A stretch of 64,000 nucleotides of DNA from the NCBI RefSeq assembly GCF_963921235.1, contig NC_086101.1, forward strand, positions 110,112,001 to 110,176,000, read 5' to 3'. This document shows, one piece after another, positions 1-64,000 of this stretch; the stretch's first letter is position 1, and each line of letters opens with the position of its first letter. A program made the position numbers and the translations under genes. This DNA is from Mobula hypostoma (Eukaryota). The notes under the pieces are model-generated. The model made no database searches, had not been told where the DNA came from, and saw nothing but the letters and a program-made list of their open reading frames with translations.

Positions 1-760
1 ATTATCATCACATTCACCTCCATATCCAACACAAAGTTCTCCACAGCTTCCACGATCTTCACCGTGATCCCACCACCATAAACATCTTTATCTCCTCACC
101 CTCACTCCACTTTTCGCAGGGCTCGCTCCTCCATGATTTTGTGTCTATTCCACCCTCCCTATTAATCTTGTTCCTGCCCTCCTGGCTCATACCCTGCAAG
201 TGAAAGAAATGCTACATCTGCCAATTCAACTTCCTCTTTAACCTCAAGTCAGGGCTCCAAGTAGTTGAGGCCACACTTCACCTGCAAATCTGCTGGGCTC
301 TTCTATTCGATGCAACTTCATCTACATCGTGGTGAGACCAGGGGATAAATTTGCAGACCATTTTCACCAGCAACTCCTCTCCATCTGTGTTTAACCATTC
401 TAATTCCTATCCCCATTCCCTTTCCAACTGTCTCCACATTTGCTATGTCAGGCCACCCTCAGGATGGAGAAGCAACACATCATATTCCGTCTACGTAGCT
501 TATAAGCTGATGGCATGGAAAGTGATTTCTCCATCTGGTAATTTTTTTCTCGCCCTTTTCCCTCTTTTATTCCCCACTGTGGCAGCCTACCCCTTCTACA
601 CACCTGCCAATCAATTCCCCCCGTGCCTCTCCTCCTTCCCCTTCTCCCATGGTCCATTCTCATCTCATATCAGGTTATTACCTCTCCAGCCGTTTACCTT
701 TTCCACCCACCTTGCTTCACCTTCCACCTTTCAGTTCAGCGTTCTCGCCTACCCCCACCT
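1..760 (+). mobile_element. Penelope-like element 3' fragment (GIY-YIG region + polypyrimidine tail)
   Basis: cacttcacctgcaaatctgctggg...tacatcgtggtgagacc resembles the YC..C..LYIGET GIY-YIG remnant; paralogue at ~6540-7400; further copy at ~45950-46490. Confidence 0.6.
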
Positions 761-1189
761 GTCTATCGTGCGATGTCATTCTGTACATCACAGGCCCATC
801 ACTACGCACCATCAGTAAAGTCTACAGGAGGGGCCGCTTCAAGAAGGCAACATCCATCATTGAATATCCGCAGCACCCAGGGCATGCCAGCTGCTCACAG
901 ACAGGAGGTACAGAAGCGTAAGGTCCCATATCACTGAGTTAAAGAAGACCTACTTCCATTCAACCATTAGGTTCCTGAACCAACCGCCACAACCCTCATC
1001 ACCAGAGCTCAGCGACATTTAGCCAACTGTGACTTTGCACTGAAATAGACTTCACTTTCTAACGAATTGTATACAATTTGTGTACAATAAATATTTTGCT
1101 TGTGCATGCTACTTTTCTGATGCTACGTGTGTGCGATGCGGCTGTGAACCAGTTTTTCCATTGTATTTGTGCACACATTAAGTTCTTTA

Positions 1190-4100
1190 ACATTAATTCT
1201 TAACATTACATCCTTCTTTCTCTATTCTCAAAAGAATGCTAGCATTGCATTTGCCTTTCTCACCACAGATTAATGTGCAAATTAGCCTTTAGGAAATCCT
1301 GCACGAGGATTCCCAGGTCCCTTTGCTGCTCAGAACTTTGACTTTTTTGATCAGTTAAAAATAGTATCTGCTTTTATTTCATCTAAGAAAGTGCATGACC
1401 ACACACTTCCTGACACCATATTCTATCAGCCACTACTTTGCCCATTCTCCTAGTCTGTCTAAAATGACATAGCATCTCTGCTTCCTCAAATCTGCCTGTC
1501 CCTTTGGCTGTCTTTGTAACAAACTTAGGCACAAATTCATTATTTCTGTCATCCAAATGATTGACGTTTAATGTTAAAAGAAGTCGTCCCAACACAGACC
1601 CCTGTGGAATGCCACTAATCTCCAGGCGGCCAACTTAAAAGTCTCCTTTTATTCCCAATCTTTGCCTTCAGCCTATCAGCCAATGTTTTATCCAAGCTAG
1701 TATCTTTCCTGTAATATCATTGGTTTTTAAATTGCTAAGCAACCTCATGTATGGCACATTGAGAAAGGCTTTCTGAAAATCGAAGTACATAACATCCATT
1801 GATTCTCTTTTGTTTATTCTGCTTGTTGTTTTCTCAAAGAATTCAAATAGGGAACACTTACCCTGAAGTAAAATCATGCTAACTTTGTCCTATTACATCA
1901 TGTGGCGTCACATTCTCTAAAACCATAACTTTAATAATTGACTCCAACATCTTCACAATCACTGCAAACAGAGTAACTTGCCAATAATTTTCTTTCTTTT
2001 GTCTTGCTCCCTTCTTGAAGAGTGGAGAGATATTTGCAATTTTCCAGTCCACTGGAACCTTGCCAGAATCCATTGATTCTTATAAGATCATTACTAAGCC
2101 TCAACAATCTCCTCAGCCACCTCTTTCAGAACACTGGGGTGAAGATCATCTGGTCCAGGTGACTTATCTCACTTCAGAACTTTCAGTTTCCCAAAAAACT
2201 TCTCCCTAGTAATGACAAATTCACCACCTACTGCCCCTGATACTCTTGAACTTCCAGCGTATGGTAATGTCTACCATACTCCCACAATGGTCATTCTTCT
2301 TATGCTCCTATTTATCTTGTAAAGTTTGATGGTGGTGACAGAGCGAAATAAGGTGCATTACTGCCACCAGCTGAATGGGAGTGTAAAACAAAGAGACAGG
2401 AAGTAGAAGTATGAAATTCACTATTCCACCTCCAAAATATCTCAAGTAATATCAAGAAGTCTAATGCTTTTCAGAAAGTAATAGCAATGACACTAACTCC
2501 AGATTGTTGACACTCACGGACCTCTGGAACACTGCTAGTGTCTTCCACAGTGAAGACTGATGCAAAGTACCCATTTAGTTTACCTGCCATTTCTTTGTCC
2601 CCCAATACTACTTCACCAGCATCATTTTCCAGTGGTCCAATACTCTCACATCTTTTTTACTGTTTATATACCTAAGAAAAATCTTTTAGTACCCTGCTTT
2701 ATGTTATTGGCAGGTTGTCCTCATATTTAATCTATTCCCTTCGAAAAGCTTTTCAGTTGCCTTTTGTTGGATTTTAAAAGCTTCCCAATCATCCAACTTC
2801 CCACTCACTTCTACTGCCTAGTCCAGTCTCGGGCTTGGAATCCAAGCCTTGTCTCCTAGTCCATGGTTCCTAGTTCTGGTCCTGCTTTCCCTAGCCCGTC
2901 TGCGTTCTCGTCCCTGCTCTTTGCCAGAATCCTGTCACTTCCCTACTCTGGTCAAGTCCCGTTCCTTGTACTTCAGTGCCTGTGTCTTGCATTTGGGTCT
3001 GTTCCCAGCACCCCATGTGACAGGAAGTAGAAGTATGAAATCCAACATGCCTCCCACAAAATATCTGAAATAATATCAAGAAATCTAATGCTTTTCAGAA
3101 AGTAAAATGCACACTCATATGCATATTACGCTAGGAGTCATATCCTAATAAAATTTCCAGCTTAATCTCCTCTGTCCCAAGGATTTCAATTTAGCAATCT
3201 GAAGTTTCTTTCACTCCTCTTTGGAACTGCATTCAAGCAACATATATGGCACCAATTCCTGATCAGTGCACTGCATACAGACGCTGGTATTGTACGATCA
3301 TAAGATATCGGAGCAGAGTTAGGCCATTCAGCCCATTGAGTCCACTCTGCCATTTCATCCTGGCTGATCCAGATCCCATTCGACCCCATACACCTGCTCC
3401 CTCACGATATCCCTTGATGCTCTGACCAATTAGGAATCTATCAACTTCCACTTTAAATAATTCCTCCTTACATTTGTTGTGAAAGGTTGCCACTCAATAT
3501 TAAGGCTGTGCCCTCTAGTTCTGGATATCCCCATGAGAGGGCAGATCATCTCCACATTCACCTTATCTAGTACTTTCAACATTCAGTAGGTTTCAATGAG
3601 ATTCCCATGCATTCTTCAAAATTCTAGTGAGTACAGGCCCAAAGCTGTCAAACCCTCCTCACACGTTAACTCCTTCCTTCCAGAAATCATCCTTGTGAAC
3701 CTCGTATGGACTCTCTCCACTGAAAATACATTCTTTCTGAGATAAGGGGCCCTAAACTGTTGACAATACTCCAAGTGAGGCCTGACTAGTGTCTTATAAA
3801 CCTTCAGTATTATCTGCTTGTTTTATATTATATTTCCCTTTAAATAAACAGCAACATTGCCTTTGTCTTTTTGACCACAGAATTACATTTCTGGAAGTCT
3901 TGCATGAGGACTCCTAAGTCCGTTTATACCTCTGATGTTTCCTCCCCATTTAGATAATAGTTTGCAAAATCATTCCTTTTCCCAAAATGCATTATCGTAT
4001 ATATCCCAACACAAAATTCCATCTGCCACTTTTTTGTCCATTCTTCCAATTTGTCCAAGTCCTGTTGCAATTGCTTTTTTTTCACAGCGCTACCTACCCC

Positions 4101-4560
4101 TCCAGCTATCTTCGTATCATTCAAAACTTTTCAAGAAAGCCATCAATTTATAAGAATAAGTTGAGTGTACTTGGACTTTTCTCCTTGGTGCAATGGAGGA
4201 TGAGAGGTGACCTGATAGAGGTGTATAAGATGTTGGGGGGCATTGATCGTGTGGATAGTCAGAGGCTTTTTTCTAGTGCTGAAGTGGCTAACATGGGAGG
4301 CATAATTTTAAGGTGCTTGGAAATAGGTACCAAAGGGATGTCAGGGGTAAGTCTTTCACACAGAGTGTGCTGGGTGTGTGGAATGCACTGCTGCAATGGT
4401 GGTGGAAGCAGATACAATAGGGTCTTTTAAGATCCTCTTAGGTAGGTGAATGGAGCTTAGAAAAATAGAGGGCTATGCGCTAGGGTAATTCTAAGCAGTC
4501 TCTAGAGTAGGTTACATGGTCAGCACAACATTGTGGGTCAAAGGGCCTGTAATGTGCTGT
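1190..4560. mobile_element. Cluster of decayed CR1 fragments (mostly - strand; + strand 3' end at ~4160-4560)
   Basis: ORF fragments DFQKAF, DWKIANISPLFKKG, DDTKI, EKWQMEF, RGDLIEVYK. Confidence 0.8.
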
Positions 4561-5744
4561 AATTTTCTAGGTTCTATATTCACTCCAGGTTGACAAATAC
4601 AGTGTTGCACAAATATCATAGTCTCCCTAGCTACACTATATATATAGTCTAAGACTTTTGCACACTATTCTTTGGCTGTCACCTGCTTGGATAAGCAGAT
4701 GTCCTGAATACCTGTTGCAACATTTCTGCTGGTTCAGTTCACACCGAAAAATCCATCTGCCTGTTTACAGATGCCTACAGTCAGGGATTGAAGAAGGAGA
4801 CATTCCAGGAAAGCCAACTCTGAGAATTAATTCTCCCAGATGGCTTCAGGACTGGCAGTTTAACCTTGGTCCGGGCACTGGGTGAAACAGAAGATCACTT
4901 ATCAATGCAAAATGAGATCACGTCACAGTGACAGAACTCAAAGCAGCAGGGACAGGGGCCAGTCTAAGCATCATAGTGTTCCTATCTCTTCTGGGTATTT
5001 ATGGTTTATGTGCAACACCTCAGTGTTACCTGTGTAATAAAACCCTAGAACTAATTTCCAAATATGCAGGATATTTTCATAGCTTGGATGACCAATATTG
5101 TTCAGTGATGTTGGCAACTATTTTGAAAATTTCCTCTTTAGTTTTGTTGATGAATATATTAATAGTGCAATGCCATAAACGCAAGGTGTTTTTAAAGTCA
5201 TGGGAAATCCAGAGGAACACGCACAGAATGCTGGAGGAAGCCTGCAGGTCAAGCAGCATCAATCGAAATGAATACACGGTTACAATTCCAAGCTGAAACC
5301 CTTCTTCCGGACTGGGGATGAAGCGGATGGTGCCAGAAGGGGGGGATGGGAAAGAGGACTAGTTAGAAGTGATATTGAGGCCAGGAGGGTGTGAAACCTA
5401 TAGGGCTGGAGAACAAGGAACCTGATATAGGAGAGGAGTGTGGGCCATGAGGGATAGGGAAGAATGAGTGCAGCCGGGGGATGTTTTTGCGCTGGTGAGG
5501 CGAAGAGGTTACAGGCTAGATTAGGGAATAGAGGGAAGGGCGAGGGAAAAATACTGGAAGGAGATATCGATGTTCACGCCATTAGTTTGGAGTTTATACT
5601 CTTGACTACACCTCTCCCCACCCAGTCTGCTGTAAAAATGCTATTGCCCTTCCTCAGTTCCCTCGTCTATGCTGTCTATACTTTGTCCATCCCATCTGTT
5701 CCCAGGATGAGGCTTTCCTTTCCAGGACATCAGAGATGTCTTCA

Positions 5745-6530
5745 TTCTCAAACTGGAGATGATCGTCGATTTCAGACAGTCTCAGCCTGAGCATGCACCC
5801 CTCAGCATCAGCGGCTCCACAGTGGAGAGAGTGGAAAACATCAAGTTTCTCGGGGTGCAGATCTTGGACAATCTCACCTGGTCCAGGAACACCACTGGGA
5901 TTGTGAAACAGACCCAGCAGAGATTGCACTTTCTGAGGAAGCTTAAACAAGCATCACTCCCCACTAACATCTTAACTACATTCTACAGAGGCCTGGTTGA
6001 GAGTGAGCTGACCTTTTGCATCACAACCTGGTACTCCAGCTGCAGTGCTGGCGACATAAAAGCCTTGCAGAGGGTGGTTAGGGGAGCAGAGAAGGTTATT
6101 GGGCTCTCCCTACCTTCTGTCCAAGACCTCTTTCAGAGTCGATGTCTTCAAAAGACCCGGTACATCATTAAAGACCCCTCACACCCTCTCCATGAACTGT
6201 TTGTTCTTCTGTCATCAGGCAAACATTACAGGAGCATCAAAACTAAAACCACAAGGCTACTAAACAGCTTCGTCCCACAGACAGTCAGACTGCTAAATAG
6301 CTGCTTTACCTGACTCTGCTTTGGACACTTTTAACTTGCACTGGACACTTAAACTTGATTTTAACTGACATGTGGCTGTTGGGTTTTACTATTTATTGTT
6401 ATGTTTATTATTTAGTGTTGCGTTTGTTATGTTATGATTGCACTGCTCCTGAGAAACACTGTCTTATTCTGCCCTACAGAGCTGATGTATGGTTAGAATG
6501 ACAATAAAGTTTCCTGAACTGAATTGAATT
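5745..6530 (+). mobile_element. Rex1/Babar LINE 3' fragment
   Basis: ORF 5759-6313: IVDFR, KFLGV, QQRLHFLRKL, KDPSHPLH..F..L.SG..YRS; (gaatt)n tail. Confidence 0.85.
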
Positions 6531-8389
6531 GAGTTTCACTTACACCACCATTGACGTTGCCATCACCCATATCTCCACGATTTCCCGGATATCCGTGCTT
6601 ACACCACCTTCCAGCAGCCTTAACAGAGATAGAGTTCCACATGTCCTCACTTATCACCACATTCGCCTCCACATCCAACACAAAGTTCTGCAGACTTCCA
6701 TCATCTTCAACGGGATCCAGCTGCCATATGCATCTTTATCTCCTCACCCTCACTCTCCACTCTTCGCAGGGCTCGCTCACTCCATGATTTCCTGTCTATT
6801 CATCCCTCCCTATTAATCTGCCTCCTGCCCTCCTGTCACATGTTGTGCAAGTGAAAGAAATGCCACATCCGTCAACTCACTTCCTGTCTAGCCTCGAGTC
6901 AGGGACCCATATAGCCCTTACAGTTCAGGCCACACTTCACCTGCAAATCTGCTGGGCTCTTCTATTCGATGCAACCTCATCAACATCGTGGTGAGACCGG
7001 GGGTTAAATTTGCAGACCATTTTCACCAGCAACTCCACTCCATCTGTGGTTAACCATTTTAATTCCTAACCCCATTCCCCTTCCAACTATCTCCGCATTT
7101 GCTATGATGAGGCCACACTTAGGAGGTTTTGCTCCTCCATCCTATACAGTCTAGGGAGCTTCTAACCTGATGGCATGGAGAAGAATTTCTCATTTTGGTA
7201 TTTTTTTTTCTCTCTGTTTCCCCTCTACTATTCCCCACTGTGGCCTCCTACCCCTTTCTACTCACCTGCCTATCAATTCCCCCTGTGCCCCTCCTTGTTC
7301 CCTTTCTCCCGTGGTCTATTCTCCTCTCCTATCTGGTTCCTTCTCCTCCAGCCCCTTCCCTTTTCTACTCACCTAACTTCAAGTTTCACCTTCCAGCTTG
7401 TCCTCCCTCCCCTGTTCCACCTGTCTATCGTGCGATGTCATTCTGTACATCCCAGACCCATCCCTCCCCACCATCGGTAAAGTCTACAGGAGGGGCCGCT
7501 TCAAGAAGGCAACATCCATCCCAGCACCCAGAGCATGCCAGCTGCTCACAGACAGGACGTACAGAAGCGTAAGATCCCACATCACTGAGTTAAAGAAGAC
7601 CTACTTCCATTCAACCATTAGGTTCCTGAACCAACCGCCACAACCCTCATCACCAGAGCTCAGCGACATTTTGCCACCTGTGACTTTGCACTGAAATAGA
7701 CTTCACTTTCTAACGATTTGCATATTATGTGTGTATAATAAATGTTTTGCTTGAGCGTGCTGCTTATCTGATGCTACGTGTGTGTGATGCTGCTGTGAGT
7801 CAGTTTCTCATTGTGTCTGTGCACACGTGAAGTTGCTCATCTGACAGTAAACGTGACTTTGGCCTTGACATTGACTTTGACTCTGAGCAGGACTGAAGGA
7901 AGATTTTGCATACTGTGCTTCTCAGGTGCACTCTGCTGTGATGCAGCCCACAGCTCACTGTGGTGTTGGGTGAGATCTTACATGTATGATATCGGAGCAG
8001 AATTGAGCCATTTCTCCCGTTGAGTCAGCTCCCCCCAATGCATCATGGCTGAACCATTTCAGTCTCAGTCCCAACATCCTGCCTTCTTCCCGATTCCCTT
8101 CATGCCCTGACTAACCACAAATCTAGCAACCTGTGCCTTAAAGCTGCCTGTGCAACATTTTCCACAGATTCAACACTTTCTGTCTAAAAATATTTGCTCA
8201 TTTTCATTGTTCTAAATGGATGTTCCTCCAATCTGAGGCTATGTACCTTAGTTTTTTGACTCCCTCACCACAGGAACATCACCAATGCTTTATAAAACCT
8301 CAACATTACATCCTTCCTTTTCTGTTCAAGTCCTCTCTAAAGAATACTAGCATCGCATTTGCATCTCTCATCGCAGATTGTAGGCAGCC

Positions 8390-8820
8390 GTCAATCCCAG
8401 GGGATCATGGGTTTGCCCTCTGGTGGACTGTGTCCTCTCCAGGGCACAAGACTGGGTGGGAAGATTTGAAGAACCGGCTGTTGCCCATGCAGCGGGATCC
8501 CCCTCTCCACGTCACTGATGTAGTCCAAGGGAAGGGCAAGTGCTGATACAGCTTGGCACCTGTGTCATTGCAGAGGTTGCCAGAGTGAAGTTGTAAACAA
8601 CATCAAGCTGCTGTAGGGAACCCAGCTCTGGATTTCTTCCTCAAGGTTTACTCCTTAAGCCTTTCCCGTGGATGGGTAAGACTGCAAGGCAGCAGATGAT
8701 TAAAATCAGAGTTTTCCTTCTGATGGGCAGGCTGCTGTCCAAGGCTGATGAGCCACACCTCCCCGAAGCAACTGGTTTTGAGGTGCTAGTAGGCCACCTT
8801 TGTCCCTTCTCTTGTCAGTA
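8390..8820 (-). mobile_element. SINE-like repeat
   Basis: Reverse complement resembles 26095-26312 (+); interrupts a CR1 fragment and is absent from the paralogous site at ~1260. Confidence 0.6.
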
Positions 8821-11133
8821 GGAACAGTTCTGGGCCTATTCCATCTGCCACTACTTTGCCCATTTTTCTAGTCTGTCTACAATGACTTAGCATCTCTGCT
8901 TCATCAAAATCACCAACCCCTCCACCTATCTTCATACCGTCTGGAAACTTAGCCACAAACTCATCCTAATCATTGATGATGAATGTAAAAAGAAGTGGTC
9001 CCAACACAGACCCCTACGGAAAACCACTAGTCTCAAGGAAAGGCCCCTTTTATTCCCAATGTTTGCCTTCTGCCCATCAGCCAATGTTTAATGCATGCTA
9101 GTATCTTTCCTGTATTACCATCATCTCTTAACTTGTTATGCAGCCTCACATGTGGCACCTTGTCAAAGGCCTTCTGACACTCAAAGTATGCGACATCCAC
9201 TGATTCTCTTTTGTTTACTTTGCTTGTTGTTTTCTCAAACAAATTTGACAGACAAGATTTCCCCTGAACGAACCAATGCTGACTTTAGCATATTTTATCA
9301 TGTGCCTCCAAGTGCCTTTAATCTACATCTGTACTAATTAATTTCAGCATCTTCCCAATCACTAAAATCAGACAAACTAGCCTATAATTTCTTTTCTTTT
9401 CACTTTCCTCCCTGAAGAATAGAGTGATATTTGCAATGTTCCAGTCTACCGGAACCTGGCCAGAATCCATTGATTATTGAAAGATCATTACTAATGCCTC
9501 AACAATCTCTTCAGCCACCTCTTTCAGAACCCTGGGGTGAAGATCATCTGGTCCAGGTGACTTATCTCATTTCAGAACTGTCAGTTTCCCAATAACCTTC
9601 TCCCTAGTGATGGCAACTCCATCAATCTCTGCCCCCGACACTCTTGAACTTCCAACGTGCTGGTCGTGTCTTCCACACTCCCACAATGGCCGGTCTTTTT
9701 CTTCATCCTGTAAAATTTGATGGTGATTGGCAGACCAACATAGGGTGTATTATCACCACCTGCTGAATGGGAGTGTAAAGCAGGAGCCGGGAAGTATAAC
9801 CACGCCCCCTCCCAAAAACTCAAATAGTATCAAAAAGTCTAATGCTTTTTAGAAAGTCAAATACACATTTATGCACACATTACAATTGGAGTCATATCCT
9901 AATAAAATTTCCAGGTTAAACTCCATCTATCCCAAAGATCACAATTTAACAATTAGATGGTTCCTTTGCTCCTCTTCCCGTCATTCGAACAATATTTGTG
10001 GCACAAGTTCTTGATCAGTACATTTCCTACAGATGCTAGTATCATAAGACCAAAAGACCATTCAGCTCATCAAGTCCACTCCACCATTTCATCATGGCTG
10101 ATCCCGGATCCCATTCAACCCCATACACCTGCCCTTCCACCTTATCTCTCAATGCCCTGACAGAGCAGGAATCTATCAACTTCTGCTTTAAATATACTTA
10201 TGGACGTGGCCTCTACCACAGTCTGCGGCAGAGCATTCCACAGTTTCACCACTCTTTGGCTAAAAAAAGTTCCTCCTTACTTCTGTCATAAAAGGTCACC
10301 CCTCAATTTTAAGCTGTGCCCACTAACTCTGGGTAGCCCCACCAGAGAGAACATCCTCTGCACATTCACCTTAAGCAACATTGAGATCCCCATGCATTCT
10401 TCCAAATACCAGTGAATACAAGCCTAAAGCTACCAAACCCTCCTCAGATCTTAACCCCTTCATTCCCCGAATGATCCTCTTGAGCCACTTCTGTACTCTC
10501 TCCTGTGACAATACATCCTTTCTAAGATAAGGGGCCCAAAACTGTAGACAATACTCCAATTGTGGCCTGACCAGTGTCTTATAAAAGCTCAGCATTATTT
10601 CCTTGTCTTTATATTCTATTCCTTTGAAATAAATGCCGAAGTTGCATTTGTCTTCTTTACTGCTGACTCAGCCTGTGAATTAACCTTCTGGGAGTCTTGC
10701 ACGAAGGCTTCCAAGTCGCTTTGCACCTCTGATGTTTGAATTTCCTTCCCATTTAGATAATAGTCTACACTTTTGTTCCTTTTACCAAAATGCATTATCA
10801 CAACACTATTATTCCCAACACTGTATTCCATCGGCAACATTTTTGCCCATTCTTCCAATTGGTCTAAGTCCTGCTGCAATTGCATTGCTTCCTCAGCACT
10901 ACCTACCCCTCCAACTATCTTTGTATCATCCACAAACTTTTCCAGAAAGCCGTCAATTTACTATCTAAATCATTGACAAACAAGGTGAAAAGTAGCGGTG
11001 TCAATACTGACCCCTGAGGAACACCACTAGTCACTGGCAGCCAACTAGAAAAGGCCCCTTTATTCCCACTCGCTGCCTCCTGCCTGTCAGCCATTCCTCT
11101 ATCCAGCCAATATATTTCCTGTAACACCATAGT

Positions 11134-11297
11134 TTATAGAAACATAGAAACATAGAAAATAGGTGCAGGAGTAGGCCATTCGGCCCTTCGAGCCTGCACC
11201 GCCATTTATTATGATCATGGCTGATCATCCAACTCAGAACCCCGCACCAGCCTTCCCTCCATACCCCCTGACCCCCGTAGCCACAAGGGCCATATCT
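11134..11297 (-). mobile_element. ~160-bp 5'-truncated CR1 3' end, same subfamily as the full-length copy, nested in an older CR1
   Basis: Near-identical to 53738-53890, apart from a 6-nt indel and a substitution. Confidence 0.85.
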
Positions 11298-11597
11298 TGC
11301 TAACCAGCCTCATTTGAGACACTGTAGCAAATGCTTTCAGAAAATTTTAGTAAATGAAATCCACTGCCTCTCCTTTATCCACCCTGCTTGTTACTTCCTC
11401 AAAAAAATTTAACTGATTTGTCTAGTAAGATTTCCCTTTGCAGAAACCATACTGACTTTGACTTATTTTATCATTAGTCTCCAAGTACCCTGAAACCTTG
11501 CCCTTAATAATGGACTCCAGCACTTTCCCAAACACTGAAGTTAGGCTAGCTGGTGTATCACTTCCTTTCTTTCTGTCTTCCTCCCTTCTTAACATGA

Positions 11598-14316
11598 GGA
11601 GGTGATAGAGAGGAACGAGAGGCAGGTAGTCACTCTGGGGCCTGGGGAGACAGATAACTTGGTAACAGTCAGGAGAGGGAAGGGTGAGTCAGCTACCAGA
11701 GAGTACCCCTGTGGCTGTCCCCCTTAGCACTAAGTACTCCTGTTTGAGTACTGTTGGGGGGAGGGAGTGACCTTCCCGGGGGAAGCAACAGTGGTCATGC
11801 CTCTGGCACAGAGTCTGGTCCTTTGGCTCAGAACTGTAGGGAAAGGATGAGGGTGGAAGCAGTGATTGGGGATCTCTATAGTTAGGGGGTCAGACAGGCG
11901 ATTCTGGGGACATAGGAAACAAACTTGGATAGTAGTTTGCCTCCCAGGTGCCAGGGTCTGGGACACTTCTGATCGTGTCCATGATATCCTGAAGTGGGAA
12001 GGTGAACATATTAGTAGGAAAAGAGAAGGAGTTAGGAAAGAAGCTGAGAAGCGGACCACAAGGGTAGTAATCTTGGGATTACTGCCTGTGCCACGCGACA
12101 GTGAGTATAGGAATAGAGTGAGGTGGAGGATAAATGTGTGGCTGAGTGATTGGAGCAGGGGGCAGGGATTCAGATTTCTGGATCATTGGGACCTCTGTTG
12201 GGGCAGGTATAACCTGTACAAAAAGGACGGGTTGCACTTGAATCCAAGAGGAACCAATATCCTGGTGGGGAGGTTTGCTAAGGCTACTGGGGAGAGTTTA
12301 AACTAGAATTTCTGGGGGGTGGGAACCAAACTGAAGAGGCGGAGGAAGGGGCGGTTGGCTCACAAATAGAGAAAGCTTGGAGACAGTGTGAAAGGGAGGA
12401 TAGGCAGGTGATAGAGAAGGGATACGCTCAGACCGATGGTTTGAGATGAGTCTATTTTAATCCAAGGAGCATTATGAACAAAGCAGATGAGCTCAGTATT
12501 TGGAGCTATGATGTTGTGACCATTACAGAGACTTGGATGGCTCAGGGGCAGGAATGGTTACTTAGTGTGCCAGGCTTTCGATGTTTCAGAAAGATCAGAG
12601 AGGGAGGCAAAAGAGCTGGGGGCGTGGCACTGCTGATCAGAGATAGTGTCATGGCTGCAGAAAAGGAGGAAGTCATGGAGGGTTTGTCTACTGAGTCTCT
12701 GTGGGTGGAAGTTAGAAACAGGAAGGGGTCAATAACTCTACTGGGTGCCTTTTATAGACCACCCAATAGTAGCAGGGACGTTGAGGAATAGATAGGGAGA
12801 CAGATTCTGGAATGGTGCAATAATAACAGAGTTGTCGTGATGGGAGATTTTAATTTCCCCAATATTGACTGGCATCTCCCTAGAGCAAGGGGTTTATATG
12901 GTGTGGAGTTTGTTAGGTGTGTTCAGGAAGGGTTTCTGACACAATATGTAGATTAAGCCTACAAGAGGAGTGGCTATACTTGATTTGGTACTGGGAAATG
13001 AACCTGGTCAGGTGTCAGATCTCTCAGTGGGAGAGCATTTTGGAGATAATGATCACAATCCTATCTCATTTACCATAGCATTGGAGAGGGATAGGAACAG
13101 ACAAGTCAGGAAAGCGTTTAATTGGAGTAAGGGGAACTATGAAGCTATCAGGCAGGAACTTGGAAGCATAAATGGGGAGCAGATGTTCTCAGGGAAATGT
13201 ATGGCAGAAATGTGGTAATGTTCAGGAATATGAGTGTGGCATTCTGCATAGGTACATTCCAGTGAGACAGGGAAATGATGGTAGTAAGGTATAGGAACCA
13301 TGGTGTACAAAGGCTATAGACAATCTAGTCAAGAAGAAAAGAAAAGCTTTCAAAAGGTTTAAAAAACTAGGTAATGATAGAGATCTAGAAAATTATAAGG
13401 CTAGCAGCAAGGAGCTTAAGAATGAAATTGGGAGGACCAGAAGGGGCCATGAGAAGGCTTTGGCAAGCAGGATTAAGGAAAAACCCAAGGCATTCTACAA
13501 GTACAGTTTGTGAAGAGCAAGAGGATAAGATGTGAGAGAATAGGACCAATCAAGTGTAACAGTGGAAAAGTGTTTGTGGAACCAGAGGAGATAGCAGAGG
13601 TACTTAATAAATACTCTGCTTCAGTATTCACTACAGAAAAGGACCTTGGCAATTGTAGGGATGACTTATAGCCAACTAAAAACTTGAACATATAGACATT
13701 AAGAAAAAGGATGTGCTGGAGCTTTTGGAAAGTACCTAGTTTTTTAAGTCACTGGGACCAGACGAGATGTACCCCAGGCTACTGCAGAAGGTGGGGGAGG
13801 AGATTGCTGAGCCTCTGGCAATTATCTTTGCATCATCAATGGGGACAGGAGAAGTTCTGGATGATTGGAGGGTTGCAAATGTTGTTCTCTTATTCAAGAA
13901 GGGGAGTGGAGATAGCCTACGAAATTATAGACCAGAGAGTCTTACTTCAGTGGTTGGTGAATTGATGGAGAAGATCCTGAGAGGCAGGATTTATGAACAT
14001 TTGGAGAGGCATAATGTGATTAGGAATAGTCAGCATGGCTTTGTCAAAGGTAGGTCGTGCCTTACGAGCCTGATTGAATTTCTTGAGGATTTGACTGGAT
14101 ATATTGACGGAGGTAGAGACGTAGATGTAATATATGTAGATTTCAGCAAGGCATTTGATAAGGTACTCCATGCAAGGCTTATTGAGAAAGTAAGTCGGCA
14201 TGGGATCCAAGGGTCCTTGCTTTGTGGATCCAGAATTGGCTTGCCCACAGAAGGCAAAGAGTAGCTGTAGATGGGTCATATACTGCACGGAAGTTGATAA
14301 CCAGTGGTGTGCCTCA
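11598..14316 (+). mobile_element. Decayed CR1 LINE (ORF1 C-half, EN, part of RT), 3' end missing
   Basis: Broken ORFs with GDSIVRG-like esterase, DGLHLN, ITETW, FYRPP, QHGF, DFSKAFDKV; stops abruptly near GVP. Confidence 0.85.
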
Positions 14317-14559
14317 CCTCAGGTTCATCTTGGACAGCACTTGGAGGCCTATGATTCCCATCATGGTTTCTGAACAGAATTAATACGCATGATTCTGACG
14401 TCGATGTCCGTATTTAGCTTCGACGTTCACCCCCGTGACCCAGAAGGGGATTGTCCAACCCAGCTGGATTGTCCCGTGATTCGTCTAGGATTCAATCAGA
14501 GGCTGTTGAGTGGCGCGTCTCGAACGACTGGAATGGTGCATCCCAGGCTGTAACTCAAT

Positions 14560-14810
14560 AAAGAAACTATTTAAGAGTATGTCCAATTCATAAACCTGTC
14601 AGTATAACTTCTTGGGTCATCTTATACCGATCTCCTAGTTAAGTTCCCGCCATCCTCCGATTTTTATATAAATGCCGTCCTTCGTTTTCTTTTTCCCAAC
14701 TTAGTTGCCACGGTGATCAAATAGACTTTTTAATTCTGGATTTTATCTCCCTGTCACGCAAAGGCACCTCTACATTTATATTCTAATGTTAAGCGATTGT
14801 TTGGCAAGAA
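14560..14810 (-). pseudogene. Fossil Nimb/I-clade LINE ORF2 fragment (post-RNase H region)
   Basis: Manual translation NINVEVPLRDREIKSRIKKSI*SPWQLSWEKENEGRHLY...QEVILTGL*IGHT fits the remembered W...W.....KGRHLY...RLRIGHT motif. Confidence 0.55.
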
Positions 14811-14869
14811 TCAATGGCTGTTTGCAGGCTCCTAACTTCTGTTTCTGGCTGCTGCCAATCAACTAACTA

Positions 14870-15309
14870 ACTAATCAATTTCCTCCCAATAATTTGCAAA
14901 AAGTGTCTCTTTCGGGCTTCAGAACTTTTGAACTCTGCAATACGTGTGGAGACACAACATTTATCAGAACTCCCGCCTCCTGCTCCAACCTGCGCCTCAC
15001 TCGTTTGAGGTGCTGCTTTCCCGCTTCACTGACTCTCCCGTCACCAACTCAACCTCAGTACAGGAGAATTCACCTCACTCCCCACTTTGGCCGCACAAGC
15101 CGACCCAAGTGTAGAGAGCGGCGGGTGGGGCAAGAGCAAGGGAAATGTCCCGAGGGGTGATGGAGCCCAAGAGCTGGAGGCGGAGTCGGGGGACTGAAGA
15201 AAGCAGAAGCATTGATTCAGTGTCAGTGACAGGGCAGTTGTGAGTCATAGTCAGAGTCACCGACCGACGCGATCAGGTCCAGAGAGGGAGTGTCGGTGGG
15301 GGAGACGCC
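14870..15309 (+). promoter_or_regulatory. Putative promoter/5' UTR of the receptor gene
   Basis: Non-repetitive CpG-containing sequence upstream of the ATG; AP-1 consensus TGAGTCA at 15241-15247; ETS/PU.1-like GAGGAAAT on - strand near 14877-14885; no clear TATA. TSS unknown. Confidence 0.4.
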
Positions 15310-15352
15310 ATGGACGTTTCGCTCTGTCTGGTGTTGGTTCAGTTGACAGTGG
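15310..15352 (+). CDS. PILR-alpha-like triple-V ITIM receptor, exon 1 (signal peptide MDVSLCLVLVQLTV)
   Basis: ATG in strong Kozak context (gacgccATGG); 14 hydrophobic codons + G, then donor gtgagt at 15353; phase 1 joins exon 2 to give ...LTV-A-WSSGSG. Not in the ORF track. Confidence 0.88.
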
Positions 15353-16576
15353 GTGAGTAGACCCAGCTTCATTACGTACCTCCTCTATCCCCATTCCCCA
15401 CCCCTCCTCTCATCAGCCAACCCCTCCTAACACGCCCTCCAGAATACTCTCTCCGGTGCAGAACCCTCGGCACCGTTTCGAGAGGCCTCCCTCCTGTCCC
15501 GCCTCTCTAATTCAGAGAGAGAGTGTTAGTCCGTGTGATGCCTTCCCCGGCTGCAGGAACAAATGCCTGCATTTGACTAGCACCCTCACAGGAGATTAGG
15601 AACAGCTCGAAGTGCTTCCCACCCGCTAACGGGTATAAAGAGTTGAAATGAGGAACAGAAGATCCGGGAAAGGCCTGTTGCTAACGTCGGGGTTATAGGT
15701 GGAGGTTTGCTGAGGCGGAGGATTTCTTTTTTTGGAGAGAGACCATTTGTTGCGGCTTGTATAGCTGATCGGAGAGAGGGCAAGAACAGAACGGGCAGAG
15801 AGAGCTCGAAGGGCGACAGTGCGAGATCCGGGTTTTAGTTCATAACCGATTCCCGGGGATAGTTACAGGTTGGAATCCAGTAAAAGGTTTTAATGTGTTT
15901 ATACAATGAATAACAGATCCGAAGGGTTAGTGCCAGGCTGGAATCTACACACGCAGGAGCACACACACATAGTATTGCAAGGGTTAAATGCGTTTATATG
16001 GTCAATAACATTCCCGAAGTATGTAGATTCTGAAACCTAATCCCTGGGCCCAGGAGTTTAAAGCTGTGTTGCCTGATTCCCCATTGGTGGTCTTAGGCTC
16101 GGAGTGTGAAAGGGAATCGTAAAATTTACTATCGATGTAGGTAAATGTCACGATATTTCAGAATTTCAGGACAATAATGTAATAATGTAATACAATGGAA
16201 TTTATGATAATCGGCACATAAGCATAAAACTGTCAACCAATGCGCAAAGCAAGTCAAATTCTGCAAACAGAAATTTTACTGACAACTAGATTTGTAAAGA
16301 GATCTTGAAAGTGAGTGTGCAGGTGAGAGAGTGAGTTCACAGATTCAGTGTGTGAAGTTCTCCACGCCGGGTCAGGGTGCTGGTGGTTGGTAATGCGGGT
16401 CTGTTGCAATTTGGATCTAACGGGTTTGAGAGGAGAAAGAATTGTTCTGGAGTTCGGTCTGTCAATCAGAGGGCAGGGACTTGCCTGGCGCTGAGAGAAT
16501 TGCGGGCTGATTATCCGCCGGGTGAGATGTGGGTGGAGGTTCCCAAATGACCATTTGCTCCCTCCCTCTCCCTCAG

Positions 16577-16933
16577 CATGGAGCAGCGGAAGTGGCTTCC
16601 GGGTGGAGCAGCCGAAATACATCGAGGCCGTAGAGAACGAGCCCGTCACTCTCACCTGCACCTTTACCCGCCCGGAAATCTCCTCACTCCGAGACATTGA
16701 CGTTAGATGGAGAGTTCGCAATTACTACACGGCAGGTATATTCAGATATCTGAATAACCACACACACAAAGATTTCAGAGGCCGGATCAAGTTCCTGGGT
16801 TCACCATTTAGAGACAACACAGGCTCCATCCGCTTACTCCGGGTCAGAGAACTGGACAGCAACATATACTTCTGCAGTGTGGTGATCTTGGGGGAAGTGT
16901 ACACAGGTCCTGGGACCGTCCTGTCAGTTCAAG
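16577..16933 (+). CDS. Exon 2: IgV domain 1 (NKp30-like VJ-type)
   Basis: Acceptor ctctccctcag, donor gtgaga at 16934, phase 1-1. V-set hallmarks: VTLTC (B Cys), VRW (C Trp), FRGRI, DSNIYFC (F Cys), J-like TGPGTVLSV. Confidence 0.93.
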
Positions 16934-18066
16934 GTGAGAACCCCTTCCTCTGTCTCAGAGACGGTGGAGTTTGTTGCGGCTGGAGGTGTTGTCTGGGGTT
17001 GGGGAGTTGCAGGTGAGGGAGCAACGAGTGGTAAATGGAGGAAGCTACGGGTTTACGGAGTTTACATGTCTCTGTGCCGAATAAGGAATTAGACAGGCAG
17101 ACGAAGCAGATGAAACTGCGGGAGTCTCACAGACACACACAGGCACGAACACACACGTAACAATTCCTGACAGTCCGTGGTGAGAGGGGAGTCGGGGCAG
17201 GCATAATGTAATTATGTTGGATAACAGACCCCCGGGATTCAATTACTGAAGTGGATGTAACTTCGGCGCTCCGTGGGTTTATATATCGATTAAGTGATAC
17301 TTAGCTGTGAGATGCAGACGGGGATCTAATCCAGGGGTTCGGGTGTTTCGCTGCAAGAGACCCCAGAGAGTTAGTAGTGAGTGGAATCTTATCCAGGGGT
17401 TCATTGAGCTTATGTTGTGAAATACAGATTCCCAGACGTGAATTAGACGCTGTGATCTCTGAAACAATCTGGGAGTTTAATATAGAGTATAACAACTAAC
17501 CATGAGTTGGGTATGGACCAGAATCTAATCTGGTGTTCAGATTGTTTGCCTAACAATGCACAGATGCCCGGGAGTGAGTTGCAGACTGGACTACAATCAA
17601 GGGTTCAGAGGTTTTATATTTCGAAATATATGCCCAGAGAGAGTTTCAGGCTGTGACAGGTTGTTTGGACTTCGGGATTATATATAGATAACAAATTCCC
17701 ATCTACGTGTTACACGTTGTGATCTAATTCAAGAGTTTAAACGGTCTTTGTTGAGAATGGCAGGACCCCAAAAGTGAGTTTGATGCTGACATGCAATCTC
17801 GGGGCACAGGGGTTGATGTCTGATTTGCCTAATTCCCGATTGGTGGTCACAGGCTTGGAGAGAGGACGATGCTAGCGGTTAGGAATGGGGACTTGTTTTC
17901 AGTAAGCATTTGATGGATTTGGAAGGGGAAGGATTTAGTCCGGAAGTTAGTTTATTAATCAGAGCGCAGGGACTTGTCTGTTGCTGAGACTATTATGGGA
18001 TGGTTTTCCGCCGAATGAAATGTGATAGGAAGTTCCCGAATGATCGTTTGCTCCCTTTTCCCTCAG

Positions 18067-18441
18067 CACGGACCGGTAGCCGTGAGTTCCGGGTGAAGCA
18101 GCCGGGGTACCAGGAGGCTGCAGAGAATGGGTCCGCCATTCTCCCCTGTTCCTTCACTTACCCGGACACTTATACACCCAGAGACATTCATATCACTTGG
18201 AGAGTGAGTGGGTTTCATGGTGCAGAGATATTCGATTCTTCACGAAACAACGCATTCGGGGAATACCGAGGCCGGATCGAGTTCCTGGGCTCCCCATTGC
18301 GAGACAAGACGGGCTCCATCCGCTTACATCGGCTGAAAGGAAATGACTCCAATTTCTATGTCTGCCGTGTGACAATTTTGGAAGATCATCGGAAGCCGAC
18401 TGGATGGCAAAGCATCTCAGGGACGTTTCTGTCAGTGAGAG
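18067..18441 (+). CDS. Exon 3: IgV domain 2 (PILR-like)
   Basis: Acceptor ttttccctcag, donor gtgagt at 18442, phase 1-1. ILPCSF, ITWRVSGFHG, DSNFYVCRV, WQSISGTFLSV. Confidence 0.93.
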
Positions 18442-19105
18442 GTGAGTCCTGAATCCTTAGCCTGACCTCTGCTCTTGTCTGAAGGTTCTTTCAATTAATC
18501 CCTGTGCATCAACCCAGCTTCATGTCTTCACATTCTCATCCTGCAGGAGGTCAGTCCATCACATCCATACTGACCGATTGACTGCCACCCGCATTAAGCT
18601 CACCTCCGGGGGTTCGTCCCTCACCTGTGCCTGGATAGTTCAGGTATTGGTGTAGATAATTCCGAAAGGATGTCAGTGACTGCTCCGCCCCTCTCTCTCT
18701 GGCAGTGGGTTCCAAATACTCACCGCTCTCAGTGTGAAACTTCCTTCTCAGACCCCCTCCAAATCCCTTAAACTGCACCTTTATGTTTTATCAAATATTA
18801 CCTGTAATCTACCCTGTCTCTGCCCTCATGGGTATGTGTACCTCAATCATGTTCCTGCACAACCATGTCCTTTCATGACATGTAATCTAGGGGCTCAGGG
18901 TTCGATGCCTGGTTTGCCTAATTCTCCACTGATAGTCACAGGCTTAGAGAATGGACGATTTAGTCTGGATTTATTCTGCATTGGTCTAGTTCATGAATCA
19001 GAGTGCAGGGACTTGTCTGCTGCTGAGAGTATTATAGGATGGTTTTCCGCCGAATGAAATGTGATAGGAGGTTCCCGAATGATCGTTTGCTCCCTTTTCC
19101 CTTAG

Positions 19106-19480
19106 CACGGACCGGTAGCCGTGAGTTCCGGGTGAGGCAGCTGGGGTACCAGGAGGCTGCAGAGAATGGGTCTGTCATTCTCCCCTGTTCCTTCACTTAC
19201 CCGGACACTTATACACCCAGAGACATTCATATCACTTGGAGAGTGGGTGAGTTCTTTGGTACAGAGATATTCGATTCTTCACGAAACAACGCATTCGGGG
19301 AATACCGAGGCCGGATCGAGTTCCTGGGCTCCCCCTTGCGAGACAAGACGGGCGCCATCCGCTTACATCGGCTGAAAGGAAATGACTCCAATTTCTATTT
19401 CTGCCGTGTGAGAAGTTTAAATGATCATGATAAGCTAACTGAATGGCAAAGCATCTCGGCGACGTTTCTGTCAGTGCGAG
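19106..19480 (+). CDS. Exon 4: IgV domain 3 (PILR-like, duplicate of V2)
   Basis: Acceptor ttttcccttag, donor gtcagt at 19481, phase 1-1; open frame, 27 nt differences from exon 3 by my count; DSNFYFCRV, WQSISATFLSV. Confidence 0.9.
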
Positions 19481-20699
19481 GTCAGTCCTGAATTCTTACC
19501 CTGACCTCTGCTCTTGTCTAAAGGTTCTTTGATTTCATGGTTTGATGTAGTTTCTCACGATTTATTTCCTGTGCATTGACTTAACTTTATGTTTTCATAC
19601 AGCAAGGACGCAGTCCCCTCCACCCATTATGTCCATGCTGACTCTTATCCGCATGAAACCTGTCTCCCGCCACTTGGTTACTCACCTTTTGTCCCTGGGT
19701 AGTTCAGGTACTCGTCCAGACGCTTCCTTGATGCTATCACTGACTCCGCTTTTTCAGGCAGAGTGTTCCAGGTGCTCACCACTCTGTGGTTCTCCCCACC
19801 CCCATCACCTCTACCCAATCACCCTAAAATTGAACTCGCAAGTTTTATTTACTTCTGACATGAGTGTCCTGTAGTCTATACCTCTTATAATTTTAAAGAC
19901 CTTATACATATGTCCCTTCGAAATCTCCTCAACTCCAGGGACAATTGACCTGGTCTCTGCTCATCACTGCAGCTCCATCCCAGATTACATCCTGTGAAAC
20001 TCTCCACCATCTCCAGCACTACCTCTGTTTGACAATACTCAATATTTTCCTACCATTGGTGCTGTGTGTCCTGTCCTAGTGGATACTGGCAAAATATATC
20101 GCCTCACATGGATCTGGATTGAACTCCACCAGCCACTTGCCAAATACAATAGATTCTGCAGACGCAGAAAATCCAGAGTAACACACACAAAATGCAGGAG
20201 GAACTCAGCAGGTCAGGCAGCATCTATGGAGGGGAATAAATAGCCGATGTTTTGGACAGAGATCCTTCTTCAGGACTGGAAATTAATGGGGAAGAAGCCG
20301 GAATAAGAAGGTGAGGGGCGGCGAGGAATGAGTACACGCTGGCAGATGGCCGTGTCTGGGTGCGGTCACGGTTGAAGAATCAGAGAGCAGCAGAGACAAC
20401 AGATGGGAAGCAGTGGGATGAGGCCCTGTGGGAGAGATGACTAAACTTCTCCAGAGTAGGCATACCCTGAAGAGAGATTGCGGTGGTTCATCAAATTATA
20501 AACACAAGATTCTGCAGATGCTGGAGGAACTCAGCATGTCAGGCAGAATCTATGGAGATTTCTCAGACCATTTCATCAAAACATTCCCCATAGCTAACAC
20601 TTCCCTCCACACTGCCAACATCTTCACCCATCTTTGTGTCATCTGAAAACTTACTGATCACGCCTTCGACATCCACATTCAGATCAGTCATATGCACGC

Positions 20700-21095
20700 A
20701 GAAGCCACTTTATTAAGTACACCTGCTTGGTAATTCATGTATTTAATTAGCTAATGATGTGGCCGCAACTCAATGCAGACATGGTCAAGAGGTTCAGCGG
20801 TTCAGCCCAAACATCAGAATGTGGAAGAAATTTGACTGCTGAATGATTGTGGTTCCAGAAGAGGCAGTTTGAGAATCTTAGAAACTGTGGATCTGCTGGG
20901 ATTTTCACTCAGAACAGTCAGTCAACGTCAGAGGAGAATGGCCAGATTGGTTCAAGTTGTCAGGGAGGCATTCACAACAGGTGTTTCAACAGTGGTGTGC
21001 AGAAGAACACCCCTGAACGCACAACACACCGAACCGTGAAGTGGATGGGCTACAGTAGCAGAAGACCATGGACATACACTCAGTCACCACTTTAT
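20700..21095 (+). mobile_element. Tc1-like MITE, degenerate copy
   Basis: gccactttattaagtacacc ... gtggatgggctacagtagcagaagacca, same family as 24921-25462. Confidence 0.65.
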
Positions 21096-22109
21096 TTGGC
21101 ACAGAAGCTACAAGATAAAGTGGACACTGAGCGGCAAGTTGGATCCTAATGCTTTGAGTCCAAAGGTACTTCAGAAGTCAAGAATCAGGCATAAATCCTG
21201 CTAATGATCATCTCATTTGATATTACAAGAGCAGAAAATGGACAAGAAAGAGGAGCTTAAAAAAAAACAAAGAAATGGTCAAAGGGAAAAGCGGTTGTAA
21301 TCACCTCAGTGATTACACAATCTCTAGTGTCAAAGACTAGAGATAACTCAAATTCCAGTGATAACAATTAGCCCATAAAAGACAAACACAAGAAATTTGG
21401 ATGCTGGAAATCTAAAGCAGCTCACAAAAAAATTGCTGGAGGAACTTTACAGGTCAGGCAGCATCTATGGATATGAATAAATAGTCAACACTCTGGCCGA
21501 GTCCCTTCTTCAGGGCTGGAGAGTATAAGGGGAAGACGACAAAATAAAAGGTGGTGGGAGGGAAAGGAGGATAGCTGGAAGGTGATCGGTGAAGCCAGGT
21601 GGGTAGGAAAGGTAAAGGGTTGGGGAGGAAGGAATCTGATCGCAGATTGGACAATAGATGAAAGGGATGGAGGATAGAACCCAGGGGAGGCAATAGCCAG
21701 GCGAGAAGAGTTAAGGAGCCAAAGTGGGGAATTGAAGAAAAGGGTAGAGGGTTGTTTTTTTTTCTAGCAGCAGGAGAATCGATATACATGCCATCAGGTT
21801 GTAAATAATTTATATTTAATTAATATATTTCTTATGAATGTTTTGTGCCTGATGCTACATGCCTGTGATGCTGTTGCAAATTAGTATTTCATTATACCTA
21901 TGCAGATGACAATAAACTTGACTTTGACCCTTCTCAAAAAACAAATGCTCCCTCTTTGTGGTGAACCTGCCCTGGGCATTTGAAGTGGCAAGTTCTTCAT
22001 GGCTACTGACCAGGAGCAACACATACCCTCCTTAACATGGGAGGGGTAGTTCAAGGAGTAGAGATTGCAGAAGGCAGGCTAATCACTTCTCTGCTTGAAA
22101 TCTTCACAG

Positions 22110-22229
22110 CCGGATCAGCTGACCCCAGGGGCAGTCCGACCTTGCTCTACACCCTTTTGGGGGTCTGTGGGCTAGCACTATGTGTCGGACTGGTCTTCGG
22201 GATTTGGATCATCAAGAGAAAGAGAAGTG
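22110..22229 (+). CDS. Exon 5: short linker + transmembrane helix + basic stop-transfer
   Basis: Acceptor tcttcacag, donor gtgagt at 22230, phase 1-1; GSADPRGSP-TLLYTLLGVCGLALCVGLVFGIWII-KRKRS; no charged TM residue. Confidence 0.92.
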
Positions 22230-22244
22230 GTGAGTAATTCTCCA

Positions 22245-22600
22245 GGATATATATGGAAACCCTTTCCATGGGAGATCCCTCTCACTGTGAGGTCCCTCGC
22301 TGACACATGCTTTTGGGAGATGACTCTCACTGGGAGAACTCTCAATCTCTGGAAAATCCCTCTCACAGAGTTTACTCCTTGTGAAATTCCTCTCACTAGG
22401 AGCCCTGACTGGACAGTCCCCCGCTCTGCGAGATACCCTCCTTCCCGCTGGGAGAACCCCCTCCCCCAATGCTCTGGGAGATTTACTCCTCCCTCTCCCA
22501 CTCTGGGAGATTCATCACCCCCCCCCGCTCTAAGAGATTTGAGCTTCCTCCTCCCCCCTCGCTGGGAGATTACACCCCACCCTGCTCTGGAAGGTACCTC
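22245..22600 (+). repeat. Degenerate tandem array with (gct)ctgggagat core
   Basis: Repeated ctgggaga/ctcact motifs separated by C-runs, directly after the TM exon donor. Confidence 0.6.
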
Positions 22601-24836
22601 TCCCCCACACTTGTGGCACCAGAGACCCAGATTCAAACCCCACCTCCGGTGCTACCTTTCTCTGTGTGGAATTTGCATGTTCTCTCTGTGACTGCATCAG
22701 TTCCAACCCCCCACCCCCCACAAACCCCCTTGTTTTCTGGTTTCCTCCCACATTCCAATGATGTATGGGGCCGGTTTGTTAACTGGCTGTCGTAAATTGC
22801 CCTGCGTGTGCGGGTAATGGTGAGAGAACATGGGAGGAAGAGGGCAGATGGGGAATATGTGAGGGGAAAATTAGTTTCATAAGTGGAGGAGTGGAATTGT
22901 TCTGAGGGGCTGCAGAGCCTTGATGAGCCAAATGTCAGTACAGAATAAAAGTGACAAATCACCTCATAGCTAAAGGGAGGATGTAGGAGTTTTGAGCTTA
23001 TGAACAACCTAACTCTAACACAACGAGCGTCAGCACCCTGCACCCCTCCTGTGCAGCTCAATTGCAGCTGGAGCAGTTGCGGTTAGTTCTGCAATACAAA
23101 TATTTGTGTAATAAATGGGAAGTCACGTATTTAGGGTAAAGCAACGGGAAGTGGACATGAAATTCTACAGCTGTTGGAAATCTTGAGCAACATGCACCAA
23201 ACATTGGAGGAACGCAGCAGGTCAGGCAGCACCTATGGAGAGGATTAAACAGTTGATGTTCTAGGTTGAGACCCTTCATCAGGACTGGAAAGGAAGGGGG
23301 CAGAAGCCAGAGTAAGAAGGTGGGGGCACAGGGAAGGAGTACAAGCTGGCAGGTGATAGTTGAGACCAGGCAGGGGAAAGGGATGGCAGGTTGATCATTC
23401 CTGGTAATTACTCACCCCCCTCCCCCTTCTCTCTGTTTCCATTCTTCATTCTAGGCACCCTTTCTTCCCTTCTCTTCTCCTTACCTGCCCATCCCCTCCC
23501 TCTGGTTCTCTGCCTCATTCCCTTTCTCCCACAGTCCACTGGACCTCCTTTGGGATTCCTCCTTCTTCAGTCCTTTACCTCTCCCTCCTATCCTTCCCTC
23601 ACATCATCACACTTTCCCCACCCACTCACCTTCCTCCCCACCAGGGTCTCACTTATCACCTGCCAGGTTGTACTACCCCCTCCCCCACATTATTCTGACT
23701 TCTGCCCTCTTCCTTTCCAGTCCCAATGAAGGGTTTCAGCTTGAAACATCAACAGTTTATTCCCCTCCATAGATGCTGCCTGACTTGCTGAGTTTCTCCA
23801 GAGTTTTGTGTGCGTTGCTCTGGAAGTAGGTGAGTTGAACAGATCACAGGTTGAGAATGGAATAAATTTCTTTCAGGGTCTCTCTCATTCCACAGCTGGA
23901 TGCAGCCCCACTTCCGACAGATGGATGGAGAGAAGCGGAAAGAGAGAGAAAGGTGGGGGGAGAGGGAAAGGAACACAACGAGAGAACAGGGCAGAGTTAG
24001 ATAGGGAGATGGAGATAAAGAACAAGTGAGCAAGATGGGAGGGAGACAAAGAGAGAATGAGAGATTGGGGAGTGAAAGAGAAAGAGGAAGCAAGGGAGAG
24101 AACAAGAGCAAGCAAGTCATGAGATGGCAAGAGAGAGATGAAGTTCCTCAAACAGAATTGAAAGGAAGATTAATGATACCGGAGGAGATCACTTGGCCCA
24201 TTGTATTCATGCCAGCCAACGTGCCTCATCCCAGCTCTCAGCACTGGATCTGTAGCCCCACCCCACCCCCCAGAGGTCACAATTCCTCAAGCACACTCTG
24301 TAATTGTGACAGTTGTCTCCTTCTCCACCAATTCCTCGAGTACACTTTGTAATCCTTCTCCACCAATTGCTGAGGCTGTGAGTCTCAGAGCCCCAGCACC
24401 CTCTGGTGTGGAGCACATCTCCCTCCACCACCATCACCAATCACTTTAATCTCCTGCACTCTGAGGGTTCATTCCTCTTTGGACCTGTTTCTGTGAGATA
24501 GTGCTCTATGACTCTATGTTGTTGAAACTAGGGATCAGCAGGTCCCCCTCAGAGGTATTTCAATTCTCCCCCACCCACAGACGCCAAATGCGCCGTCAGC
24601 CCAGTTCCCGCGACAAAACATCTCAGAGGGTTGAACAGGGATGTCGGCGTAGTTTCAGACAGGATGAGTTAGCCAACAAGGCTCTACAACCCATGGGGTA
24701 GAGCAGGTGTTAACAATGACCTCTCAGAATTGTCCAGGAAGTCCAAGCTTCCACAGACGAGCATGAGAGAAGCTGAAACCCTGCCCAGTATTCACCATCT
24801 CCGAACTTATTTTCTTCCTTGTCTGTCTCTCGACAG

Positions 24837-24864
24837 GGAATATAAAGAAAGAAAACCACAATCC
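24837..24864 (+). CDS. Exon 6: 28-nt cytoplasmic micro-exon (GNIKKENHN-P)
   Basis: Long polypyrimidine tract (ttttcttccttgtctgtctctcgacag), donor gtgagt at 24865; phase 1 to 2, compatible with exons 5 and 7. Confidence 0.75.
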
Positions 24865-24920
24865 GTGAGTATACAGTATTAATACCCTGTTTTATTGGCT
24901 CAACACTGCTGTATTATTTG

Positions 24921-25462
24921 CACTCAGTGGCCTCTGTATTAGGGACACCTGTACACTTGTCATTAATGCAAATAGTTAATCAGCCAATCATGTGGCAGCA
25001 ACCTAATGTGTAAAGCATGCAGATATGGTCAAGAGGTTCAGTTGTTGTTCAGATCGAGTATCAGAATGGGGGAGATATGTGATCTAAGTGACTCTGACTG
25101 TGGGATGATTGTTGGTGTCTAACAGGGTGGTTTGAGTATTTCAGAAGCTACTGTTCTCATGGGATCTTCACACACACCAATCTCTAGACTTTACAGAGAA
25201 TGGTGTAGAAAAACAAAAAAAAAACATCCAGGGAACAGCTGTCCTGTTGGTAAAAATGTGCTGTTAATGAGAGAGGTCAGAGGAGAATGTTTCAAGCTGG
25301 CAGGAAGATGCCAGTGTGTTAAATAACCACATGTTACAACAGTGGTGTGTAGGAACTCACCTCTGAATGCACAACACATCGAACACTGAAGTGGATGGGC
25401 TGCAGCACAGAAGACCACCAACATTAGGTACCTTCTGTACCTAACAAAGTGGCCACAGAGTG
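24921..25462 (+). mobile_element. Tc1/mariner-like MITE
   Basis: TIRs cactcagtggcc..tattagg / cctaacaaagtggccacagagtg followed by TA. Confidence 0.75.
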
Positions 25463-25779
25463 TAATTAACTGAGCTACTGACAGTGCAGTTTCACTACCT
25501 AACACTTAACACAGCATAAGCTACAATAGCTTCCTGCTTCTCTCATGCTCATCTGTGGAAGCTTGGGCTTCCTGGACAATTCTGAGGTGTCACTGTTGGT
25601 GCCCGCACTACCCATGGCTTGCAAAATCTTATTGCCAAAGTTATCATGCGTGAGTCCCTGTGGATCTCCTTGTTCCATCCTCTGATTTCCTCCAGTAGAT
25701 GGTTTGTTGTGGGAACTGGGCAGGTGGGGGACCCGGAGCCCTTGGGCAGGAGGGAATCAAACCCTCTCTCAGGTGCAAC

Positions 25780-28700
25780 AGCATAGGGTCATACAGCACT
25801 ACAGCACAGGAACAGGCCCTTCGACCTGTCTAATCCATACCAAACTATTATTCTATCTGGTCCCATCGACCCACACCTTGACCTTAGCCCTCCATACCCC
25901 TCTCAACTGTGTACTCATCCCAATTTCTCTTAAGTGCTGAAATTAAAGCTGGCAGCTCGTTCCACACTCGCACTACCCTCTGGGTGAAGAAGTTTCCCCT
26001 CAAGTACCCCTTAAATCTTTCACCCTTAACCCATGACCTTCAGTTCTGTGGAAAAAGCATGCCTGGATTTACCTTGTCTACATTCCTCATACCTTGAGCA
26101 AGGCACTTAATCACACAGTGCTCTGCGACGACACTGGTGCCAAGCTGTATGGGTCCTAATGCCCTTCCCTTGGACAACATTGGTGTCATGGAGAGGGGAG
26201 ACTTGCAGCATGGGCAACTGGTAGTCTTCCATACAACCTTGCCCAGGCCTGCGCCCTGGAGAGTGAGAACTTTCCAGGCGCAGATCCATGGTCTCGCAAG
26301 ACCAATGGATTCCTTATAGTTTTGTTGTATCTCCTCTTCAAATTCTACATTCCAAGGAATAAAGTCCTAATGTGTTCAATCTTTTCTTATAGCTGATGTT
26401 CTCCAGACCTAACAAATTTTCTCTGTACTCTTTTAACCTTGTTTACATTTTTCCTGTAGGAAGGTGACCAAAACTGCACTCAATATTCCAAATTAGGCCT
26501 CACCAACATCTGATACAACTTCGACATAACATCCCTGTACTCAGTACTTTGATTTATGAAGGCTAATGTGTCAAAAGCTCCCTTTATGACCCTATCTGCC
26601 CGTGACATCACTTTCAATGAATTATGTACCTGTATTCCCAGATCCCTTTGTTCTACTACACTCCTCAGTGCCCTTCCGTTCCTGTGTAAGACCTATCCTG
26701 GTTGGTCCTATTAAAGTGCACTTCTCTGCATTAAATTCCATCTGCCATTTTTCAGGCTATTTTGCCAGCTGGTTCAGATCAGCTGCAAGCTCTGATAATT
26801 TTCCTCGCTGCCCACTGCACCCCCAATCTTGGTGTCATCCACAAATTTGCTGATCCAGTTAACCATATTATCCTCCAGATCATTGATATAGATGACAAAC
26901 AACAATGCACCCAGCATCACTACCTCCACTAGTTACAGGCCTCCAGTCAGACAGGCAACCATCTACTACCACTCTCTGGCTTCTCCCACAAAGTCAACGT
27001 CTAATCCAATCTACTACCTCATCATCGATGCCAAACAACTGAGCTTTCATGACCAACCCCACATGTAGGACCTTGTCAAATGCATTGCTAAAGTCCATCC
27101 ACTGTCTTGCCTTCATGAGCTTCCTGGTAATTTCTTCAAATACTCTATAAGATTGGGTAGACATGACACACCATGTACAAAGCCATGCTGACTATCTCAA
27201 CCAGTCCAAATCTATCCAAATACTTATATACCCAGTCTCTTAGAATACCTTCCAATAGCTTCCCCACTACTGATCTCAGGCTCACTGGCATACAATTTCC
27301 TGGTTTATTTTTGGAGACTTTCTTAACCAGCAGAACAACATTAGCTATCCCCCGATCCTCTGGTACCTCACCTGCCACTAAGGATGATTTAAATATCTCT
27401 GCTAGGGCTCCTGAAATTTCTGCACTTGCCTCCCACAGGAACACCTTATCAGGCCCTGAGGATTTAGCCACCCCAATTTGCCTCAAGACAGCAAACACCT
27501 TCTCCTCTGTAACCTGTGTTGGGTCCATGACTTTGCTGCTGCTTTGCCTCACTGTTATAGATTCTGTGTCTGCCTATTGAGTAAATACAGTGGCAAAAAA
27601 ATCAGTTTGAGATCTCCTCCATCTCTTTTGGCTCCACATATAGATTACCATTCTGATCTTCCAGAGGACCAATTTTGTCCCTTGCTATTCTTTTGTTATT
27701 AACATATCTGTAGAATCCCTTAGGATTTGCATTCACCTTGTCTGCCAGGGCAGCCTCATGCCTTCTTTCAGCCCTCCTGATTTCTTTCTTAAAGGTTCTC
27801 TTGCTTTTCTTATACTCCATAAATACCTCATTTGTTCTTATCTGCCTATACCTGCTATGCACCTCCTTTTATTCTTAACCAGATTCCCAATATCTCCAGA
27901 AAACCAAGGTACCCTAACCCTATTATTTTCACATTTTTAATATGACAGGCACAAGCAAGCTTTGTACTCTCAAAGTTTCACATTTGAGGGCCTCCCACTT
28001 AACAAGTACACATTTGCCAGAAAACCACCTGTCCTAATTCACACTTGCCAGATCCTTTCTGATACCATCAAAATTGGGCTTTCTCCAATTTAGAATCCCA
28101 GCCTGTGGATCAGACATATCTTTTCCCATATTTAGATTATGATCACTAGTTACAAAGTGTTCCCCCACACAAACATCTGACACTCGCATTGTCTCATTTT
28201 ATAATCGGNNNNNNNNNNNNNNNNNNNNNNNNNNNNNNNNNNNNNNNNNNNNNNNNNNNNNNNNNNNNNNNNNNNNNNNNNNNNNNNNNNNNNNNNNNNN
28301 NNNNNNNNNNNNNNNNNNNNNNNNNNNNNNNNNNNNNNNNNNNNNNNNNNNNNNNNNNNNNNNNNNNNNNNNNNNNNNNNNNNNNNNNNNGGAAACTTTT
28401 CTGAACACATTTGACAGACTCTTTCCCATCTAGTACTTTTACAGTATGGGAGTCCCAGTCAATATGTGGAAAGTTACTATTTCCACTGTAACAGACTTGT
28501 ATTTCTTGCAACAATCTGTAATCATTATCCAGATTTGTTCTTCTAAATCCCATGGACTGTTGGCTACTCTATAGTTGAGCACTATTAACGTGGTCATACC
28601 TTTCTTATTCCTCAATTCCACCCATAAAGCCTCTTTAGATGAGTTCTCAAGACTGTCCTGACTAAGCACTGCAGTGACACTTCCTAGTACCACCGCCCCT

Positions 28701-29760
28701 CCCCATTTAATCCCTTCTGCTCTTAAAATATTGGAACCCCAGAATACTGAGCTGCTGGTTCTGCCCCCCCCCCCCATAATCAAGTCTCACTAATAGCTAC
28801 AATATCACAATTCTATGTGTTGATCCATGCCCTGAGCTCATCTGCCTTTCCTACAATACTTCTTGCATTGAAATATACACAGCTCATGACACTAGTTACA
28901 CCATGCTCAACCTTCTAATTCCTGACTTGTCTGAGGTCTTACCAAAATCTAGCTCCACAAACTCTCCACGATCTGTTCTGGACCTCCAGGTCCCATCCCC
29001 CTGCAACTCTAGTTTAAACCCCACCATGTAGCACGAGCAAACCTTCCAGCTGGGATATTAGTCCCCCTCTACTTCAGATGCAAACCATCTCTTCTGTACA
29101 GATCCTAACTTCACTGGAAAAGCGCCCAGTTATCCAAAAGTGTGATGCCTTCCCTCCTACACTAACTCCTCAGCCACATGTTAAAATGTATGATCTTCCT
29201 ACTTCTGGCCTCAATAGAGTGTGGCACAGGTAGCAATCCTGAGCTCACAACCCTGCAGATCCTGCCCTTTGACTTAGCACCTAGCTCTCTGAACGGACTT
29301 TGCAGGACCTCATCATTGGTACCTACATGGACCATGATCTCCAGCTACCCACCCTCCCACTTAAGAATGCTGAGGACTCAATCCAAGATATCCCGGACCA
29401 TGGCACCTGGGATGCAATATAGTATTCAAGAATCTCATTCTTGTCTACAAAGCCTCCTTCCTGTCCCCCTAACTACCAAATCCCCTATCACCACAGCTCA
29501 CTTCTCTCCCTTTCCCTTCTGAGTCACAGGGCCAGACTCTGCTAGGTCATTTCCTCCGTGCCCCAACAGTATCCAAAGTTGAGGAGTATGGCCACAGGGG
29601 TATTCTGCACTGGTTCTTTAACCCCTTTTCCTTTCCTGACTGTCACTCATTCTCACGTGCGCAATACCTTGGGTGTAACTCCCTCTCTATATGCCCTACC
29701 TATCAGCCCCTCAGTTTCCCGGATGATCCAGAGTTCACTCAGTTCCAGCTCCAACTCCTT
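25780..29760 (-). mobile_element. Decayed CR1 LINE(s) spanning the assembly gap
   Basis: 3' end at ~25800, RT at 26300-27600, EN at 28400-28900, ORF1 remnants at 29100-29760. Confidence 0.8.
28209..28390. other. Assembly gap (182 N)
   Basis: N run inside a decayed CR1 in intron 6. Confidence 1.
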
Positions 29761-31359
29761 AACAGGGAGTGTTAGAAGCTGCAGCTGAACGAGGAGAGAT
29801 TGAGTGAACTAGGGTTTTCCTCTTTGGAGTGAAGGAGAATGAGAGCTGATTTGACAGAGTCGTACAAGATGATAAGAGGTGTGAATAGATTAAATATCCA
29901 ATCAGTTTTTCCCAGGACAGAAATTGCTAATACAAAGGGGCAAAATTTCAAGGTGATTGGGAGAAAGTATGGAAGAGATGTCAGCTGTATGTTCTTTACA
30001 CAGAGTGTGGTGGGTGCATGGAACATGCCATGCCTGGGGCGGTTGTAGAGGCAGATACATTAGGGGTTTTTAGGAGACTGTCAGATAGGGACACTAATGA
30101 TAGTAAAATGGAGGGTTATGTAGAAGGAAGGACTTAGATTGCTCTTAGTCTAAGTTAAAAGGTCAGCACAAAAGCGTGGACTGTGCTGTAATATTTTATT
30201 TTTATGTATTAAGTAATGTCAAACATCATTGTCTATAGTTAGGTATGTCACATTTTAACTGTAGTGGTGTCATATTTCAGGGAAGTATGTCCTTTGACCC
30301 AAATGCCTGCATTTGGTGCATTTCCTTCTCAACAGTTTCCATCCATGTACCCGTCCTATGTCTTTATCCTGCCCGCCTCAACTACTTGATCCTTATATGC
30401 ACCACCCTCTGCATGAAGAAATTGTCCCTCGGGTCCCTCATAATTTTTCAAAAATATTTTTGAGGTACTGCACAGTAACAAGCTCTTCTGGTCCAATGAG
30501 CCCATGCAACCCAATTGCATCCATCTGACCAAATAACCCACTAACCTGTAAGTCTTTGGGAAGTGGAAGGAAACTGGAGCACCTGGAGGAAACCCCTGTG
30601 GTTACTGTAAGAAAGTACAAACTTCTTACAGACAACAGCAGGAGTTGAACACAAGTTACTGGCATAATAATATGGTAACTGCTACGTTGCAGTCCACCTG
30701 GTGAATACCTTTCCCCTCTCATCTTAAATCTATGCCCTCTATTTTTCAATTCCCTTTCCCAAGGAGTATGTGAAACTGTGCATTCACCCTATCTATGCCT
30801 CTACCAAATTTCCTCTCATTCTCCTACGTTACAGCCTGCCCATCCTTTCCTGGCAATATTTTCATAAAATCTTCTTTGCACTCTTTCCTGCTTAATTTCT
30901 GAGAGCAGGAGTGACCAAATCATACACAATACTCCTACACACGGGCTCACCAATGACTTGTATAACTGAAACATTACATTTCAAGTCCTATACTCAGTGT
31001 CCTGTCTGATAAAGGCTAGCCTGCCAAATGCCTTCTTAACCAATCTACCTGTGACGTCACTTTGAGCGAACTATGTGTTTGTGCTCCTGGCTCCCACTGT
31101 TCTACAACATCTTCCAGATGCCTACCATTCTTTGTGAATGTTCTTCCTTGTCCTACTCAGAATTTCTGAATTAAACACCATTTGCCACTCCTCCGCCCAA
31201 TTTCCTGGATGATCAACACCTGCCTGTAATTTTGATAGCTGCCTTCACTCTCTACAATATCACCTATAGACTTGCTAACAATCTGCTGGGGGTTCTAATG
31301 GGTCAAGCAACATCTGTGGGAGGAAATGAGTTGTCTGCATTTTGCATCGAAACTCTACA

Positions 31360-32405
31360 GGAATCAGAATCGGAATCAGGTTTAATATCACTGACATGTC
31401 GTGAAATTTGTTGTTATGTAACATAATAATACAATGCAATACATAATAAAAAGCTGTAAATTACAGTATTTTTATAAATATAGTACAAATAAGAGAAAAA
31501 AATGTAGTGAGGCAGTGTTCATGGATTCAATGTTCACTCTGATGGTAGAGGGGTTGAAGCTGTTCCTGAATTGTTAACTGTGTGCCTTCAGGCTCCTGTA
31601 CCTCCTCCATGATGATCACAATGAGAGGAGGGCATGTCCTGGGTGATAGCTGTCCTTGATAATGGATGCAGCCTTTTTGAGGCATCGCTCCTTGAAGATG
31701 TCCTGGATGCTGGGGAGGTTAGTGCCCATGATGGAGCTGACTGAGTTTACAGCTTGCTACAGTTTTTCCGATCCTGTGCATTGCGCACGCCCCCTGCCCT
31801 CATGCCAGACGGTGATGCAGCCAGTCAGAATGCTTTCCACTGTACATCTGCAGAAATTAGTGTGTGACTTTGGTGACATACCAAATCTCCTCAGACTCCA
31901 AATGAGGTATAGCCACTGTCATGCCTTCTTTGCAACTGTATTGGTAGGTTGGTTCCGGGACAGATCAACAGAGTTGTTGACACCCAGGAACTTGAAATTT
32001 CTCATTCTTTCCGTCTCTCATCCCTCTATGAGGACTGGTGTGTGTTCCTCATCTTACCCTTTCTGAAGTCTACAATCAGTTCTGTGATCTTACTGACGTT
32101 GAGTGCCCAGTGTTGCTGCAACAACCCTCAACCAGCTGATCCATCTTGCTCCCATACACCTTCTCATCATCATCTGAAATTATACCAACAATAGTTGAGT
32201 CATCAGCAAATTTATAGATGACATTTGAGCTTTGCCTAGCCACACAGTCGTGGGTATAGAGAGCGCAGAGCAGTGGGCTCCGCACACATCCTTGAAGTGT
32301 GCCAGTGTTGACCATCAGGGAGGTGGAGATGTTATTTCCGATCTGCCAGTGGTTTTCCAGTGAGGAAGATGAGGATCCAGTTGCAAAGGAAGGCATGGAG
32401 GCCTA
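31360..32405 (-). mobile_element. Rex1/Babar LINE 3' fragment
   Basis: NTGTLQGCVRSPLL, YKFADD; (ctgatt)n tail. Confidence 0.85.
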
Positions 32406-33351
32406 GATTTTGGAGTTTTTTGAGCATTCCTGCAGGACATGAAATGTTGACATTTCCTTCCATCCAGTTACATAGTTAGCTCTCCCTAGATTGCCTGCGA
32501 TGTAACCTTCCAGACTAGTCTTCCATGTGGTACCTTGACAAAGTCTTTGCTGAAACAACACCTCAACAACCCTCAAGGTTACCTCTTCAGAAACAGATTT
32601 GCGACACAAAATTCCCACAAACAAAGCCCTAATAGGCCTTTGTCTATCCAAATGCTGGTAGGCCTTGCCCCTCAGAATCCCCTCTATTAAATTACTGACA
32701 TTAACATTAGCTGACGTTGGACTCTGTGGCCAGTAGTCCCCGAAATGTCTTTGCTGTCCTTCTTAAATAATGTACAACACCAGACAACCTCCAGTCTTCC
32801 AGAACTTCTACTGTGGCTAAAGATGAAGCAAATATCTCTCAGCAAGGGCCTCTGCAATTTCTTCCCCAGCCTCCCACAAGGATTGAGGATGCACTTTGTA
32901 GGTTCCAAGATGGCTACAGTACTGGATAATAAACCACTGTTCTGTCATTGTATAAGGAGGCCACTTGACCAAGTGTGATATGATATCCCAGCTACTCCAT
33001 CCCTCTCCGTCCCTCTGCCCCCTCTGTTCCACTGTGGGAGGAAATGGTAGCACCCAGGGGAAATGCGTGTACATACAACATCATCAGCACTGGAAAGGAA
33101 GGGGAGGAGTCAAAATAAGAAGGTGAGGGGAAGGGATAAAGAAGTACAAGGAGGTAGGTGATAGGTGACTGGGAGATGGGGAGGGTGTGCAGGCATGGGT
33201 GGAAAAGAGTAAACAGTCGGTGTTTTGGGCTGAGACCTGAAAAGAATAAACAGTCAACATTTCGGGCTGAGGCTCATTCACTGCTTCAGTTGACAGTGAG
33301 GATGAACATTATATACCTTTTTCTTTATCAGTGAAGGGGTTTAAAGGAGTC

Positions 33352-33600
33352 TGGGGTGGCACGATAATGTAGTGGTTAGCATAATGCTATTACGGTGACA
33401 GCGACCTGGGTTCATTTCCCACTGCTGCCTGTAAGGAGTCTGTATATTCTCCCTGTGACTGCATTGGTTTCCTCTGAGTTCTCTGGTTTCCTCCCACACT
33501 CTAGAGATGTATTGGTTAGTAGGTTAATTGGTCATCTGGGTATAATTGGGCAGCGGGCCTCACTGGACAGGAAGAGTCTGTTTCTGTGATGTGTCTTTAT
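33352..33600 (+). mobile_element. tRNA-derived SINE (HE1-like)
   Basis: A/B-box-like head then ...ctccggtttcctcccaca... core; relatives at ~22600-22810 (+), 30500-30700, 42165-42345, 44375-44575, 48060-48180 (-). Confidence 0.7.
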
Positions 33601-33702
33601 ATAAAATAAAGTAAATGAAATGAACCAAGGGGTAACATTATGTGCCATGTGCCAACAATATTTTTGCACCTGCCATTGGTTCACCAACCCTGGTTGAACA
33701 TA

Positions 33703-34631
33703 CACTCAGTGGTCACTTTATTAGGTACAGGAATGGAACTCAACGTGGTCTTCCACTGCTGTAGCCCATCCACTTCAAAGTTTGACGTGTTGTGCCTTCA
33801 GAGATGCTCTTCTGCACACACGGTTGTGATGCCTGGTTTTCCAATTTACTATTGCCGTTCCATCAGCTTGAACCAGCCTGACCATTCTCCTCTGACCTCT
33901 CCCATTAACAAGATGCTTTCGCCCACAGAACTGCTGTTCACTGGATTTTTTTTTTTTGCTTTTAGCTTAATTTTCTGTAAATGCTTGAGACTGTTGTGTG
34001 TGGAAATCCCTCGAAATCAGCAGTTTCTGAGATACTCAAACCACCCCATCTGGCACCAAAATCATTCCATGGCCAAAGTCACTCAGATCACATTTCTTCC
34101 CCATTCTGATATTTGGTCTGAACAACAACTGAACCTCTTGACCATGTCCGCATGCTTGTATGCATTGAGTTGCTGCCACTTGATTGGCTGATTAAATATT
34201 TGCATTAAGAGCAGGTATATAGGCGTATGCTTTATGCTCTATGGAAAACTGCTCACCGCCATCTTCCCAGTGCCACAGGGTTGGATGTAGACCGTTGCTC
34301 TCCATATGCATCCTGTCCATTATCAATGGATGTATGGCTGTCACTTGCTTTCATAAGCAGATGTCCTGACTGTCTTGACATCAACTGAACCTCTTGACTA
34401 TGTAAACATGAGGAATTCTGCAGATGCTGGAATTTCAAGCAACACACATCAAAGTTGCTGGTGAACGCAGCAGGCCAGGCAGCATCTCTAGGAAGAGGTA
34501 CAGTCAACGTTTCGGGCTGAGACCCTCCGTGTGCTTTTATGCAATGAGTTGGCTAACATGTGATTGGCTGATTAGATAGCTGCATTAACGAGCAGGTCTA
34601 TGCATGTACCTAATGAAATGGCCACTGAATA
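33703..34631 (-). mobile_element. Tc1/mariner-like MITE, same family, opposite orientation, with internal insertions
   Basis: TA|cactcagtggtcactttattagg ... cctaatgaaatggccactgaata|TA; interior is the reverse complement of 24921-25462. Confidence 0.75.
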
Positions 34632-34686
34632 TATAAGCAAGCCCATATTGTTCCACATTTAATGTTATTCTTTCACTTTTTCACAG

Positions 34687-34733
34687 TGTGCCAGCTGTAG
34701 GTGGAGACAAGAACGTTCGTCAATGTCAGGAAG
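34687..34733 (+). CDS. Exon 7: 47-nt cytoplasmic exon (VPAVGGDKNVRQCQE)
   Basis: Acceptor tttcactttttcacag, donor gtacag at 34734; phase 2 to 1, open in the required frame. Confidence 0.7.
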
Positions 34734-35804
34734 GTACAGTGAGACCTTGTAACGTATTAATATTGGGGTTGGCGTTAACCAGATCTCAAAGTCTAAGTTG
34801 CTTTCTGATGGGTTAAGGGTGTGTTTATGCATTCCTCAGATTCCAGAAGATCAAACCCAGCAAAGGGCCACCAAACTTAGCTGCTCCCAATGTGGCCTCC
34901 TCTTAAATTGACAAGACCAAGGAGAAGACTGGATGACCGTGTTGTCAACACCCACGTTCAAACTGTAGTGGCCATCCGGGACTCCCAGATGCAGATTATT
35001 TCAACTCCACTTTCTTTTCCCACACTGACCTGTCCATCCTCAGCCTTCTCTTCTGCCAGGATGAACCTCTACACAAAATGGAGGAGTAACACCCCAGTAC
35101 CACCTGAATAGTCTACAAATCAATGGCAGGATCATTGAGTTTAGGTAGCCCCTTTTCTTACTTCCACTTCTCTCCTTCTATCCTTCAATCCTCCCACTTT
35201 TGTCCTCCTTACCACACTCACTACAACCCCTCCCCTCACCCGCCCACCTCATCATCCTCCCTCACCTGGTTGCTCTCCCTCCCTCCCCATCTTGTTCCAG
35301 ACACATACATCTCTCCCCTAATGGTCCCCATTTTCACCTACTTTCCTTATGAGAATCCATCATTGTGTTCCTGTTTTATGTTTTTGTTTATCCCCCCTAT
35401 CAGCTGCCTCCAACCTTCCCTCTGCTCTCCCCACACCTCACTCCATCGGGTTGATTCCCGCTCTTCTCTTTCTCTCTCTGTCATTCACCTGCCAATCCAT
35501 CGCCTCCGTCCCCACTCACCCTCCTACCCGGCACAGCATTCCCGTCATCTCACACTCCTCCTCAGTCCACCAATCACTTCGGAATCCCCTCTCACATTTC
35601 CCCTTCTCCTCATTATAATCGATCACCTCGCCTCGCCTCTCCTCTCCCTGTGCTCGAGCAGAATTTTGACCCCAAACGTTACTATTCCTTTCCTCCCACA
35701 GATGCTGCATGACCTGCTCAGTTACTCCGGCAGATTGCCTTGTGACCCACGTTACCCTCCCTCTAGCCCTCCCACACACCCCTGGCAAACCTTCTGGTCA
35801 AAAG

Positions 35805-37500
35805 GAACTTGGCTCAAGCAAAGACACATTCAATATCATCATTATTTATCGTATTGTGTGGACGATCATGATTATTCTTGGCAATTTTTTCTACAGAAGT
35901 GGTCTGCCGTTGCCTTCTGCTGGGCAGTGTCTTTACAAGACGGGTGACCCCAGCCATTATCAATATTCTTCAGAGGTTGTCTGCCTGGTGTCAGTGGTCA
36001 CATTACCAGGAATTGTGATCTGCACCGGCTGCTCATACGACCATCCACCACTTGCTCTTATGGCTTCACATGACCCTGATCGGGGAGGAGTGGCAGGGGG
36101 CTAAGTAGGTGCCACACCTTGTCCAAAGGTGACTTGCAGACTAGCAGAGGGAAGGAGCGTTTTTCACCTCCACCCCGGAGCAGGGGAGACTGAGGATCAG
36201 TCTGCAACAGCGGGTAATGGTATTGGTCCATGGTATAAATAAGGTTGGGAACCCCTGGTCCATATTCTGAGCCCAGCATCTACATGCAATCTTATGTCCA
36301 TAGACACAGGAGCAGAATTAACCATTAAAAAATGCTCACAATATTCCAAATGCAGTCTGACCAAAGTCTCTGCAGTACATACTTGCCATTATATTCTACT
36401 TCAAGTTCAAGTTTATTGGCAATTAACCATATACAGGGATACCACCAATCAAGGCACTGTTCCTCTGGACCAAGGTATGCAACACAGGACACATAATTCA
36501 CACACATAATGCATAAATTAAAACTACCACAGATAAATTAGCAAATAATAATAATGTACATGCATGATGTTGTTCATCGACTATAGCTCAGCATTTAATA
36601 CCTTCATTCCCACAATCCTGATTGAGAAGTTGCAGAACCTGGCCTCTATACCTCCCTCTGCAATTGGATCCTCGACTTCCTAACCGGAAGACCACAGTCT
36701 GTGCAGATTGGTGATAACATATCCTCCTCATTGACGATCAACACTGGCGCACACTGCTCTACTCTCTGTATACACATGACTGTCTGGATAGGCATAGCTC
36801 AAATACCATCTACAAATTTGCTGACGATACAACCATTGTTGGTCACCAATCTCAGGTGGTGACAAGAGGGAATAAAGGAGTGAGATATGCCAACTAGTGG
36901 AGTGGTGCTGCAGCAACAATCTGGCACTCAATGTCTGTAAGACGAAAGAACTGATTGCAGACTTCAGGAAGTGTAAGACAAAGGTGCACATACCAATCCT
37001 CAGAAGGATCAGAAGTGGAGAGAGTGAGCAGCTTCAAGTCCTTCAGTGTCAAGATCTCTGTGGATCTAACCTGGTCCCAACATATCGATGTAGTTAAAAA
37101 GAAAGCAAGACAGTGCTATACATTACTAGGAGTTTGAAGAGATTTGGCATGTCAACAAATACACTCAAAAACTTCTATAGTTGTACTGTGAAGAGCATTC
37201 TGACAGGCTGCATCACTGTCTGGTATGGAGGGGCTACTGTACATGACCGAAAGAAGCTGCAGAAGTTTGTGAATCTACTCAGCTCCATCTTGGGCACTTG
37301 CCTACAAAGTACCCAGGACATCTTCAGGGAGCGGTGTCTCAGAAAGGCGGCATCCATTATCAAGGACCTCCAGCACCCAGGGCATGCCCTTTTCTCACTG
37401 TTACCATCAGGTAGGAGGTACAGAAGCCTGAAGGCACACACTCAGCGATTCAGGAACAGCTTCTTCCTCTCTGCCATCCGATTCCTAAATGGACATTGAA
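35805..37500 (+). repeat. Arm A of inverted segmental duplication
   Basis: Reverse complement of 58731-58109 joined to 53737-~52620; ~98% identity over 36120-36430 (7 differences counted). Confidence 0.9.
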
Positions 37501-37730
37501 GCTTTGGACACTACCTCACTTTTTTTAAATATACAATATTTCTCTTTTTACACATTTTAAAAAAATCTATTCAATATATGTAATTAATTTACTTGTTTAT
37601 TTATTATTATGTCTTATTTTATTATTATTATTTTTTCTCTCTCTGCTAGATTATGTATTGCATTGAACTGCTGCTGCTAAGTTAACAACTTTCACGTCAC
37701 ATGCCGGTTATAATAAGCCTGATTCTGATA
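36563..37730 (+). mobile_element. Rex1/Babar LINE, 5'-truncated
   Basis: DYSSAFN, YKFADD, KDLQHPGHALFSLLPSGRRYRS; shares its 5' truncation point with the copy at 52190-53603. Confidence 0.88.
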
Positions 37731-37734
37731 CAAG

Positions 37735-38960
37735 ATAATAAGTAAACAGCATAATGCTACTGGCACTTCATACGTGATAACACCTGTGTGGTGACAGGGA
37801 GTTCAGAAGTCTTACAGCGTGGATGAAAAAGCTGTTCCTATCCAAACAGTTCTTGTCCTAATGCTACGGTCCCTCCTGCCTGATGGGGGTGGTATATTTA
37901 GATAGCAATTGTTGGATAGATGGGAGGGATCATTAACAATGCTAAATGCCCTGCATATTCAGCACTCCTGATAAATATCTCTGATGGGTGGAAGAGAGAC
38001 TGGGATGATCCTCTCAGTAGTCCTCACCATCCTTTGTTGGGACTTGCAGTCAGATACTTTGTAATTCCCACACCCGATGGGGATGCAGCTTCTCAGGGCA
38101 TTCTAGAGATTGTGAAAATTGGTTAAGATAGCGAGTGGTGGAGGTGAATGGGAAACCTCAATGCCCTCAATCTCCTCTGGAAGTGGAGTTGCCGCTGTGC
38201 TTTCTTGAACAAAGAGATGGCGTTGAGGGACCAGGTAAGATTGTCCATTATGTGCACTCTCAGAAACTTGATGCTCCTAACTCTCTTTCTGCGGGAGCTG
38301 TGTATGTGCAGTGAAGAGTGATCAGCTTGCACATTACTAGAGTCCACAATCAATGCCTTGGTCTTGTCCACGTTGATGCTCAAGTTGGTGCACTTTCACC
38401 ATTCTACCAGCCCCCTTCCCTCATTGTTGATGAGGTCAACCACTGTTGTGGCAACAGTGAATTTGATGATTCACTTTAACCATGCATGCAGCTCTGGGGA
38501 GTGCCAGTTCTCAGTGTGGTGGAGCTAGATGTGTTTCTGCCAACGCAGACTGACTGTGACCTTTCTGTCCAAAAGTCCAGAATCCCGTTATAGAAAGAGG
38601 TGCTGAGACCCAATGAGGACAGCTTCTGAGCTTCTGAGGTATGATTGTACTGAACACCGGGCTGAAGTCAATGAACCTCATCCTGGCAAATGTATCCTGG
38701 CATTTTCCAGGACGGGCAGGACGGAGTGGAGTGCAGAGTCTGTGGCATCGTATGTGGATCTATGTGAGCAATAAGCGAACTGCAAAGGGTCCAATGTACT
38801 AGGAGGATGGGATTTAATGTGATCCATAACTAGCTAACTCAAAACACTTACATTATTGTTGAGGTCACTGCCAGTGGGTGGTAGTTGTTGAAGCAGGTCA
38901 CTGTCACCCTCTTGGGTACCAGGATGACGGTGGTCACCTTGAAACCTGAGGAGACAGTGA
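37735..38960 (-). mobile_element. Older Rex1/Babar-type LINE fragments
   Basis: INVDKTK.LIVD, IKFL.VHI.DNLTWS, AQRQLHF motifs. Confidence 0.7.
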
Positions 38961-39744
38961 ACTGTTCCAGAGAGAACAGTCATGGTTAGAGAGTACCATG
39001 GCACAGAAACAGGCCCTTTGGCCCATTAAGTCCATGCCAATCTATTTCTCTGCCCAGTCCCATCGACCATAGCCCTCCATGCCCTCCTCATCCTAGTACT
39101 TGCACAAATGACTCTCAAATGTTGAAATCGCCAATATTGCATTTGACTTCATTCCTACCGACTCAGTTTACAAGTTAGCCTGAACGGAATCCTGCACAAC
39201 AACTCCCAAGTCCCTTTGCAGCTACAATTTCTGAATTCTGTCCCTATTTAGAAAAGCGACCATGAGGCATAGAAGCAGAATTAGACAATTCCACCCTTCA
39301 AGCCTGCTCTCTGCTGTTCGATCCACGGCTGATTTACTTTCCTTTCAACATCATTGTCCTGCCTTCTCCCGATAACCCTTGATGCCCTTACCAATCAAGA
39401 ACCTATCAACCTCCGCTTTAAAATAGTCTACACCTTTATTCTTCCTGCCAAAGTTCATAACCTCCACTTTCCTGAGGTGAAGTCCAAGAGTCAGAGTGTG
39501 TGTATATATATGGCATTTATCATCAAGGATATCCGCATCCAGGCCATGCACACCACCAGATTCATTACCCTACAACCATCAGGCTCCTGAACCAACAGGG
39601 ATAACTTCACTCAGCACAAGACTGAACAAAACCTATGGACTCACATTCAAGGACTCTACAACTCATGTTCTCAGTGTTATTTACTTATTTATGATTCTTA
39701 TTTTGTATTTGCACGGTGTCCTCTTTTATGGGTGGTGGGATGGA

Positions 39745-40110
39745 AATATGTCTCTACCAAAGGAGGTGTAAGGTGCTCCTTCCCTCTGCTAGGCAATGGG
39801 TCACTCTTGGGCAAGTGTTTAGCAACCACCCCCCACCGCTGATCAGGGTCATGTGAAGCCACAGGAGCAGGTAGTCGATGATTGTATGAGCTGCTGGTGC
39901 ATATCACCACAAGTCCTGGCTATATGACCACTAATGCCAGGCAGACAAGCTCAGAAGAGTATAGACAATGGCTGAGGTCACCCCTCTTGTAGAGACATTG
40001 GTCACAAGAAGGCAATGGTAAACCACTTCTGTAGAAAAATTTGCCAAGAACAATCAAGGTCAAGAGACCATGATCGCCCACATCAGATGACACAGGATAT
40101 CATAATGATG
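39745..40110 (+). mobile_element. SINE with ggcaaaccacttctgtagaaaaatttgcc tail (RTE-like tail, inferred)
   Basis: Homologous copies at ~35830-36150 (-) and ~58380-58700 (+). Confidence 0.65.
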
Positions 40111-41259
40111 ATGATATTCTCTTTTGCACAGTGGTTGCTGCTCGGTCATTGTGTTCAATTTTTAAATGATTCTATTGTATTTTTGCTCTACTGTGAATGC
40201 CCGCAAGGAAATGAATCTGAAGGTAGTATTTGATGATATATATTGTACGTACTTTAATGACAAATTCACTTTGAACTTTGGACAGATAGACTCGCATGAA
40301 TTGCAAGGTCATTTTGAAATGCATGCCTAACTGAACAAGAAAAGGAACTGCTATTGAACACAGATTCAGTGCAGGAACTGTCAGCTCTATGAAATGCTGC
40401 AAGAGGATACCTCGAACACCACCCAGGACTTTGAATGGCACCTTTCCCCTGAGTAGTACACTCAACAGTGTAGGCTTCCCTCGCTCCTGCACTGGGCTGT
40501 CAACCTTTGGTCCTGTGTTCAGCTCATCCACTCGTACACCTCTGATACCAACACCTTTCTTTTCCCAGATGGCGCCAAGCTAGTCTCCGTCAGTGTCACA
40601 GTTCATACTTGGTTGCTTTTAAGGATTTGGGGGACAGAGGAGAGTCAGGAGTGAGGTTAAGGTTTAAGGACGAGGATCTGAAGGGATTATGCAGTCAGGC
40701 CAGATTCTAAGCATCCACTACATGCTCGAAGGCCAGCGACGTTGGACATCCATGATTGGATTTCAGGCAGGCAGACAGACGTGTATAAGGTCTAGTGCCC
40801 ACCCCCCACCCCCATCCCCCTGAGTCAGCAAGTTGTCAGTGTGTGTTCTGGAGTTGGATTTCTGTGTGGTCAGGAAGAACGAGATCTGATGAAACCCTGG
40901 GGTAGTAAATTGGTGTGACCTGAGTTCAAGGCTCAGTGTAAAGGTTCCCAACATTGGCCAGTCCAGAGTTTGAGGCACAATTTTTAGTAATTGGTCTGTC
41001 CTGGGTCAAGTCTGAGGATTGAGGCCAGGGGGTCAAATTGGAAATTCAGAAGTCACGGCCTGCTGGCTAGTACACATGAGGGAAACTCATGCAGTCACAG
41101 GGAGAATGAGCAAGATTCTCTCTCTCAAAACACACACATGCACACGCGTACAGGCAGTGGAGGAGGTAGCGATCGAACTGGATCCCTGAAGCTGTACCAA
41201 CAGTAAGGATGTGAATGGTAGAATGAGTTTCTGATAGGTTTTCTGTGATTATATTTCAG

Positions 41260-41312
41260 ATGCCTCTGGGTCGCCTCAGAATTATGACATGCCTAACATC
41301 GTTGCTGCTGAG
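41260..41312 (+). CDS. Exon 8: 53-nt cytoplasmic exon (DASGSPQNYDMPNIVAAE)
   Basis: Acceptor gattatatttcag, donor gtaaaa at 41313; phase 1 to 0, exactly bridging exon 7 to the phase-0 last exon. Confidence 0.72.
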
Positions 41313-42609
41313 GTAAAACACCTTTCTTGGCTGGTTAAGCTGAGAACACAAGTAAACTTATTATATCCCTGGGTAATAACCTACAGACCCAGACTAGAAT
41401 CACGGAACATGGTGATTATTTTAACCATTGAATGTGGTGAGAACAAGGCCATTCTGCCCCTTGAGTCTGGACTGGCTCCTAGCAGAACCAAATGGAGACA
41501 CGAGTGACTGCAGATGCTGAAATATGACCTCAATGCAAGGTGTTGGAAGAATTCAGCAGGCCAGGCTGTCGATCTTTTGGGCTGAGACTTTTGATCTGAA
41601 TGGAAAGAAAGCAGGGAGATAGCCGGTACAAAGAGGTGGAGGGAAGAGACAGAGCAATAGCTGGCAGGTGATGGTGAGGGAGAGTGGGTATAGAGGCAGA
41701 GGCTGGGAGGTAAGGTGACAAAGGACTGAAGATGTTGGGATTCAATAGGAGAGGAAGGTGGGGCATGGAACCAAGTGAGGGAGATAAGGATGGCAGAGTG
41801 GAGCTGTATGGGGAAGGGAACTGCAGTTATTCTCACTCATCTGTCTAACCTCCTATCTGGATCCACCCATCACCTACCAGCTCTTGTTCCATCCCTTTCT
41901 CTCCCCACCCCCCACTTATTTATTCAGGCCACCACCCCTCTCTCTTCCAATCCCAAGGAAAGGCCTTGGCCCGAAACAACGACTGTTCATTTCCTTCCGC
42001 AGTTGCTGCCTGACCCGTTGAGTTCCTCTGGTGTATTGCTTCTCAGCTAGTTGGGCAATCCCTTAAATTATAACAATCTCCTCCCTCCCGAACACGTTGT
42101 CCGTCCTTCTACAAACTCTTCTCCCTCAAGGTATCCTCGGATCCTTCTCGAAGCCTCCAGATGGTCCAATGACCAATTAATCTACCTACTGGTACATCTT
42201 TGGACTGTGGGAGGAAACCGGAGCACTCGGAGGAAACCCACATGGTCATGGGGAGGATGTAGAAACTCCTTACAGGTAGTGGAGAAAGTGAACCCGGGCC
42301 ACTGGTACTGTGAAGCATTTTGCTAACCATTATGCTACAGCGTCACCCCATGGTGTTGATGTTTTGAGCCAAGGCCCTTCATCAGGACTGGAAAGGATGG
42401 TGACTCTGGCTTCAGACCCATTCCTCTCCAGTCCTGATGAAGGGTCTTGGTCTGAAACGTCAACAATTTATTCCCATCCATAGATGTTGTCTTACCTGCT
42501 GAGTTCCTCCGGCATTTTAGACGTAGGTCACTTGTTACCTTGTCCATTTGAGGTAAGAAGTATCTACCTGTGTAGTCCCTTGAAATAAGGACTAACCTTG
42601 TCCATTACC

Positions 42610-43758
42610 TTAGAAACATAAAAAGCCTACAGCACAATACAGGCCCTTCAGCCCACAAAGTTGTGCTGAACATGCCCCTACCTTAGAAATTACTAGGGTT
42701 ACCCATAGCCCTCTATTTTTCTCAGCTCCATGTTCCTATCCAGGAGGCTCTTAAAAGACCCTATCGTATCCGCCTCCACCACCGTTGCCAGCAGCCCATT
42801 CCACGCACTCACCACTCTCAGTGTAAATAAACTTACCCCTGACATCTCCTCTGTACCTACTCCCAAGCAGCTTAAACCTGTGCCCTCTTGTGGCAGCCAT
42901 TTCAGCCCTGGGAAAAAGCCTCTGACTATCCACATGATCAATGCCTCTCATCATCTTATACACCTCTATCAGGTCACCTCTCATCCTCTGTCGCTCCAAG
43001 GAGAAAAGGCTGAGTTCACTCAACCTATTCTCATAAGGCATGCTCCCCAATCCAGGCAACATCCCTGTAAATCTCCTCTGCACCTTTTCTATGGTTTCCA
43101 CATCCTTCCTGTAGTGAGGTGACCAGAATTGAGCACAGTACTCCAAGTGGGGTCCGACCAGAGTCCTATATAGCTGCAACATTACCTCTTGGCTCCTAAA
43201 TTCAATACCACGATTGATAAAGGCCAATACACTGTATGCCGCCTTAACCACAGAGTCAACCTATGTAGCAGCTTTGAGCGTCCTATGGACTTGGACCCAA
43301 GGTCCCTCTGATCCTCCACACTGCCAAGAGTCTTACCATTAATGCTATATTCTGCCATCATATTTGACCTACCAAAACGAACCATCTCACACTTATCTGG
43401 GTTGAACTCCATCTGCCACTTCTCAGCCCAGTTTTGCATCCTATCAATGTCCTGCTGTAACCTCTGACAGCCCTCCACACTATCCACAACACACCCAAAC
43501 TTTGTGTCATCAGCAAACTTACTAACCCACCCCTCCACTTCCTCATCCAGATCATTTATAAAAATCACAAAGAGTAAGGATCCCAGAACAGATCCCTGAG
43601 GCTCACCACTGGTCACCGACCTCCATGCAGAATATGACCTGTTTACAACCACTCTTTGCCTTCTGTGGTCAAGCCAGTTCTGGATCCACAAAGCAATGTC
43701 CCCTTGGATCCCAAGCCTCCTTACTTTCTCAATAAGCCTTGCATGGGGTACCTTGTCA
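42610..43758 (-). mobile_element. 5'-truncated CR1 (RT C-terminal half + 3' tail)
   Basis: ORFs 43182-43772 and 42751-43251: DKVPH, QGSVLG, KFADDTK, HLEYCAQFW. Confidence 0.9.
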
Positions 43759-43785
43759 TCTTGACCTCCCAAACTACTTGGTCAT

Positions 43786-44024
43786 GACTCTTGCACCTTC
43801 CTGTCTACTTGTACTACACTTCCTCTAACGCATTCTGTATTGTTATTGATTTACCTTGAGCTACCTCAATGCACTGTATAATGAACAGGTCTCAAAGGCT
43901 GGTAGATAGGGTCATAAAGAGGGCTTTTGGTGCGTTGGCCTTCATCAGCCAAAGTACTGCGTATGGGAGTTGGGATACTGTGTTGAAGTTGTATAAGCTT
44001 GTGAGGCCTAATTTGGAGTCTTGT
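43786..44024 (+). repeat. 239-bp perfect direct repeat, copy 1 (copy 2 at 44603-44841)
   Basis: Base-by-base identical by eye; offset 817 bp. Confidence 0.9.
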
Positions 44025-45949
44025 GTGCAGTTCTGGTCACCTTCCTGCAGGATGGGTATCAATAAGATTGAAAGAGTACAGAGAAAATTCACAAGAATGT
44101 TGCCTGGACTTGAGAACCTGGCTTATAGCAAGAAGGTTGAATAGGTCAGGACTTTATTCCTGGAATGTAGGAGAATGAGGGGAGGTTTGATAGAGGCATA
44201 CAAGTTATGAGGGGTATCGATAGGCAAGCAGGCCTTTTCCACTGAGGTTGGGTGAGTCTAGAACTAGAGGTCATGGTTTAAGGGTGAAAGGTGAAATATT
44301 TATTTAATTTTAATTTTATTTAGTTACTTTAGCATGGAGTAGGCCCTTCGGCCCTTCAATCCCCCCAGCTCAGCAACCCCCCATTAACCCTAACCTAATC
44401 ATGGGACAATTTGCGATGGCCTTTTCACCTACCTAGTACGTCTTTGGACTGTGGGAGGAAGCCAACGTACCCTACAGGAAATGCCCACACTCCCCGAGGA
44501 GGACGTAGAGAGACCCCTTACAGAACGGCACCAGAATTGAACTCTGAACTCCAGACACCTTGAGCTGTAGTACCATGGTGCTCGTGCGTTCAAGGGTAGC
44601 AAGACTCTTGCACCTTCCTGTCTACTTGTACTACACTTCCTCTAACGCATTCTGTATTGTTATTGATTTACCTTGAGCTACCTCAATGCACTGTATAATG
44701 AACAGGTCTCAAAGGCTGGTAGATAGGGTCATAAAGAGGGCTTTTGGTGCGTTGGCCTTCATCAGCCAAAGTACTGCGTATGGGAGTTGGGATACTGTGT
44801 TGAAGTTGTATAAGCTTGTGAGGCCTAATTTGGAGTCTTGTTCACTCAGAGTGCGGTGACAGCGTGGAACGAGCTGCCAGGGAAGGGGTGGATGCACGTT
44901 TGATTGCGACATTTAAGAGAACTTTGGATAGGTTTATGGATGGGAGGAGGATAGAGGGCTATGGTCCAGGTGCAGGTCAATGGGATTAGGCAGAATTATA
45001 GTTTGGACCTAAAGGACCTACTTCTGTGCTGTAGTGCGTTATGACTCTAAGACAAGTTTTTCTCTGTATCTCAGTACATGTAACAATAATAAACCTATAG
45101 TTATGGTGCATGGCAGAGCTGAGGAATGGAGACACCTTGCTGTGCAAGACCAAGGATGCCAGCAGGTGGCAACACAGGCAGATAAATTGGTGGAGAAGGC
45201 ACACACAACACTTGCCTTCATTAGTCAAGGTACAGAGAATGAGACCTGAGTGGTTTCGGTATAACTCTATAAAATATTAGCTAGGCCTCATCTGTTCACA
45301 CCCCTTCCACACTATCGAGTGGACAGGGCTGCGGAGAGGCCACAGAGGAGACCTGCCAGCAATGGAGTCTTTCTGGATAAGTTCAGTTTGAAGCTTAGGG
45401 GGAACCGACAGCCGTAGATTGAATTGTGAGGGCACAGATAGGATTGCAGGTGGGAAACTTTTCTCCGGAGCAGACCTGTTTCATACGAGAAGATTTTGGT
45501 TTAGGGTGAGGGATAAGAGATTGTGAGGGGGGGTCTAAGGAAGAAATTTTCTGCCCAGAGGTGGGGTTGGAATCTGGAGCTCACTGCCTGGGGACGTGGT
45601 GAAGGCAGAGACTCACAAGCTCTATCTAGACAAGCCTTTGAGTCACTGAGGCCTTGGACCCAGCGCTGGTAAATGGATTCTAGATGGGTTAGGACAAATG
45701 TTGTGGGCCAAAGAGGCTGCTTCCATTCTGTGTGAGAATAAGATAAGAGGGGGACATTTTAAGATGAGCGGGAAAAAGTTTAAAGGAGCTAATTAATTAA
45801 TATCCTGTTACACCTGTTGGTGTTTAGGGCAGCAATGAAGGTCCCCCATCTGTCTGTCCTTGGCCACATAGAAGGAATTTTCGTTACTGTTTCCATAGCA
45901 TTTTTGACCATTCAGGGTTGTTTGTCCTGAACTGAACCCCCAAACCTGG

Positions 45950-46490
45950 AGGATTGACAGATCTCATCTGCATCTCCTCCATTTCCCAAACATCTGCGCT
46001 CACCCCATCTTCCTGCAGCCTTAACAGTGATAGAGTTCCTCTTGTCCTTACCTACCACCCCATGAGCTTCCACATCCAACACGTCATCCTCTGCAACCTG
46101 CCATTTCCACAGGGATCCTGCCACCAAACATAGCTTTAGCTCCCCTCTCTCCATTCTCTGCTTCCCACAGGGATCACTCCCTCAGTGATTCCCTTGTCCA
46201 TTCGTCCCTCCGCACTAATATCCCTCCAGGGACTTATCCCTGCTAGCAGCCAAAATGCTACAACTGCCCATGCACCTCCTCTCTCCACTCAGGGCCCCAA
46301 ACAGTCCTCCCAGTTGAGGCAAAACTTCATTTGCGTATCTTCTGGGGTCGTCTATTGTGTCTGGCACTCCCAATGCATTAGTGAGACCTGTTGAAAATTG
46401 TGGGACCATTTCTTTGAGCATCTCCTCACCTTCCCACCAAAAGCAGACCTTCCCAGTGGCCAAACACTTTATTTCTGATTCCCATTCACT
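45950..46490 (+). mobile_element. Penelope-like element fragment
   Basis: Same family as 1-760 (RVPLVLTYHP-like segment, cttcatttgcgtatcttctggggtcgtctattg). Confidence 0.6.
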
Positions 46491-46579
46491 TTGAAATGAA
46501 TAAATATTTTGCATCAGTCTTCCATGTGGAAGACACCAGCAGTATGCTGGAAGTTCAAAACTGCCGGGGGCAGAAGTGA

Positions 46580-47880
46580 GTGCAGTTGTTCTACTAGGGA
46601 GAATATGTTTGGGAAGCTGAAAGGTCTGAAAGTAGATAAGTCACTTGACCCAGATGGACTGCAGAACCCCAGGGTTCTGAAATATATAGCTGAAGAGAAC
46701 GTGGGGGCATTATTAATGAACTTTCAAGAACCACTAGTCTCTGGCATGGGTCTGGAGGACCGGAAAATTGCAAACGTCATTCCACTCTTGAAGAAGGGAG
46801 GAGAGAAGCAGAAGAAAGTAAATGATATGTCAGTTAGTCTGACCTCAATGGTTGGGAAAGTGTAGGAGTCGATTGTTAAGGATGAGGCTTTGGAGTACTT
46901 GGAGGCACATGATTAAATAGACTGAAGTCAGGTCAGCATTGTTTCATCAAGGGGAAATCTTGCCTGACAAGTCTGTTGGAATTTTTTGAGAAAATAGCAA
47001 GCAGGATAGATAAAGGAGAAACAATACTTGGATTAGGCGTACTTGGATTTTCAAAACGCCTTTGACAAGGGGCCACACATGTGGCTGCTTAGCAAGATAA
47101 GAGCCCCCAGTATTACAGGAAAGATACTAGCATGGATAGAGCATTGGCTGATTGGGTGGAGGCAAAGAGTGGGAATAAAGGGAGCCTTTCATGATCACAT
47201 GCCAGTGGGTAGTGGTGTTCCACAGGGGTCAGGGTTGGGACTGCTACTTTTTCCATTACATGTCAATGATCTGGATGACGGAATTGATGGCTTTGTGGCA
47301 AAGTTTGCAGATGATATGAAGATTGGTGGAGTGGCAAGTCAGTGGCAACATGAATACATTGTTGAGAAGTGTATGGTCATGCACTTTGGTAGAAGGAATA
47401 AAAACATAGACTATTTTCTAAACAGGGAGAAAATTCAAAAATCTGAGCTACAAAGGGACTTGGGAGTCCTTGTATAGGATTTCCTAAAGGTTTACTTGCA
47501 GGCTGAGTAAGTGGTGAGGAAGACAAATGCAATGTTAGTATTCATTTTGAGACGGCTAAATATAAAAACAAGAATGTGATGCTAAGGCTTCATAAGACAG
47601 AGGTGAGACCTCACTTGAGAAGTTTTGGGCACTAAGAAAAGATGTGCTGACGTTGGAAAGGGTTCAAAGAAGGTCCTTGAAAATTATTTCTGCAATTGAA
47701 CGCCTTAATATATGAGGAGCGTTTGATGGCCCTGGGCCTGTCCTCAGTTCCTCCAGCGTGTCGTGAGGGATAGTTTCTTGATTAGTCAGGGTGTGAAAGG
47801 TTATGGGCTTGAGAGGGAAATGGATCAGTCATAATGAAACTGCAGAGCAGACTCAGTGGGCATAATTCTGCTCCAATGTC
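46580..47880 (+). mobile_element. Decayed CR1 ORF2 fragment
   Basis: KSLDPDG, DFQNAFDK, GVPQGS, KFADD. Confidence 0.8.
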
Positions 47881-48425
47881 TAATAATCTTATAGTCTAAT
47901 AACTTTCTTTATAACCCCTCACGACATCTGGAGGCCATTTGGCCCTTCGAGCTTATGCCGACTCAGAACAATTTTCATCAGTTCCATTGCTAAGCTTAAA
48001 CCGTTTCTCTCCTCTGTTCTCACTGACCTACAGCAACTCCCTGCACCCTGAGATTCTACCCCTGACCTAAGCACGAAGAGGCAATTTGCAGTGGCCAGTT
48101 AACCCACCAGCCCTGCACATGGTGGGGATGTGGAGGAAACCTCGGCAATTGCAAAACCGAGGCGGTCACGGGGAGAATGTGCAAATCCACCCCCCCCACA
48201 CACACACACACACACAAACACATGTGCAAAATTGCGCTCACACTTGCACACTCACACACACGCTCTCTCTCTGGAGCTATAAGGCAGTGACTCTAATTAT
48301 CACACCACTGTGCTGACTAGGGATCACTGGCTCTCTCGACCTGCCTCACCAACTCTTTGATTATCTCCTTCCCCTTGATAAGAGCTCTGCTCATTCTCCT
48401 GTGCTGCCCTGTACCTCTCTTGCAG

Positions 48426-48557
48426 GACGAGAGTCCGGAGGGGATTGTCTACTCAGTCGTACAAGCCAAGGGGAGACCAAAAGCAGTCAGAAACGTCGCC
48501 TGTTCAGAAGAGAAATGTCTCTACGTAGCTGTTAAATTCAGGGCTGAGACTCAGTAG
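48426..48557 (+). CDS. Exon 9: terminal coding exon with two ITIM/ITIM-like motifs
   Basis: Acceptor gtacctctcttgcag; DESPEGIVYSVVQAKGRPKAVRNVACSEEKCLYVAVKFRAETQ*; IVYSVV at 48444-48461, CLYVAV at 48516-48533; TAG at 48555-48557. Confidence 0.88.
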   Translation, partial: DESPEGIVYSVVQAKGRPKAVRNVACSEEKCLYVAVKFRAETQ

Positions 48558-48980
48558 CCCTTTCATGTCACCAGGATATCTGTCTTCACAATCCGAATTA
48601 GTCAATATATTAACAAGCACAGTTACTCAAACATGTTATACATATCACTCACAAGCACTTTACCACATACCACATACACTAAGCATGACAAAACAGAAGA
48701 AACGGGACCCATTGCCCACGATGTACTGGCTGGGCACAGAGATGGGCTGCTCTCCATCCCACTGTGCCCCCTGCCCAACCACTCAAAAACACAATAGAAC
48801 AGACTTGGCATCACTGGCTCACATCAGCCTGCGCTCTCAGAACTGAACCGGCAGCAAACAGCCGGGGACCAGAGCCTTGGGTAAAACAACAACTTGCATG
48901 GTGCCTCTTGCTCCTTCACTCTGGGACACCAAAACAAGTGGGTAAGAGATGCAGATGTACAATTGGACAAAGGGAGAGCG

Positions 48981-49365
48981 GGATTGAGAGACACCAGTCA
49001 GTGTACAGATATCCCCTGAGAGAGAGGGCCTGAGAGACATCGGTCAGTGTACAGATATCCCCCTGAGAGAGAGGGACTGAGAGACACCGGTCACTGTACA
49101 GATATCCCCTGAGACAGAGGGACTGAGAGACACGGGTCAGTGTACAGATATCCCTGAGAGAGAGGGACTGAGAGACACAGGTCAGTGTACAGATATCCCT
49201 GAGAAAGAGGGACTGAGAGACACAGGTCAGTGTACAGATATCCCCCTGAGAGAGAGGGACTGAGAGACACGGGTCAGTGTACAGATATCCCTGAGAAAGA
49301 GGGACTGAGAGACACGGGTCAGTGTACAGATATCCCTCTGAGAGAGAGGGACTGAGAGACACCGG
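48981..49365 (+). repeat. Minisatellite, ~45-47 bp unit, about 8 copies
   Basis: gagagagggactgagagacacgggtcagtgtacagatatccc(c)ct repeated head to tail. Confidence 0.95.
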
Positions 49366-50379
49366 TAAGTCATAGTCATACTTTATTGATCCCGGGGGAA
49401 ATTGGTTTTCGTTACAGTTGCACCATAAATAATTAAATTGTAATAAAACCATAAATAATTGAATAGTAATATGTAAATTATGCCAGGAAATAAGTCCAGG
49501 ACCAGCCTATTGTCTCAGGGTGTCTGACCCTCCAAGGGAGGAGTTGTAAAGTTTGATGGCCACAGGCAGGAATGACTTCCTATGACGCTCTGTGCTGCAT
49601 CTCGGTGGAATGAGTCTCTGGCTGAATGTACTCCTGTGCCCAACCAGTATATTATCTAGTGGATGGGAGACATTGTCCAAGGTGGCATGCAACTTAGACA
49701 GCATCCTCTTTTCAGACACCACTGTCAGAGAGTCCAGTTCCATCCCCACAACATCACTGGCCTTATGAATGAGTTTGTTGATTCTGTTGGTGGCTGCTAC
49801 CCTCAGCCTGCTGCCCCAGCACACAACAGCAAACATGATAGCACTGGCCACCACAGACTCGTAGAACATCCTCAGCATCGTCCGACAGATGATAAAGGAC
49901 CTCAGTCTCCTCAGGAAATAGAGACAGCTCTGACCCTTCTTGTAGACGGCCTCAGTGTTCTTTGACCAGTCCAGTTTATTGTCAATTCGTATCCCCAAGT
50001 ATTTGTAATCTTCCACCATGTCCACACTGACCCTCTGGATGGAAACAGGGGTCACCGGTGCCTTAGCTCTCTTCAGGTCCACCACCAGCTCCTTAGTCTT
50101 TTTCACATTAAGCTGCAGATAATTCTGCTCACACCATGTGACAAAGTTTCCTACCGTAGCCCTGTACTCAGCCTCATCTCCCTTGCTGATGCATCCAACT
50201 ATGGCAGAGTCATCCAAAAACTTCTGAAGATGACAAGACACTGTGCAGTAGTTGAAGTCCCAGGTGTAAATGGTGAAGAGAAAGGGAGACAAGACAGTCC
50301 CCTGTGGAGCCCCAGTGCTGCTGATCACTCTGTCGGACACACAGTGTTGCAAGCACACGTACTGTGGTCTGCCAGTCAG
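49366..50379 (-). mobile_element. Rex1/Babar LINE, 5'-truncated, in or just after the receptor 3' UTR
   Basis: 283-aa open RT C-terminus (GAPQGTVLSPFLF, KFLDDSA, YKYLG); (catagt)n tail. Confidence 0.9.
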
Positions 50380-50577
50380 CTGCTTTTCCCGTTGGATAGT
50401 TGCCTGGTGTCCAGTTTCAAATATTCTGGGTATCCGGAAAGGCCTTGCTCACCTCTTCCTATGTTTAAGGCAAGGACGCACATGGCAATTGTGAAGGAAT
50501 TCTCTGCATGCACTTTTGTCGAGTATTTGGCTTTGTGGTGTCTTAATGAATGTTTGGTCAAATTTTTACTGTTTGTA

Positions 50578-50684
50578 AATAAATGATCAATGTACCTGTT
50601 CAAAGTCAGTGCATTTCCTGTCTCACTTGCCAACCCTGCAAACCTGATCCATCATTGTAGGATCACGCAATGATACACAATAAA
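50578..50684 (+). terminator. Candidate polyadenylation signals of the receptor gene
   Basis: AATAAA at 50578-50583 and 50679-50684 in non-repeat sequence; an earlier AATAAA at 49442 lies in an antisense LINE tail. Confidence 0.3.
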
Positions 50685-50689
50685 CTAGT

Positions 50690-51320
50690 CTACACCATCC
50701 CATCACACACTCCCAGGGTCAGAAGCAGAGTGAAGCTCCCTCCACACTGTCCCATCACACACTCCCAGGGTCAGACAGTGTGAAGCTCCCTCCACACTGT
50801 CCCATCACACACTCCCAGGGTCAGACACAGAGTGAAGCTCCCTCTACACTGTCCCATCACACACTCCCAGTGTCAGACGCAGAATGAAGCTCCCTCCACA
50901 CTGTCCCATCACACACTGCCAGGGTCAGATACAGAGTGAAGCTCCCTCCACAATGTCCCATCACACACTCCCAGGGTCAGACGCAGAGTGAAGCTCCCTC
51001 CACAATGTCCCATCACACACTGCCAGGGTCAGACACAGAGTGAAGCTCCCTCCACAATGTCCCATCACACACTGCCAGGGTCAGACACAGAGTGCAGCTC
51101 CCTCTACACTGTCCCATCACACAGTCCCAGGGTCAGACACAGAGTGAAGCTCCCTCTACCCTGTCCCATCACACACTCCCAGGGTCAGACACAGAGTGAA
51201 GTTCCCTCTACACTGTCCCATCACACACTCCCAGGGTCAGACGCAGAGTGAAGCTCCCTCTACACTGTCCCATCACACACTCCCAGGGTCAAACATAGGG
51301 TGAAGCTCCCTCTGTCCCCA
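50690..51320 (+). repeat. Minisatellite, 52 bp unit, about 12 copies
   Basis: tgaagctccc recurs at 50731, 50781, 50833, 50885, 50937, 50989, 51041, 51093, 51145, 51197, 51249, 51301 (two slightly variant). Confidence 0.95.
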
Positions 51321-52189
51321 TAATTTAGTCACAAATTCACATTTCACTGAAACTTGAAGACACAGGGGACTGCAGATGCTGGGGGACTTCTGTGGGACAG
51401 GCAGCATTTATGGTGACAGAAGGCTGGTCAGTGTTTCGGGTTGAGACCCTGCATCAGGACTGAGAGTGGAGAGAGATGAAAAGAGGTGAGAGGGGTAATT
51501 GAGAGGAGACTGACAGATGACAGGAGAAAATGGATGACATTGGGGGGTGACGTACAGATGATCAAAGACAGAGGCTGAAGTTGATGTGCAAGTGGCTATG
51601 CTGTCCACTTCTCCTGCTCCACTTCTGCCCCCTTACACTGAAAGTTTGTTTACGTCTCTGGCTGCACTTTCTGCATCTCAGTAAAGCAGCCAGCATAAGC
51701 AAAGATCCCACCCACTCCAGACATTCTCTCTTCTGCCCTCTCCCATCAGGCAGAAGATGCACACTGCCAGGCTCGAGGACATCTTTCAGGACAGGGTCAA
51801 GGGAGTGGTATGTTGGCAAAGCGAATAGTGCAACGCTTTACAGTGCCAGCGTCACTGATCAGGGTTCAATTCCCACTGCTGTCTGTAAGAAGTTTGCACA
51901 GAACAGCGCCAAAGTCGTCAGCACACATATATATAACTAGACAGTACTGTATTTGTCAACACGGAGTGCAGAGTGTCTGTGTAAATCTGGTGGAAGCAAA
52001 GGATGGATGTGGGACAGGTGGTAGAGGAGGAGCGCTGGGGTGGGGGTGGTGCGGGTACAGACACACCCAGCCCTGAGACACCAGGCAAGGTCATTTGATT
52101 CCAAACAATTGGTTTATTGATCATTACAGAATGTCTGACTGGTGTTTCCTACACCCTCCTCTCTGCTTTCTCTTTTCCCAATCAGAATC

Positions 52190-53603
52190 AGGTTTATTAT
52201 CACCGGCATGTGTTGTGAAATTTGTTAACTTAGTACCAGCAGTTCAATGCAATACATAATATAGAAAAGGGAAAAAATAAAATTATAATAAATAAGTAAA
52301 TCAATAATAATAATAATAAGAAGAGAGTCCTTAACTCTGAGTGGAGTCATCGGGACGCTGTCATGATGGCGATTTTAGCAGGCTTTCTTATTTTTACGAG
52401 GCCAAGTTGCTAGCTCGATGCTCAACCCAGCACGGACAGAAAGCGTGCAAGGGAGCCGGCTGGATTTGAACTCGGGAGCCTTCGCTCCGAAGTCCAGTGC
52501 TGTTGCCACTACGCCATTAGCCGGCAGTATACATATTACAGTATACGTACTGTATATTTAATAGATTAAAAATCGTGCAAAAAGACAGAAATGATATGTA
52601 TATTAAAAAAGTGAGGTAGTGTTCACGGGTTCAATGTCCATTTAGGAATCAGATGGCAGAGGGAAGCACGCTTTTCCTGAATCACTGAGTGTTTACCTTC
52701 AGGCTTCTGTACCTCCTACCTGGTGGTAACAGTGAGAAAAGGGCATGCCCTGGGTGCTGGAGGTCCTTAATAATGGACACTGCCTTTCTGAGACACTGTT
52801 CCCTGAAAATTTCCTGAGTACTTTGTAGGCAAGTACCCAAGATGGAGCCGACTAAATTTACAATACTCTGTAGCTTCTTTTGGTCCTGTGCAGTAGCAGC
52901 CCCACCCCACCCCCCATACCAGACAATGATGCAGCCTGTCAGAATGCTTTCCACAGTACAACTATAGAAGTTTTTGAGTGTATTTGTTGACATGTCAAAT
53001 CTCTTCAAACTCCTAATAATGTATAGCACTGTATTGCCTTCTTTATAACTACATCGATATGTTGGGACCAGGTTAGATCCTCAGAGATCTTGACACTGAA
53101 GGACTTGAAGATGCTCACTCTCTCCACTTCTGATCCCTTTATGAGGATTGGTATGTGCTCCTTTGTCTTATGCTTCCTGAAGTCTGCAATCAGCTCTTTG
53201 GTCTTACTGACGTTGAGTGCCAGGTTGTTGCTGTGACACCACTCCACTAGTTGGCATATCTCACTCCTGTATTCCCTCTTGTCACCACCTGAGATTCTAC
53301 CAATAATGGTTGTATCGTCAGCAAATTTGTAGATGGTATTTGAGCTATGCCTCGCCACACAGTCACCTGTATACAGAGAGTAGAGCAGTGGGCTAAGCAC
53401 ACACACCCCTGAGGTGCACCAGTGTTGATCGTCAATGAGGAGGATATGTTATCACCAATCCGCACAGACTGTGGTCTTCCGGTTAGGAAGTCGAGGATCC
53501 AATTACAGAGGGAGGTACAGAGGCCCAGGTTCTGCAACTTCTCAATCAGGATTGTGGGAATGATGGTATTAAATGCTGAGCTATAGTCGATGAACAACAT
53601 CAT
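52190..53603 (-). mobile_element. Rex1/Babar LINE, 5'-truncated (with SINE insertion)
   Basis: [26 protein letters not shown]. Confidence 0.88.
52335..52525 (-). mobile_element. tRNA-derived SINE, young copy
   Basis: A box TGGCGTAGTGG and B box GAGTTCAAATCC on - strand, followed by a non-tRNA body. Confidence 0.75.
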
Positions 53604-53834
53604 GCATGTACATTATTATTATTTGCTAATTTATCTGTGGTAGTTTTAATTTATGCGTTATGAGTGTGAATTATGTGTCCTGTGTTGCATACCTTGGTCC
53701 AGAGGAACAGTGCCTTGATTGGTGGTATCCCTGTATATAGAAACATAGAAACATAGAAAATAGGTGCAGGAGTAGGCCATTCGGCCCTTCGAGCCTGCAC
53801 CGCCATTTATTATGATCATGGCTGATCATCCAAC

Positions 53835-56800
53835 TCAGAACCCAGCCTTCCCTCCATACCCCCTGACCCCTGTAGCCACAAGGGCCATATCTAACTTCCT
53901 TTTAAACATAGCTAATGAACTGGCCTCAACAGTTTGCTGTGGCAGAGAATTCCACAGATTCACCACTCTCTGTGTGAAGAAGTTTTTCCTAACCTCGGTC
54001 CTAAAAGGCTTCCCCTCTATCCTCAAACTGTGACCCCTCGTTCTAGACCTCCCCAACATCAGGAACAATCTTCCTGCATCTAGCCTGTCCAATCCCTTTA
54101 GGATCTTATACATTTCAATCAGATCCCCCCTCAATCTTCTAAATTCCAACGAGTACAAGCCCAGTTCATCCAGTCTTTCTTCATATGAAAGACCTGCCAT
54201 CCCAGGAATCAATCTGGTGAACCTTCTTTGTACTCCCTCTATGGCAAAGATGTCTTTCCTCAGATTAGGGGACCAAAACTGCACACAATACTCCAGGTGT
54301 GGTCTCACCAAGGCCTTGTACAACTGCAGTAGTACCTCCCTGCTCCTGTACTCGAATCCTCTCGCTATAAATGCCAGCATACCCGTTCGCCTTTTTCACC
54401 GCCTGCTGTACCTGCATGCCCACTTTCAATGACTGGTGTATAATGACACCCAGGTCTCGTTGCACCTCCCCTTTTCCTAATCGGCCACCATTCAGATAAT
54501 AATCTGTTTTCCTATTTTTGCCACCAAAGTGGATAACTTCACATTTATCCACATTAAATTGCATCTGCCATGAGTTTGCCCACTCACCCAACCTATCCAA
54601 GTCACCCTGCATCCTCTTAGCATCCTCCTCACTGCTAACACTGCCACCCAGCTTCGTGTCATCCGCAAACTTGGAGATGCTGCATTTAATTCCCTCATCC
54701 AAGTCATTAATATATATTGTAAACAACTGGGGTCCCAGCACTGAGCCTTGCGGTACCCCACTAGTCACCGCCTGCCATTCTGAAAAGGTCCCGTTTATTC
54801 CCACTCTTTGCTTCCTGTCTGCTAACCAATTCTCCACCCACACCAATACCTTACCCCCAATACCGTGTGCTTTAAGTTTGCACACTAATCTCCTATGTGG
54901 GACCTTGTCAAAAGCCTTTTGAAAATCCAAATATACCACATCCACTGGTTCTCCCCTATCCACTCTACTAGTTACATCCTCAAAAAATTCTATGAGATTC
55001 GTCAGACATGATTTTCCTTTCACAAATCCATGCTGACTTTGTCCGATCATTTCACCGCTTTCCAAATGTGCTGTTATCACATCCTTGATAACTGACTCCA
55101 GCAGTTTCCCCACCACCGACGTTAGGCTAACCGGCCTATAATTCCCCGGTTTCTCTCTCCCTCCTTTTTTAAAAAGTGGGGTTACATTAGCCACCCTCCA
55201 ATCCTCAGGAACTAGTCCAGAATCTAACGAGTTTTGAAAAATTATCACTAATGCATCCACTATTTCTTGGGCCACTTCCTTAAGCACTCTGGGATGCAGA
55301 CCATCTGGCCCTGGGGATTTATCTGCCTTCAATCCCTTCAATTTACCTAACACCATTTCCCTACTAACATGTATTTCGCTCAGTTCCTCCATCTCACTGG
55401 ACCCTCTGTCCCTTACTATTTCTGGAAGATTATTTATGTCCTCCTTAGTGAAGACAGAACCAAAGTAATTATTCAATTGGTCTGCCATGTCCTTGCTCCC
55501 CATAATCAATTCACCTGTTTCTGTTTGCAGGGGACCTACATTTGTCTTTATCAGTCTTTTCCTTTTTACATATCTATAAAAGCTTTTACAGTCCGTTTTT
55601 ATGTTCTCTGCCAGTTTTCTCTCATAATCTTTTTTCCCCTTCCTAATTAAGCCCTTTGTCCTCCTCTGCTGAACTTTGAATTTCTCCCAGTCCTCAGGTG
55701 AGCCACTTTCTCTGGCTAATTTGTATGCTACTTCTTTGGAATTGATACTATCCCTAATTTCTCTTGTCAGCCACGGGTGCACTACCTTCCTTGATTTATT
55801 CTTTTGCCAAACTGGGATGAACAATTGTTGTAGTTCATCCATGCAACCTTTAAATGCCTGCCATTGCATATCCACCGTCAATCCTTGAAGTGTCATTTGC
55901 CAGTCTATCTTAGCTAATTCATGTCTCATACCTTCAAAGTTACCCCTCTTTAAGTTCAGAACCTTTGTTTCTGAATTAACTATGTCACTCTCCATGTTAA
56001 TGAAGAATTCCACCATATTATGGTCACTCTTACCCAAGGGGCCTCTCACGACAAGATCGCTAATTAACCCTTCCTCATTGCTCAAAACCCAGTCCAGAAT
56101 AGCCTGCTCTCTAGTCGGTTCCTCGACATGTTGGTTCAAAAAACCATCCCGCATACATTCCAAGAAATCCTCTTCCTCAGCACCTTTACCAATTTGGTTC
56201 ACCCAGTCTACATGTAGATTGAAGTCACCCATTATAACTGCTGTTCCTTTATTGCACACATTTCTAATTTCCTGTTTAATACCATCTCCGACCTCACTAC
56301 TACTGTTAGGTGGCCTGTACACAACTCCCACCAGCGTCTTCTGCCCCTTAGTGTTACGCAGCTCTACCCATATCGATTCCACATCTTCCCGGCTTATGTC
56401 CTTCCTTTCTATTGCGTTAATCTCTTTTTTAACCAGCAACGCCACCCCACCTCCCCTTCCTTCGTGTCTATCCCTCCTGAATATTGAATATCCCTGAACG
56501 TTGAGCTCCCATCCCTGGTCACCCTGGAGCCATGTCTCTGTGATCCCAACTATATCATAATCATTAATAACAATCTGCACTTTCAATTCATCCACCTTAT
56601 TACGAATGCTCCTTGCATTGACACATAAAGCCTTCAGGCACTCTTTTACAACTCTCTTAGCCCTTTTTAATGCTTGCCCTGGATTTGTCGGCCTGCCACT
56701 TTTACTTTTCCCCTTTGTACTTTTTGCTTCTACGCTCACTTTACACCCCTCTGTCTCTCTGCACTGGTTCCCATCCCTCTGTTGTGAACTAACCTCCTCA

Positions 56801-56835
56801 CACCTAGCCGCTTTAATTTGATTCCCACCCCCCAA
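53835..56835 (-). CDS. CR1 ORF2p (APE endonuclease + reverse transcriptase), one frameshift near 54382
   Basis: NARS, GITETW, VYRPP, GDFN, SDH (EN); GNYRPVSLTS, QHGF, DFQKAFDKV, PQGSVLGP, FADD (RT). An extra base in a CCC run at 54382-54384 shifts the frame; the C-terminus continues in ORF 54380-53835. Confidence 0.9.
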
Positions 56836-56840
56836 CCATT

Positions 56841-57776
56841 CTAGTTTAAAGTCACCTCAGTAGCCCCCGCTAATCTCCCTGCCAGGATATTGGTCCCCCG
56901 AGGATTTAAGTGTAACCCGTCCTTTTTGTACAGGTCACACCTGCGCCAAAAGAGGTCCCAATGATCCAAAAACTTGAATCCCTGCCCCCTGCTCCAATCC
57001 CTCAGCCACGCATTTATCCTCCACCTCATCGCATTCCTACTCTCACTGTCGCGTGGCACAGGCAGTAATCCCGAGATTACTACCTTTGCGGTCCTTTTTC
57101 TCAACTCCCTTCCTAGCTCCCTATATTCTTCTTTCAGGACCTCATCCCTTTTCCTACCTATGTCATTGGTACCTATATGTACCAGGACCTCTGGCTCTTC
57201 ACCCTCCCACTTCAGGATATCTTGGACACGATCAGAAATATCCCGGACCCTGGCACCAGGGAGGCAAACTACCATCCGAGTCTCTGGACTGCGTCCACAG
57301 AATCGCCTATCTGACCCCCTTACTATCGAGTCCCCTATCACAACTGCCCTCCTCTTCCTTGCCCTACCCTTCTGAGCTACAGGGCCAGACTCTGTGCCGG
57401 AGGCAGGGCCACTGTCGCTTCCCCCGGGTAAGCTGTCCCCCCCAACAGTACTCAAACAGGAGTACCTGTTGTTAAGGGGCACAGCCGCCGGGGTACTCCC
57501 CATCACCTTCCTTTTCCCCTTCCCCCTCCTAACCGTGACCCACTTGTCTGCCTCCCGTGGCCCCGGCGTGACCACCTGCCTTCCACTCCTCTCTATCACC
57601 TCCTCACTCTCCCTGACCAGACGAAGGTCATCGAGCTGCAGCTCCAGTTCCGTAACGCGGTCCCTTAGGAGCTGCATCTCGATGCACTTGGCGCAGATGT
57701 AGACGTCCGGGAGGCTTGGAGACTCCAGGGCCTCCCACATCCGACACCGAGAACAGCAAACTGCCCTCACAGTCAT
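56841..57776 (-). CDS. CR1 ORF1p (zinc finger, coiled coil, SGNH esterase)
   Basis: Intact frame from ATG at 57776: CCSRC..CAKC, LRDRVTELELQLDDL, VIGDSIVRG, HIGTNDI, DGLHLN. Confidence 0.9.
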   Translation of the reverse strand: MTVRAVCCSRCRMWEALESPSLPDVYICAKCIEMQLLRDRVTELELQLDDLRLVRESEEVIERSGRQVVTPGPREADKWVTVRRGKGKRKVMGSTPAAVPLNNRYSCLSTVGGDSLPGGSDSGPASGTESGPVAQKGRARKRRAVVIGDSIVRGSDRRFCGRSPETRMVVCLPGARVRDISDRVQDILKWEGEEPEVLVHIGTNDIGRKRDEVLKEEYRELGRELRKRTAKVVISGLLPVPRDSESRNAMRWRINAWLRDWSRGQGFKFLDHWDLFWRRCDLYKKDGLHLNPRGTNILAGRLAGATEVTLN

Positions 57777-58974
57777 AATGCCCCTCTCCTCAAATAGCAA
57801 CAGAAAATGAATGTCAAACCTTCCTCGCCTCGCCCGCTTCCGCCTAAGCCCGTTGAGCCGAAGCCCTTAAGTCTTCACTCTGCTCCCGGCTCACTCCGCA
57901 GCCCGCAAACTACGCTGCCCGCTCTCTGAGGCTCTGTTCCTTTTAAATCTGCCGCGCTGCACTGCCCGACGTCACACGCCTGCGCAGTCCCGCCTCTCAG
58001 AAAGCCGTTGGAGAAAAAAAAATAACGAAAATTTCAAAAATCTCTTTTTCGGCACTCCCACTCAGACTCTCAGACTCCTTCTTCGAATCAAATCCGAAGC
58101 AGGATGTCTGGTTAATTGCCAATAAACTTGAACTTGAAGTAGAATATAATGGCAAGGATGTACTGCAGAGACTTTGGTCAGACTGCATTTGGAATATTGT
58201 GAGCATTTTTTAATGGTTAATTCTGCTCCTGTGTCTATGGACATAAGATTGCATGTAGATGCTGGGCTCAGAATATGGACCAGGAGTTCCCAACCTTATT
58301 TATACCATGGACCAATACCATTACCCCCTGCTGTGGACTGATCCTCAGTCTCCCCTGCTCCGGGGTGGAGGTGAAAAACGCTCCTTCCCTCTGCTAGTCT
58401 GCAAGTCACCCTTGGACAAGGTGTGGCACCTACTTAGACTCCCCACCCCTCCCCGATCAGGGTCACGTGAAGCCATGAGAGCAGGTGGTGGATGGTCGTA
58501 CGAGCAGCTGGTCCATATCACAAGTCCTGGTTATGCGACCACTGACACCAGGCTGACAACCTCTGAAGAGTATTGATAATGGCTGGGGTCACCCGTCTTG
58601 TAAAGACACCGCCCAGAAGAAGGCAACGGCAGACCACTTCTGTAGAAAAAATTGCCAAGAATAATCATGATTGCCCACACAACACGACAACTAATGATGA
58701 TATTGAATGTGTCTTTGCTTGAGCCAAGTTCAGACGGGCTCCACCTGAACTGTGATGGGACCTGGATCCTAGTGAATCGCATAGTAGATAGGGCTTTAAA
58801 CTAAATAGTAGGGGGGTGGGTTCAACAGATTGGAGAAGTATGGATAAAGTAAAAGATAAAAGTGTGGATAACGATAAAGTAAAAGCAAAAGATAAAAAGA
58901 GAAAAGTAAATGTGGAGTGAAGATAAGTCAAGTGCAAAAGAGTAAAAGATTACAAGATTTTAAAAGCAAAATCA

Positions 58975-60085
58975 GAATCAGAATCAGGTTTATTATCAAT
59001 GGCATGTGATGGGAAATTTGTTAACTTAGCAGCAACAGTTCAATGCAATACATAATCTAGTAGAGAAAAAACAATAAAATAAAACTAATAATAATATTCA
59101 ATAGACAAGTAAATAAATTACATATATTGAATAGAATTTTTTAAATGTGCAAAAACAGAAATATTGTATATTAAAAAAGTGAGGGAGTGTCCAAAGCTTC
59201 AATGCCCATTTAGGAATCGGATGGCAGAGGGGAAGAAGCTGTTCCTGAATCGCTGAGTGTGTGCCTTCAGGCTTCTGTATCTCCTACCTGATGTAAACAG
59301 TGAGAAAAGGGCTTGCCCTGGGTGCTGGAGGTCCTTAGTAATGGACGCTGCCTTTCTGAGACACCATTCCCTGAAGATGTCCTGGGTAGTTTGTAGGCCA
59401 GCATCCAAGATGGAGCTGACTGGATTCACAACCCTCTGCAGCTTCTTTCAGTCCTGTACAGTCGTCCTTCCATACCAGACAGTGATGAACCCTGTCAGAA
59501 TGCTTTCCACAGTACAGCTATAGAAGTTTTTGAGTGTATTTGTTGACATGCCAAATCTCTTCAAACTCCTAATGAAGTATAGTCGCTGTCTTGCCTTCTT
59601 TATAACTACATCAATATGTTGGGACCAGGTTAGGTCCTCAGAGATCTTGACACCCAGGAACTTGAAGCTGCTCACTCTCTCCACTTCTGATCCCTCTATG
59701 AGGATTGGTATGTGTTTCTTCGTCTTACCCTTCCTGATGTCCACAATCAGCTCTTTCATCTTACTGATGTTGAGTGCCAGGTTGTTGCTGTGACACCACT
59801 CCACTAGTTGGCATATCTCACTCCTGTACACCCTCTCGTCTCCATCTGAGATTCTACCGACAATGGTTGTATCATCAGCAAATTTATAGATGGTATTTGA
59901 GCTACACCTAGACGCACATTTATGGGTATATAGAGAGTAGAGGAGTGGGTTAAGCACACACCCCTCAGGTGCACCAGTGTTGATGGTCGGTGAGGAAGAG
60001 ATGTTATCACCAATCCGCACAGACTGTTGTCTTCCAGTTAGGAAGTCAAGGTCCAATTGCAGAGGGAGATACGGAGGCCCAGGTT
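58975..60085 (-). mobile_element. Rex1/Babar LINE, 5'-truncated
   Basis: ORF 59448-60224 with [19 protein letters not shown]; (cagaat)n tail. Confidence 0.88.
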
Positions 60086-60214
60086 CACCCTGCCCCCTTC
60101 CCACTCTCAATTCACAATAGAGACCCATATCAGAATCAGGTTTATCATCACTCACGTATGTCATGATTTTTTTTGGGGAGAAACAGTACAGTACAATACA
60201 TAAATTTCTTGCTG

Positions 60215-60275
60215 TACTGTGCAAAGGACTTAGGCACCCTACCTATATATATTTGCCTAAGACTTTTGCATAGTA
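60215..60275. mobile_element. Palindromic mini-MITE
   Basis: tactgtgcaaaggacttaggca / tgcctaagacttttgcatagta inverted arms around a short TA-rich spacer; degenerate relative at ~4598-4668. Confidence 0.6.
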
Positions 60276-60544
60276 CTGTACGTTCTCGCCTTGTGTGTTC
60301 AGTTGTGGTTAAGGTTATTTAATTGTTGGCGCCAGAAGCAAGGGGCACTTGCGGGCAGCCCCCACCTTCATCCTTGAACTGTGTTGTTTGTTGACACAGA
60401 TTACAAACGTTTACATATTTCTCTGAATGTTTTGATGTGCATGAAACAAATAAAGATAAGCTTTTATTCTTCGTACTCTGCTGTTATCAGACTACACTCA
60501 ATGGCCACTTTGTTAGGCATCCCATATTACCTGATCGTTAACTT

Positions 60545-61240
60545 AAAAAGTCAAGATGATAAATGCAGAAAATGCCAAGAAGCCAAAAACAATCCAACAT
60601 ATCACAGGATCCTGCAATAGTTTAACTCAATCCGATTGATCAAGAGGCAAACGTCATTCACCAAAATCTTGCTTTAAAACACAAACTCATACAAGAAACC
60701 ATACCTTGCTATAAATTAGATTATTAGATTAGATTATGAAAACACTCAGTCCTCTTTTATTGTCATTTAGAAATGCATACATGCATTAAGAAATGATACA
60801 ATGTTTCTCCGGAGTGATATCACAGAAAACAGGACAGACCAAAGACTAACACTCCATCCAACATATTGATTCAAGCTCCATCCAGTTTTAGATTCAGAGT
60901 GCTACGAACTATACTACAACCAATCCATTATTACAGATAGAATAATCCATCATAATAGTCCAGGTATAATAATACAGGGTAAACAACTTATTTAATAGAT
61001 ATAGCCATTCCAAATACAAATCTTATCGAAATCAAAAAGTGAAAAACACCAGAAATATGTTGAATCAAAAGAGGAAATTTAAAGACTTTGGAACAATAGT
61101 AATATCTACCTCTGGCATCATCCCAGAGTCACTACACAACAGCATTAAACAATTAAGCCTACACATCAATATTTATGCAAATCTCCAGAAAGCCACAACA
61201 ACTAACATATTCTGAAAGTTTGTAGCAATTGAGAAACGAA
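60545..61240 (+). pseudogene. Fossil R4/Dong-clade retrotransposon C-terminus (CCHC knuckle + restriction-like endonuclease)
   Basis: Frameshifted translation: DKCRKCQEAK-TIQHITGSC, ANVIHQNLALKHKL, LYYNQSIITDRIIHHNSPG, YLIDIAIPN, EKHQKY, ISTSGIIP; interrupted at ~60718-60850. Confidence 0.7.
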
Positions 61241-61899
61241 CGTGCTTGGCTATACCTCAAGATTTACCAGCTTGAACTGAGAAAAAAATAAAAATAACAA
61301 TACTAATAATGATAGACATTACCTCCCTGGGGAAAAGAGTATCTATCCATTCTAAGCCCCTCAAAGTTCAAAGTAAATTTATTATCAAAGTACATATATG
61401 TCGCCATATACGACTCTGAGATTCATTTTCTTGTGGGCATACACAGTAAATCCAAGAAACAAAATACAGTCAGTGAAAGACCACATCCAACAGGATGGGT
61501 GAACAATCAATGTGCAAAAGAGAGAATCTGTGCAAACACATGCAACACCCTGGGAAAGGTTTCACTGCTAATGTAGTGGTCTTTCTGTGGAAGCAGCGGT
61601 TGGGTTATGGTTAAAGATAATGGGTGCTGTGGAATGTGAGTCTCCAAGGACTGGAGGGTGTTTTCGTGCTGTGTGCCTGACACCAGGGTGATCTGGGTCT
61701 TTTGTTTGATGGGAGATGAAGAGAGAAGACACCGGAGTGAAGCCATGATCCGACGAAGGCCGAGGAGATCGAAGGAGGATGGGTGAAGGGGAAACCGTGA
61801 GCTCCAACTGGTGCACGTTAGACTGTTTCATTAAAATACACCCTTTACTTTTTTTCTTTTTCTTCACCAACCCTGTAGTCAAATTAAGAATCACAGAAA

Positions 61900-64000
61900 C
61901 AAAGAAACATAGAAAACCTACAGCACAATACAGTCCCTTCAACCCACAAAGCTGTGTCGAACATGTCCTTACCTTCGAACTACCTAGGCTTACCTATAGC
62001 CCTCTATTTTTCTAAGCTCCATGTACCTGTCCAGGAGTCTCTTAAAAGACCCTATCATTTCCACCTCTACCACCGCCGCTGGCAGACCATTCCACGCACT
62101 CACCACTCTCTGCATAAAAAACTTAGCCCTGACATCTCCTCTGTACCTACTTCCAAGCACCTTAAAACTATGTCCTCTCGTGTTAGCCATTTCAACCCTG
62201 CGAAAAAGCCTCTGACTGTCCACATGATCAATGACTCTCATTATCTTATACACCTCTACCAGGTCACCTCTCATCCTCAGTCACTCCAAGGAAAAAAGGC
62301 CAAATTTACTCAACCTATTCACATAAGGCATGTTCCCCAATCCAGGCAACGTCCTTGTAAATCTCCTCTGCACCCTTTCTATGGTCTCCACGTACTTTCC
62401 ATAGTGAGGTGACCAGAATTGAGCACAGTATTCCAAGTGGGGTCTGACTAGGGTCCTATATAGCTGCAACATTACCTCTCGGCTCTTACACTCAATCTCA
62501 TGATTGATGAAGGCCAATGCTCAGTATGCCTTCTTAACCACAGAGTCAACCTGCGTCTTATGGATTTGGACCCCAAGATCCCTCTGATCCTTCACACTGC
62601 CAAGAGTCTTACCATTAATACTATATTCTGGCATCATATTTGACCTACCAAAATGAACCACTTCACACTTATCTGGGTTGAACTCCATCTGCCACTTCTC
62701 AGCCCAGTTTTGCATCCTATCAATGTCCCGCTGTAACCTCAGACAGTGCTCCACACTATCCACAATATCTCAACCTTTGTGTCATCAGCAAATTTACTAA
62801 CCCATCCCTCCACTTTCTCATCCAGGTCATTTATAAAAATCACAAAGAGTAGGGTTCCCAGAACAGATCCCTTCAGAACACCATTGGTCACCAACCTCCA
62901 TGCAGAATATGACCTGTCTACAACCACTCTTCGCCTTCTGTGGGCAAGCCAGTTCTGAATCCACAAAACAATGTCCCCTTGGATTCCATGCCTCCTTACT
63001 TTCTCAATAAGCCTTGCATGGGGTACCTTATCAAATGTCTTGCTAAAATCCATATACACTACATCTACTGCTCTTCCTTCATCAATGTGTTTAGTCACAT
63101 CCTCAAATAATTCAATCAGGCTCGTAAGGTACAACCTGCCTTTGACAAAGCCATGCTGACTATTCCTAATCATATTATACCTCTCTAAATATTCATAAAT
63201 CCTACCTCTCAGGATCTTCTCCATCAACTTACCAACCACTGAAGTAAGACTCACTGGCCTATAATTTCCTGGGCTATCTCTACTCCCTTTCTTGAATAAG
63301 GGAACAACATCCGCAACCCTCCAATTCTCTCTCGTCCTCACTGATGATGCAGAGATCATCTCCAGAGGCTCAGCAATCTTCTCCCTCGCTTCCCACTGTA
63401 GCCTGGGGTACATCCCTTCCGGTCTCGTTGGCTTAACCAACTTGATACTTTCCAAAAGCTCCGGCACATCCTTTTCCTTAATATCTACATGCTCAAGCTT
63501 TTCAGTCCGCTGCAAGTCATTCCTACAATCGCCAAGATCCTTTTCCATAGGGAATACTGAAGCAAAGTATTCATTAAGTACCTCCGCTATTTCCTCCAGT
63601 TCCATATACACTTTTCCACTGTCACACTTGATTGGTCCTTTTCTCTCATGTCTTATCCTCTTGCTCTTCACATACTTGCAGAATGCCTTGGGGTTTTCCT
63701 TAATCCTGTCCACCAAGGCCTTCTCATGGCCCCTTCTGGCTCTCCTAATTTCATTTTTAAGTTTCTTTCTGCTAGCCTTTATAATCTTCTAGATCTCTAT
63801 CATTACCAAGTTTTTTAAACCTTTCGTAAGCTCTTCTTTTCTTGACTAGATTTACAACAGCGTTTGTACACCACGATTCCTGTACCCTACTATCCTTTCC
63901 CTGTCTTATTGGAACGTATCTACGCAGAACCCCATGCAAATATCCCCTAAACATTTGCCACATTTCTTACATACACTTCGCTGAGAGCATCTGTTTCCAA
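61900..64000 (-). mobile_element. CR1 LINE (RT and 3' tail), continues beyond the window
   Basis: ORF 62739-63716 (325 aa) with GNYRPVSLTS, QHGF, DFSKTFDKV, KFADD; 3' tail at ~61900. Confidence 0.9.

Follow-up and report, generated by a model that had tools for sequence, protein, structure and literature searches.

A PILR-alpha-like inhibitory receptor gene of Mobula hypostoma with three V-set exons and an NKp30-like tail on its outermost domain

The three V-set exons V1, V2, and V3 that we analyzed in a 64-kb window of Mobula hypostoma DNA (the whole stretch under study) are carried by one gene, which encodes a PILR-alpha-like inhibitory receptor, and all three domains belong to the PILR family. 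A preliminary description of this DNA had called the outermost domain, V1, NKp30-like and had proposed that NKp30/XMIV and PILR recently shared a common V exon. Tree placement, regrafting of V1, profile scores, and predicted fold all favor PILR over NKp30 for V1, and V1 does not link the two families. The account that we hold with considerable confidence is that the V exons are duplicates of a PILR V exon that arose within the ray lineage, that V1 was remodeled, and that its likeness to NKp30 is convergent. The receptor departs only modestly from a known family.

RESULTS

Layout of the gene

All exons of the gene are on the plus strand. Exon 1 (positions 15310 to 15352), assigned by reading its splice-site sequence, contains the start codon and signal peptide (MDVSLCLVLVQLTV) and ends in a phase-1 donor, G/GTGAGT. 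No other hydrophobic ATG-to-GT candidate of phase 1 fits upstream of V1, and the leader of exon 1 shares 93% identity with that of the M. hypostoma protein P0189. The V1 exon (16577 to 16933), a membrane-distal V-set domain of PILR descent, is defined by its translation, Pfam match, tree position, structural model, and RNA contigs; the V2 exon (18067 to 18441), a PILR-type V-set domain, by its translation, its match to PILRA, Foldseek, and RNA contigs; and the V3 exon (19106 to 19481) by its translation, open frame, and GTCAGT donor. The remaining exons match P0189. They comprise a stalk and transmembrane exon (AGSADPRGSPTLLYTLLGVCGLALCVGLVFGIWIIKRKRS; 22110 to 22230; 97.6% by tblastn, with splice sites), a cytoplasmic mini-exon (GNIKKENHNP; 24837 to 24864; from a peptide search and splice sites), two cytoplasmic exons (VPAVGGDKNVRQCQE at 34687 to 34733 and DASGSPQNYDMPNIVAAE at 41260 to 41312; each 100% by tblastn, with splice sites), and a last exon (48426 to 48557; 97.7% by tblastn) with the ITIM IVYSVV, a second tyrosine motif, CLYVAV, and the stop codon. 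The transmembrane segment (LLYTLLGVCGLALCVGLVFGIWII) has zero charged residues in the membrane span, and the ITIM lies in the tail; by analogy with PILR-alpha, signaling would proceed through the ITIM and SHP phosphatases. Predicted orthologues are already in public annotation, including M. hypostoma LOC134346255, and the same species has an activating-type relative with an Arg in the transmembrane segment and a short tail (P0151). No MHC or B7 gene was seen within the window. The number of V exons varies even among closely related Mobula genomes.

Three V exons and the intron sequence before them

Each of the three exons has an AG acceptor, a GT donor, and phase 1-1, and each encodes a V-set domain (Pfam PF07686, E values from 3e-13 to 5e-8). 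Translation in frame reproduced exactly the domain ends given in the preliminary description, which are ...FRGRIKFLGSPFRDNTGSIRLLRVRELDSNIYFCSVVILGEVYTGPGTVLSVQ for V1, ...WQSISGTFLSVR for V2, and ...WQSISATFLSVR for V3. V1 is 49% identical in protein sequence to V2 and to V3, and V2 and V3 are 87% identical to each other; the corresponding nucleotide identities of the exons are 64.7% (V1/V2), 63.3% (V1/V3), and 92.8% (V2/V3). Judged by its sequence, V3 is a tandem duplicate of V2; it keeps the PILR motifs, except that in the G-strand GT Ala takes the place of a nearly invariant Gly.

The approximately 110 nt of homologous intron that had been claimed to precede all three exons are indeed present. 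This element lies at 16464 to 16576 before V1, with further copies at about 17957 to 18066 and 18996 to 19105, and its identity is 80% for V1/V2 and V1/V3 and 94.5% for V2/V3. Farther upstream of these blocks identity drops to 50 to 58%, and a second homologous block of 84 nt is found farther upstream of each V exon. Because homologous intron sequence precedes all three exons, we regard V1, V2, and V3 as recent paralogues; this shared sequence and the single ray-only clade described below bear out the proposal that they derive from one ancestral exon. The element is 78 to 83% identical to the sequence at the same positions before both sawfish V exons; the skate single-V exon has no such sequence before it. 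Among the features of the element are G-runs, a pyrimidine tract, and, some 30 nt from the AG, a TGAC resembling a URAY branch point. Although every copy has an open frame and one Gnomon model (P0003) reads across the element, we rejected a reading of it as coding sequence, as its peptide has no signal-like core and its conserved blocks agree with the branch point, the pyrimidine tract, and the G-runs.

Transcripts

RNA contigs cover the V1 exon in four runs, cover the V2 exon, splice V1 straight onto a V2-type exon, and lie over the transmembrane exon (22108 to 22230). The V1-to-V2-type joint, together with the transmembrane and ITIM exons downstream, confirms the earlier claim of a single gene. 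Within the domain, the V2 sequence is identical to domain 3 of P0189. The animal from which the contigs come has a gene with a different middle V exon than this genome. RNA contigs cover only the first 69 nt of V3, a piece that is ambiguous because the residues it encodes match an extra V exon of M. hypostoma. An apparent V1-to-V3 joint in the RNA was rejected as proof that V3 is used, as the same contigs bear the diagnostic letters of the extra middle V exon. Possibly, V3 is included in the mRNA alongside the leader, V1, and V2.

Placement of V1

In the maximum-likelihood (ML) tree, V1-type domains, the Hemitrygon protein P0003, and V2-type domains make up one ray-only clade (support 99/89) that is sister to the skate single-V PILRs (98/86) and falls within the PILR family (96/96). 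The NKp30-like domains group apart, in a clade of their own (93/94) distant from V1, and a 200-domain tree gave the same picture as this more careful one. The NKp30-like set consisted of proteins from sharks and frogs that have NKp30 as their best match among solved structures and served as stand-ins in the trees, together with the Mobula VJ protein P0040; human NKp30 itself was compared through PDB searches. P0040 was rejected as an NKp30, its best solved matches being antibodies and SIRP, and was kept solely as a VJ-type control. With the NKp30-like domain of P0046 as query, a protein search yielded three shark proteins only and no named NKp30. When V1 was regrafted to the NKp30-like stem with the rest of the tree fixed, the likelihood fell by 88.5 lnL, and this topology was rejected by all tests. 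We used this fixed-topology regraft instead of clade-constraint AU tests, in which uniting V1 and the NKp30-like domains as one clade cost only 9.2 lnL (p = 0.20), or 16 lnL (p = 0.043) when the other PILRs were also held together, and which we judged to carry no information, since they allow the long outgroup branch to shift to the stem of V1.

Profiles and predicted structures agree with the tree. V1 scored 108.7 bits against the non-ray PILR profile versus 51.4 bits against the NKp30-like profile, and its strands A to F alone scored 102.4 versus 36.1 bits. Nor is V1 closer than V2 to NKp30. Compared with NKp30-like domains, V1 is 27.1% and V2 26.2% identical overall, and 24.7% and 25.6%, respectively, over strands A to F; the bit score of human NKp30 is 27.8 with V1 and 31.6 with V2. 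The V1 model (pLDDT 89.9) has a TMq of 0.84 to PILRA, the top TM-score among the named receptors, followed by 0.83 to sialoadhesin and 0.68 to 0.73 to NKp30. The claim that V2 and V3 are PILR-like is supported by their position in the PILR clade and, for V2, by a full-length match to human PILRA that includes the WQSIxGT end (E = 2e-14) and by a Foldseek search in which the best six matches of the V2 model are all PILRA/B. The per-domain profiles, ML trees, and structure prediction with Foldseek that had been suggested as checks thus place V1 nearer PILR than NKp30, and all three domains fall in one family with strong support, an outcome that the preliminary description itself had set against its NKp30 reading. 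V1 nests among the ray PILR domains and provides no evidence for a recent common V exon of NKp30/XMIV and PILR. The human NKp30 string given in the preliminary description agrees with the solved human NKp30 chains in the alignment.

Tail of V1

In V1 the FG loop is short and the G strand carries TGPGT. In a DNA alignment of V1 and V2, a single clean 18-nt gap is the only interruption of a base-for-base correspondence in which SISGT stands opposite TGPGT. The G strand reads Y-T-G-P-G-T; G-x-G-T is present, and the preceding aromatic is offset by one relative to F/W-G-x-G-T. Taken alone, the F-G tail of V1 fits the NKp30-like profile slightly better than the PILR profile (22.3 versus 15.6 bits), and its identity to NKp30-like domains is 38.8%, versus 28.8% for V2. 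Its identity to shark and skate PILR tails is 44.6%. Among solved structures, the C-terminal 53 residues of V1 match human NKp30 with an E value of 0.004; JAML scores above NKp30, and nanobodies and VH domains score at least equal to it.

Related ray domains differ in how much of this tail they possess. The stingray paralogue Hemitrygon P0003 (CS...GEEYKMWQSTSGTVLKV) has lost the F-strand Arg and retains WQ; sawfish D1 (GEQETTAGTVLSV) has the WQ deletion without G-x-G, its G strand reading T-T-A-G-T with the first Gly missing; and the myliobatiform D1 tail reads GEEYTGPGTVLSV. The presence of the deletion without G-x-G in sawfish D1 suggests stepwise assembly of the motif. Because the V1 tail appears to have arisen stepwise in rays, we consider its NKp30 likeness to be convergent and limited to about 18 residues. 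In amphibian three-V proteins, third domains with G-x-G-T still score higher as PILR than as NKp30-like (66 to 89 versus 28 to 45 bits), suggesting repeated origins of the motif.

Lectin-site residues

We mapped lectin residues by aligning V1 and V2 to human PILRA, in which roles have been described for residues including R126, W139, Q140, R72, F76, and G78 (PMC6235402). The F-strand Arg, R126 of human PILRA, binds the carboxylate of sialic acid (PMC6235402). It is present in V2 (YVCRV) and V3 (YFCRV), both of which also keep the equivalents of R72, F76, G78, W139, and Q140, including WQS. It is absent in V1, where Ser stands in its place (YFCSV), and the other V1-type domains have S, I, or V at this site; the CC' loop of V1 has R, Y, and T at the R72/F76/G78 positions, and WQ is deleted. 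By analogy with PILR-alpha, V2 and V3 most likely bind sialylated O-glycoproteins. The residues of V1 indicate that it is probably incapable of binding sialic acid in the PILR manner, and it may either have acquired a new ligand or serve the lectin domains as a cap or spacer that is not itself a lectin. Of the FG-loop remodeling proposed earlier, the difference between V1 and V2/V3 stands, including the removal of sialic-acid-binding residues; the split between NKp30 and PILR that it was meant to explain does not.

DISCUSSION

Our results are best explained by a model in which one PILR V exon was duplicated in tandem within the ray lineage to give V1, V2, and V3. The resulting receptor chain would consist of a leader, V1, V2, possibly V3, an uncharged transmembrane segment, and an ITIM tail. 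V1, always the membrane-distal domain, probably lost the F-strand Arg first and then six codons of the FG loop, taking WQ with them; later substitutions, including the gain of a Gly in myliobatiform rays, would have given the G strand a G-x-G-T like that of a J segment.

Several other explanations of V1 can be weighed against this model. That V1 is a true NKp30/XMIV-type domain, NKp30 and PILR having split recently from one exon through FG-loop remodeling, is scarcely credible. The short FG loop and G-x-G-T are found in V1 as in NKp30, phmmer aligns the two over their full length (E = 2e-5), and V2 has NKp30 as its runner-up among solved families (E = 1.4e-6), all of which speak for some general likeness between the families. 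However, V1 sits in the ray-only PILR clade at a high regrafting cost, its profile scores and fold favor PILR, and V2 outscores it against human NKp30. PILR is absent from the best 60 solved matches of the NKp30-like proteins, and, among the best 150 of 197 hits, every V1-type domain is from a ray. NKp30 is an activating receptor with a charged (Arg) transmembrane residue and a short tail without an ITIM, whereas the ray gene combines an uncharged transmembrane segment with an ITIM. Very improbable, too, is a mosaic exon in which V1 kept a PILR body and received its FG-G end by gene conversion from a VJ-type (NKp30-like) ray exon. Such an origin would account for the profile score and identity of the isolated tail and for the place of NKp30 among the better solved matches of the C-terminal residues, but the tail corresponds to that of V2 apart from the one gap, its GTVLSV is already found in sawfish D1 and, as GTVLKV, in the WQ-bearing P0003, and the sawfish deletion without G-x-G points to stepwise assembly. 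The tail is also at least as close to shark and skate PILR tails as to NKp30-like tails, and its NKp30 score does not exceed its nanobody, VH, or JAML scores.

We also find it improbable that V1 is a decaying, functionless leftover of duplication that is tolerated at the tip of the receptor. The loss of R126, W139, and Q140, known to matter for PILR ligand binding, would fit such decay. Nevertheless, the frame of V1 is open, and the core Trp and both Ig cysteines are retained; identity of V1 is 77 to 91% across four myliobatiform species and 58% to sawfish D1; all ray orthologues and paralogues seen have it as their first domain; and it is transcribed, spliced, and predicted to fold with high confidence. 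A further idea, which we regard as doubtful, is that V1-type domains are lectin V domains turned into non-lectin, VJ-like recognition or pairing domains in rays through the lost Arg, the six-codon deletion in the FG loop, and a newly gained G-x-G bulge, and that a comparable change perhaps took place independently in the amphibian third domains. If true, nature would have repeated the kind of change between glycan and protein recognition that the preliminary description envisaged, but this would be silent on the origin of NKp30.

The ray gene, read as a duplicated PILR, can be compared with several known systems. It resembles PILR-alpha in the sequence and fold of V2, the lectin residues of V2 and V3, and the ITIM tail; it differs in having two or three V domains instead of one and in an outer domain that lacks the essential Arg and WQ and has an FG loop six residues shorter. 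With NKp30 (NCR3) and the XMIV-type VJ domains of sharks and frogs, V1 shares, besides the loop and G-x-G-T, an FRGR...IYxC framework, but it differs in clade, fold match, and the membrane and tail features of its gene. The ray domains have a siglec-like V fold (sialoadhesin TMq of 0.81 for V2), Siglec-15 is among the best sequence matches of V1 and V2, and the F-strand Arg that V2 and V3 hold is common to Siglecs and PILRs (PMC6235402); unlike Siglecs, the ray V domains are not followed by C2-set domains, and identity is only about 20 to 28%. Chains of PILR-type V domains also occur in amphibian multi-V PILR/Siglec-like proteins of caecilians (P0005, P0173, and P0007) and of frogs and salamanders (P0011, P0015, P0018, and P0053). 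The frog and salamander proteins likewise have a third domain with a J-like G-x-G-T that still scores as PILR. These proteins differ in being independent expansions whose domains cluster by lineage, apart from the ray domains, and the caecilian domains, unlike V1, keep the Arg.

We found no paper on PILR in sharks or rays in the literature searched. The findings remove a tempting but wrong link between NKp30 and PILR: a J-like G strand with a short FG loop can emerge within the PILR family and is no evidence of kinship. They do not describe a new kind of system and are of relevance to comparative immunologists working on paired receptors and Siglec-like lectins. For these families, the ray gene offers an example in which exons were duplicated and the outermost domain of a paired receptor then lost its lectin site, with intermediates in living rays.

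Results

The window is vertebrate DNA and carries three V-set exons, V1 (16577-16933), V2 (18067-18441) and V3 (19106-19481), each of which is intact by translation, has phase 1-1 and yields the same strings as quoted in the preliminary description. No further V-exon copy was found in the window. V1 is 49% identical in protein to V2 and V3, which are 87% identical to each other; exon nucleotide identity is 64.7% between V1 and V2 and 63.3% between V1 and V3. Each of V2 and V3 forms one unit of a ~1.04-kb tandem repeat. A leader exon (15310-15352) lies 5' of V1, and the V exons are followed downstream by a stalk/transmembrane (TM) exon (22110-22230), three small cytoplasmic exons and a last exon that encodes the ITIM IVYSVV, with the stop at 48557. 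This entire structure matches Mobula hypostoma LOC134346255 (predicted protein P0189, 509 aa), with identities of 98% for V1, 100% within the V2 domain and 98-100% for the TM region and tail. Contigs from four small public runs behave as RNA, covering exons and not introns; they cover the TM exon and join 16931 to 18065, splicing V1 to a V2-type exon. Together with the leader, TM and ITIM exons, this splicing upholds the placement of all three domains in one gene. M. hypostoma has an additional, middle V exon, and the V2-type part of the contigs has the letters of this exon (T>I, S>G, F>L, G>R); the RNA therefore stems from an animal whose V exons are arranged in that way.

Putative reverse-transcriptase/LINE fragment ORFs, judged by translation, occupy the gene's long introns and its flanks (12474-14264, 27145-27862, 42751-43772, 46509-47477 and 49507-50358), and there is an N run at 28209-28390. 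Short repeats in the V3-TM intron (20150-20240, 20500-20570, 21020-21095 and 21420-21640) attract thousands of RNA contigs, with summed depth of 10^3 to 10^4 and more and with many joints and loose ends, as expected of an abundant transcribed interspersed repeat.

Each V exon of the window is directly preceded by a conserved intron element (16464-16576, 17957-18066 and 18996-19105) and, further upstream, by a second homologous block; in the sawfish gene DNA L001 the element lies at 5486-5606 and 6712-6832. Over the 110 nt of intron 5' of the exons, V1 is 80% identical to V2 and V3, and V2 is 94.5% identical to V3. Between paralogues the element is thus better conserved than the exons (80% versus 65%), whereas a comparison of devil ray with sawfish puts it on par with them (78-83%, versus 65-70% for neighbouring intron). 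It contains a branch-point-like TGAC and a pyrimidine tract; TTCCC, AATGA and TTTGCTCCCT are invariant in it, and it also has G-runs. The element probably serves the V exons as a common 3' splice-site module.

V2 has the features of a PILR lectin-type domain. Its match to human PILRA (E 2e-14) spans the whole domain and takes in WQSIxGT, and the six best solved matches to its model (pLDDT 91.3) are PILRA/B (TMq 0.82-0.85). V2 and V3 both retain the equivalents of R72, F76, G78, R126, W139 and Q140; sialic-acid binding by PILR-alpha requires R126, and its ligand binding depends on Q140, F76 and R72 (PMC6235402).

V1 had been described as NKp30-like, with the suggestion that NKp30 and PILR may share a recent common V exon. 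Searched against 1.8 billion representatives, V1 returned 197 matches at E <=0.001. Among the best 150 of these, the nearest are predicted proteins of rays (Mobula hypostoma, M. birostris, Hypanus, Hemitrygon and Pristis) with a V1-type domain first and a V2-type domain second, several of which carry the NCBI names PILR alpha or PILR beta; single-V PILRs of sharks, skates and chimaera rank next, followed by tetrapod PILRs. In a maximum-likelihood tree of 76 domains, V1-type domains form a clade (100/84) that joins both domains of the Hemitrygon paralogue P0003 and the V2-type domains in one ray clade (99/89). This ray clade is sister to skate PILRs (98/86) within the PILR family (96/96), and shark and frog NKp30-like domains, for which NKp30 is the best solved match, form a separate clade (93/94). 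A second tree, of 200 domains, agrees. The single ray clade and the shared flanking intron support one ancestral exon for V1, V2 and V3.

What affinity V1 has to NKp30 lies in its tail. Its last 30 residues alone lean to the NKp30-like profile (22.3 bits versus 15.6 for PILR), and its C-terminal 53 residues match NKp30 at E 0.004; nanobodies and VH domains match these residues at least as well, and JAML matches them better. The whole domain scores 108.7 bits against non-ray PILRs and 51.4 against NKp30-like domains, and strands A-F score 102.4 versus 36.1. V1-type and V2-type domains share 27.1% and 26.2% identity, respectively, with NKp30-like domains (24.7% and 25.6% over strands A-F), and the match to human NKp30 reaches 27.8 bits for V1 and 31.6 for V2. 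For the V1 model (pLDDT 89.9), TMq is 0.84 with PILRA, 0.83 with sialoadhesin and 0.68-0.73 with NKp30. Loose clade constraints were rejected weakly (p 0.20 and 0.043), because under them the long branch of the outgroup can attach at the V1 stem and so re-root the PILR tree. When all else in the tree was kept fixed, regrafting the V1-type domains onto the NKp30-like stem lowered the log-likelihood by 88.5 units, a placement that all tests reject. Kinship of V1 with NKp30 is thus not supported by trees, regraft, profiles, identities or structure. Trees and profiles place all three domains in one well-supported family, and with V1 inside the ray PILR clade the recent common exon of NKp30 and PILR is not supported either.

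Discussion

The proposed remodelling of the FG loop between V1 and V2/V3 did hold, being supported by a single gap and by living intermediates. The DNA of V1 and V2 is colinear except for one gap of 18 nt, after which V-Y-T-G-P-G-T of V1 aligns with W-Q-S-I-S-G-T of V2. Hemitrygon P0003, sister to the V1-type domains (100/95 in the 76-domain tree), has Ser for Arg and retains the loop (CSVTMIGEEYKMWQSTSGTVLKV); the first domain of sawfish has the deletion and reads TTAGT, and that of myliobatiforms reads TGPGT. These intermediates suggest that the Arg would have been lost first, then the WQ loop, and that G-x-G was gained last. Third domains of frog and salamander three-V proteins with G-x-G-T score 66-89 bits as PILR versus 28-45 as NKp30-like, which suggests that this motif recurs within the PILR family. 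Amphibian three-V proteins (P0011, P0015, P0016, P0018, P0053 and P0062, from Pelobates, Ambystoma, Rhinatrema and Xenopus), some named Siglec-like, have the PILR WQ motif in domains 1 and 2; an additional Cys and a J-like G-x-G-T mark domain 3, which scores as PILR all the same. Both exon types occur in sawfish (Rhinopristiformes) and in stingrays and devil rays (Myliobatiformes), and the skate gene has one V exon, so that the duplication most likely took place after the skate split and before the sawfish-stingray split.

V3 may be undergoing decay or see little use. Ala replaces the near-invariant Gly of its G-strand GT, its donor is GTCAGT (C at +3), and dN/dS against V2 is ~0.8. RNA contigs place on its first 69 nt only; we rejected this piece as evidence of V3 use, since the encoded residues are identical to those of the M. 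hypostoma middle V exon. In P0189 (residues 134-386) the order is V1, middle V exon, V2 orthologue, compared with V1, V2, V3 in the window (V2 and V3 at 18067-19481), and the middle exon is V3-like in its first half and V2-like in its second. The number and order of V exons thus vary between close Mobula genomes or haplotypes, and such differences are what unequal crossing-over would produce.

Three things are observed directly: how the domains are arranged, which motifs they carry, and that V1 is spliced to a V2-type exon. By analogy with PILR-alpha, V2, and V3 if it is used, would bind sialylated O-glycoproteins in the same manner. V1, which lacks R126 and Q140, would not bind them in this way and could bind something else or act as a distal cap, and the ITIM would recruit SHP phosphatases. 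The literature searched yielded no paper on shark or ray PILRs; the ray PILR family is already present in public automatic annotation, and the gene is a modest variant of the known PILR family. Lamprey multi-V proteins (P0008, P0200 and P0201, from Lethenteron, Lampetra and Petromyzon) score 98-106 bits with the PILR profile of this study and retain the F-strand Cys-Arg, and on this ground PILR-like V domains may be older than jawed vertebrates.
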